A stretch of 64,000 nucleotides of DNA, taken from Candidatus Poribacteria bacterium. Lineage in GTDB: Bacteria; Poribacteria; WGA-4E; WGA-3G. Where the stretch lies: the NCBI GenBank assembly GCA_958295815.1, contig OY282374.1, forward strand, positions 3,684,682 to 3,748,681, given 5' to 3'. Position 1 is the first letter of the stretch. Every line of letters starts with the position of its first letter. Below the pieces are notes generated by a model that did no database searches, was not told the origin of the DNA, and saw only the letters and a list, made by a program, of their open reading frames with translations. The translations under genes were made by a program, and so were the position numbers. This document shows, piece after piece, positions 1-64,000 of this stretch.

Positions 1-1
1 A

Positions 2-1753
2 CTGCTTACACTGAACCAACCGCTTTTCCTCAAGAGCGCAATCTTCAAAACCCAACGACCAGGTGATACACTCGTCGATTACAATGAAGAAGTAGACGCA
101 ACCGTAACAACCTTAAAAGACGATGAAGCCGTCTATCGTCTCTATGTCGATACAAATCAGGCAGCAGATGCCTCACGTTGGGACTCACCATCGCATCGTG
201 TCATTGCACATCTGCCGCTGTTACTGCATCCGCGTCCCAAACGCGCGCTCGTCGTCGGATTCGGCATGGGGCTTACCTCTTACTCGATAACACAACACGG
301 TGTCCGCGTTGACGCCATAGAACTCTCCAGAGGAGTAATTTCGGCAGCACAAAAGCATTTCACGCATGTCAACGGAAACGTATTTGAAAGCCCGCTATTT
401 AACTATAAAATCAACGACGGGCGAAACCATATCCTAATGACAAAAACGAAATACGATATGATTTCCACAGGAATCATCCATCCGCTCGTCAGTGCCGGAA
501 GTTCCAATATCTACACCGCCGACTTCTACCGTTTGTGCCGTCGCATTCTCAGCGAAGACGGCATCATGTGTCAGTGGGTGCCGTTGCACCGCTTGCCCGA
601 GGAACACTATAAGATGATTGTACGTACCTTCATTGAAGTGTTTCCACATACAACGCTCTGGTACAAATACACGCCGGACTTTGTGATCCTCATCGGCACA
701 CCTGAACTGCTCCGAATTGATTTCAAGAACTTTATCGCACGCGCACAGATAGCCAGTATCAGCGAAGGACTCGCCGCCGATGACTTGGACGGTCTGTCGC
801 TAATCGATTCGTTTATGATGGGACCGGAAACAGTCCGTGAATACGTAGGTCCTGGACCTGTCCATACAGACAACCGACCACGATTGGAATTTTTCCGTGG
901 GGCTGACCTCGCGAACACAACCACACAAAATGTCAAAGGCATGGCTGAGCACCGAGAACGCGTTCTCCCATACCTCACAAACTACGGTTCAACACTCGCG
1001 GAGATGAAGGACGTTCGGGAAATACTCGACACCTATTTCAGAGCTACCCAGAAATTAATCCGCGGACAGGTCGCTTACGCCAGTGCACAGTACCAAAATG
1101 CTGCAACGCTCATGACCGATGCGGTGGAACTTAATCCCGTTGACGAAACAATACGGTATAACTTTGGTGTCGTTGCAGGCTTAATTCGAGAAGGCGAACA
1201 GGAAGAACTCCAACAGATTGAACAACAGGTACAGCAGGCGATGTCGCAAAACCCTGATGATATTCAGGGACACCTCCATTTGGCGACCTTATACGAAATG
1301 CAAGGAGAACTCGGAAAAGCAACAAACGAGCTTGAGGAATTTCTCAGACAGGATCCGAGCAGATCCGAAATCTATCTACTCTTAGGTCCCTTATACGAAC
1401 GCCAAGAGCGCTATAGAGAGGCACTCCGCACTTATGAAAGGTTAGAACAGCAAGAAGCTGACTTACCTGCCCCGATTTTCGCGGCTATCGCCCAGCTACA
1501 TTTGCAGTTGGAAAATTTGACGGAAGCCGAAAAATATGGAAGGAAAGGTATCGCTAGGGATACCAATTCATGGCGTTCCTACCTTACCCTCGGAAATGTT
1601 TACGCAGCAATGAACCAGCCGCAAAAACAGATTGAATACTATGACAAATCTTTGAAAGCACTCGACCAAATCATACAGGTTTCCCCGGATCCGGTTGATT
1701 TACAGAGTGCAAAGCAACAGATTCAAAATGAGCTTGAACGACTAAAAAAATAA
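2..1753 (+). CDS. Spermidine-synthase-like (PABS/SAM methyltransferase fold) protein fused to C-terminal TPR repeats; 5' end outside the window
   Basis: The frame is open from nt 2 upstream of the annotated Met (…RALVVGFGMGLTS…). 'VVGFGMG' plus the hydrophobic core are typical of spermidine synthase-like proteins. The C-terminal half has repeated 34-aa TPR-like units (…LATLYEMQGELGKATNELEEFL…, …LGNVYAAMNQPQKQIEYYDKSL…). Confidence 0.6.
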   Translation: MLTLNQPLFLKSAIFKTQRPGDTLVDYNEEVDATVTTLKDDEAVYRLYVDTNQAADASRWDSPSHRVIAHLPLLLHPRPKRALVVGFGMGLTSYSITQHGVRVDAIELSRGVISAAQKHFTHVNGNVFESPLFNYKINDGRNHILMTKTKYDMISTGIIHPLVSAGSSNIYTADFYRLCRRILSEDGIMCQWVPLHRLPEEHYKMIVRTFIEVFPHTTLWYKYTPDFVILIGTPELLRIDFKNFIARAQIASISEGLAADDLDGLSLIDSFMMGPETVREYVGPGPVHTDNRPRLEFFRGADLANTTTQNVKGMAEHRERVLPYLTNYGSTLAEMKDVREILDTYFRATQKLIRGQVAYASAQYQNAATLMTDAVELNPVDETIRYNFGVVAGLIREGEQEELQQIEQQVQQAMSQNPDDIQGHLHLATLYEMQGELGKATNELEEFLRQDPSRSEIYLLLGPLYERQERYREALRTYERLEQQEADLPAPIFAAIAQLHLQLENLTEAEKYGRKGIARDTNSWRSYLTLGNVYAAMNQPQKQIEYYDKSLKALDQIIQVSPDPVDLQSAKQQIQNELERLKK

Positions 1754-1802
1754 GTATGGCATACGCTATTATGCCGTCCACAGAGGAGACTATAGACACA
1801 TC

Positions 1803-3812
1803 ATGTCCCAAGAATCTTCTTTAAAACGAACCCACTATTGCGGTGACCTACGCTTAGCAAACGCAGGGACGCAAGCGAGTCTTAACGGTTGGGTCAAACG
1901 CCGTCGAGACCACGGTGGTGTCATCTTCGTTGATTTACGCGACAGAACAGGTATCACGCAGGTCGTCTTTGACCCGCAGATTGATGAAAAAGCACACGCA
2001 CTCGCAGATGCCGTAAGAAGCGAATTCGTATTACATGTCAGCGGTACCGTCCGTGAACGTGATCCCGGAGAACTTCTGTTCCAAGCAGACGCTGCCTACC
2101 AAGCAGAACTCGCTGACGGTAAATTATCCGCAGCGTTCCGATCACTATTCTCGGATGCCGACCGTAAGTACACCCTCTCTGAAGAAATCGAAGTCGCAAC
2201 ACGAGAACCTGGCGCGCGTTGGCTACTCACCGATACCGAAAATAATCGGACATACCACATCGAAAACGGAGAAAACGGTCTCAGCATCTACCAAGGCACT
2301 GTCAATCCAGAACTCGACACCGGTGAAATTGAACTCGCAGTGGACGCTCTGAACATCTTGAATACCGCCAAAACACCACCATTCCCAGTTGAAGACGATG
2401 TTGAAGTGGCGGAAGACATTCGGATGCGTTATCGTTTTATCGATTTGCGCCGTCCTGAAATGCAGAAGACGTTGGCAATGCGCCATAAAGCCGCACTCGC
2501 TGCACGCAACTATATGAACGAACAGGGATTCATGGAAATCGAGACACCTATCTTGATGAACAGTACACCGGAAGGCGCACGCGATGTCCTCGTTCCGAGC
2601 CGTCATTACCCCGGAAGATTCTATGCGCTTCCGCAGTCACCACAGCAATTCAAGCAAATCCTTATGATGAGCGGTGTTGACCGCTATTTTCAAATAGCCC
2701 GATGCTTCCGCGATGAGGACACCCGCGCAGACAGGCAACTGGAGTTCACTCAACTCGATATTGAGATGTCATTCGCAGGCGTAGACGATGTCCTTGAAGT
2801 AACCGAAGGGCTGATGAAGCGCATCTTTGAAGACGCAGGCAACATCCCTGTCCAAACCCCCTTCCTGCGACTCCCCTACCAGGAGTCGATCGCACGGTTC
2901 GGAAACGATAAACCCGATACACGGTTCGGCATGGAACTTACCGACGTCTCGGATGTCATGGCAGACTGTGATTTTCAAGTATTCACACGGACCTTGGAAT
3001 CAGGTGGACAGGTCAAAGCCATTGCTGCACCAGGCGGTGCCGACTTTTCGCGCAAAGACATCGACGACTTAACAAAATTCGTCGCGACTTATCGAGCAAA
3101 AGGATTGGCATGGGTTAAAGTCACCGAAGATGGGTTTTCCTCTGGTATCGTCAAGTTTTTCACAACTGAACAACTCGAAACAGCACAAGAGCGAACAGGC
3201 GCGAACCCAGGAGACATCATGTTCTTTGTGGCTGACAGACCAAAGGTCGTCGCCGATGCACTCGGTAATCTCCGCCTCCATCTTGGGAAACAACTTAACC
3301 TTATTGATGTAACCCAATACAACTTCTTGTGGATTGTTGACTATCCGCTGTTTGAGTGGAACGAGGAAGAGAATCGATACGAACCATTCCACCATCTGTT
3401 CACTGGATGTACTGAAGAGACTTTACCTCTATTAGAATCGGATCCGGGGAAGGTTCAGAGTCAACACTACGATCTTGTGTGCAACGGATATGAAGTCTGT
3501 AGCGGTAGCGTTAGAATTCACCAGTGGGATATCCAACAGAAGGTTTTTGATGTTCTGGAGATTACACCCGAAGATGTCGAAAATCGGTTTGGATATTTCA
3601 TAGATGCCTTATCCTATGGCACACCGCCACATGCTGGGATCGCTCCGGGCTTGGATCGGATTGTTATGTTGATGCGCAATGAAGAAAATATCCGGGAGGT
3701 CATCGCCTTTCCAAAATCGCAGCAGGGACTCTGTCCGCTCACACACGCACCGTCTAATGTAACGGATGCGCAGTTAGAGGAATTGTCTATCCGCGTCGAT
3801 GCAGAAATCTAA
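1803..3812 (+). CDS. aspS: Aspartyl-tRNA synthetase (class II) with an ~75-aa insertion in the N-terminal anticodon-binding domain
   Basis: N-terminal OB-fold (HYCGDLR…GWV.RRRDHGGVIFVDLRD), class II motifs (FRDEDTRADRQLEFTQLD; GLDRIVMLM), and the GAD insertion domain. It is 669 aa versus about 590 aa typical. Confidence 0.93.
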   Translation: MSQESSLKRTHYCGDLRLANAGTQASLNGWVKRRRDHGGVIFVDLRDRTGITQVVFDPQIDEKAHALADAVRSEFVLHVSGTVRERDPGELLFQADAAYQAELADGKLSAAFRSLFSDADRKYTLSEEIEVATREPGARWLLTDTENNRTYHIENGENGLSIYQGTVNPELDTGEIELAVDALNILNTAKTPPFPVEDDVEVAEDIRMRYRFIDLRRPEMQKTLAMRHKAALAARNYMNEQGFMEIETPILMNSTPEGARDVLVPSRHYPGRFYALPQSPQQFKQILMMSGVDRYFQIARCFRDEDTRADRQLEFTQLDIEMSFAGVDDVLEVTEGLMKRIFEDAGNIPVQTPFLRLPYQESIARFGNDKPDTRFGMELTDVSDVMADCDFQVFTRTLESGGQVKAIAAPGGADFSRKDIDDLTKFVATYRAKGLAWVKVTEDGFSSGIVKFFTTEQLETAQERTGANPGDIMFFVADRPKVVADALGNLRLHLGKQLNLIDVTQYNFLWIVDYPLFEWNEEENRYEPFHHLFTGCTEETLPLLESDPGKVQSQHYDLVCNGYEVCSGSVRIHQWDIQQKVFDVLEITPEDVENRFGYFIDALSYGTPPHAGIAPGLDRIVMLMRNEENIREVIAFPKSQQGLCPLTHAPSNVTDAQLEELSIRVDAEI

Positions 3813-3925
3813 GGCGACACTGATTTTGCTGGGCGAGGTTTCTAACCTCGCCTACTTCAACACTCTAAAGGCGACACTACTTATGCTGGCGAGGTTTCTA
3901 ACCTCGCCTATTTCAACTCTCTATC
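3811..3925. repeat. Tandem duplication of a ~57-bp unit, each copy carrying the hairpin ggcgaggtt-tct-aacctcgcc
   Basis: Direct repeat 'aaggcgacact..ttgctgggcgaggtttctaacctcgcctacttcaacactct' x2. The perfect 9-bp inverted repeats are at 3832-3852 and 3888-3908. Confidence 0.8.
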
Positions 3926-3952
3926 AAATTTGTCTATACGGAGGTAAACCCA

Positions 3953-6250
3953 ATGCATTTCACTAAAAAACAACACATATTTACTTACACACTCATGCTT
4001 TGTGCTTTGCTTCTCCTGATTCCACTGAGCACATTGGCACAGACCGTTAACATTCCAGACAACAACCTTCGAGAGGCAATTAATGAGACACTTGGCAAGG
4101 AACCAAATGCTCAGATTACGATGGATGAAATGCTCAGGTTAACTCACTTTGAGGCGAATTTCGTCAATATTCGCAACCTGCGAGGACTGGAAGCCGCTAC
4201 GAATCTGGAAGTTTTACGAATGGATGGTAACCAGATATCCAACCTATCACCGCTCGCTGGGTTGGTTAAACTCCGTCGTATTGACTTAGAAGAAAACGCT
4301 ATATCCGACTTATCACCCCTCGCTGGAGTAATTAGTTTAGAGCGTTTGAATATCTCTCATAACGCGGTTTCTGATATATCACCCCTCGCCGAACTAACGA
4401 ACTTAAGGGGTTTTGCATTCCATCATAACGTGATAACGGATCTATCGCCGCTGGCAAATTTGCCAAAACTGGAATGGATTGGGATGAGTGATAACCCATT
4501 CGTTGACCTCGAACCTTTAGCAGAGACCACCAGCCTTACCGGTGTCCACGGTTGGGGGACACCCGTCCTAAACATCGGCGCACTTGGTAACTTACCCAAA
4601 ATGCGGGAGATCAATATCTGCGGTGGCGATATCTCCGATCTCTCCGGACTTGAGAACTTAAAAAGTCTAAAGACCCTTTATCTGCCCGGGAACCAAGTTT
4701 CAGACCTTTCACCCATAGAAAATTTAACAGGAATAACACGCATCAACCTTGAAGGGAATAGGGTTTCCGACGTATCACCACTCGCATCACTAAGCAACCT
4801 AACTTGGATAGACCTACGCCGCAATACAGTCTCCGACGTTTCTCCCCTTGCTGAACTCAACAGTTTGACATGGCTTGACCTTACCCAAAATTCCGTCTCG
4901 GACGTATCCGATCTTGCATTTTTACCGAACTTGAATTGGTTAGGACTCACAGACAATACGCTCACAGACCCAACGACTTTAGAAAGATTTTCTGAGGGGA
5001 CAGCGATCACATATTCCGATTTCGTCAACTCCGCCTTGCCTGAAGGAGGTCCGAAAATAGAGGGACCTTGGTTATGGGCAATCGTGCCGAATGCAGGATT
5101 CGGTACAAAAGATTTGTTAGCGATAGCGAGCAATGGTGCTGCCACCGAAGTAAAAGTTGCCACATTTGGAGCCACCGAAGATAAGGTGATCGGGAGTGGT
5201 AAGTGGCGCGCACACTTGCTCTCCGCCACAGGTGGAGATAACCTTAATCAGATGACAGACGCACTCGGATGGGGGTCGGGTTCCGAAATATACGAGCATG
5301 TTGTTTATGGTTCCGTTACCTTAGAGTCCCCGCGTAGACAGGAAACAACAATGCTTGTCGGCAGCGATGATGAGGTAAAGGTCTGGCTTAATGGTGAAGT
5401 GGTTCACTACAATTCTGTGATCCGAGGTGCTGGTGATTATCGGGATGCCTTTCCTGTTACATTGAAGAAGGGAACAAATGTTTTATTAGTAGCCGTTAGC
5501 AATCTCGGACATGGTGCATTTAGCGGTTTTTTTGGTTTCGCTCAGGACGCAGAATATACCGTCAACGCTCCAGGTGACCCAATCGTCATAGAAATTTCCC
5601 CTTCGGATATTAACAGAGATGGAATCATAAACATCTTGGATCTGATTCTCGTAGCACGGGACTTAGGCAATACCGAATCTGACAACGCACGCACGGATGT
5701 CAATGCTGATGGAAAGCGAAACATATTGGATCTCAATCTTGTGGCTCGACATATAAACAAAGCTTCGAGTACTGCCGCTCCCGCTGCCTTGGCAACATCG
5801 GATGTGTTTATAACTGCCGGAGGAGTTTCTAACCCCGAAATTTCTCCAGATATGATACGCACATGGATAGCATGGGCGCAGCTTGAGAGCGACGGTTCGC
5901 TTATCTTCCAACAAGGCATCGCGAATCTTAAACGGCTCTTAGCATCTCTGATTCCTGAAAGAACAGCGTTGCTCGCCAACTACCCGAACCCATTCAATCC
6001 GGAGACATGGATACCCTATCAACTCGCAGAACCGACTGCAGTTACATTGCATATCTATGCGGTAAGTGGGGCATTGGTTCGGACATTGGAGTTAGGACAT
6101 CAATCCGCAGGACGCTATCAAGACAGAAGTCGTGCAGCATATTGGGATGGGAAAAACGAGGTCGGTGAATCTGTCGCGAGCGGTATATATTTCTATACCC
6201 TCACCGCAGGAAACTTCACAGGTACTGGCAAAATGCTCATAAGGAAGTAG
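3953..6250 (+). CDS. Secreted leucine-rich-repeat protein with a lectin-like middle domain, a dockerin-type double repeat and a T9SS/FlgD-Ig-like C-terminal sorting domain
   Basis: Signal peptide, then ~13 LRRs of the 'ISDLSPLAGL..L..L.L..N' type. A ~170-aa domain is shared with the next gene (GGPKIEGPWLW…VWLNGEVV…GFFGFAQDAEYTV). The dockerin is 'DINRDGIINILDLILV…DVNADGKRNILDLNLV'. The C-terminus reads 'NYPNPFNPETWIPYQL…IYAVSGALVRTL…WDGKNEVGE.VASGIYFY.L…KMLIRK'. Confidence 0.8.
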   Translation: MHFTKKQHIFTYTLMLCALLLLIPLSTLAQTVNIPDNNLREAINETLGKEPNAQITMDEMLRLTHFEANFVNIRNLRGLEAATNLEVLRMDGNQISNLSPLAGLVKLRRIDLEENAISDLSPLAGVISLERLNISHNAVSDISPLAELTNLRGFAFHHNVITDLSPLANLPKLEWIGMSDNPFVDLEPLAETTSLTGVHGWGTPVLNIGALGNLPKMREINICGGDISDLSGLENLKSLKTLYLPGNQVSDLSPIENLTGITRINLEGNRVSDVSPLASLSNLTWIDLRRNTVSDVSPLAELNSLTWLDLTQNSVSDVSDLAFLPNLNWLGLTDNTLTDPTTLERFSEGTAITYSDFVNSALPEGGPKIEGPWLWAIVPNAGFGTKDLLAIASNGAATEVKVATFGATEDKVIGSGKWRAHLLSATGGDNLNQMTDALGWGSGSEIYEHVVYGSVTLESPRRQETTMLVGSDDEVKVWLNGEVVHYNSVIRGAGDYRDAFPVTLKKGTNVLLVAVSNLGHGAFSGFFGFAQDAEYTVNAPGDPIVIEISPSDINRDGIINILDLILVARDLGNTESDNARTDVNADGKRNILDLNLVARHINKASSTAAPAALATSDVFITAGGVSNPEISPDMIRTWIAWAQLESDGSLIFQQGIANLKRLLASLIPERTALLANYPNPFNPETWIPYQLAEPTAVTLHIYAVSGALVRTLELGHQSAGRYQDRSRAAYWDGKNEVGESVASGIYFYTLTAGNFTGTGKMLIRK

Positions 6251-6425
6251 AAATAAACTGCATCCAAGAAAATGGAACGCTGCCTTGGTAGGCAAGGTTT
6301 CCCAACTTTCCCGGTACACTCTGTTGGGCGAGGTCCCCGTGCCTCGCCTTCTCCGCACCTTCTATAGTGTATGGGTAAATCTAAAATCTACTATGGTGCC
6401 TCTGTCTATTGGTTATTAAAGGAAA

Positions 6426-9400
6426 TTGATGATGAAAAACAATAAATACATCCCTCTAATAATCTTAACATTCATTGGATTAGGATTTACAACAGTAGAT
6501 GCCCAACAAGACATCGCACAACAGGCGTATGCCATCATTCAACAAAGTTGCCTCGACTGCCACGGACCTCACGGCACATTTACTGAACAACTCACCATTG
6601 TGTCTGCACCACAATTGATTGCTACCGGAACCGTTGTCCGTGGAAATCCTGATGCCTCCGAGTTCTATAACCGACTCCTTGGACCCACCGGAAACGGTGC
6701 ACAGATGCCTTTCGGTCAATCTCCGCTCTCACCAGCAGCGATTGCTACACTGCGACAGTGGATTCAAGCAGGCGCACCGGCTTGGGAGACCCAGCGTGAT
6801 GTCAACTTCATTACAACCGATACAATGTTGACTACCATGCAGAGACATCTGGCATCTCTTGATGCATTTAGTCGTCCGTTCGCTCGTTATTTTACGACGA
6901 CCCACCTCTACAACGCCGGTGAAAGCCTTGAGACACTTCGTGCCTATCAGATTGCGCTCTCGAAACTCGTGAATAGTCTCTCTTGGGGTTTTAGTGTTAT
7001 TAACCCAATTCCCATTGACACAGAAGAGACGATCTTCTATATCGACTTACGCGATTACGAATGGGACCTCCGAGGCGACACATGGGCGCGAGTTGAACAG
7101 GCATATCCGTATGCTATTGCGTTCGATCCGGTGGCGCAAGCAGGACTGTCATCGAAACTGAACCAGTTACGTCAAGAGATGGAGTGTGAAGTCCCGTTCG
7201 TGCATGCTGACTGGTTTCTTGCGACTGCCTCACTCCCACCGTTGTATCACGATATTCTGGATTTGCCAGCAACGGATAAAGAACTGGAGAGAAAACTCGG
7301 TATAGATGTTGAGAGAAATCTGCAAAGTGCTCCGGGATTTCGCGTCTGGCGTGCGGGATTCAACGAATCAGGTGTGTCGAATAATAACCGTGTTGTTGAA
7401 CGTCACAGATCACCTCATGGTGCGTATTGGAAGAGTTATGACTTTGCTGAAAGTAGGGGAACGAAAAATATCTTAACGCATCCATTATCTTTTGATCACG
7501 ATGGTGGTGAAGTTATCTTCAATCTTCCGAACGGTTTGCAGGCATATTACATCTCGGATGCGTCGGGTAACCGAATAGATGTAGCACCGACAGAAATCGT
7601 ATCGAATCGATCGGCGAGTGATCCTGCCGTCCGCAACGGTTTGTCGTGTATCGGTTGTCACACAGAAGGAATCAAGGAGTTTGAAGATGATGTTCGTGGC
7701 GTTGTAGAACAGATAGAAAACCCGATTTTTGACAAAGAGCAGGCGTTACGATTATATGTTGAAAAATCGGTGATGGATGCGCATATTGAGGTGGATAAGG
7801 AGCATTACAAAACGGCGTTGGAAGAAACGGGCGGCGTATTTGGGGGTATTGAGCCAGTGAGTCGCCTCTATGAAGAGTTTCAAGATCCGCTTGATGCCTC
7901 ACACGCTGCGGCTGCTGTCGGCTTAGAAACATCGGCGTTCCGCGCGGAGATTGATGAGAAATCGAGTCTACAAAATTTAGGTTTGACAAGTCTCCTTGAT
8001 GGTGGGAACGTGCAACGTGATGCGTGGACAGAGCAATTCCAGCGAGTGATTGCTGCCTTAAACTCTCCAGATACGATAACCATTCTGCCGCCAGTGGACG
8101 ACCCTCCAGATCAAACCACATCGGATGAAATTGTTAGCATACCGGATCCTAATCTTCGGGCTGTCATTGAAGAAAGGTTGAGCAAAACTTCAGGGGCTCC
8201 TATTACGGCAGTAGAGATGGCAAGATTGACGCGTATTGATGCCCACGAGAGAGGCATACGTGATCTAACAGGGCTTGAACACGCAGTAAAACTCGAACGA
8301 ATAGAATTAGAGCGCAATTCTATATCCGACCTATCTCCGTTGGCGGGATTAATCCGTTTGGATAACATTAAATTGCGTGGGAATAGAATAACAGACGTAT
8401 CGCCACTCGCAAACTTAACCAGGTTGGATTGGCTCGGTCTTGAGGAGAATGAGATTACCGATTTATCCCCGTTACGCGGACTGATAAAACTCAACGGGAT
8501 AGGGATTTCGCACAATCCTATCTCAGATATATCAGCACTGTCAAGTTTAAGGAGTTTAGAAGGTATAGATGCGCGGGGGACGAACATCTCCGATTTTTCC
8601 GCCTTAGCACAGATACCACGGTTCCGGTGGATAGAATTCGGCGAAGACAAATCGATCTCAGAATTGCCCTCTCTGAAAGGTTTGACAACTTTGAGTCGTC
8701 TGGAGATTACAAACTGCAGTGTTACCGACCTTTCTGAATTGGAAGGATTAACACAGTTGACCTCGCTGATATTAAATGGTAATTTAATATCGGATCTCTC
8801 TCCATTGGCAGGACTAACAGGCTTGAACGACCTACATCTTGCCCGAAATGTCATATCGGATGTCTCATCCTTAAAAGGGTTAACCGGATTGCAAGAACTA
8901 TATCTTGACGAAAACCTTGTGTCCGATGTATCACCCCTCGCCGGGCTAACGAACTTAAAGGAATTATGGCTCCAGCACAACGCCATATCTGACTTTTCAC
9001 CTTTGGAAGTGTTAGCCGAGAAGATAATTATCAGATCAGTAGATAACCCCGGTGTCCTCAAGCAAGGAGGTCCAAAAATAACAGGACCGTGGTTATGGAT
9101 ATTATTTCCGGAAACACAATTTGAAGGTTTCGATAACACGGATTTGCTTGCCAGTGCAAGTAACCGGAAGGTAACAGAGCGAGAAATTGCTACGAATGGT
9201 GCAGTGGAAGGGGAATCCGTTGGTGACAAGGTTTGGCTTTCTGGTAAAATAGAATCTTCCGGATGGGATAACATCAGTATGGTGTTGCGAACGCTAGGTA
9301 TTCCCCCAGCCGATGGTAAACAGAATGTGGTCTACGGTTCCATTACCTTGGATTCTCCACGGGAACAAGAAACGAATATGTTTGTTGGAAGTCATACAAG

Positions 9401-17283: not shown

Positions 17284-18612
17284 ATGATACTCGAAAAATT
17301 ATTTGAGTTAAAAAAGACTGGCACCTCGGTGAGACGTGAACTGGTCGCAGGTTTTACGAACTTTATGACAATTTCATATATAATCTTCGTTCAGCCTGCC
17401 TTGCTCTCAATAGCCGGTATGGATTCTGGTGCTGTCATGGTTGCGACCTGTGTATCCAGTGCAATCGCAACGTTTTTTATGGCGTTTCTAACCAATTATC
17501 CGGTCGTGTTAGCACCTGGTATGGGACTTAACGCCTATTTTGTTTTCGATGTTTGTCAAGGTGCTGGCTTACCATGGCAGCAGGCATTGGGCATCGTTTT
17601 CATATCAGGCATGTTATTCTTCATACTTTCATTCGTCGGAATCCGTGAAGCCGTCATGAATGCCATCCCACACTCACTCCAGAATGCTATCGCTATCGGG
17701 ATTGGCCTCTTTATTGCCTTTATCGGTCTGCAGATGAGCGGAGTAATTATAAGTCATCCGGCGACATACATAACCCGCGGGGATCTCTTATCAACCCCTG
17801 TTTTACTCTCTCTATTCGGTATTGCTGTAACTCTCGCACTCATGGCGCGCAAAGTCAAAGGCGCAATTCTAATTGGTATCCTTGTTGCAGCTGTCGCCAA
17901 CCTCGTCTTTGGGATTGCCAAATACGAGGGCATCGCCGCACCGCCGCCTTCTATCTCACCAACGCTCTTCAAACTGGAAATTCCGAATATCTTCGCCAAA
18001 CTGGAACTGATTTCTGTAATCTTCGTCTTCTTTTCCATTGACATGTTCGATAGCATTGGCACGCTTACGGCTATCGGTTACAGAGCGGAGTTGCTTGAAG
18101 AAGGGAAACTCGCAAAAGCAAGGAGAGCACTTATTACAGATGCTGGGGGCACTGTTGGTGGTGCTTTGCTCGGTACCTCAACCGTTACATGTTACATTGA
18201 AAGCGCGACCGGGATTACTGTTGGTGGCAGGACGGGACTTACCGCTGTCTTCACGGGAATTTTTATGTTGCTATCCCTCGTCTTCTATCCACTCGTTAAA
18301 ATAGTTGGGGGTGGTTATGCGATTAGCCAAACCACCACACTTTACCCGATTATCGCCCCCGCACTCATCGTCGTCGGCGGATTGATGCTCAGAAATCTCA
18401 GCCAGATTGACTGGGAAGACCTCACAGAATCCGTCCCTGCGTTTCTGACAATGATAATGATGCCACTCTCCTTCAGCATAACAGACGGCATTGGCTTCGG
18501 ACTTATCTCCTTAGCATTTCTCAAGTTAGTAACTGGACGTGGAAAAGAAGTAAATCCGATCGTCTACTACTTTGCCCTTTTCTTCATCGCCTGCTACATC
18601 GGAGACCTATAG
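17284..18612 (+). CDS. NCS2-family purine permease, AzgA/PbuG-like (adenine/guanine/hypoxanthine)
   Basis: 'MILEKLFELKKTGTSVRRELVAGFTNFMTISYIIFVQPALLS' is the typical AzgA N-terminus. There are ~12 TM segments, and an SD 'aaggaggg' precedes the ATG at 17284. Confidence 0.85.
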   Translation: MILEKLFELKKTGTSVRRELVAGFTNFMTISYIIFVQPALLSIAGMDSGAVMVATCVSSAIATFFMAFLTNYPVVLAPGMGLNAYFVFDVCQGAGLPWQQALGIVFISGMLFFILSFVGIREAVMNAIPHSLQNAIAIGIGLFIAFIGLQMSGVIISHPATYITRGDLLSTPVLLSLFGIAVTLALMARKVKGAILIGILVAAVANLVFGIAKYEGIAAPPPSISPTLFKLEIPNIFAKLELISVIFVFFSIDMFDSIGTLTAIGYRAELLEEGKLAKARRALITDAGGTVGGALLGTSTVTCYIESATGITVGGRTGLTAVFTGIFMLLSLVFYPLVKIVGGGYAISQTTTLYPIIAPALIVVGGLMLRNLSQIDWEDLTESVPAFLTMIMMPLSFSITDGIGFGLISLAFLKLVTGRGKEVNPIVYYFALFFIACYIGDL

Positions 18613-18636
18613 AGAAGACGACCCCCAAATAGAAAA

Positions 18637-18658
18637 GGTGCGGTTCCCCAACCGCACC
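18637..18658. terminator. Perfect hairpin ggtgcggtt-cccc-aaccgcacc, 25 nt after the permease stop
   Basis: A 9-bp inverted repeat seen directly in the sequence. It has the GGTT…AACC architecture shared with the other hairpins in the window. There is no strong U-tract, so it may not be an intrinsic terminator. Confidence 0.45.
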
Positions 18659-18674
18659 ATATCTCATAAATCGT

Positions 18675-18938
18675 GGGAGGGGTTTCTAACCCCGATGTGC
18701 TTCTGAAAGCTTACTATCTCCGCTGAGAAGTTTTCCAATCTCGTCAATCATAAGGTCTATAGGTAATCATAGGCTTTACTATAATTATCCACAGAAGTGA
18801 TTTCCGAACTGTATCGATCCATAGCCCCAGCGGGGCGATATGTGTATAGCAGCATAGATTCTTCCGCTGATCCAGCCCCAGCGGGGCGGCATGTGTATAA
18901 CGTACTAACTGCTCTTTGTAGGAGGGGTTTGTAACCCC
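18675..18938. repeat. Cluster of short intergenic repeats: a hairpin (gggaggggtttctaaccccg), 2 copies of a ~30-bp unit 'agccccagcggggcg[at/gc]atgtgtata', and a copy of the 'ctgctctttgtaggaggggtttgtaaccccgac' element
   Basis: The ~30-bp copies lie at 18823-18852 and 18875-18903. The element at 18905-18938 recurs at 52355-52391. Confidence 0.8.
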
Positions 18939-18981
18939 GACGCTTTACAAGTGTTCATGTAATTAGACTTTATCAAGAACT

Positions 18982-19335
18982 ATGGAAACCACTAATTTGA
19001 AACAACGCTTGGCACAAGGCGAAAATACCGACACTGAATTCAAAGAGAACTTCGATCAGGAGGCTATTGAGACCAAAATCATCTTTGACTCACCGATTCA
19101 AGAGACAACTTTTGTTGAAATTGATGACATTTCAGAGCAGTTAAACGGACGTCAAAAGAACGCTTTTTCCTATGCACAAAGACGTGGAGAAATCTCGAAA
19201 AGAGAATATATGGAAATCAATCATGTGTCACATCGGATTGCCTACACCTAATTAAGGGATATGACGGATAAAGGGTTATTGTCTATGGTAGGGAAGGGGA
19301 GGTCAACTAAGTACGTACGAAAAATAACTGATTAG
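18982..19335 (+). pseudogene. Remnant of an AlbA_2 / HATPase_c_4-type (Schlafen-like, 'RecG-like helicase-domain') transcriptional regulator: first ~25 aa of the AlbA_2 domain joined to the C-terminal wHTH, with an in-frame TAA
   Basis: The N-terminus 'LKQRLAQGENTDTEFKENF' matches the 'GE.etlEFK' start of divergent-AAA/AlbA_2 domains. The C-terminus 'ISKREYMEINHVSHRIAYT*LRDMTDKGLLSMVGKGRSTKYV' matches the conserved wHTH (…TNKEY.ELTGVS.RTA.RDL..LVEKGLL.RVGKGRST.Y). The stop at 19252-19254 is in the same frame. The central ~350 aa are missing. Confidence 0.6.
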
Positions 19336-19470
19336 GTAACTGATTAATTGGGCGATTACGCACCGAATGTATCTGTAATCCACAGTGAAGCGTTATGTCT
19401 GTAATCGGAAGGAAGCAAGGTTGATTAATTAAGCGATTGGTAAACAATTCTCGTAAGGAGTTTGTCCTAC

Positions 19471-20775
19471 ATGCCAGATAAAAACATCTCAGGCATCACC
19501 AAGATAGCTGTAAAAGGCTTCAAGTCCATAGCGGAGGAGCGTGAAATCGACATCCGTCCACTGACGATCCTTGCCGGTGCGAACAGTTCCGGGAAATCCA
19601 GTATCATGCAACCGCTATTGATGTTAAAACAGACGTTGGAGGCACCCTACGATCCAGGACCGCTATTAATTGATGGACCGAACGTTCGGTTTACTTCGAT
19701 AACCCAATTTTTGTCCATGTTACCTGACAAAAAGGAAATAGACTGTTTTCAGGTTCGGATTGAAATTCATGTGCCTGATTCTTATCGCTCGGTTACCACG
19801 ACTTTCAGAAAAGGTATAAATCGGATTGAACTTATCGAAATGACAGCAAAAGAGAGGGTAAGAAACAACCATACTTTATCTCCGGAATGTTTGACCTTGT
19901 ATCCTGAGATGGAATCTGAAGAAATTAAATCAGCAATTGAAGGACTCTCAATTCCCAAAAATCTTGAGACAGTAAAGCGTTTCCGATGTTTTTTAGTTCT
20001 TGGATTCAAAGATGGTTATACGATTTTCACCGTTACCCCTGATTTTGAGTCCAATATTCTTAACAGCATCCATCTCCCCGGTTTACGCGGAAACCCAGAA
20101 CGCATATACAAACTCACTAGCACTGGACCACTGTATCCGGGTACGTTTGAAAACTATGTTGCGAGTATCGTCCACGAGTGGCAGGAGACGAAAGACGGAC
20201 GCCTAAAAATGGTAGGCGATGCCCTTCACACGCTTGGACTGACAGGACAGGTCCGCGCTAACAAAATCAATGATGCCAATATTGAACTTCAAGTTGGTCG
20301 CCTCCCTCACGACAGAACCAACGACATGGATATGGTCAATATCGCTGATGTAGGTTTTGGTGTATCCCAAGTCCTTCCTGTTTTGGTTGCTGTGATTGTC
20401 GCAGAGCCGGGGCAGCTGGTCTATCTTGAACAACCCGAACTGCACCTCCATCCGCGCGCGCAAGTCGCATTAGCACGAGTCCTTGCAGACGCTGCAAAAC
20501 GAGGGGTGCGTGTTGTCACTGAAACACACAGTTCATTACTGCTTTTGGGGATTCAAACGCTTGTTGCCGAAGGAGACCTCACCCCAGAGTTAGTGAAACT
20601 CCACTGGTTCACACGACGTGAAAATGGTGTAACTGAAGTTACCAGTGCTAATTTAGACGAGGCAGGAACTTACGGGGATTGGCCCGAAGATTTTGCAGAT
20701 GTCAGTCTCAATGAACAAAGTCGTTATCTTGATGCCGTTGATAACGTAAAGTTTGGTAACACGGAGGCTTCGTGA
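19471..20775 (+). CDS. Soluble ABC-type ATPase of the AAA_21/DUF3696-like class (no transmembrane domain)
   Basis: Walker A 'LTILAGANSSGKSS', a degenerate signature 'VGFGVSQVLP', Walker B 'QLVYLEQPELHLHP', and H-loop 'VVTETHSSLLL'. An SD 'aaggag' lies 10 nt upstream of the ATG at 19471. It is translationally coupled to the next gene (GTGA overlap). Confidence 0.8.
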   Translation: MPDKNISGITKIAVKGFKSIAEEREIDIRPLTILAGANSSGKSSIMQPLLMLKQTLEAPYDPGPLLIDGPNVRFTSITQFLSMLPDKKEIDCFQVRIEIHVPDSYRSVTTTFRKGINRIELIEMTAKERVRNNHTLSPECLTLYPEMESEEIKSAIEGLSIPKNLETVKRFRCFLVLGFKDGYTIFTVTPDFESNILNSIHLPGLRGNPERIYKLTSTGPLYPGTFENYVASIVHEWQETKDGRLKMVGDALHTLGLTGQVRANKINDANIELQVGRLPHDRTNDMDMVNIADVGFGVSQVLPVLVAVIVAEPGQLVYLEQPELHLHPRAQVALARVLADAAKRGVRVVTETHSSLLLLGIQTLVAEGDLTPELVKLHWFTRRENGVTEVTSANLDEAGTYGDWPEDFADVSLNEQSRYLDAVDNVKFGNTEAS

Positions 20776-21305
20776 GAGATAGAAATTCAAAACGATTGGT
20801 GATTGACACTGATGTTGTCCAATCGTCAGGTGATGAAGAAGCAACCGATCCACGAGCCGTTCATTGTCGTGATTTCCTAAAGGAAGTGAGGTCTCAGAAT
20901 CATAGGGTGGTAATGACAAGAAAAATCAGTGATGAATGGAAAAGACATCAATCTCGCTTTTCCCTTGAATGGAGAGTGTCGATGGATGCTCGCAGAAGAG
21001 TGGATCGCGTTGATCCACCGGAAAATGAAAAACTGCGAGACAAGATCGTTGATACAACAAGCAATCAAGATGAGATCGCGGCACTGCAAAAAGATTTTCA
21101 TCTTCTCCAAGCTGCATTGGCAACCGATCAGACGATCATTTCGCTTGATGAAATCATCCGAAAACTTTTTGCACGTGTTTCCCAACAGGTTGGAGAAATT
21201 AGGCATGTTATCTGGGTGAATCCTGATCGAACTACAGAAGAGCAACCGATCACTTGGCTCCAAAGCGGCGCACCGCCTGAAACACACCGCCAACTTTCTG
21301 CTTAA
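20772..21305 (+). CDS. Small PIN-like (possibly TOPRIM-like) putative nuclease partner of the ATPase
   Basis: The GTG start overlaps the upstream TGA. 'KRLVIDTDVVQS' resembles PIN motif I (hhhDTshhh), and 'LQAALATDQTIISLDEIIRKLF' resembles the PIN C-terminal 'A.A…LhTxD..f' motif. There are no HNH or Cys motifs. Confidence 0.5.
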   Translation: MRDRNSKRLVIDTDVVQSSGDEEATDPRAVHCRDFLKEVRSQNHRVVMTRKISDEWKRHQSRFSLEWRVSMDARRRVDRVDPPENEKLRDKIVDTTSNQDEIAALQKDFHLLQAALATDQTIISLDEIIRKLFARVSQQVGEIRHVIWVNPDRTTEEQPITWLQSGAPPETHRQLSA

Positions 21306-21484
21306 TCTTATATTCATTGGATTCTATATAACTGCCACTCCAATGGAACTAAAGAACCTCAATTGAATAAGACTCTTAAAATCCGCGTCATCTGTGTAAT
21401 CCGCGTCATCCGCAATTCAGACAATTAACACTGTGTCTGACTGGCCAACGAAGTTAAACCTCTTACCGCCGACCGTCGACTGCT

Positions 21485-21531
21485 ATAATCCTGCAAATCC
21501 TTGAATCCTGTAAATCCGCAATTCAGACAAT
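21485..21531. repeat. ~46-bp repeat 'ataatcctgcaaatcctt[g/t]aatcctgtaaatcc…ttcagacaat'. Second copy at 22645-22690; related 'tccgcaattcagacaat' at 21412-21428
   Basis: The direct repeat is ~90% identical. The two copies flank the 21531-22403 gene, and the second copy lies ~110 bp upstream of the 22801 gene. Confidence 0.75.
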
Positions 21532-22403
21532 CATCCCTGCCAACCCAAATTAATACTCGTATATCCGTCCGTATATTGATGCAAATGTTGCGGCAAATCC
21601 GCTAAGAACTGCCTACCCTCTTCTGGAATCTCCCACGGAATATCAATATGATGCTCCCGGCTCCTAAAACCGACAGCACACGACAACCGGATCTCATCAG
21701 CCTGATTTGGGAATGCACCATGATACGTTCTGTGTGCGAACACAATCATATCCCCAGGATTTGTGAACAGCGGCACTAACCCCGGAATATCAAACCCTAC
21801 ATAACCCTTTTCTTCTTCGCCCTCTTTGTAAAAAGAGCGTTTGTCCGCCGTCAGGTTGAAACCTTCCGGTCCCTCCCAGTTTTCCACATGCGAACCTTCA
21901 ATCACACAGAGTCCGCCATGTTCAGGACGCGAACCCGTCAAGTAGAACCATTTACCTGAAGGCCAAAGACCACGGTTCAGTACATCGCCTGAGTTCTTAG
22001 GTGTATCTGTTGAAAACCCGCACCAGTCGGTATGCCAAGCAACCGGTTGAGAGCCAGGCATCCGAATGATAGCAGCAGACCGATGGAGGGTCAAATCCTC
22101 TGCCCCAATCAGATGGTGGTGTGTTTTCATAAAGGGTTCGTATTCCAGAAGCTGCCAAGCACCCGGTCCAGACTCAATCCAAGCATGTCGAGTCTGGCTC
22201 TGCCCAGGCTTTAATTCCCTTTTCGGATCAGTGCCATCAAAAACCGCCTGTTTTGAAACTTCGACTAACTCAGGAGGCAAAACATCTTTGATAATCGCGA
22301 AGCCGTGTGCCTCCAGACATTCCGACATGAGAGAGAGCTGATCAATCCCAAACTCGTAAGTATAGCCAAGTTCAGGTTTCTGAATCTCCAAATATTCTTT
22401 CAT
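21531..22403 (-). CDS. Phytanoyl-CoA dioxygenase (PhyH) family 2OG-Fe(II) oxygenase
   Basis: 'AWHTDW…' His/Asp facial-triad context, '…IVFAHRTYHGAFPN…', and PhyH-like length. Confidence 0.75.
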   Translation of the reverse strand: MKEYLEIQKPELGYTYEFGIDQLSLMSECLEAHGFAIIKDVLPPELVEVSKQAVFDGTDPKRELKPGQSQTRHAWIESGPGAWQLLEYEPFMKTHHHLIGAEDLTLHRSAAIIRMPGSQPVAWHTDWCGFSTDTPKNSGDVLNRGLWPSGKWFYLTGSRPEHGGLCVIEGSHVENWEGPEGFNLTADKRSFYKEGEEEKGYVGFDIPGLVPLFTNPGDMIVFAHRTYHGAFPNQADEIRLSCAVGFRSREHHIDIPWEIPEEGRQFLADLPQHLHQYTDGYTSINLGWQG

Positions 22404-22800
22404 AAGTCAGTCCCCAAATTCTTCGTCCCTTGGTAGGCGAGGTTTCCTAACCTCGCTGGTTTCGCACTGTATCAGAAAATGTAAAATCCACTATAGCTGT
22501 TTACTCTGAACCCAGAGTGATATAATTTTAGCAGTTAGTCACCATTGGGTCAACGACATTTTTCGGAAGGATTCAATGCCGTCAATGAAGTTGAAAAAAT
22601 ATTCGCTACTTTTATAAAGGACAAGTATCAATCAAAAACAGACCATAATCCTGCAAATCCTTTAATCCTGTAAATCCTGGTTCAGACAATATCTTGTCAA
22701 ACTTATCTATCAATAGCTGTCGAGAATCCGTTATACTCTTGCACTAATTACCAATTTTTGTTAAAATATCACGACTATAGCACAATTCGGAGGAAAATAA

Positions 22801-23702
22801 TGGCACAAACCGTCTTGTTAGGAGAACACGAACTCACCTTCCCCGGTCCACACCTCGGTGTACTTCGGGACTGCAACGCCGTACTTGATTCAGCTGAAGG
22901 TTTACACCAACAGATAGCGGAGGACGGGTACCTCCTCGTTCGCGGGTTAATAGATAGAGAAAAGGTAATCGCGGGACGCCGAGCGATCCTTGAATATGCC
23001 GATGGAGAGGGAAGAGACGACGTTTTCAAGCCCGGTACCGATATCATGGACGCATTCGCCGGTGACGGAAGACCTGGACGGACAATGGGAACACCCGCAG
23101 TTACGCATCATCCGGATGTCCAGTCAGTTTTGGAGGGCGATGAACTTTTCAAATTCTTCCGAACCTTTTTCAGTGGCGATACCCGAACCTTCGATTACAA
23201 ATGGCTTCGGTTTATCCGACCCACCGTCTGGTCGGGACCCCATTTCGATTTCGTCTATATGGGACGCGGATCAGAGCAACTGCATACCTGTTGGATCCCG
23301 TTCGGTGATGTGCCAGCAACAATGGGAACACTGACGGTGCTGGTCGGTTCGCACAACCTCCCAAATTTCGCACCGATTCGGGACACCTACGGCAAAACAG
23401 ATGTAGACAGGGACGGCACACCTGGACATTTCGGAAACGATCCCATGGAGATTAGCGATAAATATGGGGGTGAGTGGAAAACTGCCGATTTCCAGATGGG
23501 GGATGTCATTGTCTTCACAATGCACACGATGCACACCTCTACAAAAAATCTTTCCGATCGGTGGCGTATCAGTTGTGACATCCGGTTCCAACCCGCAGCA
23601 GACCCAATTGACGAACGATGGGTCGGCAAAAACCCAATTTCTCACACAGGCAGCCAAAAAATTTCATTTGAGGAAGCAAAAGAGCAGTGGGGACTGGAAT
23701 AG
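22801..23702 (+). CDS. Phytanoyl-CoA dioxygenase (PhyH) family protein / ectoine-hydroxylase-like
   Basis: An SD 'ggagg' precedes the ATG at 22801. 'HFDFVYMGRG…' and 'VFTMHTMHTS…ISCDIRF' are PhyH-family motifs. Confidence 0.7.
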
Positions 23703-23955
23703 AGATGCTCAAATCCTTCCGATTACTGTGCCGTTAGGATATTGCACCCTAAGTGTCACTTTAGATCATATGGAATCAACCCGAATGTCCGTCCAACATT
23801 CATTGGGGTTGAATCCAGCGAAATCGTACTTCACTGGAAGCATCTTGAGTCCCAGCGGGTTTATTTGCTTGGGTATTTCTTCAATAGGTGTATAGAAATA
23901 CCGGTTCAGAGGGACACCGAGCCCCAGCGGGGCGACAGGTGTTGTATAAATAGTT

Positions 23956-25131
23956 TTAACCGAATAATGCCCGCCGAATCTGACGGACCGCTTGACGAAT
24001 CCGATCCTCGTTCTCCACAAGCGCAATTCGGATATATCCTTCACCGTTGTGCCCAAATCCAGCACCTGGAGATACACAGACTTCCGCCTCGTTAAGGAGT
24101 TTCATAGCAAAGTCCATAGAGGAGAGATGCTGCCACGCTTCAGGGATTGGTGCCCAGACGAACATAGAAGCCTGTGGTTTCGGCACCTTCCATCCAATCC
24201 GATTTAACCCTTCAACCAGAACATTACGACGTTTTTGATAAACCGCAGCGTTCTCCATCACTGTGTCTAATGGTGTGCGTAGTGCCATAATCGCTGCGAC
24301 CTGAATTGGTGCAAAAATCCCGTAATCGTAATACCCTTTAATCCGAGCAAGTGCTTCAATAATCTCACGATTCCCCGCTGCAAACCCACACCGCCATCCC
24401 GCCATATTATAGGATTTAGACAGAGAGATAAATTCGATGCCAATATCCTTCGCACCTTTTGCCTGTAGAAAACTCGGTGCCTTGTAGCCATCAAAAACGA
24501 TGTCCGCATAAGCCAAATCATGGATCACCACGATCTCCTGTCGTTTCGCAAACGCCACGATCTCCTCGAAGAAGCCAAGGTCAACGACAGCACCCGTTGG
24601 ATTGTGTGGGAAACTTAGAATTAGCACCTTTGGTCTCGGCCAAATATCACGTGTGATTTCAGTCAGTGAAGGGATGAAATCGTTCTCTTCTGTAAGCGGT
24701 ATACTCACAACGCTTCCACCGGCAAGCACAATGCTGTACATATGGATTGGGAATGTCGGATTCGGCACCATTGCCAAATCACCGTTATCAATTAAGGCTA
24801 ACGCCAGATGTCCCAGCCCCTCTTTAGTGCCAATAACAGAAATGGCTTCTTCATCCGGGTCGATATGAACGTCGAACCGGCGCTCATAGTGCCAACTGAC
24901 TTCCCTACGGAGGTTATAAATGCCGCGCGAAGCGGAATAACGGTGATTCCGAAGTTCTTGTGCCGCTTCACTCAACTTATCAATGATAGGTTGTGGGGTT
25001 GGTTGATTCGGATTCCCCATCCCCAAATCGATAATATCTATCCCCAATTGCCGGCGTTCGTGTGTTAATTGTTTGAGTTTGCCGAACATATACGGCGGAA
25101 GTCGATTTAAGCGTTTTGAAAAGATATTCAT
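23956..25131 (-). CDS. PLP-dependent class I aminotransferase (alanine/aspartate aminotransferase-like)
   Basis: 'SLSKSYNMAGWRCGF' carries the PLP-binding Lys motif. 'GMGNPNQPTP' and the length are typical of AlaA/AspC-type enzymes. Confidence 0.85.
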   Translation of the reverse strand: MNIFSKRLNRLPPYMFGKLKQLTHERRQLGIDIIDLGMGNPNQPTPQPIIDKLSEAAQELRNHRYSASRGIYNLRREVSWHYERRFDVHIDPDEEAISVIGTKEGLGHLALALIDNGDLAMVPNPTFPIHMYSIVLAGGSVVSIPLTEENDFIPSLTEITRDIWPRPKVLILSFPHNPTGAVVDLGFFEEIVAFAKRQEIVVIHDLAYADIVFDGYKAPSFLQAKGAKDIGIEFISLSKSYNMAGWRCGFAAGNREIIEALARIKGYYDYGIFAPIQVAAIMALRTPLDTVMENAAVYQKRRNVLVEGLNRIGWKVPKPQASMFVWAPIPEAWQHLSSMDFAMKLLNEAEVCVSPGAGFGHNGEGYIRIALVENEDRIRQAVRQIRRALFG

Positions 25132-25187
25132 TTTTCCGAAGTCCTGAGTTTTTTAAATTGAATCTATATTAATTTGTTTTCTATATC

Positions 25188-26612
25188 CTATCTACCGTGT
25201 TCCCAATATGACCGTAAACGCTCGCCCCAATTCGATATGACCCGTTTCGGACTTGGATGCACGATTTCTTGCCGATGGAGTTTGGCTTCTTGAGCGAGCA
25301 GTTTATCTCTACACATCTTAACGACTTCATCGTTCGATGCGTTTCCTACTAAATTTTCTGTCTCACCAGGATCCTTCTGCCGGTCAAATAGCTGCGCAAG
25401 CCCAAACTGTTCTGCCTCAGGTCCCGGCGGCGAGAAGTCCTCTATCTCTCTCGGTTTATATTCTGTAACATATTTATACTTCTCGGTAACAATAGCACGT
25501 CCCCAGTAATTGCTCTCTATGTAGGCACACTCACGCCACGGGACATCTTTTCCCTCCACGAGCGGACGGACGCTCATTCCCTGTACTGCTTCAGGCACAT
25601 TAACACCGGCATAGTCACAAACAGTCGGAAATAAGTCCACACCGGAAACGAAATGCGTCTCATCAAACCGATCTTTCTCTACAGCAATACCATCTCCCAG
25701 GCACGCCACAATGAACGGAACCCGAACACTCTCCTCGTAGAGTGTAAATTTCTGAAACATTTGATGGCTTCCGCACGCTTCACCGTGATCCGCACTGAAG
25801 ATAATGAGTGTATTCTCAGCGAGACCTGTTGTCCGCAGGAGTGCCAGCACCCTTCCAATTTCAGCATCAACTTTTTCAATGAATCTGAAATAGTTCCATC
25901 TCAGGTAACGCCAATGAAACTCATCCCAATCACGGACCCCTTTAAGGATAGCCGCGTGAATAAGCGCATCGTCAACCCGCCGACAAACACGATGTAGCAC
26001 TGTTTCTCGTTCGTCATAGTCGAAGTTTTCAGGAAGTGGCGGCAAGTCGTCTTCTGAAACAATACCTTGCTCTATCGGATTAGGGATGCGTTTCTCCTCA
26101 TGATTGTGCAGATATTCACACACGTCGTGCGGGTCAACGTAACCGATCTGAAGGAAAAACGGATCGTCATCATTGTAACTCGTCAAAAAGTCAGCCACTG
26201 CGTGGGTCGATGCCGAATCGTAATATGCAGCACCTCCTGCGCCAATATCACGTCGCCCGTAATAGAGCGTCTGAAAACTCTCACGAACGTCTCTACCCGG
26301 AACATGCCATTTGCTACAGTGGAAAGCCTTATAGCCACTTGCGTTGAGCACCTGTCCTAAGTCAGGAATTTCTGGGTGCAGGTGTCCCCCATTGAACGGC
26401 ACACCTGTTTCCGAGGTATATAAACCTGTTGCCCAACTCGAACGGGCGGCGGCACACACCGGATCCGTACAAAACGACTGACGAAAGGAAGTTCCATTCC
26501 GGTGGATTTCATCAATATTAGGAGTGCGGAGGTACGGATTTCCGTGTGCTGAGAGGGCATCCCATGAATGCTGATCTGTGTTAATAAAAAGAATATTCGG
26601 ACGTTCGCGCAT
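25188..26612 (-). CDS. Sulfatase-family hydrolase (arylsulfatase-like)
   Basis: 'ILFINTDQHSWDALSAHGNP…' is an alkaline-phosphatase-superfamily N-terminus. 'PVCAAARSSWATG' is a variant of the C-x-P/A-x-R FGly motif. Confidence 0.85.
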   Translation of the reverse strand: MRERPNILFINTDQHSWDALSAHGNPYLRTPNIDEIHRNGTSFRQSFCTDPVCAAARSSWATGLYTSETGVPFNGGHLHPEIPDLGQVLNASGYKAFHCSKWHVPGRDVRESFQTLYYGRRDIGAGGAAYYDSASTHAVADFLTSYNDDDPFFLQIGYVDPHDVCEYLHNHEEKRIPNPIEQGIVSEDDLPPLPENFDYDERETVLHRVCRRVDDALIHAAILKGVRDWDEFHWRYLRWNYFRFIEKVDAEIGRVLALLRTTGLAENTLIIFSADHGEACGSHQMFQKFTLYEESVRVPFIVACLGDGIAVEKDRFDETHFVSGVDLFPTVCDYAGVNVPEAVQGMSVRPLVEGKDVPWRECAYIESNYWGRAIVTEKYKYVTEYKPREIEDFSPPGPEAEQFGLAQLFDRQKDPGETENLVGNASNDEVVKMCRDKLLAQEAKLHRQEIVHPSPKRVISNWGERLRSYWEHGR

Positions 26613-26617
26613 GCTAC

Positions 26618-27403
26618 CTACCCCATCCGCTCTCTGAGGACCAGCGTCTCAAACATGCTTGAAGCAATGACAACGTTCCCGTATCCATCAAGCCACCAAT
26701 ACGAAGGAAGAAGCCCAGGACCATAAAGGTAATATCCATCGAGCGGAATCGGGGTCTGTATCGACTCAAGAAACCCGAGCCTGCTTTTCGGTCTGAGTTG
26801 CTCCAAATCTTCCAGCAGTGTAATGTCTATTCCATTGTCTGACGCTTGGATTGTCTGTCCAAGTGCCGGGATTACATCAAAAAGTGCCCAATTGCACGTC
26901 AATTCGACAGGTGACCCGACTGTTCCAGCAACGATTTCAGTATCGTTGATGCGAAGCTTCACCTCCCCATCTGAAGTAAGATGACCAGCACAAGTCAATC
27001 GAGAATATTCGTCCTTCCCGCTATTTCGGGCATCAACGCACCAACTATCCGTAAGGAAACGGAAAGGCGTATCGCTACAACGGAATTGCATCCGTAAGTT
27101 TTCGCCACTCGTTGTATTCTCATATTGGACAGAATAATGCCACAGATTGTCGTTAGCAATGTTCCGTTCAATAGTAGCTGTTCCAAGGCTCAGTTGTTCG
27201 TCGGTATCACCTCTACTATAGCCACGCCAATAATTCGGTAGGATATTGTAAATGTGTTTTATAGTCTTCCCTATTTGCGTTTGACGATCACTGACTTCGG
27301 GATTATATCCACGAAGTGTGCTAATCAATTCCTGCGCAAATTGGGGATTTTGCGAACCGTAGTTATAGTCAAACGACCAGTGCTGCGCATTGCTATTAGC
27401 CAT
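26618..27403 (-). CDS. Hypothetical protein, likely co-transcribed with the sulfatase
   Basis: An ORF with no recognisable motif. The internal Met (MANSN…) is preferred as the start because it avoids a 53-nt overlap with nfi. It ends 5 nt upstream of the sulfatase start. Confidence 0.5.
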   Translation of the reverse strand: MANSNAQHWSFDYNYGSQNPQFAQELISTLRGYNPEVSDRQTQIGKTIKHIYNILPNYWRGYSRGDTDEQLSLGTATIERNIANDNLWHYSVQYENTTSGENLRMQFRCSDTPFRFLTDSWCVDARNSGKDEYSRLTCAGHLTSDGEVKLRINDTEIVAGTVGSPVELTCNWALFDVIPALGQTIQASDNGIDITLLEDLEQLRPKSRLGFLESIQTPIPLDGYYLYGPGLLPSYWWLDGYGNVVIASSMFETLVLRERMG

Positions 27404-27407
27404 AGTA

Positions 27408-28088
27408 TTATGATTGTTTGCGTGTTTTGGGAATTTTACCGGATGCGGCGTTGTGAGCATGGCGGGTTGTCTCAGGCAAGCGATAGCCTTGACAACATGC
27501 CAATGTCAGTGTACGTGCTGAATCCAAGGAGATACGGTGTCCTATAGATACGTAAACCACTCGAACGTTTGTGCGAGTCCGAACAGCGACACCGATTACC
27601 GCCCCTTTGTCAATCAGGTTTGTATAGGCTCCCTGCTCTTGTCCGGGTTCCTCGTATCGACCCCAGAGCCGGGATTTAGCACACCCAATCGTCGGCTTAT
27701 CCAAAATTAATCCGAGGTGTGATGCGAGTCCGAACCGTCGCGGATGTGCGATACCTTGTCCGTCCACTATCACCAAATCTGGTTCCGTTTGCAATCGCGT
27801 AAACGCTGTCAGTAGTGGCGGAATTTCACGAAAGGACAACAACCCTGGTATATAAGGAAAACGAACAGGGCATTCTGCTACCTCGCTATCCACCACCTGC
27901 AATTCGGGAAAACTGAGGACTACCACTGATGCAAGTGCGATGCCCTTTTTCAGTCCGATGTCTACCCCAGCAACGGTGTTTATTGTCCCAAACTGGTCTG
28001 CCTCAATTACCCGTGTGCGAAGTCGGTTTTGGAGTTCCCGCGCTTCCGCAGGTGTAACATCCCATGAATGGAGGGAGCGATACTGCAT
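27408..28088 (-). CDS. nfi: Endonuclease V (deoxyinosine 3' endonuclease)
   Basis: 'VAGVDIGL…', 'FPYIPGLLSFREIPPLL', and 'IVDGQGIAHPRRFGLASHLG…PTIGCAKSRL' are canonical Nfi motifs. Confidence 0.9.
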   Translation of the reverse strand: MQYRSLHSWDVTPAEARELQNRLRTRVIEADQFGTINTVAGVDIGLKKGIALASVVVLSFPELQVVDSEVAECPVRFPYIPGLLSFREIPPLLTAFTRLQTEPDLVIVDGQGIAHPRRFGLASHLGLILDKPTIGCAKSRLWGRYEEPGQEQGAYTNLIDKGAVIGVAVRTRTNVRVVYVSIGHRISLDSARTLTLACCQGYRLPETTRHAHNAASGKIPKTRKQS

Positions 28089-28247
28089 GTCTGCCGCTGT
28101 TCGTTTTAATGCAAACTTCGTCCTGTCTTATAATGTCTTGAACATTCGGAACAAAATCATATTCTTCCGATCAAATGCTCAAGAAAATTATAACACAAAA
28201 AACTTCAATTGTCAAGCCATTTCGGTGTAGTGTAAGCACCGAAAGGG

Positions 28248-28400
28248 TTATTTTTTGACCACTGTCTCCTCAACTTCAACGGCATTGGGTTTCGCGATAT
28301 GCCGGATACCTGCAAAAAAAGCAGTAAGAGCCAAATAGCCGCCGCCAATACCGATGAGAGCACCCAAACCACCTATAATGATTTCTACACCGTTAAACAT
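28248..28400 (-). CDS. 50-aa glycine-zipper small membrane protein (too short for the ORF track)
   Basis: Reverse strand reads MFNGVEIIIGGLGALIGIGGGYLALTAFFAGIRHIAKPNAVEVEETVVKK*. An SD 'aggaga' lies ~7 nt upstream. Confidence 0.5.
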   Translation of the reverse strand: MFNGVEIIIGGLGALIGIGGGYLALTAFFAGIRHIAKPNAVEVEETVVKK

Positions 28401-28880
28401 GATAAGTTCTCCTAAATATAAAATTTCTATAATAACCCTTTAGAAATCTCCGATGTTTATGTAGGCATGAACCTGGCATCGAAAATGTTGGTAGAATAAA
28501 CGGAAGTATCTGTAATCGGTTTCGGATATATTTATGAATCCTTGTAAACAAATATAGTATAGCAAGAACCGTGCCAGCGCAAAAACGCTGAATAACAGAT
28601 AAAAAATTAATAATATGTATATTATTTGACACAATTGGACAGGAGTTCTGAAAAAACTGTAGTAAAATGAAAACACAGAACCATGACCTTACTTAGAATG
28701 TGTCACATAAATACCCTTTTGTCAAACGTGGTACGCTAACAGTCGACTGCTAACACCTGAGTATTTTTATAATAAGATATAGGTAATCACAGATTCTACT
28801 GTAAAACGCAACCGTATTTTACTTTTAACGTTATAACTCGATAATCGGATTAATAAAAATATTTTTTGTGAGGTAAATAT

Positions 28881-29447
28881 ATGTTATATTTGGACGCGCT
28901 CGACAACTTTCGCGGAAATACTACACGTAACCAATTTATTATCTGTCACGAGACAGTAAAAGGGTTACGCAATATTCTTGAACTGACGCCAGCTGTAGAA
29001 CTCTTACAAAAATGGGAGATGAAGGTACTTGCATGGGAGGAATTTCAGCAAGCTTTCAAAGCGCAACTACGCGAAGAATATGGTAGAGGTGAAAAAAGCC
29101 AACTTAAACGATGGGCTAATTATTGTATCGAAAATGATGTGGTTATCTATTCACCGGAATCCGTTGGTCAACAGACGTATCGGGCAGTTCTTGCCGAGGT
29201 AATTAACAACATCTGGGAGCAGACGGGTAAGGCAGCGCGAGTCGTTGACAAGGCGGCTAAACCTACTAACGCACTTTCCAAGGTCCATCGAGAAGCAATG
29301 GAGAGAACCGCCGACACGTGTAAATATTTCCAGCCACCTGTCCAAAATGGGGTCCGCAAATCCTGTTTTTGCTGTACACATTTAGATACGCAAGTCTTTA
29401 GCTGCGGAAAATTGGATAAGCTTGTTATTGCGTATGAGTGGCGGTAG
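28881..29447 (+). CDS. Hypothetical protein (Cys-rich C-terminus)
   Basis: An ORF preceded by a ~480-bp AT-rich region. No motif is recognised. The 3' end overlaps the convergent downstream gene by 23 nt. Confidence 0.45.
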   Translation: MLYLDALDNFRGNTTRNQFIICHETVKGLRNILELTPAVELLQKWEMKVLAWEEFQQAFKAQLREEYGRGEKSQLKRWANYCIENDVVIYSPESVGQQTYRAVLAEVINNIWEQTGKAARVVDKAAKPTNALSKVHREAMERTADTCKYFQPPVQNGVRKSCFCCTHLDTQVFSCGKLDKLVIAYEWR

Positions 29448-30189
29448 AAAAGAATTCGAGAATACTCGGTGGCACAAGATGTTCAATAGCCTTGCCCTGT
29501 TCTAACAGTTCGCGGACTTCTGTTGAGGACATGTAGGCATAAACATTAGGTAGCAAAATACACGAAACATAAGAGGAATATTGGCTAATCTCAGATCGCG
29601 CCATGAATGTCTCTATTGTTTTAATATCTGCCTCTGCCCGATTCGCGACAATAAAGCGCGCACTGACAAACAACTCTCGCAATTCCCCATGGAAATCTGT
29701 ATAATACTTTGGGTCAAAGATTCTCACCAAGGTATCATACCCAACAATAAAGTGAAACTCGGTTTCAGGGGGTAAGACGGCTTTTAAAGCGGTAACCTTA
29801 TCAATATATCTACCATGGCTTGATACGCCAACGGAAAACTTTGGTCGGTTCTCCACGTACTTTTTGACCGTTAGGAGCCTCGCAGCAAGCGGTAAGCCAA
29901 ATACACCTTTATCCACATTCGCCTTCGCCAGGAGCAAAAGCATCTCATCCAGTTGGTATTCAGTGAGTGTATCCTCCACCATTCTCGCATGTGCCAGCGT
30001 CAATGGGTTAAAGGATCCTGAAAAAATACCAAGTTTTTTGATGCTGCGCATCGGTGCTGCACATCGGTGGATAAACTCTATTCGAGGGGGTCCCGATGGA
30101 TCCAACGCGTCAAAGAGTTCAGTGAACCGTTCATAATCAGGGTGACGCTCACATTCTTGTGCTAAGAGGTTCAGTAGTGTATCTGACAT
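29425..30189 (-). CDS. Nucleotidyltransferase of the NadD (nicotinate-nucleotide adenylyltransferase)-like family with an N-terminal extension
   Basis: 'GIFSGSFNPLTLAH' is the (H/T)xGH nucleotidyltransferase motif. 'VGYDTLVRIFDPKYY' and 'ISSTEVRE' are NadD-like. Confidence 0.65.
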   Translation of the reverse strand: MSDTLLNLLAQECERHPDYERFTELFDALDPSGPPRIEFIHRCAAPMRSIKKLGIFSGSFNPLTLAHARMVEDTLTEYQLDEMLLLLAKANVDKGVFGLPLAARLLTVKKYVENRPKFSVGVSSHGRYIDKVTALKAVLPPETEFHFIVGYDTLVRIFDPKYYTDFHGELRELFVSARFIVANRAEADIKTIETFMARSEISQYSSYVSCILLPNVYAYMSSTEVRELLEQGKAIEHLVPPSILEFFSTATHTQ

Positions 30190-30242
30190 TTTACTTCGTC
30201 GCTTCTTCTACCCCATCAAACGCTTGTCATAAAAATAAAAAA

Positions 30243-31034
30243 TTAACCCGAATCCGTTTCCGCTTTCTTTGCTTCTTCCCAGATCGAATCTAAACTCTCT
30301 AAATCTTGCGCTTCAAAGTTCGTCCCGCGGCGTTCTAATTCCGCCTCCATCCATTTAAAGCGCGTCATAAACTTGCGGTTTGCCTGCCGTAATGTCTCTT
30401 CAGACTGAAGCCCCATAAAACGACACAGATTAACGATCGCGAATAACAGATCACCGAGTTCCATCGCAACTGCTTCAGGTTCCTCTGTGTTGATACTGAC
30501 TTTAACCTCATCAAGTTCTTCTTCAACCTTAGCAATTACATCGGTGAGTTCTTCCCAGTCGAAACCAACGCGCGCCGCTCGATTCTGTATCTTCTGCGCG
30601 CGGAGCAGTGTAGGCATCGCAGTCGGAATCCCATCAAGCACTGATTTCCGATCCTCGTAGCCTGCCTCTTGGCGTTTGATTGCCTCCCAGTTTTTCACTA
30701 CCGCTTCAGAGTCTTCAACGTCAACATCGCCAAAGACATGTGGATGGCGCCGGATTAGTTTTTCTGTCAACGTTTCAATCACACCGTAGATATCGAAATT
30801 TTTGTGTTCATCCGCAATCTGTGCCTGGAGCATAATATTCAAGAGAAGATCCCCCAGTTCATCTTTCAATTTACTTGGGTCTCCTGTATCAATCGCTTCA
30901 AGTGTTTCGTAGGTTTCCTCAATGAGCGTTGATTTCAGCGTTTCATGCGTCTGCTCCCGATCCCACGGGCATCCATTCTCGCTTCTTAAAGTTGCTATAA
31001 TACCAACAAGTTCTTCAAATAATTCTTTTGACAT
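30243..31034 (-). CDS. mazG: Nucleoside triphosphate pyrophosphohydrolase MazG
   Basis: Tandem MazG domains with 'EETYE…ELGDLLLNIMLQA' and 'ELGDLLFAIVNLCRFMG'. Confidence 0.9.
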   Translation of the reverse strand: MSKELFEELVGIIATLRSENGCPWDREQTHETLKSTLIEETYETLEAIDTGDPSKLKDELGDLLLNIMLQAQIADEHKNFDIYGVIETLTEKLIRRHPHVFGDVDVEDSEAVVKNWEAIKRQEAGYEDRKSVLDGIPTAMPTLLRAQKIQNRAARVGFDWEELTDVIAKVEEELDEVKVSINTEEPEAVAMELGDLLFAIVNLCRFMGLQSEETLRQANRKFMTRFKWMEAELERRGTNFEAQDLESLDSIWEEAKKAETDSG

Positions 31035-31044
31035 ATAGACTCCT

Positions 31045-32295
31045 TTACTTTATCCCTGTTTTATTTTTCAATTCTTTCACATGTTTCTTGACTTCTGGAT
31101 AGCGTTCCGCCTCTGTGAAATGCGTGAGATAGAGTTTATACAACTGCATCGCGCGAACATAGTTTTTCTCTGCTTCTGCCACGCGGGCGCGTTTCTCTAA
31201 AGCATCTGCTTTCGCATTTAACAACTCATGGAGAACTTGCACGGAGCGTTCTGCGAAAATACTCCCGCTATACGCATCGCGAAGCGTCTCTAACTTCTTC
31301 ACCAATTCGGCGTGAGGTTTCTCGTCCGCCTCCTTTTTAATCAGGGCAAGCTGTGTATTCGCATGTGTAGCAAGCTTTGTTGCTGATTCTTTTGCAAGAC
31401 GACACAATTCAGTATCAGGCAAAATTCCTGAAATTTGGTCGTAAAGCCTGAGTGCCTCACCCAATTTGTTGTCCTTCTCAGCGGCTTGTGCCGACGCATA
31501 TCCTGATTCGACCTGCTTTGCCGGTCCATAAGCGATAAGCCATTCCCGCATTTTTGTCTTTTCCATTTTCCACCACTCTTGGGAGAGCTTGTGCGTTTCA
31601 TCTGGCCAGCCTTCAAACGTCACATCAGCGCCTAACTTTCTGTAAAACTCTGCCGCACGTTTTGCGCGTGGATAATGCGGATCATCAAGTTCCCCGGCAC
31701 CAAAAAAGACAGGGTGCCCCTTAATCAGTTCCAGCGGCGGTGGGTTCACATCAGAATCGCGCCTACCGGCACCGAGGACAAGTCTTCCTGCTAACTGATC
31801 TAACAATTGTTCTCCTAAAACCGTCGTCGAGTATCCGCCTTGACTATACCCACCCATAAAAATGTAGTCCGTTGCGATGTTAAGTCGATCTGATAGCATC
31901 GCCAACACCTCCTTGAAGAAGAGCTTTTCCGGGGCAGTTACATGGGGACTAAGTCTCTCGGCTTTGTAGTAGGTGTAAGTCGCGTAATTCATACCGACAA
32001 TGATAAACCCTTGCCCTTTTGTTATCCTTCTGAACATCGCTGTGGTTGCTGATCCACCCGAGCCGTGGTAATAGTAAATAACAGGAAAGGCGCGTTTATC
32101 TGTATAATCGACCGGAACGTAAACCTTAAACTCCTTATTTGTCTTTGGGGCTGTAATCGTAACTTCCCTACCGGGCAACATTTCAGGAACATCGGCAGCA
32201 AGAACACCACAAAACAGAAACAGTAGGAGCGCATAAAAACAAACCGACCTACAACATGAATTGATATTAGAATGAAGAAAAAAGTGTGTTTTCAT
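31045..32295 (-). CDS. Secreted alpha/beta-hydrolase (esterase/PHB-depolymerase-like) with a C-terminal helical/TPR-like region
   Basis: Signal peptide, then 'YYYHGSGGS' and 'GGYSQGG' (GxSxG nucleophile elbow). The C-terminus is helical. Confidence 0.7.
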   Translation of the reverse strand: MKTHFFLHSNINSCCRSVCFYALLLFLFCGVLAADVPEMLPGREVTITAPKTNKEFKVYVPVDYTDKRAFPVIYYYHGSGGSATTAMFRRITKGQGFIIVGMNYATYTYYKAERLSPHVTAPEKLFFKEVLAMLSDRLNIATDYIFMGGYSQGGYSTTVLGEQLLDQLAGRLVLGAGRRDSDVNPPPLELIKGHPVFFGAGELDDPHYPRAKRAAEFYRKLGADVTFEGWPDETHKLSQEWWKMEKTKMREWLIAYGPAKQVESGYASAQAAEKDNKLGEALRLYDQISGILPDTELCRLAKESATKLATHANTQLALIKKEADEKPHAELVKKLETLRDAYSGSIFAERSVQVLHELLNAKADALEKRARVAEAEKNYVRAMQLYKLYLTHFTEAERYPEVKKHVKELKNKTGIK

Positions 32296-32993
32296 ACGTT
32301 CGTACCGTTCTCTTGGAGCGTCTCTAATTGGATAATCAGTCGACCTAATTGCAATCGCAACAATAGCGTGTAGATTTGCATCAAAAGCGTAACTTGTCCT
32401 TCGGTTGGCAAATCGCTTGCGTGAATTACAGTGAGTAGTTCGTCCGTACGCTCACGTACCTGTGCCGCTTTCTCCAAGTCATCGTGCACTGTCTCCGGTG
32501 TACTCTCTTTGATGAACTGCCAAATCCGATCTTGTATCTCAAGCATATAATTTTTCGCCATCGCCGTGCGCGCACGTTTCGCGGAATCCACCCAGATCGT
32601 ATTCGCTTTCCAATTGAGCATAAATGCCGCACTATTGATGAGCACATCGCGGAGGTTATCTTCACCAGAAAGGAGTTCCTCAATGTTGGTAATTCCTTCT
32701 GCTTCTGCGGAGAAGGTACGCACACGCGTATACTCCTTCAGATTTTTCAACATCAACTCGTTTTCAGCGATGAGATGCCAAAAATCTGCACTCGTTGAAA
32801 GCAATACCTCTACACGATCACATACCTCACTCGGAATTTGGGCGCGGATACACGTATAGTGGAGACTGTGAAGATGACTCCGAAAGCCTTGCAAACTCTC
32901 AGTCGTTTGCAGTGTTGACGAACGGACGATATGTGGAAGGAGGTCTGTCCGAATCTGACTCAGAAGTGTGGGAATAGCGCGTTCAACATTCAT
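32292..32993 (-). CDS. Hypothetical protein, translationally coupled to the hydrolase (ATGA overlap)
   Basis: An ORF with a 4-nt overlap onto the downstream gene. No motif is recognised. Confidence 0.45.
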   Translation of the reverse strand: MNVERAIPTLLSQIRTDLLPHIVRSSTLQTTESLQGFRSHLHSLHYTCIRAQIPSEVCDRVEVLLSTSADFWHLIAENELMLKNLKEYTRVRTFSAEAEGITNIEELLSGEDNLRDVLINSAAFMLNWKANTIWVDSAKRARTAMAKNYMLEIQDRIWQFIKESTPETVHDDLEKAAQVRERTDELLTVIHASDLPTEGQVTLLMQIYTLLLRLQLGRLIIQLETLQENGTNV

Positions 32994-33341
32994 ATTTTTC
33001 GATTGTAATGTAGAAACGATCCTTGGGGACGATAATCAGCCGAATACCGAAAGTACCACACGCGCGTTTGACGTTGATTACACACATTCAGCGTTGGTGC
33101 TCGGAATGATAGTTAAGTGCTGTCTGACATCAGCAAGTAGCCCGAGCGGGGCGACAGGTGTTTCACTAAAAACTCTACAACTTTTAACGTAGCAATTTGA
33201 ATTATAGATTACATAAGTCGGAAACACTTGTATCACTATTTTCGTTCTTAATACAGTAGCAGATTTACGATAAAAAGTCAACTTGACAATTAGCGGGAAG
33301 CATGTTAGAATGTGAAAAAATACAAAGAACCGAGGACTACT

Positions 33342-33902
33342 ATGAAACTGCTTATCGCTACGGTCATCAGCATCACTCTCTTTGGGACGTGCATAAGTTT
33401 CGCTGACGAGAAAAGCGAAACGGAACCACCAAAAGTGGGCGAAACTGCACCTGATTTCGTGCTTCAGGATGTTGAAGAGAAGGAACACAGTCTGAAGAAA
33501 CTTCGCGGCAAAGTCGTTTTCCTCATTATGGGCAATCAGAAAGTTCGCGAGGAAACTGGCAAATGGTCGGAGACTTTCAAAGAGGACTATCAAGAGCAGA
33601 CGAAGGTTGATGCCTATATTATCGCCGACTTACGAAGCGTTCCTTGGTTCATATCCAAAGGTTTTGTCAGGAATCAACTCAAGAAGGACCCGCCGCATTT
33701 GAAACTCCTATTGGATTGGAAAGGTGACGTGCATAAACTGTATCACACGGAAAAAAAGAAGCCGACGCTCTACCTCATCTCGCAGAAAGGCACGATCGTG
33801 TTCCACCGAAAAGCGGATTTCAAACCCGAAATTTATACTGAACTCAAAGAAGAAATCACCAAACTTTTAGCGATAGTTACGAATGAAAACGAAGGAAAAT
33901 AA
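33342..33902 (+). CDS. Thioredoxin-fold (TlpA/redoxin-like) exported protein lacking the CxxC active site
   Basis: Signal peptide. 'VGETAPDFVLQDVEEKEHSLKKLRGKVVFLIMG' matches the redoxin N-terminus, but no Cys is present where CxxC is expected. Confidence 0.55.
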   Translation: MKLLIATVISITLFGTCISFADEKSETEPPKVGETAPDFVLQDVEEKEHSLKKLRGKVVFLIMGNQKVREETGKWSETFKEDYQEQTKVDAYIIADLRSVPWFISKGFVRNQLKKDPPHLKLLLDWKGDVHKLYHTEKKKPTLYLISQKGTIVFHRKADFKPEIYTELKEEITKLLAIVTNENEGK

Positions 33903-33904
33903 CT

Positions 33905-34876
33905 ATGAAATATCTCGTCACCGGTTGTGCCGGATTTATTGGATGGAGAGTGACGGAGTTCTTGCTGGAAGCAGAACACACCGTTGTCGGAATTGATAAC
34001 TTAAACGACTCGTATGACCAACAAGTCAAGCACTGGAGACTCAAACAACTCGAAGGCACCCCAAACTTTCACTGCCACAATTCAGACATTTGTGACCGGG
34101 ACGCACTGCGGAAAATATTCGATACACCTTATGACGCTGTGATTAACCTCGCTGCGCGCGCCGGTGTACGACACTCTGTTGAAGATCCGTGGGTATTTAT
34201 TGACACGAACGTGACTGGTACGCTGAATCTGCTGGAGTTGTGCCGCGAGTTTGAAGTGAAAAAATTTGTGTTGGCTTCAACATCAAGCCTCTACGGATCG
34301 AGTAACAGCCTCCCGTTCAGTGAAGAGACGAATACAGAAGGACCGTTGTCCCCTTATGCTGCCTCGAAAAAAGGTGCCGAAGCTATCTGCCATAGTTATC
34401 ACCATCTCTACGGTATTGACATGACAATTTTCCGGTTTTTCACAGTCTACGGACCCGCTGGCAGACCCGATATGAGCGCATTTCGCTTTGTACATTGGAT
34501 TAGTGAAGGAAAACCGGTTATCGTTTATGGCGATGGCAAAGAATCTTCACGAGACTATACCTATCTCGATGACGTTGCAAGGGGGGTAATTGCCGGGCTG
34601 AAACCGCTCAAGTACGAGGTGATAAACCTCGGTTCAGACAGTCCTATCGTGCTTATTGATACGATCCGATTGATAGAGGAACTTGTTGGTAAGAAAGCGA
34701 TGCTCTCACATCAACCGTTTCATCCGGCAGATGCCCGCGCTACCTGGGCAGACATCCGAAAGGCAGAAAAACTCTTGGGGTGGCGACCACAGGTCACTTT
34801 TCGGGAAGGTATAACCGCACTGGTTGAGTGGTATCAGGCAAATCGTGAATGGGCAAAGCACCTCAAAACAGACTAA
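33905..34876 (+). CDS. NAD-dependent epimerase/dehydratase (extended SDR; UDP-sugar epimerase-like)
   Basis: 'VTGCAGFIGWRV' Rossmann motif, 'YAASKKGAE' YxxxK motif, and 'NLGSDSPI'. Confidence 0.85.
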   Translation: MKYLVTGCAGFIGWRVTEFLLEAEHTVVGIDNLNDSYDQQVKHWRLKQLEGTPNFHCHNSDICDRDALRKIFDTPYDAVINLAARAGVRHSVEDPWVFIDTNVTGTLNLLELCREFEVKKFVLASTSSLYGSSNSLPFSEETNTEGPLSPYAASKKGAEAICHSYHHLYGIDMTIFRFFTVYGPAGRPDMSAFRFVHWISEGKPVIVYGDGKESSRDYTYLDDVARGVIAGLKPLKYEVINLGSDSPIVLIDTIRLIEELVGKKAMLSHQPFHPADARATWADIRKAEKLLGWRPQVTFREGITALVEWYQANREWAKHLKTD

Positions 34877-34904
34877 ACCGCAGACATGTTTTGCAAACCC
34901 TGTT

Positions 34905-35492
34905 TTAAGTCAATAGAGCGACTGCTTTTTTTAGGGCACCTGCGTCTACTTTTATCTTCGCTATCTCTGCCTCGCGTTGCACATAATCCAACGTATGTTC
35001 GCGACTCATCGGGGCAGCGATGCCCTGAATAATCTTTTGGATGCGTCTCACATCGGCTTTCTTAATTCCGGTTTCCGATTCTACGCGACTATGTAGTGCG
35101 GAGGGCGATTCTGGTTCTTTAGCAGGTGCTTCGCGCTTGGAACGGGTGCCTCTGGTTTTAGGCTTCGGAGCCGACGATGAAGCAGACGTCGCTTTCGAGC
35201 GAGCGGTGCGTTTGCGAGTCGTCTTCTGTTTAGAGGACTGGATTTTCCCTACCTCAAGTGATTTGATGCCACACGCCTTACATAACTTCGCCGTGGTATC
35301 CGCTAAAGTCATCGTTGCAATCAGTTCGCTAATTGCCCCGCAGGCATCACATTCAGCAAGGTCTTCAATGCTCGTCAGGATCTCCGCATGTATGACCAGC
35401 ATCTTTTCTTTGTCAGTTTTCGTCTGTTTATCCTTCTGACAGAGTGCAATCAATTTCTGCGCTGCTTTCTCGATTGTATCTAAATGTCCCAT
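34905..35492 (-). CDS. Hypothetical zinc-ribbon protein with a long basic low-complexity segment
   Basis: 'CDACG…CKACG' forms a 4-Cys pair. The central region is K/R/S/T-rich (…KQKTTRKRTARSKATSASSSAPKPKTRGTRSKREAPAKE…). Confidence 0.5.
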   Translation of the reverse strand: MGHLDTIEKAAQKLIALCQKDKQTKTDKEKMLVIHAEILTSIEDLAECDACGAISELIATMTLADTTAKLCKACGIKSLEVGKIQSSKQKTTRKRTARSKATSASSSAPKPKTRGTRSKREAPAKEPESPSALHSRVESETGIKKADVRRIQKIIQGIAAPMSREHTLDYVQREAEIAKIKVDAGALKKAVALLT

Positions 35493-35594
35493 CTTTTCCC
35501 TCCAAAAATATGCAGTACAGGGTCCAGTCTTACATCGCGAAATCTATCCGTGATCAAGATTGCGGGGCATTATAGAGCGTATATATCCCGCCAA

Positions 35595-37181
35595 TCACTT
35601 GGTCTGCGCCGAGGTATCAAAACTTTTGTCCGTGTAGAGTTTATATTCAAAACTATCTATCAGGGCTTCACAACTCGCAGAGATGATATTTTCTGAGACA
35701 CCAACCGTGCTCCAAATTCGCTCTCCATCACTCGCTTCAATAAGTACCCTAACCTTTGAACCCGTCCCCGCTTTGGTATCCAGTACCCGGACCTTATAAT
35801 CTATGAGTCTAACTGTCTGCAAGGAGGGATAGAACTGTTCAAGTGCCTTCCTGAGCGCGGTATCGAGTGCGTTGACAGGACCATCTCCATCAGCGGCAGT
35901 GTGTGCCGTGAGACCGTCTGGTGTGGTAACCTTTACTGTCGCTTCAGAACGCATAGCGAAGTCACTGAACTGCTCAATAATCACGCGAAAACCGACAGCT
36001 TCAAAAAAGGATTCATGCCCGTTAAACACCTTGTGCGTCAAAAGTTCAAACGACGCCTCAGCAGCTTCGTATTGGTAACCATCCTGTTCTGCTTCTTTGA
36101 GTCGCTTGAAGAGTTCCAACACCTGTGGTGAATTCTTGTCGTAATCTGGATACTCCTTCTCGATTTTCTTCATAATGGTCCCGCGTCCGGCTTGGTCGGA
36201 TACGAGAATGCGTTGCGTATTGCCCACCTTCTCCGGTTCGATATGTTCGTATGTGAGACGGTTTTTACGGATCGCATCCGTATGCAAGCCGCCTTTGTGG
36301 GCAAAGGCAGAACGTCCTACGTAGGGCTGCCGTTCATCGTGCGGAAGATTAGCCAATTCACTGATGAGTCGTGAGATAGCGGTTGTCCCCTGCAACTGTG
36401 TATCACTGAGGCATTTTATTCCAAGTTTGAGTTGAATCGTTGGGATGATAGAGGCGAGATTGGCATTTCCACACCGTTCACCGTAGCCGTTAAAAGTCCC
36501 TTGTACGTGGGTTGCGCCTGCTTGCACAGCCAGTACGGAGTTTGCCGCACCCATGCCTGCATCGTTGTGCATATGAATACCCACAGGCAACGACAATTCA
36601 GAGATTACGACTTTGACACCTTCCTGAATTTCTAACGGCAACCTACCACCATTGGTATCACAAAGAACGAGACAACTCGCACCACCCGTGGCAGCTGCAC
36701 GCAAGGTCTCTATTGCATACGCAGCGTCATCGGCGTAGCCATCGAAAAAGTGTTCCGCATCGTAAATCACTTCGCGACCATTCTCCACAAGATAGCGAAC
36801 AGAATTTTCAATTAATTCCAAGTTCTCCTCTGGTGTCACCCGCAGGACATCGGTCGCATGAAGTTGCCAGCTTTTCCCAAAGATGGTGACAGTCCTCGCT
36901 CCAGTATCCAATAAAGCAGCCAGATTCGGATCGGTATCCGGAGTATAAGTCGGATAGTAAGTGCTACCGAACGGCACAACCGTCGCCGTTTCCAACACCA
37001 TATCTTTAGCACGCTTGAAAAATTCTATGTCTTTCGGGTTGGAACCGGGGTATCCCCCTTCAATATAGCGAATGCCTAACTTATCCAGTGCCTCTATGAT
37101 GATGAGTTTATCTTCAACAGAAAACGCTACGCCTTCTGCTTGACTGCCATCCCTGAGTGTTGTATCGTAAAATTCAACCAT
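35595..37181 (-). CDS. Citramalate synthase / 2-isopropylmalate synthase family (CimA-like)
   Basis: 'FYDTTLRDGSQ', 'HMHNDAGMGAANSVLAVQAGATHVQGTFNGYGERCGNANL', and a LeuA-dimer regulatory C-terminal domain. The start is placed at MVEFYD. Confidence 0.85.
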   Translation of the reverse strand: MVEFYDTTLRDGSQAEGVAFSVEDKLIIIEALDKLGIRYIEGGYPGSNPKDIEFFKRAKDMVLETATVVPFGSTYYPTYTPDTDPNLAALLDTGARTVTIFGKSWQLHATDVLRVTPEENLELIENSVRYLVENGREVIYDAEHFFDGYADDAAYAIETLRAAATGGASCLVLCDTNGGRLPLEIQEGVKVVISELSLPVGIHMHNDAGMGAANSVLAVQAGATHVQGTFNGYGERCGNANLASIIPTIQLKLGIKCLSDTQLQGTTAISRLISELANLPHDERQPYVGRSAFAHKGGLHTDAIRKNRLTYEHIEPEKVGNTQRILVSDQAGRGTIMKKIEKEYPDYDKNSPQVLELFKRLKEAEQDGYQYEAAEASFELLTHKVFNGHESFFEAVGFRVIIEQFSDFAMRSEATVKVTTPDGLTAHTAADGDGPVNALDTALRKALEQFYPSLQTVRLIDYKVRVLDTKAGTGSKVRVLIEASDGERIWSTVGVSENIISASCEALIDSFEYKLYTDKSFDTSAQTK

Positions 37182-37495
37182 GTTGCTTTCACGGCAAGTT
37201 TTGGCTCGCAAATTACGCCAAAATTCGGTGTCTCCTTTTATCTTTATATGTCGTCATTTTTGTCTAATTTACCTACTCATATTTTACCACATTTTAAGGA
37301 AAAAGTCAAATTTTGTCTGTGTTTTGCAGGGTCATTTTTTCCTGTAGAAGCGATTCCAAATTTTACCCCGCAGAATGCCACACGCGCATTTTGACGTTGA
37401 TTCACGCGGCAAAATTTGTCTTAGCTTTACATTTCCCGACCTCTTATGCTTTCCATTCTTCCATGCTTCCTGTAGGTGGAATCTCCAAATCCCGA

Positions 37496-37532
37496 CTCTT
37501 AACTTATAACTCTTAACTTATAACTTATAACC
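37496..37532. repeat. Tandem 'ctcttaacttataa' x2 (+ partial) 55 bp upstream of dacB. A similar 'acaactcataactcacaact' lies at 12526-12553 upstream of the 12558 gene
   Basis: Direct reading of the sequence. Both copies lie just upstream of start codons. Confidence 0.6.
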
Positions 37533-37586
37533 CACAACCCTATTTCTATTTTCACAATTCACCCAATTGTGATATGATAAAAAACC

Positions 37587-38852
37587 ATGAAAACCTACAC
37601 TATTTTGCTGGTCTGCGTCACATTGTTGCTATCGGGTTGTGGAATCTTAGTACCAAGACCGGCTGAAACCGAACTACCAACAGCTTCTGTAGATCCGCTC
37701 CATAAATTACAAGCCGATATTGATGCCGTCTTGCAGTACCCATTGTTCACAACCGCCAGCATCGGTATCAAGGTCGTTGCCGTTGAAACGGGAGAGATAA
37801 TTTACGGAAGAAACACCAACAAACTACACCATCCCGCCTCAACAACGAAACTCTTCACAGCAGCAACCGCCTTGGCAAAATTAGGGACTGACTACCGATT
37901 TGAAACAACACTTTATGTTGACACCACTGCGGACGCTAAAAGTACCGGCAATATCTATCTCAAAGGTAGAGCGGATCCAATGCTTCAGCGTGATGATCTC
38001 GTGCAATTGGGCGATGCCCTTCTGCAGACCGGAGTCCAATCAATACAAGGGAATATCGTCATTGACGAAACATATTTAGATCGAGTGCCGGAAGGTCCTG
38101 GATGGATGTGGGACGACAGACCGCTTATAATTAGTGCTTTAAGTATACGAGAAATTGAACCCGACACGAACACATGGAGCAGAGGTCTTGCGTGCGGACA
38201 TCTGCTAAAAACCGCACTGATGGAGAGAGGCGTTAGCGTGGCAGGCGGAGTGGTTTCTGGAACAGTTCCATCGAGTGCACAGATTGTTGCTAAACATCTA
38301 TCGCCACCACTCGCCGATATTCTCAAACTAATGAACAAACCCAGTGACAATTGGATCGCTGAATTGATCTTCAAAACGATAGGTACTGAGGTTATTGGCG
38401 AACCGGGAACTTGGAAAAAGGGCAGACAAGCCGTTAGTGAATTCTTAAATGAGATTATAAACGAGCCGCCAGCACATCGGTTCATTGACGGTTCTGGGCT
38501 CTCTCGCTACAATCTCGTCAACGCTGAATTGCTCACGAACCTGCTTGTCTACATGTATCAGAATTTTGAATTGATGCCCGAATATCTCGCTTCACTACCA
38601 ATTGCTGGTGTTGACGGGACTTTAAAAAATCGGATGCAGGGGATGTACGCAGAAAAGGTATTACGCGCAAAAACCGGCACATTAAGCGGCGTGTCTGCAC
38701 TCGCTGGTTACACCATCACCGCAGACGATGAAGTATTTGCGTTCGCAATACTCATCAGCCACTATGTCGGTTCACCACGAGCAGCACGGAGTGTCCAAGA
38801 TAAGATAGGGAATTACCTGACCAGTTTCAGTCGCCGTTCAGTTTTCCAATAA
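37587..38852 (+). CDS. dacB: D-alanyl-D-alanine carboxypeptidase/endopeptidase, PBP4 family (peptidase S13), lipoprotein
   Basis: Lipobox 'LLSGCG'. SxxK 'ASTTKLF', SxN 'KPSDNWIAE', and KTG 'KTGTLSGVSALAGY'. Confidence 0.88.
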   Translation: MKTYTILLVCVTLLLSGCGILVPRPAETELPTASVDPLHKLQADIDAVLQYPLFTTASIGIKVVAVETGEIIYGRNTNKLHHPASTTKLFTAATALAKLGTDYRFETTLYVDTTADAKSTGNIYLKGRADPMLQRDDLVQLGDALLQTGVQSIQGNIVIDETYLDRVPEGPGWMWDDRPLIISALSIREIEPDTNTWSRGLACGHLLKTALMERGVSVAGGVVSGTVPSSAQIVAKHLSPPLADILKLMNKPSDNWIAELIFKTIGTEVIGEPGTWKKGRQAVSEFLNEIINEPPAHRFIDGSGLSRYNLVNAELLTNLLVYMYQNFELMPEYLASLPIAGVDGTLKNRMQGMYAEKVLRAKTGTLSGVSALAGYTITADDEVFAFAILISHYVGSPRAARSVQDKIGNYLTSFSRRSVFQ

Positions 38853-38997
38853 TTTACATCTGAATGCCCGAACTTGTTCGGGATAGATCGCCGTAGGTTG
38901 GGTTGAACGAAACTGAGAAAACAAATGCCCGGTTCCAAATACCATCAACCCAATATGGGGAATACACACTTAAGAACGCAGTGAACCCAACTTCAAC

Positions 38998-39777
38998 TCA
39001 ATCAAACCGAGACGTAATCTCCGGCGGTGGTTCTCCCACAACAGACGCACCATCTTTCAACAACGGCTCAGCATTCCCCCATAAACGACTTCCATCATGC
39101 GACAGAAGTGGTTCCGCCGAATACTGCGCAAGATACGCACGCCGTAGGTTATTCGTGTAGTTCGTACCGCTACAGTGGAAGTTGATACTCGTAAACGCCA
39201 CAATACTCCCAGCAGGCACAATAGCAGGCACACCCTTCTCCGGTCCGAAGTAGCCCACCATATCGTTGCTTACCTCTTCACGGACGTGCTTCACCCACGA
39301 ACGAATCCCAATCTGAGAAAACGGCATCACATAAACCGTTCCGTTCTCTTCAGACATATCATCAAGCGCACACCAACAGGTAAGATAAGGCTTATGATCA
39401 GGATAGCCGACATAGCCAGAATCCTGATGCCAGCTGAACTTCATCCCCGCTTCCGCGCCTTTGACGACATACTGCTCCCAGAAAAGATACGCCGTATCGC
39501 CTAAAGTCGCACGACAAACTTCTGCCATCAGGTCGCTGAATAGAAATTCACGAAGTTTCGGCTGTTTCCTAAAGCAGTTTGAGACAAAATACCGTTTGTC
39601 GCGATGATTGATACCGAGGACATCCGTATCCTGCCTGTCCATCTCAGCGTCCATCTGACTAATAAAAGTACCGCACTCACCGCGGAGAAGTTCCAAAAGC
39701 GACTCCGGGATAACATTCTCTAAAATGAAATAGCCTTCCTCTTGGAATTGCTGTTTCTGTGCATCGGTTATGTTCAT
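38998..39777 (-). CDS. Phytanoyl-CoA dioxygenase (PhyH) family protein
   Basis: 'FSWHQDSGY', '…HCSGTN…', and PhyH-like length. The start is chosen at MNITDAQ, with 'ggag' 8 nt upstream. Confidence 0.75.
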   Translation of the reverse strand: MNITDAQKQQFQEEGYFILENVIPESLLELLRGECGTFISQMDAEMDRQDTDVLGINHRDKRYFVSNCFRKQPKLREFLFSDLMAEVCRATLGDTAYLFWEQYVVKGAEAGMKFSWHQDSGYVGYPDHKPYLTCWCALDDMSEENGTVYVMPFSQIGIRSWVKHVREEVSNDMVGYFGPEKGVPAIVPAGSIVAFTSINFHCSGTNYTNNLRRAYLAQYSAEPLLSHDGSRLWGNAEPLLKDGASVVGEPPPEITSRFD

Positions 39778-39824
39778 ACAATCTCCACAAGGGCTTGCAA
39801 ACACTGGTGCCCCATCAAAATCTC

Positions 39825-40961
39825 CTATTCAATATTTACTCGTCGAACGACCTGGCCGTGGCTCTCCCAATAGGTGTATTTTCCAGTAATATAGTCAGAA
39901 TCCGCTGCAGGTTGGATATTTCCGTTCGTATCAATGGCTCTGGAGACAACCGTGTGTTCACCCCTTGACGGATTACTCCAATCAAGATGCCAAATTTTCC
40001 AGGCAAACTCCGCATCCTCTTCCGGATCAATCGTCACCTTTTGCCAAGTACCGCCATCAATACTCACCTCGACAGTTGCAATAGGAGCACCCCACGCAGC
40101 ACCATAGATACGGTATTTATCATCAATACGTGTTACCTTCGCTGCTAACGATTTCAACTGCGTCCTACCAACCGAAGTCTCCATCCAGACCGATTCACCG
40201 TCCGGACGTTTCTCTTCACGCATCGTAACATAATCACGACCCATGAACCTACCCATAAAGCGGGTATCACGAATCTCAATACGTTTGAGCCATTTGACGC
40301 AGGCGATGCCGTACCAGCCAGGAGCAATCAGACGGAGCGGCGCACCGTTCGGGTGTGGTAAGGGTTCACCATTCATCTCGTAGCAAAGGAGATTAGTATC
40401 TTCCAGCGCATCTTCAACGGACATGCTCCGCGCAAAATTTTGACGCATCTTTACATCCCGTCGTTCCTCTTCTCCGACATCGTGTCCAAAGAAGATAACT
40501 TCAATGCCATTTTCTTGGATGCCAGCCTCTTTGAGAATCGGTGCGAGAGGTGTACCACTCCATTTTGCGTTGCCAATGCCACCCGTGAATGTTGGAAATC
40601 CGTGATTACCAGAACACTCCAAAGTAAAGGTTACATCCTGCCTAGGTCGCGCTTTGATGTCTTCAATCGTGAGCATCAACGGATTCTCAACCAAACCACT
40701 CACCTCAAGCCGCCACGTCTCAAGATCGACTTCGGGCTTGCCATAATGTGAGACGTTGAAGAATTTATCGTTTGGAGTGATAAAGGAATCGAGTTCGTTC
40801 CAATCCAGCAAACCGCGTTCTGAGGGCGGTTCCGGCGGTTGGTCGGCGAACGGGATCAGCACTTCACCCTCACGACTTGGGAAGGCATAGACTGCCCACG
40901 GGCTGAGCAGCAACCCTGTAAGCGTTAAACCGCTCCGTCGCAAAAAATCTCTACGTTCCAT
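39825..40961 (-). CDS. Sulfite-oxidase-family molybdopterin oxidoreductase (SorA/SO-like), Tat-exported
   Basis: Twin-arginine signal 'MERRDFLRRSGLTLTGLLL…A'. The Moco domain shows 'FFNVSHYGKPEV…CSGNHG…GNAKWSGTPL', followed by a C-terminal dimerisation domain. Confidence 0.82.
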   Translation of the reverse strand: MERRDFLRRSGLTLTGLLLSPWAVYAFPSREGEVLIPFADQPPEPPSERGLLDWNELDSFITPNDKFFNVSHYGKPEVDLETWRLEVSGLVENPLMLTIEDIKARPRQDVTFTLECSGNHGFPTFTGGIGNAKWSGTPLAPILKEAGIQENGIEVIFFGHDVGEEERRDVKMRQNFARSMSVEDALEDTNLLCYEMNGEPLPHPNGAPLRLIAPGWYGIACVKWLKRIEIRDTRFMGRFMGRDYVTMREEKRPDGESVWMETSVGRTQLKSLAAKVTRIDDKYRIYGAAWGAPIATVEVSIDGGTWQKVTIDPEEDAEFAWKIWHLDWSNPSRGEHTVVSRAIDTNGNIQPAADSDYITGKYTYWESHGQVVRRVNIE

Positions 40962-41017
40962 ACTACCTGCCTCCTCATTCTTCCAGTAGGCGTTGCTTTT
41001 AGTGTTCCACTATCAGG

Positions 41018-41731
41018 TTATCCGCCCATTGCTGCGAGGTAATTAGCGTTAACCTGTTCCCAATTAACAACTTTCCCCCATGCATCAACATAATCGGCAC
41101 GTCGGTTCTGGTAATTGAGATAGTAAGCGTGCTCCCAAACATCGAGACCGAGAATAGGCGTATGGCCCTTCATCAGTGGACTATCCTGATTCGATGTCGA
41201 ATAGATTTGCAACTTCTTGTTTTCATCAACAACGAGCCATGCCCAACCTGAACCGAAATGTGTTTTCGCTGCTTTGACAAACATTTCATTTCCGGCATCC
41301 AGCGAACCGAACGTTGACTGAATCGCTTCTGCGACTTTCCCTGTCTGTTCACTGCCGTTGGGTTTCATAATGCTCCAGAAAAGCGTATGATTCGCGTGTC
41401 CTCCACCGCTATTGATCACGGTTTGACGAAGGTGTTTTGGCACCTTTTCAATATCACGAAGCATCTGCTCAAGGGTCATGTGCTGCAAATCATGACTCCG
41501 CGCAATTGCCGCATTAAGTTTATTGATATATCCTTGGTGATGTTTTCCGTGATGGATCTCCATCGTGCGCTTATCAATATGTGGTTCAAGCGCATCATAC
41601 GCATACGGCAGTGGTGGTAAGGTCTGACCTACCTGATGACCATGCTGAGCATATACGCGCAGTGGACTATTAGCGAAAAGCATGCCTGCCAAGACAGTGC
41701 TTCCCTGAATTAAAAAATTCCTACGATTCAT
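41018..41731 (-). CDS. Fe/Mn superoxide dismutase with Tat signal peptide
   Basis: '[10 protein letters not shown]…' is an RR leader. '[25 protein letters not shown]' and 'DVWEHAYYL' are canonical SOD motifs. Confidence 0.92.
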
Positions 41732-41897
41732 GAATGAGTTCTCCTTGTCCTACTGTTTTGAATGGCATTTTAACAATAATTATAGGTATGTGTCAAGATA
41801 AATTTGGGTTGATTTTGACAAGGAGATATGGTATCGTGATTATGGTACGCACACCAAGATAGCAAAATCTCTATACCAGAGACATCGGAAACAATTG

Positions 41898-42809
41898 ATG
41901 AACGACCCTAACACTTTTCGCATCCTCGCGTTAGACGGCGGCGGCACCCGCGGAATATACACTGCCCAACTCCTCGCCAAAATTGAACAAGCTTTTCAGA
42001 CCCCGATTAATACCTGTTTCGACCTCATCGTCGGAACAAGCACAGGGTCAATCATTGCAGGTGCTGCCGTCTCCGATATCCCTATGCAAGATATTGTCGA
42101 ACTCTTTGACACCGAGACACCACATATCTTCAAAAGACGGTGGTATCGTATCCCGTTATTCCTCAGTAAATACCCAAGCGAAAAACTCGCGCAGATCCTC
42201 GCTGCGCATATTCCCGCAACACCTCTCGGCGAAGTAGCGACCCCTCTGATGATAACAAGTTCAGAGATCTCCAAAAGTGAAGTCCATATTTTCAGATCAA
42301 ATTATACTGACAAACCCAACAAGTCTGATCCTTCAAATAAAGACGTGAATCTAAGGGACGCTATCCTCGCTTCCTGCGCCGCACCCACGTTTTTCGCCCC
42401 AAAATCCATCGGCAACTTCCTGTTGGCAGATGGAGGACTCTGGGCAAACAATCCTTCTACAATCGCCTTCACCGAGGCACTCTCAGCATTTGGAAAAGAG
42501 CCACAAGAGATACGAATGCTGTCTATCGGCACAGGACATTCAGTCAACATGTATCGCAACAGACGCGGTTGGGGATTTATCACGGGGTGGGGTGGCGCGA
42601 AATTAACCTCTTACGTAATGAGTTTGCAATCTCAGGCATCCGCAAACATGGCGAAAATCATACTAAGAGAGAATTACCTACGCATCAATCCAGAAATTGA
42701 TTTCTGGGAGTTGGATACCCTTACGCAGTTAGACAACCTTAAGTCTCTCGCAGATCGAGATTTTAAGAAGCACGGCGAAGGAATTGAGACGTTCCTTCGC
42801 CGCGTATAG
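41898..42809 (+). CDS. Patatin-like phospholipase
   Basis: 'ILALDGGGTRGIYTA' (GGGxRG) and 'GTSTGSIIA' (GxSxG), plus a catalytic-Asp region 'ADGGLWANNP'. Confidence 0.88.
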   Translation: MNDPNTFRILALDGGGTRGIYTAQLLAKIEQAFQTPINTCFDLIVGTSTGSIIAGAAVSDIPMQDIVELFDTETPHIFKRRWYRIPLFLSKYPSEKLAQILAAHIPATPLGEVATPLMITSSEISKSEVHIFRSNYTDKPNKSDPSNKDVNLRDAILASCAAPTFFAPKSIGNFLLADGGLWANNPSTIAFTEALSAFGKEPQEIRMLSIGTGHSVNMYRNRRGWGFITGWGGAKLTSYVMSLQSQASANMAKIILRENYLRINPEIDFWELDTLTQLDNLKSLADRDFKKHGEGIETFLRRV

Positions 42810-42882
42810 TGCTATATTCAATGCCGTTGTTACTTATGATAAGTCAGAATAGGCATTTATAGTTCTGATTCGTGTTTCGCTG

Positions 42883-44055
42883 CTATCTCGCCATAGCTTC
42901 CTGAACTAACCAAACCGAAATAGACTGAATAATAATTTGATGTGCCCGTTCAACAACCGGATTTAACGACGGTATATGGGTAAACATATTTCGCGCTTTG
43001 TCTTTCAGGTCTGCAGGTGCTGGTAACTCAGGGATTTTCACTTCTCTAAGGAATTTTTCTACCTCACTCTGACCGATACGAGCGCGTTTACGCAGTTCTT
43101 CTAACTTTGGCGTGTGCGACCATGTGTTCAATAGTGATTTGCCGATCTGTTCAACCGAAAAACTTGCAGCCAGCTGCTCCGCGGCATTTTCAACGACACT
43201 AAGGGAGACTTTACGTATACCCGCAACCACGTGTGCTGGAGGCAAGCGAAGGTCCCAAACAATCCTGAAAATCGACAAAAATTTCAAGATGTAATATGTG
43301 ATATCGATTTGCCACCAGTGGAAGCCTTGAGGTGTAGCGCTTGGGAAATGATGGTGATTATTGTGCCAACCTTCACCTAATGTAATAATAGCCAGAAATA
43401 GATTGTTGCGAGAGTGATCTCCAGTGACGTAGGACTGTTTACCATAAACGTGGGAAAGCGAATTAATCGTGAATGTCCCATGAAATAGCAAAACCGTACT
43501 CAAGAAGAACCCTACGAAAAGACCTGACCAACCTGCAACTGCCCAAACGAGAACCCCTAACAGGAATGGCGGAACTCTTTCCCGCTTTTCCAGCCAGGCG
43601 AGTTCTGGATATTTCTGAAAATCCTTAATTGAACTATAATCTGCAGTCCGTCCAGGTTTGGCGAAAATCCAAAGCAGATGGGCATACCAGAAGCCATGTT
43701 TAACAGGAGAATGGAGGTCTTGGTCTGTGTCGGAGTACTTGTGATGTAGACGGTGTTTCGATGCCCACCATAGCACACCCCGTTGTGCTGAACTCTGACC
43801 CAAGAATGCCAGTAGAAATTGGAATACACGACTGGTTTTAAATGAACGGTGTGAAAAATATCGGTGAAATCCCGCTGTGATCCCGAACATCCGAATAACG
43901 TACAAGGCACCACATATGATCCAATCTATGGGTTGAACGTCTACCCAGATAATTCCAAAACACGCGAGATGCATCATTATGAAAGGCAAAACTCGTGGGT
44001 GAACAATGTCCTCCATATCGGCAGGACACGAGATATTTTGTTCTTTAGAAGCCAC
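42883..44055 (-). CDS. Membrane acyl-CoA/acyl-lipid delta-9-type fatty acid desaturase with a ~100-aa C-terminal extension
   Basis: His boxes 'HRLHHKYSDTDQDLHSP', 'HNNHHHFP', and 'HRYFSH', plus TM helices. Confidence 0.85.
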   Translation of the reverse strand: MASKEQNISCPADMEDIVHPRVLPFIMMHLACFGIIWVDVQPIDWIICGALYVIRMFGITAGFHRYFSHRSFKTSRVFQFLLAFLGQSSAQRGVLWWASKHRLHHKYSDTDQDLHSPVKHGFWYAHLLWIFAKPGRTADYSSIKDFQKYPELAWLEKRERVPPFLLGVLVWAVAGWSGLFVGFFLSTVLLFHGTFTINSLSHVYGKQSYVTGDHSRNNLFLAIITLGEGWHNNHHHFPSATPQGFHWWQIDITYYILKFLSIFRIVWDLRLPPAHVVAGIRKVSLSVVENAAEQLAASFSVEQIGKSLLNTWSHTPKLEELRKRARIGQSEVEKFLREVKIPELPAPADLKDKARNMFTHIPSLNPVVERAHQIIIQSISVWLVQEAMAR

Positions 44056-44318
44056 TACTGCTGTGTTCCTTTTGCTTTTAGCTTTCTACGTAGAGCGATG
44101 GCACGATTACGTAATTGAAAATTATACCCAGACGCGTCGGAAGCCCATCAGAGCAGACACCACAGGTATCCGTGAAATGACGAAATGAACAAATTCTACA
44201 TTTCGCCGAAAAGTTGATTTATTATGCTTACTACCTAAGAAACAAATCGCTTGCGACTGTGAGGAAGACTTGTCGTTCGGGTACTCAAGTTGGTCAATAG
44301 CTGTGGAATTCAGGTTGG

Positions 44319-44352
44319 TTATAGGACGAGATCCTAAGATCTCGTCCTATAA
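44319..44352. terminator. Perfect 15-bp inverted repeat (ttataggacgagatc-ctaa-gatctcgtcctataa) immediately downstream of the pckG stop
   Basis: Seen directly in the sequence. It is positioned 18 bp 3' of the minus-strand pckG stop and is followed by T-rich sequence on the + strand. Confidence 0.55.
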
Positions 44353-44369
44353 TATTAGAGGTATCAGTA

Positions 44370-46163
44370 TTATTGATTCTCACGCAAGCGAGCCTCTAAT
44401 GCCGCCAATTCATCAGATAACGCCTTCGGCAACTTATCGCCAAAACGCTCATAGTGCTCTCGAATTGATTCAATTTCGTTGAGCCACTCTTCGACATTAA
44501 CGTCCAAAAGTTCATCCATCTGTTCTGCTGTTACATCCAGTCCAGCGATGTCAATTGCATCCGGTGTGGGCAGATAGCCTATCGGAGTTTCAACCGCCTC
44601 ACCTTTTCCAGAAACGCGTTCTACGATCCACTTGAGCACACGGCTGTTTTCGCCGAAGCCGGGCCAGAGCCAACCACCATCGGCATCTTTGCGGAACCAA
44701 TTGACGTAAAAGATCTTCGGCAGTTTGCTGGCATCGGTATTCCCACCCATTTCCAACCAGTGTGCGAAGTAGTCCCCCATGTTATAACCACAAAACGGGA
44801 GCATTGCCATCGGGTCGCGCCTGAGTTCACCGACTGTTCCAGCGGCGGCAGCAGTACGCTCGGAGGAAGCAATAGAACCGATAAAGGTGCCGTGCTGCCA
44901 ATCGAATGTCTCAAACACGAGCGGTACTGTCGTAGCGCGTCGTCCGCCGAAAAGGATTGCCGAAATCGGCACGCCGTTCGGATTTTCCCAGTTCGGATCG
45001 ATAATTGGACATTGCGAAGCGGGCGTTGTATAGCGGGCATTCGGATGTGCCGCTGTTTTTTCATCGCCAGGATGCCACTCTTCACCGAGCCAACTTGTGA
45101 GCGTTTCAGGTAGCTCCTCGCTCTTCTCTTCCCACCAGACATCCGTATCTTCTGTGAGGGCGGCGTTCGTGAAGATTGAGTTTGATTCGAGTGTATACAT
45201 TGCATTCGGGTTGGTGTCCATCGATGTACCAGGGGCAACTCCGAAAAAGCCTGCTTCCGGGTTGATCGCGTAGAGCCTGCCATCTTCACCAAATTTCATC
45301 CATGCAATGTCATCACCGATCGTCTCGGCTTTCCAACCCGGTAAGGTTGGTGTTAACATCGCGAGATTTGTTTTCCCACATGCACTCGGAAACGCTGCCG
45401 CAATATAAGTTTTCTCGCCTTCGGGACTGGTTAATCCCAATATAAGCATGTGTTCTGCCATCCATCCATCATTTTTTGCCATCACAGAGGCGATACGGAG
45501 GGCGTAGCATTTTTTACCCAGCAGCGCGTTCCCACCATAGCCACTACCATAGGACCAGATGGAGCGTTCTTCGGGAAAGTGTACAATATATTTGTTATCA
45601 GCATTGCAGGGCCAGACAACATCATCCTGCCCCGGTTCAAGTGGCATTCCCACCGAGTGTAGGCACGGCACAAAATCGCCATCTTCGCCAAGCACATCAA
45701 GCACTGCATTTCCCATGCGGGTCATGATACGCATATTGACGACAACATAAGGTGAATCGCTGATTTCAACACCAATATGTGAAATCGGTGAACCGAGAGG
45801 TCCCATGCTGAACGGCACAACATACATCGTTCTGCCTCTCATACAACCCTTGAAGAGTCCTTTGAGAGTGGATTTCATTTCGTCTGGATCGTGCCAGTTG
45901 TTCGTTGGACCCGCTTCAAGTGGGGATTTTGCGCAGATGAACGTTCTGTCTTCAACGCGTGCGACATCGGCAGGGTTGGAACGGGCAAGATAACTTCCTG
46001 GGCGTTTTTTCGGATCTAAACGGACAAAGGTCCCTTTCTGGACGAGTTCCTCGCACAATCGATCGTTTTCTTCTTGGGACCCATCACACCAATAGATGGC
46101 GTCGGGTTGGCAGAGTTCTGCTGCCTCTTCGACCCAACGCTGTAACTTCTTATTTTTGGTCAT
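44370..46163 (-). CDS. pckG: Phosphoenolpyruvate carboxykinase (GTP)
   Basis: '…WCDGSQEE…', kinase-1a '[13 protein letters not shown]', and ~600 aa length typical of GTP-dependent PEPCK. Confidence 0.93.
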
Positions 46164-46321
46164 TTAAACCTCCAGTTGTTGAATACATTTATTATTACTC
46201 CTATATATTTTACAACAAATTTCCCGACTTCGCAAATTAAATCCAAAATAGTCTATAGGTTAGGCGTCGATTATTTTTTCCAATTGCTGCTGGAAAATCA
46301 CGTCTATCGAGATTAAGCGAC

Positions 46322-48262
46322 TCAGAACGACGCACCTAAACTGACATGAATTTTTCCTCTCAACAGGGAATCCCCGGCAGCCAGCCCATAGTTCACTCGT
46401 AAGATACCGCCTTTTGATTCAAGCCTTGCACCGAATCCGTAACCGACCCGGAGCCTGTCGAAAACGGAAGGTGTCTCGATCAAGGTTACAGCACCTAAAT
46501 CAGTGAAAACAAAAATCTGGGAGTCAGGTCCGACGAGATATCGGTATTCGATGTTCGCATACACGCGGCGCGGTCCAAAAAACCAGTCCTCGTCATATCC
46601 GCGCAATGTAGTCGCACCACCAAGATAAAACAGTTCTGTTGGCGGAATAACTATGTCAGATCCGCTTATAGGCTGAGCATTAAAACCCCACGCGCCAGCA
46701 CCGTGAAGCTCTACAGCAATCGTCTGTTTCCGCCACGTTGGGAAGTATTGCTGTAAAGAAAGCCACATCTTCCGAATCCGAAAATCACTCCGTGATACCT
46801 CAAAAGCGATACTGTCACGCCGACCACGTGTTGGGTTCAGAAAATAGTCACGGGTATCCCGTGTCAACCGAAGTGTGAGACTATACTTTGTTCCGCTGTA
46901 CGGTGTAAAATCGGTTGACGGCGTTGAAGTCGCAATCGGAGATTGAACTTCAAAAGGGGTCGCTGTTGTGGGGAGCAGATCCGCATTTGGCACTTTAATC
47001 TGCTTATACCCTAACGTCATGGTGCCTTCAAAGACGCGTCCAAAATTAGTAGTCGCACTTACGCTGCTTGAACGTTCTTCCGAGACTATTCCACTGTCGT
47101 CAGATGGAAAACCCGAAAACCGATCCTGACCAAGACTCTGCTGTTTGAGCTGTCCGTATGCTACACCGATAGTTACTGGTTTGCCTAATATCCACGGCTC
47201 TGCATAGTTGAGTCGAAGGATTCTAAGCAGACCGGATTTCCAATAGAAATTAAACTGCCTACCTGTCCCTAACAAATTGGTTTCGTTGGCTTCAAGTATA
47301 CCGGTAAGTTGTGGTGCCGCGTCAACTTCAGAATCTGGTGGCGCATATCCAACAACTCCACTTAATCGACCTGTTTTTGCTTCGGTTACCTGCGCGTGGA
47401 AGTTAATCCTATCTGCTGTTTCACCTGCCTCTAACACATTGGGGTTAATCTGGTAAAAATACCCTAAATTGCGTAGTCGGCGATAACTCGTGTCGATATC
47501 GCGTTGATCGAAACGTTGGTCAGGTTTTAGCGGAATTTCCCGAAGGACTACCTCTGTTTTCGTTTTCTGAAGACCACTCACCTTGACATCGCCAATCCGA
47601 ATTTGTGAACCTTCGCGGATATGCAACTGGAAATCGACAGTAGCTGCCTCTGGTGATAGTTCAATGTCTTTAGTCTCGATTTCAATCTTTGGATAGCCCT
47701 GTTCACTATATAGGGTCTGGACGCGCGCAATTCCACGTTCTAAGGCAGTTTCTGTAAAAAGTTTTCCAGGCTTTAAATTAAGTTCAGCACGGATGTCATC
47801 TTCAGAAAAACGTTGATTCCCTGTTAGTGTCAGCGTTCCTATCCGAATCTGTCTGCCCTCGACAATTTTTACGCTAATAGACACATCTGTTTCCGTCCCT
47901 GAAATTGGTGAAACAGTCGGTGCCATCTCAGCAAATACAAACCCATCTTTCCGATATGCCTCAAGGATGCGTTCAAACCCTGCCCTAACTTCCGATTGAG
48001 TGTACACTTTTTCCGCCTGCCACCCAAATAGGTTTTTCAATTTTCTCTGATTTAAACGCTCATTCCCATCAAACCGAAGTTGGCGAATGTAATAGTGGGG
48101 TCGCGTTGTGTTATCCTCTGTTTCATTGTTAACACTCGGCTTTTCTGAACTGCTATTCTGTACTGGGTCATCAGAACCGTGTAATGTTTCAGGCACACAG
48201 ATCATACAGAGAAGTAAACCACTAAAAAATATGAGAGACTGCGAAAATCGGTATTTGGACAT
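46322..48262 (-). CDS. Omp85-family outer-membrane protein (BamA/TamA-like) with POTRA domains
   Basis: Signal peptide, POTRA-like repeats (…RIGDVKVSGLQKTKTEVVLREIPLKPDQRFD…), and a C-terminal beta-barrel with a terminal aromatic residue (…GASF). Confidence 0.8.
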   Translation of the reverse strand: MSKYRFSQSLIFFSGLLLCMICVPETLHGSDDPVQNSSSEKPSVNNETEDNTTRPHYYIRQLRFDGNERLNQRKLKNLFGWQAEKVYTQSEVRAGFERILEAYRKDGFVFAEMAPTVSPISGTETDVSISVKIVEGRQIRIGTLTLTGNQRFSEDDIRAELNLKPGKLFTETALERGIARVQTLYSEQGYPKIEIETKDIELSPEAATVDFQLHIREGSQIRIGDVKVSGLQKTKTEVVLREIPLKPDQRFDQRDIDTSYRRLRNLGYFYQINPNVLEAGETADRINFHAQVTEAKTGRLSGVVGYAPPDSEVDAAPQLTGILEANETNLLGTGRQFNFYWKSGLLRILRLNYAEPWILGKPVTIGVAYGQLKQQSLGQDRFSGFPSDDSGIVSEERSSSVSATTNFGRVFEGTMTLGYKQIKVPNADLLPTTATPFEVQSPIATSTPSTDFTPYSGTKYSLTLRLTRDTRDYFLNPTRGRRDSIAFEVSRSDFRIRKMWLSLQQYFPTWRKQTIAVELHGAGAWGFNAQPISGSDIVIPPTELFYLGGATTLRGYDEDWFFGPRRVYANIEYRYLVGPDSQIFVFTDLGAVTLIETPSVFDRLRVGYGFGARLESKGGILRVNYGLAAGDSLLRGKIHVSLGASF

Positions 48263-48634
48263 CTATCATCTCCATTAAGTCTACGTGATGATATTTTAGC
48301 ATGTGCGATAGGGTAATGGCAAATCACTCCTGCGTTAGGCAATTCAGCAAGTAGATTGGGTTGAGTGGACAAGGAATCAACCCTTATGGTCCTAAGAACG
48401 CTGTGCTTTCCAAGTGTTTGAACGTCCAAAGTGCCAACGAAACCCAATACTTTAGCTGGCATGAATGTCCAAATTCTTTAGAAAACCGAACATTAATAGT
48501 TCCTACGCTAGAAAAATTTGATAAAAATTGCGAATTATGGTATAATATTGCCTAGAGTAGTAAATTAATAATTTATTCAGAAAAAATCGGTAATATGGGC
48601 ATGACGGTTCGCCCACCAGGAGTACACACAAATT

Positions 48635-50641
48635 ATGCCAAATGCACTACTTATTTACCCTAAGTTTCCACCATCGTATTGGGGATTTAAATACGCCTTA
48701 GACTTTCTTGGAAAAGAATCCTCAATGCCGCCGCTCGGATTATTAACCATCGCTGGTATGTTCCCCAAGAACTACAACTTAAAGGTCGTCGATCTTAACA
48801 TTGAACCTCTCCTCGATGAACATATTCAGTGGGCAGATGTCGCTTTGACATCGACGATGATTGTGCAAAAAGCATCGCTCTATGAAGTCACTGAACGCTG
48901 TAATCGAGCAGGCGTGCCGATTATTGCAGGTGGTCCACATCCCACCTCCTACTACGACAATATCAAAGCCGAAACAGACGCTACAATTAACCATTTTCTC
49001 TTTGGTGAAGTCGAGGAAATCTTTGAAGACTTCATGACCGATTTTGAGAGCGGCTCCGCGAAAGAAGTCTATCGCGAAACTCGTAAACCCGATATCACAA
49101 CAACGCCTCCGCCACGCTATGATCTTATTGATATTAACTCGTATGGATCAATGGCACTTCAATTTTCACGCGGCTGTCCATTCAATTGCGAATTCTGTGA
49201 TATTACGAAGTTATTCGGGCGCGTACCTCGCACCAAAAGCAATGAACAGATGCTCGGTGAATTCGAGATGCTCTATAAACTCGGATGGAAAGGGGCAATG
49301 TTTGTTGTTGATGACAACTTTATCGGCAATAAACGTGACGCAATGCGCTTGCTCCCTGCCGTCAAAGAGTGGCAGGAAGAGCGGCAATTCCCCTTCTCGC
49401 TTTATACCGAAGCAAGTGTAAACCTTGTTGAGATCCCTGAAATGCTTGACGCAATGAGCGGAGCAGGTTTTAACATGGTCTTCCTCGGCATCGAAAGCCC
49501 TAACGACGATGCCCTAATTGGTACCTCCAAGGGGCAGAACACAAGCAAACAGGAAGATGCAGGCAGCTACCTCTTACGCTCCGTCAGAGAGATTCAGAGC
49601 AAAGGGATGGAAGTTACTGGTGGATTCATTATCGGGCTTGATGGTGATACCGAGTTCGATTCGCATATCAACTTTATTCAGGAAGCCGGTATTCCCATGG
49701 CGATGGCTGGTCTGCTTACGGCTCTCAAAGAGACTGACCTCTGGCACCGATTGAAAACTGAAGACCGGTTGCTTGTGGAATCAAGCGGGAACAATACCGA
49801 TATGACGCTCAATTTCGTTCCCGAAATGCCACGTGATGAACTCATACAAGAGTATCGGCGGGTTATTTCAACTCTCTACGATCCCACCTTGAAAAACTAT
49901 TTTGCCCGATGTTTGAAGCTGCTTGAGTACATGCCTAAAACCCACAATAATGTCAGATCGATCGATAATATGCCGGAAATTCGGGCATTTTTCCGGTCGA
50001 TCCAAAAGCAACTCTTCTCAAAGCAAGGTTTGGAGTATGCCCGATTTTTGATGAAAGTGTTGAAAGACTATCGTCCGATGTTCCCGGAAGCTGTCCGATT
50101 AGCGATCATGGGCTACCATCTTGAGAAGATAACGCGCCATACTGTTGCTGTCGAAGACTTTAGAAACTTCTTGAATCATGAAATGGAAACCTTTAAAGAG
50201 AATGTTTCGCAGTTCACGCAGGTGCAAGGCGAGCGCATGAATGAGATGCAGAACTATTCACGGCAGCTTTTTGCCCGTGTTAAAACGGAGTACAATACAA
50301 TTCATAAGGATTTCCAGTACGCCGCGCACGCTGCACTCACAGGTTTTCAACAGTCTATGTTCAAAGAGTACTTAGAAGCAGAACTCAAAGCCTTCAAGAA
50401 TGCTGCCGGTGATTTCGCGAAAGAACAAAGCGAACGTCTCGGTGAATTACAAGCCTACGTCCATAAACTCTTTGCACGTGTCCGCGCACAGCACGCCCAA
50501 CTTTACGATAGTTTCAAGCATCACACCGACGATTTGAGCCGCCACACTCAAGAAGCCTTTGATACTTTCCGGGATTCAATCGCGCGACATTTGGAATTGC
50601 ACTTCGGCTCTGTCCCTGTGCAAATCGAAGGTCTGACCTAA
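48635..50641 (+). CDS. B12-binding-domain radical SAM protein (DUF4070-type) with a C-terminal duplicated coiled-coil extension
   Basis: An N-terminal B12-binding-like domain, then 'SRGCPFNCEFCDI' (CxxxCxxC). The C-terminal ~200 aa contain an internal repeat (…QLFARVKTEYNTIHKDFQYAAH… / …KLFARVRAQHAQLYDSFKHHTD…). Confidence 0.8.
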   Translation: MPNALLIYPKFPPSYWGFKYALDFLGKESSMPPLGLLTIAGMFPKNYNLKVVDLNIEPLLDEHIQWADVALTSTMIVQKASLYEVTERCNRAGVPIIAGGPHPTSYYDNIKAETDATINHFLFGEVEEIFEDFMTDFESGSAKEVYRETRKPDITTTPPPRYDLIDINSYGSMALQFSRGCPFNCEFCDITKLFGRVPRTKSNEQMLGEFEMLYKLGWKGAMFVVDDNFIGNKRDAMRLLPAVKEWQEERQFPFSLYTEASVNLVEIPEMLDAMSGAGFNMVFLGIESPNDDALIGTSKGQNTSKQEDAGSYLLRSVREIQSKGMEVTGGFIIGLDGDTEFDSHINFIQEAGIPMAMAGLLTALKETDLWHRLKTEDRLLVESSGNNTDMTLNFVPEMPRDELIQEYRRVISTLYDPTLKNYFARCLKLLEYMPKTHNNVRSIDNMPEIRAFFRSIQKQLFSKQGLEYARFLMKVLKDYRPMFPEAVRLAIMGYHLEKITRHTVAVEDFRNFLNHEMETFKENVSQFTQVQGERMNEMQNYSRQLFARVKTEYNTIHKDFQYAAHAALTGFQQSMFKEYLEAELKAFKNAAGDFAKEQSERLGELQAYVHKLFARVRAQHAQLYDSFKHHTDDLSRHTQEAFDTFRDSIARHLELHFGSVPVQIEGLT

Positions 50642-50647
50642 GGGACC

Positions 50648-52171
50648 ATGACGTGTATTGAGATAGAAAATCTCGGTTTTACATATCCGAGTCGTCAAAC
50701 CCTAACACTACGGGGTATCACGGCTCGTGTCCCTTCGGGTGCATTTGTCCTGCTGACAGGTCCAACTGGGTGCGGTAAATCCACCTTACTAAGGACACTG
50801 AACGGCTTAATCCCCCACGCTTCGGCAGGAACACTCACCGGGACTGTGAGGCTCAACGGCGAAAACCTCGCAACACAACCACTCGCTACCATATGCCAAC
50901 AGGTCGCACTCCTCTTTCAAGACCCTGAAGATCAGCTCTTTTGCACCTTAGTTGAAGATGAAGTCGCATTTGGACTCGAAAACCTCGGTGTCCCCCCAGA
51001 AGAAATTAAAGAACGTATCGCTTTCGCCTTAGAACGGGTTGGGTTACAAGGATTCCAGAATCGTGAGATCTCTTCTCTTTCTGGAGGTCAGAAACAGCGC
51101 GTTGCCCTTGCTGCCGTTTGTGCGATGGAACCACAAGTCCTACTCCTTGATGAACCTACCAGCCACCTTGATCCGCAGGGAACACGAGACATCCTCAATA
51201 TCGTCGCGAAACTAAATAGAGAGATGGGAATAACTGTCATCTTAGCAACCCATCGGACCAGAGAAGTCGCTCCATTATGTGACCATGTATGGCTAATGGA
51301 TGAAGGGCAGCTTGGTCTGAATCTACCGGCAACCGAAGCGTTGCAAGACCCCACTCCATATCAGCATTTGGGTGTTCAGGTTCCTGTTGGAGAGAGAGCT
51401 ACATCAGCAACCCAGTTCTCTCCTCGATCAACTTCTGCCGTAGTACCCTCAAAAAACTTTAGTCTTAGGGTCAGTAATCTCCATTTTTGCTATCCAAATA
51501 CCGACAAAGATGCAGTGCACGCCATCTCCTGTGAGGTGCAACATGGAGAAGTACTCGCAATCATGGGCGCGAACGGATCAGGCAAAACGACGTTGATCCA
51601 CCTAATCGCGGGTCTGCTACGTCCGTCGGCTGGAGAATTAACGATTGATGGAGAGGTGCGCGGTCGGGTGAAACTCCGTCAGTTAGCAGGCAAAGTCGGT
51701 ATCGTTTTTCAGAACCCAGATCTACTACTACAGGCAAAGACCGTCCGTGATGAAGTCGCATTCGGTCCCAGAAATCTCAGGTTCCCAACAAAGACGCTTG
51801 AAGAACGGATTAGTAAAACACTTACACGCTTCGACTTAACAAATCTCGATTCAGAAGCACCGTATGCGCTCTCACGAGGACAGCGTCAGCGTACCGCCGT
51901 TGCCGCAACCTTTTCACTACATCCCGATCTCTTTCTTCTTGATGAACCCACCACCGGTCAAGATGCGCAGCACCTCTACCAACTAATGGATGAACTCTGC
52001 GATGAAATCCGACGCGAGAATAAAACCCTTATTTTCGCAACCCACGATACCGACCTCACCTTGAAATACGCCGACCGTGTCCTCTTACTACGCGATGGGC
52101 AAGTGATTTTTGATGGCATCCCCGATACAGCCTTCAATAACCCTGAACTCTTAACGCAAGCGTCCCTATAA
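50648..52171 (+). CDS. Duplicated ABC ATPase (ECF-transporter EcfA1-A2 / CbiO-like fusion)
   Basis: Two complete NBDs: 'LLTGPTGCGKSTLL' with 'LSGGQKQRVALA' and 'LLDEPTSHLD', then 'IMGANGSGKTTLI' with 'LSRGQRQRTAVA' and 'LLDEPTTGQD'. Confidence 0.85.
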   Translation: MTCIEIENLGFTYPSRQTLTLRGITARVPSGAFVLLTGPTGCGKSTLLRTLNGLIPHASAGTLTGTVRLNGENLATQPLATICQQVALLFQDPEDQLFCTLVEDEVAFGLENLGVPPEEIKERIAFALERVGLQGFQNREISSLSGGQKQRVALAAVCAMEPQVLLLDEPTSHLDPQGTRDILNIVAKLNREMGITVILATHRTREVAPLCDHVWLMDEGQLGLNLPATEALQDPTPYQHLGVQVPVGERATSATQFSPRSTSAVVPSKNFSLRVSNLHFCYPNTDKDAVHAISCEVQHGEVLAIMGANGSGKTTLIHLIAGLLRPSAGELTIDGEVRGRVKLRQLAGKVGIVFQNPDLLLQAKTVRDEVAFGPRNLRFPTKTLEERISKTLTRFDLTNLDSEAPYALSRGQRQRTAVAATFSLHPDLFLLDEPTTGQDAQHLYQLMDELCDEIRRENKTLIFATHDTDLTLKYADRVLLLRDGQVIFDGIPDTAFNNPELLTQASL

Positions 52172-52299
52172 TAATCTCGTCTATTCGTTGAGATGTTTCC
52201 TAACCTTCCAGTCTGCCTTTCTAATTGTAGGTGCTGTTTGTAACCCCACTGGTCCTTCATCGGTGAATTCTAAAATAAATAGACATTATTAACACACAT

Positions 52300-52391
52300 G
52301 GGATCTGCTCTTTGTAAGGGATCTGCTCTTTGTAGGGGATCTGCTCTTTGTAGGGGATCTGCTCTTTGTAGGAGGGGTTTGTAACCCCGAC
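52300..52391. repeat. 18-bp tandem repeat 'gggatctgctctttgta[a/g]' x4, followed by hairpin ggggtttgtaacccc
   Basis: Copies at 52300-52317, 52318-52335, 52336-52353 and 52354-52371. The last copy merges into the 'ctgctctttgtaggaggggtttgtaaccccgac' element that also occurs at 18905-18938. Confidence 0.85.
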
Positions 52392-52629
52392 TCTTATAAG
52401 TGTCCAAGTCATTCTAAAATCTACCAATGTTACATTGCTGCTCTATTGAAACGTCTATTTCTACATTTCTCCAAGCGTATTGGTAAATCTAAAGTCTGCT
52501 ATAAGTACTCCTAAATTCGCAGCGGAATTTAGTGCTTCTGTAGGAGAGAACTTCAGCTCGCGACTTCCTCGGAAAATCCATGAAAATAGTGAAAACTCAA
52601 TGCTACTATAAATGTCGTGTGGTGTCTTT

Positions 52630-53962
52630 AGGGTCATTTAGTTTTAAAAATTATTTTTTAGTAAAGTCAATGGCTGTTTAGGATGTGCGGCAAAATAGCG
52701 CATGGTTGATGTGATAGCTTTATATCCTGCTAAACGCAATATAGATAAAGTCGTGTTCCGCAACGCCGCCATGACTGCTGGGATGCCTCCACAGCGAACT
52801 TGAGAAAGATCTTCACCCAAGACGACATCCCGGAGCCAATGCGACTTATTCTCTATAGCCCAATGCCCACGGCGTAATGTCATCAAGTCAGACGCAGAAG
52901 CGAGATGACTTTCAAGACTGGTGATGCCATATTGCGTCTGACTTGATGTTTCCCCCGTCCGTGGGTGCTTCCGCTGATATGTATATTCAAAGACTTGTGC
53001 GACCCCGGGCCATTGGAGATAAGTATTCAGGGCGGTGCTGGCAGTCAACCGACGCATCTCAATGCGTCCATGGGCTTTATCAAGAGTTTCAACGCTGTCG
53101 AGAGTTTCCTGCCAATCTCGATGTTCTGCCTGAAGGCGTTGATATGCGGTTTGAAAGGTTTTAGCGTCGGGAGGCGGTTGAAATAAACGTTGGATTGCCT
53201 GAAACATCTCTTTCTGATTCGCCTTGACGGGTAAGACGTAATCGCCTCCCGACGCTAAAACCGATTCACAGAACTTGCGTTGCGTCAACAAGGCATCGGC
53301 TGTCACAACCTTTTCAGAGACATCAAAAACTTTCAGAATCTCAAGGGAGACAGGGAGTTCATGGGTCTTCTCAGACATTGCTTTTTGCGTCAAGGTAACA
53401 CCGAGTTGATGCGAAACAACAGACATCAAGTGTGTTATCTTCGCACCTTGTTTGCGACTCCCACGCAAGGTTTTGCCATCTATAGCGACTGCCGTTAGAC
53501 CACCTTGACTCCCCCAACCCAAGTCCTCAAGCGCAGCGACGACCCATTGGGTTAGGGTCTCTTCTAAGGCATTGACATCTAATCTATGAAAAAGATTGTA
53601 GAGCGTCGCAGCACAAGGCGTCTGCTTGTATGTAAAACCCAAGGCTTTTCTCAACATCTTATACGTCCGTCCATATTCAGCAATAGCTGCATAACTGCGA
53701 TATCCAGACATTATCGCAATGATGGCGAGTGCGAGGATCGCCTTCAGTGGGTGTCGCTTGCCTTTTTCCTTGCGTGGGTCTGGCACTAATGCTAACATGT
53801 CAAGCAAGTGGCGAGAGGGTTTTCTCGTCATGGTCTTCACCTCAAAGGTTGTAGTGGATTTTTAAGGTGAAGTATAGCATGTATGGCGTGAAAACTCACG
53901 TCATACATGCGTACATAGAAACATACCTTCCCCAAACAAAAACTTAAAACTAAATGACCCTG
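52630..53962 (-). mobile_element. ISAs1-family insertion sequence (~1.33 kb) with 18-bp terminal inverted repeats
   Basis: The IRs are 'agggtcatttagttttaa' (52630-52647) and its reverse complement 'ttaaaactaaatgaccct' (53945-53962). Between them sits a single transposase ORF. Confidence 0.85.
52644..53840 (-). CDS. ISAs1-family (H-repeat-associated) DDE transposase
   Basis: An N-terminal DDE_Tnp_1-associated region (…LVPDPRKEKGKRHPLKAILALAIIAIMSG…), then 'IDGKTLRGS' and 'HWAIENKSHWLRDVVLGEDLSQVRCGGIPAVMAALRNTTLSILRLAG', which is typical of ISAs1 transposases. Confidence 0.85.
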   Translation of the reverse strand: MKTMTRKPSRHLLDMLALVPDPRKEKGKRHPLKAILALAIIAIMSGYRSYAAIAEYGRTYKMLRKALGFTYKQTPCAATLYNLFHRLDVNALEETLTQWVVAALEDLGWGSQGGLTAVAIDGKTLRGSRKQGAKITHLMSVVSHQLGVTLTQKAMSEKTHELPVSLEILKVFDVSEKVVTADALLTQRKFCESVLASGGDYVLPVKANQKEMFQAIQRLFQPPPDAKTFQTAYQRLQAEHRDWQETLDSVETLDKAHGRIEMRRLTASTALNTYLQWPGVAQVFEYTYQRKHPRTGETSSQTQYGITSLESHLASASDLMTLRRGHWAIENKSHWLRDVVLGEDLSQVRCGGIPAVMAALRNTTLSILRLAGYKAITSTMRYFAAHPKQPLTLLKNNF

Positions 53963-54020
53963 CAGAATAGATGGAATTCTATGGACAATCGGACAAGTGT
54001 TGTGATACACTATCTATATT

Positions 54021-55826
54021 ATGCCAACGAATCTTGAACACATACGGAATTTCTGTATTTTAGGACACATCGATCACGGGAAAAGCACACTTAGCGACCG
54101 GCTCCTTGAGCACACCAACACACTTGCTGAACGTAAGATGCGTGAGCAGGTGCTTGATTTGATGGATCTGGAACGTGAACGCGGAATTACAATTAAAGCG
54201 ACTGCTGTTAAACTCCACTATCCCGCCCCCGATGGAAACCACTACGAACTCAACTTAATCGATACACCCGGTCACGTCGATTTTACCTATGAGGTGTCGC
54301 GTAGTCTTGCGGCGTGCGAAGGCGCGATCTTAATCGTTGATGCTGCCCAAGGCGTCGAAGCACAAACCCTTGCGAACGCTTACCTCGCGATTGATAACGA
54401 TCTTGAGATTATTCCCGTTGTCAATAAAATTGATTTGCCAACGGCACAACCCGATGAAGCCAGACGACAGATAGAAGAAGTCATTGGTATTCCTGCTGAC
54501 GAAGCCCTCCTCGTTAGCGCCAAGATGGGAATCGGCATTCCTACCATACTGGAAGCAGTTGTCAATCGAATTCCCGCCGCCGTAGGTGAGACCGATGCGC
54601 CATTAAAAGCACTCGTGCTTGACTCTGTTTACGACAACTATCGCGGCGTGATTATCTATACGCGCATCTTTGACGGTAATGTGAAACCGGGAGAGAAAAT
54701 TCAATTCATGGAGACGAGATACTCTTATGAAGTTGAAGAGGTAGGCATCTTTACACCAGAGATGCAACCGACTACCGAACTTAAGACGGGGGCAGTTGGA
54801 TATCTGATCGCAGGTATTCGCGAGATTGACAAGGCAAAAATTGGTGATACAATCACACACCATACGAAACCGACAACGACCTCTTTACCCGGTTATCGCG
54901 AGATGAAACCGCTTGTGTTCAGCGGACTCTATCCGGCAGATACGAATCAATTCCATGCGCTGCGTGAGGCACTCGATAAACTAAGACTCAACGATTCCTC
55001 CTTTAATTTTGAACCGGAAACCTCAGTTGCGCTCGGCTTTGGGTTCCGATGCGGCTTTTTAGGTCTGCTTCACATGGAGATTATCCACGAACGGCTTGAG
55101 CGAGAATTCGATCTTGCCCTTATTCGGACTGCCCCGAGTGTCATGTACCGAGTTCACCTGAAAACTGGTGGACATATCTCGGTCGACAATCCAGCACATC
55201 TTCCAGAACCGAATGATATTGAACGCATTGAAGAACCATATGTGAACATCGACCTCATCGTGCCGCGCGAGTATATCGGAAATGCGATGGAACTTTGTCA
55301 GAAGCGTCGGGGTATATACAAGAGGATGAACCAATTGGATGCAACACGTGTCCAATTACTGTATGAACTCCCACTCAGTGAAATGCTGGTGGACTTCTAC
55401 CCGAAACTTAAGTCATTGACCCGCGGATACGGTTCGTTAGAATATGACATTGGCGAATACAAAACCGAAAAACTTGTTAAATTAGATGTGCTGCTGAATG
55501 GCAAACCCATAGACGCGCTTTCTACTATTTTACCGCGAGATACGGCAGAGACACGTGGGAAAGCGTTAGTTAACAAATTGAAAGAGTTAATCCCACGGCA
55601 GATGTTTGAGATCCCAGTTCAAGCGGCAATTGGCAATAAAATTGTCGCTCGCGAAACAGTTCGAGCACTCCGAAAAAACGTCACTGCGAAATGCTATGGC
55701 GGCGACGTGACGCGCAAACGGAAATTGCTCGAAAGACAGAAAGAAGGCAAAAAACGGCTCAAACAGATCGGCAACGTTGATGTCCCGCAAGAAGCGTTCA
55801 CAGCAATGCTTGAAACCGAAGAGTAA
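54021..55826 (+). CDS. lepA: Translation elongation factor 4 (LepA)
   Basis: '[22 protein letters not shown]', 'DTPGHVDF', 'NKIDL', and the LepA-specific C-terminal domain. Confidence 0.95.
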
Positions 55827-55833
55827 TGAGACA

Positions 55834-56640
55834 ATGAACACGCTTACACAGAATTTTGCGCAAACGATTAAATCGACATTATCCAGGCGAAAAAAATTTC
55901 ACAAACCGGGATTTCGTGAGTACGCAAAGCAAGTTATTTTCATTGCGATACTCGTCTACGGTTTCATAAATCCATTTATCGTTCAAGCCTATAGAATTCC
56001 CTCCGGATCTATGGAAGATACTCTCCTTGTCGGCGATAAAATTTGGGTATGTAAATTTATCTACGGCGTCAAGATTCCTGGCACAGATATAAAAATACTC
56101 GACTTTCATGAGCCAGCTCGTGGTGATGTTTTCGTTTTCGTTCCACCGCATGATCGGGAACGAAATTACATTAAGCGAATTGTTGCAGTTGAAGGCGATA
56201 CGATCTATACTCAGGGAAAAACTCTCTATGTAAATGGCAAAGCCGTTGACGGTAATAGCTATACGAAGCATCTGTCATTCAGCCATTTTAGGAGGGATTT
56301 TCCACCATTTCGGACACCTGAATATATCCCGACTGCAGACAGTTATGACGATTATACCTTGACAGAAAGCCAGTTTAGTCGTAAGTTTCCTGAAGGCAAA
56401 CCGTTCACTGTTCCGAAAGGTACGGTCTTCGCGATGGGCGATAACAGGGACCAAAGTAGCGATAGCCGCTTCTGGGGACCGGTGGCTGTAGACGATATTA
56501 AGGGACAGGCTTTTATGATCTGGTGGTCGGTTGCGGATCGTCCCGTAAAGCCTTGGGAAATATGGAAAATGGTCGGCAATATTAGGTTTAATCGAATCGG
56601 TAAACTCATCCGATCAGAACCAGATTCGTTTTCGGGATAG
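55834..56640 (+). CDS. lepB: Signal peptidase I
   Basis: 'IPSGSMEDTLLVGDKIWV' (catalytic Ser), 'YIKRIVAVEGD' (Lys), and 'GDNRDQSSDSRFWG'. The start is taken at MNTLTQ to avoid overlapping lepA. Confidence 0.88.
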   Translation: MNTLTQNFAQTIKSTLSRRKKFHKPGFREYAKQVIFIAILVYGFINPFIVQAYRIPSGSMEDTLLVGDKIWVCKFIYGVKIPGTDIKILDFHEPARGDVFVFVPPHDRERNYIKRIVAVEGDTIYTQGKTLYVNGKAVDGNSYTKHLSFSHFRRDFPPFRTPEYIPTADSYDDYTLTESQFSRKFPEGKPFTVPKGTVFAMGDNRDQSSDSRFWGPVAVDDIKGQAFMIWWSVADRPVKPWEIWKMVGNIRFNRIGKLIRSEPDSFSG

Positions 56641-56767
56641 ACTGTAATTCGCTACGTCTCCATTGGATAACTGAGACCTCATACAGCTAAATTTTATGCG
56701 CTTTAACACCCAGATAAATCGAGGAAAAAGGAGAATGCCCTCTTACTGACACTGGCTCTATGATATT

Positions 56768-64000: not shown

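Follow-up and report, generated by a model that had tools for sequence, protein, structure and literature searches.

The locus

The stretch of DNA that we analysed, hereafter the window, comprises 64,000 nucleotides of a Candidatus Poribacteria genome, with a GC content of approximately 47%. Its genes include ordinary housekeeping genes, such as those for AspRS, Der (14801-16225), LepA, SelB with tRNA-Sec, PEPCK and Omp85, among others. In the interval 57574-59627, selB is followed immediately by a tRNA-Sec with anticodon TCA, and the organism thus uses selenocysteine. Two large LRR proteins with dockerin/cohesin domains and a FlgD_ig-type C-terminal domain are encoded at 3953-6250 and 6426-10661, between AspRS and an SDF transporter gene (10783-12369). 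In a relative, the metagenome contig L121, the SDF transporter gene comes directly after AspRS, so that these eukaryote-like LRR genes represent a variable insert between conserved neighbours. Beside a repeat-rich spacer (18612-19462) lies the gene of an ATPase with AAA_21/AAA_15 (AbiEii-like/OLD-type ATPase) domains at 19462-20775; together with the small ORF downstream of it (20772-21305), which has no Pfam match, it may constitute a defence-type gene pair.

Parts of the window have orthologous counterparts in the genomes L003, L106 and L086 and in the contig L121, at 79-85% nucleotide identity. The latter was the only Poribacteria relative found when metagenomes were scanned with a degenerate AspRS pattern; it covers the hairpin that follows AspRS, and it ends short of the intergenic region discussed next.

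A first-pass annotation of the window had flagged a recurring intergenic composite, typified by the region around 6327-6398, in which a hairpin with a GGTT…AACC core is followed by a conserved block of about 20 bp. We built a profile HMM from the complete elements described below and searched it against the window with nhmmer, which yielded five matches. The features relevant to the composite are listed here in order of position.

3811-3923, + strand: two tandem 56-nt units (TRF period 56, 2.0 copies), each with a solo REP-like hairpin GGCGAGGTTTCTAACCTCGCC (3832-3852, 3888-3908)
6288-6312, + strand: degenerate solo hairpin unit GGTAGGCAAGGTTTCCCAACTTTCC (weak nhmmer match, 6271-6302)
6325-6396, + strand: left-truncated MITE copy, the one flagged (HMM positions 58-116 at 6325-6394, E=1e-3; right-TIR PWM 22.5-25)
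12385-12474, + strand: left-truncated MITE copy (HMM positions 44-117 at 12394-12474, E=2e-10; PWM 36.2; fold)
18637-18658, + strand: solo hairpin of the GGTGCGGTT…AACCGCACC stem family
18669-18694, + strand: solo hairpin GGGAGGGGTTTCTAACCCCGA of the GGGGTT…AACCCC family
18715-18784, + strand: left-truncated MITE copy (HMM positions 50-117 at 18715-18783, E=1e-4; PWM 29-30)
18918-18938, + strand: solo hairpin GTAGGAGGGGTTTGTAACCCC with a GTAG prefix
22418-22496, + strand: left-truncated MITE copy in a divergent intergenic region (HMM positions 42-117 at 22418-22495, E=1e-9; TIR weight matrices)
52258-52428, + strand: near-complete degenerate MITE in a convergent intergenic region (HMM positions 6-115 at 52263-52426, E=5e-8)
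52475-52503, + strand: isolated right-TIR-like fragment GCGTATTGGTAAATCTAAAGTCTGCTATA (PWM 20-22)

Hairpins and the downstream block in the window

The hairpins that were originally reported are indeed present. Stems of the form GGCGAGG…CCTCGCC occur at 3832-3852, 3888-3908, 6327-6348, 12410-12431 and 22437-22456, the hairpin GGTGCGGTT-cccc-AACCGCACC at 18637-18658, and GGGGTTTsTAACCCC hairpins at 18675-18694, 18924-18938 and 52374-52388. The string GGTTNNNAACC is found seven times in the window against 0.99 expected, a count of seven being reached in none of 100 shuffles. The downstream block is equally real: the 20-mer occurs at 12459-12478 without mismatches and at 22480-22499 with three, against 0.03 expected, and its 15-mer core recurs with at most one mismatch at 6382, 12461 and 22482, and in weaker form (2-3 mismatches) at 52415 and 52490. 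Since the counts of both hairpins and block are far above those expected by chance, we conclude that the observation does not reflect coincidence.

Some details require correction. Several of the positions given for the block are displaced by 1-6 nt (12465 becomes 12459, 52419 becomes 52413, and 52490 becomes 52488), and the weaker copies proposed at 46243-46260 and 3930-3946 are not recognised by the TIR weight matrices. A hairpin-motif pair does precede the start codons at 6426 and 12558; at 3953, however, the supposed pair consists of hairpins only, because no motif stands behind the hairpins at 3832 and 3888. The gap from hairpin to motif is 22-32 nt in the window, compared with about 18-20 nt in intact copies elsewhere.

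In total, the window contains four left-truncated copies of the element and one degenerate, near-complete copy. The flagged copy has its central hairpin, with a variant loop, at 6327-6348 and its right TIR at 6367-6395, and 30 nt separate its end from the start codon at 6426. In the copy at 12385-12474, there are an outer stem (TTATGATGCG/CGCGTCATAA), the hairpin at 12410-12431 and the right TIR (12446-12474), which ends in …CTACCA-TA, where the hyphen marks the element boundary. This insert is absent from the orthologous spacer of the related genome L086, and the right junction, …ATAG-TTGTCAGT, is common to both. The copy at 18715-18784 consists of a degenerate hairpin (gagaagttttccaatctcgtc) and a right TIR at 18755-18783, and the copy at 22418-22496 of a GTAG-prefixed hairpin (22433-22457) and a right TIR at 22467-22495. 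Only the copy at 52258-52428 retains a left TIR, in decayed form (approximately 52258-52286, tcatcGGTGAATTCTAAAATAAATAGACAT), along with a hairpin (52368-52388) and a right TIR (52400-52428); within it, an 18-nt unit, GGGATCTGCTCTTTGTAG, is tandemly repeated 4.1 times (52300-52372). The window thus gives the appearance of "hairpin, then motif" because four of its copies have lost the left arm and the fifth has decayed. Since most of these copies are truncated, their identification as MITEs depends upon their homology to complete copies elsewhere.

The tandem units at 3811-3923 are of a different kind, in that the region of the AspRS stop codon has been duplicated together with the hairpin and no TIR is attached. 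The first of the two hairpins, at 3832, begins 19 nt past the AspRS stop codon.

Several further patterns of the window may be recorded here. All eight right-TIR-like matches and all hairpin loops are in + orientation, even beside minus-strand genes, and the cumulative GC skew falls steadily across the window. A palindrome with a perfect stem of 15 bp, TTATAGGACGAGATC-ctaa-GATCTCGTCCTATAA, lies at 44319-44352 between the genes for a fatty-acid desaturase and PEPCK; it is unique in the sampled DNA, and its ends (TA-TAG…CTA-TA) resemble the termini of the MITE.

Architecture of the complete element

We searched for exact copies of the 21-nt hairpin GGCGAGGTTTCTAACCTCGCC in one genome per species. 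Among the matches listed, more than 117 stretches in about 35 Poribacteria assemblies carry it, nearly all of them in Poribacteria MAGs, and the chromosome OX639992.1 alone accounts for more than 20 hairpin loci among the matches listed. From the Poribacteria loci we obtained 125 distinct hairpin contexts; the sampled Poribacteria DNA amounts to approximately 0.96 Mb of hairpin-centred loci.

A 30-nt motif, GTGTCyAAkTAATTsTrrrnyyTACyATAA, follows about 52 of the 125 hairpin copies (44-52, depending upon the score cut-off). The offset is 7-9 nt in 47 copies; four others have 3 nt, and one has 1 nt. The motif contains the right TIR, GTGTCyAAkTAATTsTnnnnyyTACyA, of about 29 nt, and a TA that comes after it; the block of 20 bp noticed earlier is the outer 20 nt or so of this TIR. 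Upstream of the hairpin, at a distance of 15-45 nt, lies the left TIR, TA-TAGTAAAaCCgAAAAATAAgTnGACA (inverted counterpart TTATAGTAAAaCCgAAAAATAAgTnGACA), and both TIRs are present in 36 of the 125 copies. Altogether we found 54 distinct complete elements, which are non-coding and 94-160 bp in length, with size modes near 104 and 117 bp. Their order is TA, the left TIR TAGTAAAaCCgAAAAATAAgTnGACA, a C-rich spacer, the GC-rich hairpin, about 8 nt, the right TIR and the duplicated TA. The centres vary from element to element, and are occupied either by different members of the hairpin family or by other small palindromes, such as GTAGGAGGGA…TCCCGAC, GCAGGCTGGGTT…AACCCAGCCTGC and CCCCCCTGATAAGGGGGG.

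The two ends share positions 1-9 (TATAGTAAA), 16-17, 19-20 and 26-28 of the TIR. Position 4 co-varies between them: both ends have A in 38 elements and G in 13, and only one element is discordant (agreement in 51 of 52). Positions 15, 18 and 22, on the other hand, differ systematically between left and right, and are non-complementary between the arms, so that the element has a polarity. Conserved mismatches of this kind are more readily explained by two ends that bind a protein than by selection on an RNA stem.

In OX639992.1, near-identical copies occur at unrelated loci, and their similarity stops exactly outside …TACTA-TA. Truncated copies of both kinds occur in the wider sample, 13 with the right TIR only and 10 with the left TIR only. 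Right-only and left-only truncations are thus about equally common, and the arrangement seen in the window is a quirk of sampling rather than a designed cassette.

The element therefore has the architecture of a MITE, is spread in multiple copies, has sharp boundaries and is flanked by a TA duplication. We estimate a probability of about 0.85 that the flagged composite represents the centre (the hairpin) and the right TIR of a non-coding MITE, some 105-120 bp long, that is specific to Candidatus Poribacteria and dispersed through its intergenic DNA. Among the interpretations that had been offered for the composite, it is the dispersed REP/MITE-like element that proves right: the block is the outer part of a TIR, with the hairpin at the centre of a MITE that duplicates TA.

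Transposition and the search for a transposase

Insertion of the element into TA is seen at L065, where one element is nested in another. A family-A element there occupies the TA of 'gtTAatt' within the right TIR of a family-B element, and the family-B element occupies in turn the TA of 'aatTAatt' within a family-C right TIR. Both insertions have a TA on each side, whereas the uninterrupted TIR has a single one. We also joined the flanks of the 54 elements and searched for the resulting empty sites, which gave three junction-spanning matches. One of these was examined as a filled/empty pair: the element at 3956-4058 of L089 corresponds to an empty site in L109 with one TA, …gcggatttt-TA-attttaccttgcgg. 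In the other two, neighbouring MITEs seem to have matched one another. Orthologous intergenic regions of related species differ in their repeat content, and the target context is t-TA-a.

IS630/Tc1-mariner transposases are recognised by the 2-bp duplication of TA that they leave. The strict TA duplication of the element would thus point to a DDE enzyme of this type, and the mobilising enzyme is probably IS630/Tc1-mariner-like and TA-targeting. Such a transposase, supplied in trans, would bind both TIRs, cut the element out and re-insert it at a TA, preferably within T-TA-A. The centre of the element is modular, with different elements carrying different members of a set of small GC-rich hairpins, and these hairpins also exist alone as REP-like units (G-CT/TA plus GGCGAGGTTTCTAACCTCGCC), mostly just past stop codons. 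Any effect of the element on the promoters or 3' ends of neighbouring genes would be a by-product.

Neither an autonomous element nor a TA-type transposase bounded by the TIRs was found in the window and the 0.96 Mb of hairpin-centred DNA, which is a weak test. The largest spacing between paired TIRs, at any distance, was 466 bp in the sampled loci; no DDE_3-type gene was seen in these loci, and tblastn with Mos1 mariner and IS200 TnpA queries gave no match in the sampled DNA. The only transposase gene of the window (52644-53840, − strand; DDE_Tnp_1_assoc and DDE_Tnp_1 domains) lies directly beside the degenerate MITE at 52258-52428. From its domains we read it as ISAs1-type, and the ISAs1 family is not expected to make TA duplications. 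The end region of this gene (53732-53900) has matches of 75-77% in L021 and L079.

Two kinds of candidate were considered and discarded. Terminal 10-mers 0.7-2.5 kb apart enclose ORFs in two cases, both of which are ordinary genes between separate MITEs, and the multi-copy ORF clusters of the sample proved to encode an EamA transporter, ECF sigma factors and TPR proteins instead of transposases. One such cluster has 20 paralogous members, at L001, L018, L031 and other loci, and ECF sigma-factor domains were identified in the single member that was scanned; near hairpin copies, the members form tandem groups of up to four.

The hairpin as an independent unit

In 66 of the 125 contexts the hairpin stands alone, without a TIR, and its flanks are unlike the C-rich interior of the MITE. 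A G at position -3 is present in 120 of the 125 copies, within a prefix that is GTA-G in about one third and GCT-G in most others; the 3' flank is unconserved. On its own, therefore, the hairpin also behaves as a REP-like repeat, given that it is often solo, has a conserved 5' prefix and is placed after stop codons.

The compensated stems from which selection on structure had been argued are borne out in the wider sample, and the argument is reasonable for the hairpin unit. Counted per strand, in a sample that was fetched with the GGCGAGG hairpin and is therefore biased towards it, GGCGAGGTT/AACCTCGCC occurs about 143 times, GGTGCGGTT/AACCGCACC 13 times and GGCGCGGTT/AACCGCGCC five times, and the rarer stems GGCGGGGTT/AACCCCGCC, GGTTCGGTT/AACCGAACC and GGCTGGGTT/AACCCAGCC once or twice each. 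The fully compensated families are GGCGAGG, GGTGCGG, GGCGCGG, GGCGGGG, GGTTCGG and GGCTGGG.

Solo hairpins follow a co-oriented gene in 41 cases versus 17, often 10-50 nt past its stop codon, and they are rare in divergent spacers (6 of 54). Between co-directional genes, the orientation of the hairpin favours the sense direction by only 2:1. The hairpin behind AspRS is found 17-22 nt past the stop codon in five species, identical in four of them and with two changes in L121, and the spacer around it has diverged while the hairpin has been kept. This conservation suggests that the hairpin either is constrained, by a role at 3' ends or by a protein that binds it, or is still being homogenised. 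Since a purely selfish repeat should decay, and would not be expected to stay so exactly conserved between species, some function of the hairpin at the level of the host seems likely.

A more specific proposal is that the hairpin is a phylum-wide, sequence-specific 3'-end signal (a terminator or an mRNA stabiliser), with the MITE acting as the vehicle for exchangeable hairpin cassettes and possibly providing an outward -10 box. A dedicated protein could bind the hairpin, and purifying selection or homogenisation could keep it identical. We consider this proposal unlikely.

Other repeat families are present in Poribacteria as well. They include a hairpin GCCCCAGCGGGGCG followed by (A/C)ATGTGTAT, and the form GTAGGTTGGGTT-N-AACCCAAC; these families occur in the window at 18824, 18875, 23921 and 38893, and also at L003, L013, L059, L080, L082 and L106, often in arrays with the GGCGAGG hairpin and in the same orientation.

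Alternative explanations

It is important to weigh the MITE against three other accounts of the composite. The most serious of these is that the composite belongs to a REP/REPIN system spread by a RAYT (Y1 HUH) transposase that recognises the GTAG hairpin, with the flanking motifs as mere bystanders. The hairpin is certainly of the right kind, being a GC-rich palindrome of 21 nt with a conserved 5' trinucleotide, several stem families related by compensated changes and an extragenic placement 3' of genes; the frequency of solo copies, whose flanks differ from the interior of the MITE, points in the same direction, as do arrays of different GTAG-hairpins that fill orthologous intergenic regions. 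However, TIRs of about 29 nt and a TA duplication are not RAYT features, and so a RAYT could explain the solo hairpins but not the composite. Nor did we find a Y1 transposase or RAYT, whether among the hairpin-flanked ORFs, with a crude screen for HUH/Y motifs or in a tblastn search with IS200 TnpA, tests that have weak power. As an account of the composite, a RAYT system is thus possible but doubtful. An alternative in which the composite was selected as a regulatory cassette appears considerably less probable, and indeed quite improbable. Here the hairpin would end the upstream transcript and the block (…TACTATAA) would supply the -10 box of the next gene. The end of the element together with its TA target does read TAyyATAA, which is -10-like. 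At many loci its distance upstream of a Shine-Dalgarno sequence and ATG is 10-40 nt; in the window, the starts at 6426 and 12558 follow 30 and 83 nt after it. The excess of solo hairpins shortly past co-oriented stop codons would also be expected of a terminator, and the ends of such MITEs can form promoters in the Correia elements of Neisseria (PMC2649163). But the outward ends of the element face the 5' ends of genes 68 times and their 3' ends 52 times, at a median distance of about 105 nt for both, so that the placement of the element gives no support to a selected promoter cassette, and there is no bias towards the 5' ends of genes. The closeness to the starts at 6426 and 12558 is, in the absence of such a bias, what short intergenic spacers would give anyway. 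Moreover, the motif occurs as an inverted pair whose truncations fall on either side, and copies are also found in convergent spacers, such as the one at 52258-52428.

The corresponding signals were also searched for directly. No -35-like hexamer lies at 16-18 nt, whether the -10 box is taken as TACyAT or as yATAAn, and none of the window's right TIRs has an outward promoter in a sigma-70 scan, although the promoter rules of the host may differ. The hairpins are not followed by a T-tract on the + strand in any copy, and a scan for intrinsic terminators lists only 18637-18658, on the opposite strand. Thus the terminator-plus-promoter cassette is unsupported as the element's reason to exist, and the suggestion of a binding site for a global regulator fares no better, given that the motif occurs as inverted pairs that bound a mobile unit. 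The remaining account, in which the two arms pair as the long stem of a structured small RNA or of a cis-regulatory RNA, is the least probable of all, and we would give it very little weight. The fold of complete elements is indeed a long hairpin whose stability exceeds that of shuffled sequences (z = -4.7 and -3.9), and the central stem has compensated variants. Against this, mismatches are conserved at positions 15, 18 and 22 of the arms, the relation of the element to its neighbouring genes is not fixed, the window copies lack one arm, and the elements have no match in Rfam. In particular, searches of Rfam 15 returned only tRNA-Sec and tRNAs, both for the window (gathering threshold and E<=5) and for 15 loci (gathering threshold).

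Comparison with known systems

We found no paper, in the library searched, that links Poribacteria to MITEs or to repeats of this sort. The element is undescribed, and it belongs to an already known type of selfish repeat. RUP of Streptococcus pneumoniae is about 107 bp long and has been proposed to be moved by IS630-Spn1. RUP and other IS630-derived MITEs resemble the Poribacteria element in size (approximately 105-120 bp), in their TIRs, in the TA duplication and in a presumed dependence on a transposase supplied in trans; RUP differs in having a matching IS630-family element in the same genomes, whereas the Poribacteria element has no such partner in the sampled DNA.

The element is also like the Correia elements (CREE/NEMIS) of Neisseria. 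These are likewise non-coding, about 70-160 bp long and bounded by inverted repeats, insert at TA, are present in more than 100 copies, and have no known transposase of their own. Their end, which we take to be TATAGTGGATTAA…, resembles the TATAGTAAA/TATGGTAGATTT of the Poribacteria element. What sets the latter apart is a compact central hairpin, GC-rich and taken from an exchangeable set, together with asymmetric TIRs and a host in a different phylum. The end of a CREE together with its target can complete a -10 box, and the CREE transcript can form a hairpin (PMC2649163). Roles in promotion, IHF binding and RNase III processing are established for CREE, whereas the Poribacteria element has no bias towards promoter positions. 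The element would appear to work like IS630-type MITEs (RUP) and Correia elements. Size, TIRs, TA duplication, lack of coding capacity and high copy number are common to them, but these features do not suffice to place it in either sequence family.

The solo hairpin, in turn, resembles the REP/REPIN sequences of E. coli and Pseudomonas: it is short, GC-rich, palindromic, extragenic and often 3' of genes, with several stem families and a conserved 5' G-T-A-G or G-C-T-G. The composite differs from REPs in its TIRs and TA duplication, which REPs do not have, and no RAYT was found in the sampled loci. Conserved ends around a variable or exchangeable middle module are also known from the pneumococcal BOX and the enterobacterial ERIC elements, and the Poribacteria element shares this organisation with them; the sequences differ, and we know of no demonstrated TA duplication for either family.

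Implications

A recurring intergenic pattern in an uncultivated phylum of sponge symbionts is here explained as mobile DNA, which avoids its mis-annotation as promoters, operators or small RNAs. The consensus and the profile are useful for masking and annotating Poribacteria MAGs, whose assemblies such repeats also fragment, and copies of the element provide presence/absence markers for population studies at the level of strains. The strict conservation of the 21-nt hairpin, together with its placement after stop codons, suggests a host function that can be tested. If the hairpin were indeed a 3'-end signal, mobile DNA would be re-wiring transcript boundaries across Poribacteria.

Follow-up and report, generated by a model that had tools for sequence, protein, structure and literature searches.

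The region at 18.6–21.5 kb of the window, a 64-kb stretch of a Candidatus Poribacteria chromosome, is accessory DNA at a variable chromosomal site. Taken as a whole it is probably best explained as a long-resident accessory cassette at a Poribacteria defence hotspot, with an ATPase-PIN defence operon as its working part. Poribacteria are uncultivated sponge symbionts, and to our knowledge what is understood of their phage defence is almost wholly sequence-derived. The cassette occupies the spacer between a convergent permease gene (+ strand) and PhyH gene (- strand), and its operon encodes an ABC ATPase of the NsnB/HEC-03 class, whose C-terminal tail is DUF3696-like, and a translationally coupled VapC-like PIN-domain protein. 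Judged by sequence, this pair is a divergent, previously undescribed relative of a known type of defence system (HEC-03/Menshen-like), and its role is predicted on that basis. The features of the region are collected in Table 1. The hairpins, repeats and elements listed in a preliminary description of this DNA are all present, at or a few bases from the positions given there, and the gene content is as it claimed, with permease and PhyH flanks and an AAA_15/AAA_21 ATPase, a PIN-like protein and a pseudogene inside.

Table 1. Features of the cassette region and its borders (window coordinates).
Feature	Position	Strand	Details
Bidirectional terminator hairpin	18637..18658	.	Perfect 9-bp stem, 4-nt loop, GGTGCGGTT-CCCC-AACCGCACC
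GGGGTT-TCT-AACCCC hairpin	18673..18695 (hairpin proper 18679-18693)	+	Member of a Poribacteria-wide interspersed hairpin family
Two 26-nt direct repeats, AGCCCCAGCGGGGCGryATGTGTATA	18823..18899 (18823-18848, 18874-18899)	+	92% identical
CTGCTCTTTGTAG unit followed by GGGGTTTGTAACCCC hairpin	18909..18945	+	Second copy of the 52359-52395 element
Pseudogene, remnant of a ~470-aa SLFN_AlbA_2 + HATPase_c_4 + wHTH protein	18982..19335	+	Identified by comparison with intact relatives
ABC-type ATPase, AAA_15/AAA_21 class, DUF3696-like tail (NsnB/HEC-03 class)	19471..20775	+	434 aa, intact
VapC-like PIN-domain protein	20772..21305	+	177 aa; GTGA start/stop overlap with the ATPase gene
Flank element A, AATCCGCGTCATC x2 then ATTCAGACAAT	21380..21427	+	AATCCGCGTCATC at 21380 and 21398
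~106-bp segment with second element AATCCTGCAAATCC..AATCCTGTAAATCC..ATTCAGACAAT	21428..21531	+	18-bp direct repeat at both bounds

The site lies between a xanthine/uracil-family permease gene on one side and two PhyH genes on the other. When the synteny of 38 Candidatus Poribacteria loci was compared by tblastn, the site was empty in nine, with only 78–297 bp between the permease and PhyH1, and the closest relative (L001) has an empty site. The ATPase-PIN pair was found at the same position in 12 of the 38 loci, and occupies it in both deep Poribacteria clades. At least six loci hold alternative cargo, consisting of an HKD-SNF2 helicase, a type IIG methylase-like gene (matching PDLC03628, E = 0) and an RNAP-alpha-CTD protein, while IS3, IS630, IS1595 and TnpB genes were found at the same site in others. 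The site is a defence island or hotspot, holding different defence genes, mobile genes or nothing in related genomes. The reading of accessory content at a variable site in the preliminary description is thereby supported, and the synteny comparison it called for shows permease and PhyH adjoining in relatives that lack the insert. A search of the island for leftovers of the HKD-SNF2 and type IIG genes found none.

The ATPase matches Pfam AAA_21 (9e-23) and AAA_15 (1e-21), and scores 19.9 bits on DUF3696, just short of the cut-off of 22. Its best PADLOC match is NsnB (3.9e-55, profile positions 2-337 of 345), followed by the HEC-03 ATPase PDLC04148 (4.2e-40, chiefly over the C-terminal half) and PDC-M55A (1.9e-38), with weaker matches to the AriA and GajA models (1e-24 to 1e-10). 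Conserved motifs include GANSSGKSS, DVGFGVSQ, LVYLEQPELHLHP, ETHS and LVYLEQPE. The Walker B dyad is EQ rather than DE, and the ATPase may therefore bind ATP instead of hydrolysing it. Residues 76-204 are hypervariable, with 21–54% identity compared to more than 90% in the motifs, and we count this in favour of defence as a putative arms-race signature in a sensor-like insert. The AF2 model of the ATPase was poor (mean pLDDT 50.7), and the variable region is therefore called Insert-1 from motif order alone.

The PIN protein consists of a PIN domain and a conserved C-terminal tail of ~40 residues (WVNPD...WL..GA), with no C-terminal effector domain detected within its 177 residues; just one of five AF2 models was confident. 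It is VapC-like in having both the PIN fold and the acidic residues D12, E55, D108 and D119, which are conserved over a PIN family of 2163 clusters (50% identity), with N replacing D12 in the alleles of L008 and L016. The family is lacking from Pfam, NCBIfam and PADLOC models, and the protein gave zero matches to PADLOC models at E <= 1 and none by tblastn against plasmid and phage collections. Exact-sequence look-ups of four window proteins returned zero records, though identical PIN and ATPase sequences exist on an NCBI/ENA contig.

Linkage of the two genes is strict. An ATPase homologue lies directly upstream of the PIN gene in all 79 testable metagenomic and IMG/VR loci, the same order is found in Kamptonema, KSB1 and another contig (ATPases 55–56% identical to that of the window), and an overlapping [G/T]TGA start and Shine-Dalgarno site are conserved across the pair. 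The family is seen in Poribacteria, Cyanobacteria, KSB1 and many metagenomes. Outside Poribacteria its neighbours are mostly housekeeping genes, and KwaB (2) and Uma2 (2) are the only conflict-plausible genes among 81 neighbour ORFs; a PHROGs scan of the neighbours on three IMG/VR contigs matched only families of unknown function.

Upstream of the pair, and only in Poribacteria, there may be a SLFN_AlbA_2-HATPase_c_4-wHTH gene, intact and full-length in L008, L015, L019, L021, L026 and L049. The window copy is a pseudogene that has lost ~1026-1029 bp in frame, with 6-8 bp of microhomology at the junction (19067-19074), and carries TAA at 19249 in place of a Glu codon. A functional tie to the ATPase-PIN pair was considered, but none of the 83 non-Poribacteria loci has the gene and half of the Poribacteria sites that hold the pair lack it too, and we therefore treat it as optional.

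The closest architectural parallel is HEC-03 (Hma-embedded candidate 3; Payne et al.) of Pseudomonas cichorii (WP_025259138.1 and WP_025259137.1), a DUF3696 ABC ATPase with a VapC-like PIN, in which both genes are needed for phage defence in E. coli (bioRxiv 10.1101/2024.01.29.577857). It is the sole tested system of ATPase-PIN architecture, and is toxic on IPTG induction (bioRxiv 10.1101/2024.01.29.577857). The window pair has the same layout, a DUF3696-type ATPase (~460 aa in HEC-03) whose gene overlaps that of a small VapC-like PIN downstream of it (157 aa in HEC-03, 177 aa here), and the two ATPases are 26% identical over their full length (E = 6e-24), with G-NSSGKSS, LKQT, DVGFGVSQVLP, EQPE-HLHP and E-HS in common. 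The resemblance at the level of sequence models is however confined to the ATPase: the PIN sequences are without detectable similarity, and comparison of the family profile with the HEC-03 PIN by hhalign was not significant (probability 4.7%). Furthermore, the window ATPase scores higher on the Menshen NsnB model than on the HEC-03 model, and while HEC-03 derives from Hma systems of Gammaproteobacteria, the window family occurs in other phyla, in Poribacteria with the optional AlbA_2-wHTH gene upstream.

Menshen comprises NsnA, NsnB and NsnC (Millman 2022; Li et al. 2025, PMC12065111), and a clamp formed by the tails of NsnB around the PIN-like domain of NsnC has been predicted (PMC12065111). 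The window ATPase, like NsnB, is an ABC ATPase with a DUF3696-like tail, a GxG motif standing in for SGG and a Walker B dyad that departs from the canonical one (EQ in the window, EN in NsnB; PMC12065111), and each has a PIN-fold protein as its downstream partner. In NsnC, however, the PIN domain is inactive and joined to a nuclease at its C-terminal end, whereas the window PIN keeps the catalytic acidic residues and is without an effector nuclease. No NsnA (ParB-DUF262 + ParBDB) is found at the window locus; in Poribacteria the upstream gene is SLFN_AlbA_2/HATPase_c_4/wHTH or absent. Neither NsnA nor DUF262 was found in the Kamptonema, KSB1 and other-contig relatives or, for 81 neighbour ORFs at 22 loci, within the 25 most frequent Pfam families. 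More distant parallels are PARIS (AriA/AriB), Septu (PtuA/PtuB) and Gabija (GajA/GajB), in which an oligomer of an OLD/ABC-type ATPase holds or regulates a nuclease effector that is set free or switched on in response to a phage cue (PMC12065111). These resemble the window pair in joining an ATPase to a nuclease effector, but their effectors are Toprim or HNH rather than PIN, and their ATPases are of other families, without the DUF3696 tail.

The repeats on either side of the genes are of several kinds. The hairpin at 18637-18658 has a folding energy of -16.1 kcal/mol (z = -6.0 relative to shuffled sequences), is followed by a T-run on the minus strand, and occurs in 8 of the 38 Poribacteria loci, including the empty sites of L005 and L006; it is the terminator shared by the convergent permease and PhyH genes, part of the conserved flank and outside the island. 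The GGGGTT-TCT-AACCCC hairpin does not exceed shuffled sequences in stability (z = -0.9), and further members of its family lie at 5816, 10209, 18918 and 52368 of the window. GGGGTTnnnAACCCC hairpins are found throughout Poribacteria, and 707 kb of Poribacteria loci contain 26 copies of GGGGTTNNNAACCCC, compared to a single copy in 632 kb of other bacteria; observed counts exceed shuffle means for GGGGTTNNNAACCCC (5 vs 0.13), AGCCCCAGCGGGGCG (4 vs 0.12) and AATCCTGYAAATCC (5 vs 1.18). The 26-nt repeats have further copies at 23920 and 33139, all four on the + strand, and are absent from the 38 related loci, being seen in the present genome only. The 18909-18945 element is 97% identical to its other copy, with similarity extending over 56 bp at 89%, and its 18-bp unit is tandemly repeated at 52300-52371 (family D10). 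On the distal side, element A is the counterpart of sequence abutting the PhyH1 stop codon in other genomes, aligning at 80–91% to the sequence directly before PhyH1 in L010, L012, L021, L030, L031 and L049, and ATTCAGACAAT adjoins the PhyH1 stop also at the empty sites of L011, L020 and L032. The ~106-bp segment is bounded by the 18-bp direct repeat ATCCGCAATTCAGACAAT (21408 and 21514); the 47-bp element within it (21485-21531) recurs at 22645-22690 with 89% identity, and is also found at other positions in L001, L006, L013 and L022. Zero Rfam matches (E <= 1) were obtained over 17.0–24.5 kb, and the repeats are therefore not known RNA families.

These observations bear on the earlier proposal of a compact accessory island delimited by repeat clusters, of which the accessory cargo at a variable site stands and the repeats as borders do not, being ubiquitous rather than island-specific. 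Were the region a recently acquired genomic island, brought in by site-specific recombination with the repeat clusters as attachment sites or borders, one could point to the presence/absence polymorphism, the repeats on both sides and a mildly low GC content (44.2% compared to 46.9%). Yet the repeats also stand at empty sites and genome-wide, and the tetranucleotide composition of the region is native (L1 distance 0.194, where equal-sized windows average 0.182 with an sd of 0.020 and 25% of them are at least as deviant), two results that the preliminary description had named beforehand as refuting such an island. None of the hallmarks of an integrative island or mobile element was seen: there is no integrase or transposase among the genes of 18613-21530, no tRNA near the cassette (the only one in the window is at 59.5 kb), and a search for bracketing direct or inverted repeats, attachment-site or target-site duplications and terminal inverted repeats found none. 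Moreover, 12 species from both deep clades carry the cassette at this one site. The C-terminal half of the PIN protein diverges in step with the genes on either side (Mantel rho 0.61, p = 0.0015), from which it follows that the cassette has long resided here and did not arrive recently. A recent island, largely refuted by the missing integrase and attachment sites, the composition, the same-site occurrence and the repeats at empty sites, is in our view highly improbable.

Another reading is a vertically inherited housekeeping module for RNA processing or repair, lost by some lineages, with site variability incidental, and the occurrence of the pair across both major clades, the native composition and the synteny kept in two cyanobacterial contigs (between a glycosyltransferase and rpsB-tsf in both) are in its favour. 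The pair is however missing from at least nine related species, the closest one included, and restriction-like systems replace it in sister species. The phylogeny is also mosaic, in that the ATPase diverges independently of the host flanks (Mantel rho 0.02) and its tree disagrees with the host tree; with the hypervariable insert, and with defence ATPases as the nearest relatives of the ATPase, this makes a housekeeping role improbable. Somewhat less so, but still unlikely, is a toxin-antitoxin or addiction module with no phage role, in which the PIN protein would be a VapC-type toxin and the ATPase a neutralising partner that stabilises the locus. The VapC-like fold and acidic residues, the tight coupling of the operon, the scatter of the module among housekeeping genes in other phyla and the toxicity of induced HEC-03 all agree with this, whereas type II VapBC systems differ in having neither a large ABC ATPase upstream nor the extra C-terminal tail on the PIN protein. 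No VapB-like small antitoxin gene lies directly upstream of the PIN gene, its place being taken by a 434-aa-type ATPase in every locus examined; HEC-03, of the same architecture, protects against phages and needs both genes, and the sensor-like insert and the hotspot shared with restriction-modification-like systems favour defence. Toxin-antitoxin and defence roles are not mutually exclusive.

In the defence operon we favour, the C-terminal tails of ATPase oligomers would keep the PIN protein inactive, by analogy with HEC-03, Menshen, PARIS and Septu. A phage cue would be sensed by the hypervariable insert, and ATP binding or hydrolysis would then release or activate the PIN RNase, which may cut tRNA, rRNA or mRNA and so abort the infection. 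An anti-phage role, a complex of ATPase and PIN and an RNA target for the window pair are thus suggested by analogy. The cassette itself is not self-mobile: its presence, absence and allele exchange may all be attributed to homologous recombination via the conserved flanks and to deletion, and the repeats beside it are generic intergenic ones.

A broader proposal, which we put forward tentatively and hold to be rather less than even in likelihood, is that the pair represents a large unnamed family of minimal anti-phage systems bridging HEC-03 and Menshen. An NsnB-type ATPase would here work directly with a catalytically active PIN effector, from which the inactive PIN adaptor of Menshen NsnC might descend; the hypervariable insert would be a phage sensor diversified by recombination inside a fixed chromosomal hotspot, and the SLFN_AlbA_2-wHTH gene a lineage-specific, dispensable third component in Poribacteria. 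For annotation, the Poribacteria-wide intergenic repeats (GGGGTTnnnAACCCC hairpins and AATCC...TTCAGACAAT elements) are not to be taken for island borders, and defence-finding tools half recognise the ATPase-PIN family, matching the ATPase and missing the PIN protein, so that adding it to PADLOC or DefenseFinder would improve the annotation of environmental genomes. For Poribacteria, the locus is a fixed hotspot between two convergent housekeeping-type genes at which defence cargo appears to swap, decay and recombine without mobile-element machinery.

The window is part of a Candidatus Poribacteria chromosome; its exact PIN and ATPase proteins are present on one 5.13-Mb NCBI/ENA contig, and its permease shares 90% identity with that of MAG OX638316.1. 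The cassette of interest, comprising a pseudogene, an ATPase gene and a PIN gene, lies between the permease and PhyH1 genes.

Features of the cassette, its surroundings and its variable neighbour sites (window coordinates unless a related locus is named)
Feature	Position	Strand	Remark
Der GTPase	14801-16225	+	
2-hydroxyacid dehydrogenase	16237-17211	+	
Xanthine/uracil-family permease	17248-18612	+	
Hairpin	18637-18658		perfect 9-bp stem, z = -6.0 vs shuffles
GGGGTT-TCT-AACCCC hairpin	18679-18693		
Two 26-nt direct repeats	start 18823 and 18874		
AGCCCCAGCGGGGCG(A/G)(C/T)A(T/G)GTGT repeat	18823, 18874, 23920, 33139	+	4 copies
Element	18909-18945		second copy 52359-52395, 97% identity
89-aa ORF (pseudogene part)	18982-19251	+	
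AAA_15/AAA_21 ATPase	19471-20775	+	
177-aa PIN-like protein	20772-21305	+	
AATCCGCGTCATC			2 copies
47-bp element	21485-21531		second copy 22645-22690
PhyH1	21531-22403	-	
PhyH2	22758-23702	+	
Aminotransferase	23956-25131	-	
Three-gene cargo set (RNAP alpha-CTD protein, HKD(PLD)-SNF2 helicase, type IIG methylase-like)	L023 11634-19346		
PhyH1-PhyH2 variable spot	L005 12620-14517		also L011, L013, L045, L012

To assess synteny, 38 related Poribacteria loci with 10-kb flanks were searched by tblastn with the window proteins, and the site was found in four states: empty, ATPase plus PIN, other cargo, or contig ends. Permease and PhyH1 are directly adjacent, 78–297 bp apart, in 9 loci, among them the closest relative (L001), and the ATPase and PIN genes occupy the same site in 12. 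Using ORF calls and family scans, we identified the other cargo as an HKD(PLD)-SNF2 helicase (~1130 aa), a type IIG restriction-modification methylase-like protein (~1079 aa; PADLOC PDLC03628, E = 0) and a 254-aa protein bearing the C-terminal domain of RNA-polymerase alpha; the three form a set in L009, L014, L018, L023, L024 and L029 and persist as fragments in L012 and L026. IS3, IS630 and IS1595 transposases and a TnpB gene are also found at the site in relatives. When the flanking proteins are placed on a neighbour-joining tree, both deep clades include carriers of the cassette and empty sites are scattered over several separate lineages. The site has therefore long been a variable defence hotspot, in which the cassette is an old resident that has been repeatedly lost or replaced. 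The preliminary description of an accessory island at a hotspot is thus borne out by the synteny.

The association of an RNA-polymerase alpha-CTD protein with a restriction-like system is unusual. Two further variable spots lie nearby, the window itself carrying the cargo of neither. The PhyH1-PhyH2 gap can hold a gene for a 403-aa lipoprotein-like product, in some cases accompanied by a second gene of ~215 aa, and the PhyH2-aminotransferase gap holds a ~370-aa gene in L019, L020, L045 and L049, the product of which looks Fic-like, by eye, at its N-terminus.

Recent insertion of the island is a reading left unsupported by its composition. The tetranucleotide distance of the island to the window profile is 0.194, compared to a mean of 0.182 (sd 0.020) for equal-sized windows, 25% of which are as deviant or more. 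The GC content of 44.2% (46.9% for the window) does place the island within the lowest 4.5% of windows, in part because of its high non-coding share. While PhyH1 closely follows flank divergence (Spearman rho 0.90), the ATPase does not, either as a whole (Spearman rho 0.002) or when divided into core (Mantel rho 0.02) and insert (Mantel rho 0.07); the PIN N-terminal half gives a Mantel rho of 0.33 (p = 0.057) and the C-terminal half, beside PhyH1, 0.61 (p = 0.0015). These differing correlations indicate that the cassette is a mosaic, the right end of which is inherited with the flank and the ATPase of which is exchanged among lineages, a pattern that fits homologous recombination inside a fixed locus.

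All the repeats and hairpins listed in the preliminary description were found in the sequence, and the repeat motifs are commoner in the window than in its shuffles, but the proposal that they delimit the island fails, since the permease-proximal hairpin and ATTCAGACAAT also occur at empty sites, GGGGTTNNNAACCCC is found Poribacteria-wide and no pair brackets the cassette. The hairpin nearest the permease, with a T-run on the minus strand, is also found in L005 and L006, two loci with an empty site, and is a bidirectional terminator of the convergent permease/PhyH pair. In L011, L020 and L032, where the site is empty, the ATTCAGACAAT terminus lies directly against the PhyH1 stop codon. GGGGTTNNNAACCCC has five copies in the window (at 5.8, 10.2, 18.7, 18.9 and 52.4 kb), with 26 copies in 707 kb of Poribacteria loci against 1 in 632 kb from other bacteria. 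The AGCCCCAGCGGGGCG repeats, with copies at 23.9 and 33.1 kb as well, are not island-specific; as none of the 38 related Poribacteria loci contains a copy, this is a family seen only in this genome. A search for direct or inverted repeats bracketing the cassette found none, neither a tRNA nor a recombinase gene lies near it, and an Rfam search of the region recognised no family.

At the distal end, element A (21380-21427) aligns with sequence directly before PhyH1 in 6 other occupied genomes. The extra ~106 bp that follow (21428-21531), beside the PhyH1 stop, look like a local duplication or an inserted small interspersed element: within 21408-21539, two exact 18-bp copies of ATCCGCAATTCAGACAAT, in direct orientation, flank 88 bp that carry a further copy from the AATCC...TTCAGACAAT element family. 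Elsewhere in the window, 3–4 tandem copies of an 18-bp unit, GGGATCTGCTCTTTGTAG, at 52300-52395 run straight into a GGGGTTTGTAACCCC hairpin, whereas the element copy at 18909-18945 has only one such unit. Another ~30-nt repeat (..TGTAAAATCTACYAT..), at 6366, 12445, 22466, 52399 and 52474, often follows closely on a hairpin of the GCGAGGTTTCCTAACCTCGC type, as it does upstream of PhyH1 (22428-22498); this may be a motif associated with promoters or else a composite element of intergenic regions. Paralogous repeats at 5890-6189 and 10301-10600 (78% identity over 300 nt) lie inside leucine-rich-repeat-like genes, and two paralogs at 55948-57524 are arranged in tandem (76–80% identical).

L008, L015, L019, L021, L026 and L049 have an intact gene, seen there as matches to the 89-aa ORF interrupted by ~1 kb; its ~470-aa product combines SLFN_AlbA_2 and HATPase_c_4 with a winged helix at the C-terminus. 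DNA alignment places the window lesion at 19067-19074, with ~1026–1029 bp lost in frame at a junction of 6–8 bp microhomology, and at 19249 a stop codon (TAA) stands in place of one for Glu. The gene is wholly missing from L010, L012, L016, L022, L030 and L031 and from all 83 non-Poribacteria loci; it is an optional, lineage-specific neighbour, the window copy of which is in mid-decay. The gap between pseudogene and ATPase (19341-19438) contains the two copies, TGATTAATTGGGCGATT and TGATTAATTAAGCGATT, of a 17-nt direct repeat at a distance of 81 bp, as well as two TGTAATC(C/G) motifs; these sequences could have served as operators bound by the lost wHTH protein, or they could belong to the ATPase promoter.

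The ATPase matches Pfam AAA_21 and AAA_15, with DUF3696 below threshold, and among PADLOC models NsnB of the Menshen system (3.9e-55, nearly the whole profile covered), the HEC-03 ATPase (4.2e-40) and PDC-M55A (1.9e-38); the sole match among PDB sequences is OLD nuclease (8e-5). Conserved motifs include GANSSGKSS, DVGFGVSQ, LVYLEQPELHLHP and ETHS, and the GxG signature and non-canonical Walker B dyad agree with the description of NsnB (PMC12065111). Across 13 Poribacteria orthologs, residues 76–204 are only 21–54% identical, compared to >90% in the motif regions. This stretch is probably Insert-1 of the ABC fold, an assignment we infer from motif order because the AF2 model (pLDDT 50.7) is too poor to use.

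The PIN protein matches no Pfam family at threshold (PIN_12 scores 18 bits) and no NCBIfam or PADLOC model; its family numbers 2163 clusters at 50% identity (E <= 1e-3). All of 58 diverse members carry D108, and conservation of D12, E55 and D119 reaches 90% or more, within a local pattern, hhhD-x-S/D ... EW..H ... KDxHLxEAAL.TD..h.SLD, that is the classic PIN catalytic one; a conserved ~40-aa tail (WVNPD...WL..GA) follows the domain. A divergent PIN allele in L008 (13535-14092) and L016 (12910-13440), only 55–56% identical to the window PIN, has Asn for the first catalytic Asp, D12, and is possibly an inactive variant; its occurrence in two distantly related host lineages suggests allele exchange.

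The two genes are tightly linked. In most Poribacteria loci the PIN start overlaps the ATPase stop ([G/T]TGA), preceded by a GGAG Shine-Dalgarno, and in Kamptonema formosum, a KSB1 MAG and another contig a 448–462-aa ATPase, 55–56% identical to that of the window, lies directly upstream of the PIN gene. Wherever scanned metagenomic and IMG/VR contigs extended far enough upstream to tell, the ATPase immediately preceded the PIN gene (79/79 loci). When 81 ORFs neighbouring the module at 22 loci were compared with Pfam, no conserved third gene emerged: most have housekeeping functions, KwaB and Uma2 each appear twice, no family exceeds 3 ORFs, and DUF262 is outside the 25 commonest. Three IMG/VR contigs with the module (L087, L088 and L089) are classed as viral, L088 and L089 sharing neighbours of the function-unknown families phrog_11123 and phrog_7312.

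This architecture is identical to that of HEC-03 from P. cichorii, a DUF3696 ABC ATPase with a VapC-like PIN, both genes of which are needed for defence in E. coli (bioRxiv 10.1101/2024.01.29.577857). The ATPases are 26% identical (E = 6e-24), but the PIN proteins have no detectable similarity. Menshen, the NsnB of which is the best match to the window ATPase, is defined by NsnA (ParB-DUF262) and by NsnC, an inactive PIN fused to a nuclease (PMC12065111); we looked for both in the window system and found neither. Given the HEC-03 architecture and the lack of these Menshen components, the most fitting place for the locus is in the ABC-ATPase plus PIN defence class, as a new and divergent member related to HEC-03 and Menshen. 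By analogy with NsnB4-NsnC2, PARIS and Septu, ATPase oligomers would grip the PIN protein by C-terminal tails and the hypervariable ATPase insert would sense infection, a change in nucleotide state then releasing or activating the putative PIN RNase, so that RNA cleavage would abort the infection. A defence hotspot is in itself ordinary biology; the cargo of this one is a large family only half recognised by current tools.

Follow-up and report, generated by a model that had tools for sequence, protein, structure and literature searches.

A two-gene ABC ATPase and PIN-domain pair in Poribacteria, most likely a phage-defence or toxin-type module related to HEC-03 and the Menshen core

What does a soluble ABC-type ATPase do when its gene runs directly into that of a small PIN-like protein, and does the combination correspond to an antiphage system that already has a name? 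The question is raised by 2 adjacent genes in the window, the whole 64-kb stretch of poribacterial DNA analysed here. A sequence-only reading had put them forward as a candidate for a translationally coupled defence or abortive-infection module that matched no named system, with an architecture considered a variant of known themes since PIN proteins were not counted among the partners of such ATPases. We find that the pair is a real, intact and obligate two-gene unit, and most likely a phage-defence or toxin-type module.

Two intact genes conserved as a unit

The start of gene 1 is the ATG preceded by an AAGGAG ribosome binding site (Table 1); TTG 19462, the start given by the ORF finder, was rejected because its spacing to AAGGAG is unusable. 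Pfam assigns AAA_21 (9e-23) and AAA_15 (1e-21) to the protein and finds no transporter or membrane domain, in agreement with a soluble ABC ATPase, while the DUF3696 tail is recognised below threshold (9e-4) in gene 1 and DUF3696 is found in 41 of its 77 orthologs. All of the motifs that had been read from the sequence are present, and those at the Walker A, signature, Walker B and H-loop positions are invariant or nearly so across the 77 orthologs. The signature position has GxG in place of SGG, and Walker B has EQ where DE is usual. NCBIfam gave no match above cut-off for gene 1 or for gene 2.

Gene 2 carries the PIN-like motifs LVIDTDVV and AALATDQTIISLDEII, and the fold that these had suggested is supported by structure prediction. 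The AF2 model used for the fold search was built on an alignment of 120 sequences; an earlier model from 23 Poribacteria-only sequences reached a pLDDT of 51.8 and was left out of the search. The model has the alpha/beta/alpha fold of PIN domains, which a tail of about 40 amino acids after the PIN core extends. Its closest solved structures are VapC toxins, and HARP/PRORP RNase P and Nob1 are among the best Foldseek matches in the PDB. DUF4276, TOPRIM and RloB identities were rejected on structure, and searches of Pfam and PADLOC returned no TOPRIM or HNH match. Relative to the predicted strands and helices, the acidic positions fit the canonical PIN pattern (at the end of beta1, in the helices that follow beta2 and precede beta4, and beyond beta4). 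Among 139 representatives of the gene 2 family, D12 and E55 are each retained in 137 and D108 in all, and position 126 is D in 128 and E in 8 more. Judging from this conserved acidic tetrad, the PIN domain of gene 2 looks active. Gene 2 matches the Pfam PIN families below threshold only; there is no Pfam, NCBIfam or PADLOC assignment, a profile search against PDB sequences gave nothing meaningful (the top match was ArsR, E 0.11), and the homologs listed with a source name are all "hypothetical protein". Current annotation overlooks this family, and an HMM for it would make thousands of loci callable by defence-annotation tools.

The GTG start of gene 2 overlaps the TGA stop of gene 1, as had been noted, behind a GGAGG. 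Overlap is common in the family, occurring in 48 of 64 scorable loci (4 nt in 32, 8 nt in 10), with a gap of 1 to 7 nt in the rest. The pairing is strict: in 80 of 80 loci, which come from Methanothrix and a wide range of bacterial phyla, the immediate same-strand neighbour 5' of gene 2 is a full-length gene 1 ortholog. Around these 80 loci no further gene recurs from phylum to phylum, and a 79-aa wHTH gene lies 3' of the pair in a single lineage. Purifying selection acts on both genes (dN/dS 0.12-0.19 overall, 0.14-0.17 for gene 1). A promoter and terminator scan gave no signal above shuffled background.

Table 1. Features of the ATPase-PIN locus (nucleotide positions refer to the window, residues to the encoded protein)
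Feature	Position	Strand	Description	Basis
Intergenic repeats	18673..18940	+	5' of Schlafen remnant; outside module	
REP-like hairpins	18676-18695 and 18921-18940		GGAGGGGTTTNTAACCCCGA	
26-nt direct repeat	18823-18848 and 18874-18899			
Schlafen remnant	18982..19332	+	Pseudogene of 459-aa SLFN_AlbA_2 + HATPase_c_4 + wHTH gene; in-frame stop 19249-19251	blastp and tblastn against intact L001 gene
Gene 1 RBS	19455..19460	+	AAGGAG, 10 nt 5' of ATG 19471	Sequence
Gene 1	19471..20775	+	434-aa soluble ABC ATPase, NsnB/HEC-03 clade	ORF, Pfam, PADLOC
Gene 1 Walker A	residues 36-44		G.NSSGKSS	
Gene 1 further motif	residues 200-213		IH.PGLRGNP.R.Y	
Gene 1 signature position	residues 293-300		DVGFGVSQ; GxG replaces SGG	
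Gene 1 Walker B	residues 320-323 (EQPE)		VYLEQPELHLHP	
Gene 1 H-loop	residues 351-354		ETHS	
Gene 1 helical tail	residues ~370 to 420		DUF3696-like	
Coupling junction	20763..20775	+	GGAGG (20763-20767); GTG start (20772) overlapping TGA stop (20773-20775), GTGA	
Gene 2	20772..21305	+	177-aa VapC-like PIN-domain protein	
Gene 2 PIN core	residues ~8-140			
Gene 2 candidate catalytic tetrad	D12, E55, D108, D126		Plus D119	
Gene 2 C-terminal extension	~40 aa		Conserved; W148, N150, P151, W162, G166	

Kinship with HEC-03 and Menshen

The PADLOC models that gene 1 matches rank identically in all 77 orthologs, with NsnB of Menshen at the top. For gene 1 itself the NsnB match (E 3.8e-55, 186 bits) aligns residues 9-414 with profile positions 2-337 of 345, and is followed by the HEC-03 ATPase model PDLC04148 (4e-40, 136 bits) and by PDC-M55A (1.8e-38). 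The first 2 models are each matched by 77 of 77 orthologs (best 1.4e-65 and 3.7e-46). PDC-M55 was rejected as an existing name for the pair, being a three-gene cassette. Secondary matches to the AriA, GajA, Old and PD-T4-4 models (1e-24 to 1e-10) do not extend beyond the conserved ATPase lobes at the N- and C-termini. In PARIS (AriA/AriB), Septu (PtuA/PtuB), Gabija (GajA) and the OLD nucleases, a nuclease effector is under the control of a soluble OLD-type ABC ATPase (AAA_15/AAA_21), a theme that the pair shares, but their effectors are TOPRIM or HNH whereas gene 2 is PIN by structure. In a narrow sense the view that the pair matches no named system holds: automated annotation would give it no name, as no PADLOC model fits gene 2 and NsnA is missing. 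Gene 1 does match both NsnB and HEC-03.

An ATPase with a PIN partner has in fact been described. HEC-03 (Hma-embedded candidate 03) from Pseudomonas cichorii consists of a DUF3696-ABC-ATPase and a VapC-like PIN protein; it was discovered within Hma defence loci of Proteobacteria, was shown experimentally to protect against phage with both genes required, and its induction is toxic (Payne et al. 2024, bioRxiv 10.1101/2024.01.29.577857). In Menshen, too, NsnB occurs with the PIN-like NsnC. The supposed novelty of the architecture thus falls away: because the same design has been published in HEC-03, which is related to Menshen, the pair is a new subfamily and no new kind of system, and it reveals no new mechanism class.

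The likeness to HEC-03 extends to gene order and junction, since its overlapping genes (322707-324092 and 324079-324552) follow the ATPase-then-PIN order seen in the window and in all 80 loci. Its ATPase has the motif set of gene 1 (G.NSSGKSS, DVGFGVSQVLP, EQPE.HLHP and E(S/T)HS), the GxG and EQ replacements included, and the DUF3696 tail, and its partner is likewise a small VapC-like PIN protein. The 2 ATPases are, however, only 26% identical (over 397 aa against WP_025259138.1, BLASTP E 6e-24), and gene 1 scores higher against NsnB. The PIN proteins have the fold alone in common. Gene 2 is 20 aa longer, with its conserved W/N/P-rich C-terminal extension; the HEC-03 PIN model PDLC04147 (HEC-03A) does not match it and matches 2 of the 139 family members (best E 0.0047); hhalign gives a probability of 4%; and the gene 2 family HMM scores 5.0 bits against the HEC-03 PIN WP_025259137.1, a value exceeded by 4 of 2,000 shuffles. 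The 2 PIN proteins are not detectably one sequence family.

Menshen consists of NsnA, NsnB and NsnC (Li et al. 2025, PMC12065111, citing Millman et al. 2022). In AF3 models two DUF3696 tails from an NsnB tetramer flank the PIN-like domain of NsnC; this N-terminal domain is an adaptor without activity, to which a variable toxin is joined C-terminally, and all 35 of the inactive PIN (inPIN) families lack the acidic tetrad (PMC12065111). NsnB, the PADLOC family nearest to gene 1, shares with it the DUF3696 tail, the GxG in place of SGG and the change of the Walker B DE dyad to E plus an amide residue, and both ATPase genes are followed by one for a PIN-fold domain. A Menshen system that had degenerated through loss of NsnA and of the effector domain at the NsnC C-terminus would account for the NsnB match of gene 1 and its 77 orthologs and for the PIN-like partner. 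Such an origin is nonetheless highly improbable. The NsnA sensor (ParB-DUF262 plus ParBDB) is missing: in the window the pair is preceded by a permease gene and the Schlafen remnant, and no DUF262 gene adjoins it there or in any of the 80 loci, or appears in the 25 Pfam families listed for 114 neighbours. The PIN domain of gene 2 stands alone and keeps D-E-D-D, whereas that of NsnC is inactive and fused to a toxin. The PADLOC NsnC model matches 0 of 139 gene 2 members, although these between them match 15 PADLOC families. The window family is also highly conserved, without hyper-polymorphism, and the two-gene form is huge (2,159 clusters) and under selection, unlike sporadic decay. Without NsnA, with an active-looking PIN domain and with a PIN family that the HEC-03 and NsnC models miss, it is distinct, a sister family to HEC-03 and the NsnB-NsnC core that is very large and broad in its taxonomic range.

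Distribution, genomic setting and probable role

The 2,159 clusters of the family are defined at 50% identity. Among 185,579 species genomes we counted at least 169 loci, archaeal ones included, a lower bound obtained with one peptide pattern. The pair occurs in Poribacteria, Cyanobacteria, Acidobacteriota, Chloroflexota, Myxococcota and Methanothrix, and searches of 72,556 plasmids, 50,697 phage genomes and IMG/VR contigs returned no gene 2 homolog. Gene 1 identity between phyla is uniform at 55-62%, one archaeon included, and the ATPase tree is at odds with taxonomy in Chloroflexota and Planctomycetota, which together indicate that the pair has spread horizontally.

Within Poribacteria, restriction-modification (R-M), Fic and Schlafen genes are often near the pair. 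Defence islands of unrelated genomes had been named as a place to look for it, but outside Poribacteria it does not lie in such islands. The flanks there are almost all housekeeping genes (GT2, rpsB, tsf, Hsp70-like and urease), and defence genes are rare among the 114 neighbours. The flanking genes vary between phyla, and the site is stable and syntenic within Poribacteria and within several cyanobacterial families. For a defence system such behaviour is odd, being stable, outside islands and non-mobile, and it differs from that of HEC-03, which resides in Hma loci.

This setting raises the prospect that the pair is a housekeeping factor in RNA processing or in ribosome or tRNA quality control, an ATP-regulated PIN endonuclease like Nob1, Utp24 or HARP. 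The Foldseek matches to HARP/PRORP RNase P and Nob1, the position next to rpsB-tsf in at least 8 cyanobacterial genomes, the unusually high conservation between phyla and the absence from mobile elements are all in keeping with it. We nevertheless consider a housekeeping role unlikely: the spread of the pair is patchy, judging from the lower-bound locus count, the rpsB-tsf adjacency is confined to Cyanobacteria while the flanks differ by phylum, and the conflict between phylogeny and taxonomy, together with the archaeal copy, implies horizontal transfer.

A toxin-antitoxin-like or stress module without a primary antiphage role, in which the ATPase neutralises a VapC-like toxin and answers a signal from within the cell, for instance nutrient or translation stress, deserves more weight, although it too falls well short of being probable. 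It fits the VapC toxins found as nearest solved structures, the toxicity of HEC-03 on induction, the chromosomal location with a site stably inherited within lineages, and the solitary insertion of the pair amid housekeeping genes in most phyla. The NsnB/HEC-03/AriA-like ATPase clade, however, is known so far from antiphage systems only. The pair also lacks a VapB-like antitoxin or DNA-binding autoregulator, the wHTH gene being restricted to one lineage; what stands upstream of gene 2 in all 80 loci is the 434-aa ABC ATPase, and gene 2 has its additional C-terminal extension, both in contrast to VapBC. Toxin-antitoxin and abortive-infection roles are not mutually exclusive, so that this explanation overlaps with the one we prefer.

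Our preferred reading, to which we assign a probability of about 0.6, is that the pair forms a conflict module of the HEC-03/Menshen-core type, complete in its two genes, in which the ATPase holds the PIN protein until a trigger arrives and RNA is then cleaved. A defence or abortive-infection role had been proposed from the sequence and is still the best-supported interpretation, though outside Poribacteria the pair does not lie in defence islands. Because the surroundings there are housekeeping genes and the pair is chromosomal only, we infer the defence role from homology and architecture. Complex formation, the trigger, the RNA target and the antiphage phenotype are proposed here by analogy. 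The DUF3696-tailed ATPase would probably form a dimer or tetramer that keeps the PIN nuclease inactive in a complex. The inserts of the ATPase could sense a trigger, most likely a protein or nucleic acid of phage origin, which would alter the ATP-bound state and thereby release or activate the nuclease. The activated PIN protein might then cut tRNA, rRNA or mRNA, so that the infected cell would stop growing. The pair would offer a simpler, two-component model of a DUF3696 ABC ATPase gating a PIN effector.

More tentatively, the family may be a catalytically active, sensor-less core ancestral to Menshen, whose PIN domain later became an inactive adaptor with swapped-in toxins; its active-looking PIN would then serve as an evolutionary anchor for the Menshen adaptor. 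Chromosomal fixation, absence from mobile elements and the housekeeping setting (rpsB-tsf in Cyanobacteria) suggest that it may not be a classical mobile phage defence, and it could have become a domesticated RNase switch, gated by ATP, with a cellular role in, for example, stress or translation control.

The Schlafen remnant and the upstream repeats

A decayed Schlafen-like regulator had been recognised upstream of the pair, and it is indeed a pseudogene: residues 1-52 are joined to about 351-459, with about 53-350 lost, and the reading frame contains a stop. In 8 Poribacteria loci the gene immediately 5' of the pair is an intact Schlafen gene, and in 2 of these (L001 and L005) the 459-aa gene is 55-88 nt away on the same strand. 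Defence proteins with Schlafen domains are known, and a 2026 preprint deals with SLFN-pAgo. The poribacterial system could on this evidence comprise 3 genes, with the Schlafen/AlbA_2-HATPase_c_4-wHTH protein as its sensor (compare NsnA) and the window copy crippled by the loss. We regard this as very unlikely, since about two-thirds of Poribacteria loci, and all loci outside Poribacteria, lack the Schlafen gene. Furthermore, locus L025 has the same deletion as the window, and although dS has reached 0.8-1.1 since the 2 split, dN/dS of the pair is 0.14-0.19. The pair has thus been kept intact since an old deletion common to both. The Schlafen gene is a lineage-specific neighbour and no universal part of the module, and the conflict module proposed above is independent of it as well as of NsnA.

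The hairpin and direct repeats said to border the island exist, but all of them lie upstream, and they do not mark a boundary. No matching repeat was found downstream of the pair, and the repeats were rejected as the ends of a mobile element. With 5 copies in the window where 0 were expected, the hairpin is a dispersed REP-like repeat, and the 26-nt direct repeat is local only.

Structure of the gene pair and its ATPase

The sequence-only reading had proposed two same-strand open reading frames, a soluble ABC ATPase (gene 1, 434 aa) and a PIN-like protein (gene 2, 177 aa). Both were found exactly where it had placed them, along with every motif it had quoted for the two proteins, and the pair is real, intact, and under selection. 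The ATG listed for gene 1 is most plausibly its start, and its stop codon shares nucleotides with the GTG start of gene 2 in the sequence GTGA.

Features of the gene pair and its surroundings in the window
Feature	Position	Strand	Remarks
Gene 1	ATG 19471 to TGA 20775	+	AAGGAG 10 nt before ATG
Gene 2	GTG 20772 (start)	+	GGAGG at 20763-20767 precedes
Slfn remnant	18982-19332; small ORF 18982-19251		residues 1-52 joined to ~351-459, then in-frame stop
Hairpin GGAGGGGTTTNTAACCCCGA	5819, 10212, 18676, 18921, 52371	+	repeat search of window
26-nt direct repeat	21408 and 21514		gene 2-PhyH intergenic region

In Pfam, gene 1 matches AAA_21 (9e-23) and AAA_15 (1e-21), its DUF3696 tail (9e-4) stays below threshold, and no membrane or transporter domain was returned. 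Its top PADLOC match, over the full length, is NsnB, the ATPase of the Menshen system (3.8e-55), followed by the HEC-03 ATPase model (4e-40) and PDC-M55A (1.8e-38), with AriA, HEC-01, PD-T4-4, Old, and GajA as weaker, partial matches. This ranking is identical in 77/77 orthologs from other genomes, 41 of which have a detectable DUF3696 tail. Invariant or nearly so across the orthologs are Walker A (G.NSSGKSS), an IH.PGLRGNP.R.Y motif, DVG.GVSQ, where GxG replaces the SGG of the ABC signature, Walker B (VY.EQPE.HLHP), where E-Q replaces the canonical D-E, the H-loop ETHS, and a C-terminal LHWF...W..DF tail. An E-Q in Walker B points to slow hydrolysis, which would make this ATPase a switch and not a motor.

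The PIN protein and its relation to HEC-03 and Menshen

The only Pfam match of gene 2 is to PIN_12 and falls below threshold (E 0.0038; 18 bits, cut-off 32). An initial search yielded 485 homologs, almost all from Candidatus Poribacteria; among the matches listed, none had a Pfam domain and every named one was a “hypothetical protein.” When 1.84 billion cluster representatives were searched with a profile, 2,159 clusters passed E <= 1e-3 and 492 also passed E <= 1e-30; nearly all of them measure 170-190 aa and align over the full length. Among 139 diverse representatives (35-66% identity), three residues never vary (W56, D108, and W162), and conservation reaches 90% or more for D12, C32, E55, H59, K107, D119, S124, D126, R130, W148, N150, P151, and G166.

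A structure model from a shallow alignment was poor (pLDDT 52); one from a 120-sequence alignment extending to Cyanobacteria, KSB1, and others reached pLDDT 95.3 and pTM 0.91. In the latter model D12 lies at the end of beta1, E55 in the helix after beta2, D108 where the helix preceding beta4 begins, and D126 immediately beyond beta4 within an S-x-D motif, while a conserved extension of ~40 residues continues the fold. Because this acidic tetrad occupies the positions of the canonical PIN D-E-D-D residues, gene 2 is read as a predicted catalytically competent VapC-like PIN nuclease. At the sequence level its family is distinct: PIN_12 is reached by 9/139 members, PIN_3 by 6/139, the PADLOC HEC-03 PIN model by 2/139, and NsnC by 0/139. 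The HEC-03 PIN protein scored 5 bits against the family HMM, with 4 of 2,000 shuffles scoring higher, and hhalign of the family against it gave a probability of 4%.

HEC-03 is a two-gene ABC ATPase and VapC-like PIN system from Pseudomonas cichorii; it gives E. coli protection against phages, which depends on both genes, and its induction is toxic (bioRxiv 10.1101/2024.01.29.577857). Menshen comprises a DUF262 sensor (NsnA), an ABC ATPase with DUF3696 (NsnB), in which GxG stands for SGG and DE is changed to EN, and an inactive PIN fused to a toxin (NsnC); AF3 models place its PIN-like domain between two DUF3696 tails of the NsnB tetramer (PMC12065111). The premise that PIN proteins are not known partners of such ATPases is therefore incorrect, and the suggested new variant architecture is not borne out, the design being known from HEC-03. 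The HEC-03 ATPase (WP_025259138.1, annotated as a DUF3696 domain-containing protein) has the same motifs as gene 1 (26% identity over 397 residues, E 6e-24), and NsnB shares the GxG and an altered Walker B DE. HEC-03 and the window pair have ATPase clade, gene order, and PIN fold in common but differ in PIN sequence family. Menshen shares the ATPase, whereas NsnA and the two-domain inactive-PIN effector are missing from the window pair; a decayed Menshen is the least probable origin, and extremely so. The pair's family is thus large, unannotated, and new, but of a kind already known, HEC-03-type ABC ATPase plus PIN, related to the Menshen core; describing it closes an annotation gap. Neither the preprint nor the Menshen paper links the two systems or gives an account of this family.

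The most likely reading (probability roughly 0.6) is that an ATPase oligomer sequesters the PIN nuclease via its DUF3696 tails until a phage cue alters the ATP state; the PIN protein would then be released or activated and cleave RNA, leading to abortive infection or growth arrest. The pair would be a simple model for DUF3696-ATPase/PIN gating.

In PADLOC-DB v2.0.0 the labels of PDLC04147/PDLC04148 appear swapped: it is the ATPase that matches the 458-position model called “HEC-03B” there, and PIN proteins give weak matches to “HEC-03A,” but in the preprint HEC-03A is the ATPase and HEC-03B the PIN protein (bioRxiv 10.1101/2024.01.29.577857).

Conservation and context across phyla

Screening one genome for each GTDB species gave 169 loci, a lower bound since a single peptide pattern was used. 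The 80 kept for analysis belong to Poribacteria, KSB1, Acidobacteriota, Cyanobacteria, Chloroflexota, Planctomycetota, Myxococcota (Sorangium), Proteobacteria, and Methanothrix. Co-occurrence is obligate: in all 80, a full-length ortholog of gene 1, 46-81% identical, lies immediately 5' of gene 2 in the same orientation. The two genes overlap at 48 of the 64 junctions that could be scored (4 nt in 32, 8 nt in 10, and 2, 5, or 11 nt in 6); at the other 16 they are separated by 1-7 nt. In four non-Poribacteria lineages the PIN gene lies directly 3' of a 448-451-aa AAA_15/AAA_21 ATPase between unrelated flanks. Purifying selection acts on both genes (dN/dS 0.12-0.19). No neighbour cluster crosses phylum boundaries in the 80 loci, so a universal third gene is absent, and none has a DUF262/NsnA gene as a third component.

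ATPase identity between phyla is uniform at 55-62%, archaeal copy included, and Chloroflexota and Planctomycetota ATPases have relatives in other phyla as close as those in their own. This fits a tightly constrained module that spread horizontally and was then long retained vertically. Archaeal copies of the full pair occur in L072 and L081 (Methanotrichaceae / Methanothrix MAGs); identity of the L072 ATPase to bacterial ones reaches 59%, which implies inter-domain transfer. No gene 2 homologs were found in 72,556 plasmids, 50,697 phages, or IMG/VR.

Outside Poribacteria the module stands as a lone insertion amid housekeeping genes, and this non-mobile, non-island behaviour is atypical. In at least 8 cyanobacterial genomes it sits between a GT2 glycosyltransferase and rpsB-tsf, a conserved site adjoining translation genes. 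A housekeeping RNA-processing role is very improbable. Of 114 neighbours, only isolated ones match defence genes: a ShosA, a type II methyltransferase, and a PtuA-like ATPase. A toxin-antitoxin-like or stress module whose primary role is not against phages, with the toxicity of HEC-03 as a parallel, is possible though unlikely.

In L048, L050, L053, L057, L061, L074, L076, and L084 (Nostocales, Coleofasciculaceae) the module is directly 5' of rpsB and tsf, in most with the glycosyltransferase directly upstream. A 79-aa LexA_DNA_bind-type wHTH gene lies directly 3' of the PIN gene in L009:7546-7785, where the two overlap, and L007:758-997. This lineage is non-Poribacteria (gene 2 ~52-53% identical; P0271, the PIN protein of L007, is named candidate division KSB1), and the wHTH could be a lineage-specific regulator or third component.

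The Poribacteria neighbourhood

The common Poribacteria order is der, glyoxylate reductase, permease, [Slfn], pair, PhyH(-), [DprA-like], PhyH, aminotransferase, sulfatase, and the window conforms to it. Compared with the Poribacteria locus L001, the pair is 74% and 79% identical and the housekeeping neighbours 86-95%. The “decayed Schlafen-like regulator” was confirmed by sequence comparison as the remnant of a 459-aa SLFN_AlbA_2/HATPase_c_4/wHTH gene (Slfn), intact upstream of the pair in 8 Poribacteria loci. The large internal deletion seen in the window recurs in L025:38-446 (Poribacteria MAG, VXXH01000691.1); it is therefore old (dS 0.8-1.1) and inherited, and the pair has been maintained without Slfn ever since. 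An Slfn-dependent three-gene system, now crippled in the window, is very improbable.

Gene 1 is closest to L029/L025/L033 (dN 0.11, against 0.17 to L014/L016) and gene 2 to L014/L016 (dN 0.12, against 0.18-0.20 to L029/L025/L033), an incongruence that suggests intra-operon recombination among Poribacteria lineages. A DNA_processg_A (DprA-like) gene of ~215 aa lies just 3' of the pair in 13 Poribacteria loci (L001:9046-9693, L005:9816-10451, and 11 others); the window has neither the gene nor a remnant. Some Poribacteria loci have restriction-modification genes, Fic, or another Schlafen-TPR gene nearby. Defence-type genes close to the pair in individual genomes are an SNF2/PLD restriction enzyme with N6_N4 methyltransferase and RE_CfrBI (L002:9576-16066), MmeI/Eco57I-type enzymes (L005:1-70, L006:8388-10085), and Fic (L001:10738-11823).

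Repeats had been thought to border the pair as an island, but all of these lie upstream. The 20-nt hairpin GGAGGGGTTTNTAACCCCGA has five copies across the 64-kb window (0 expected) and so is dispersed and no boundary; it looks like a REP-like element of the Candidatus Poribacteria genome. The convergent gene 2-PhyH intergenic region (21380-21539) holds local direct repeats, including AATCCGCGTCATC twice, 18 nt apart.
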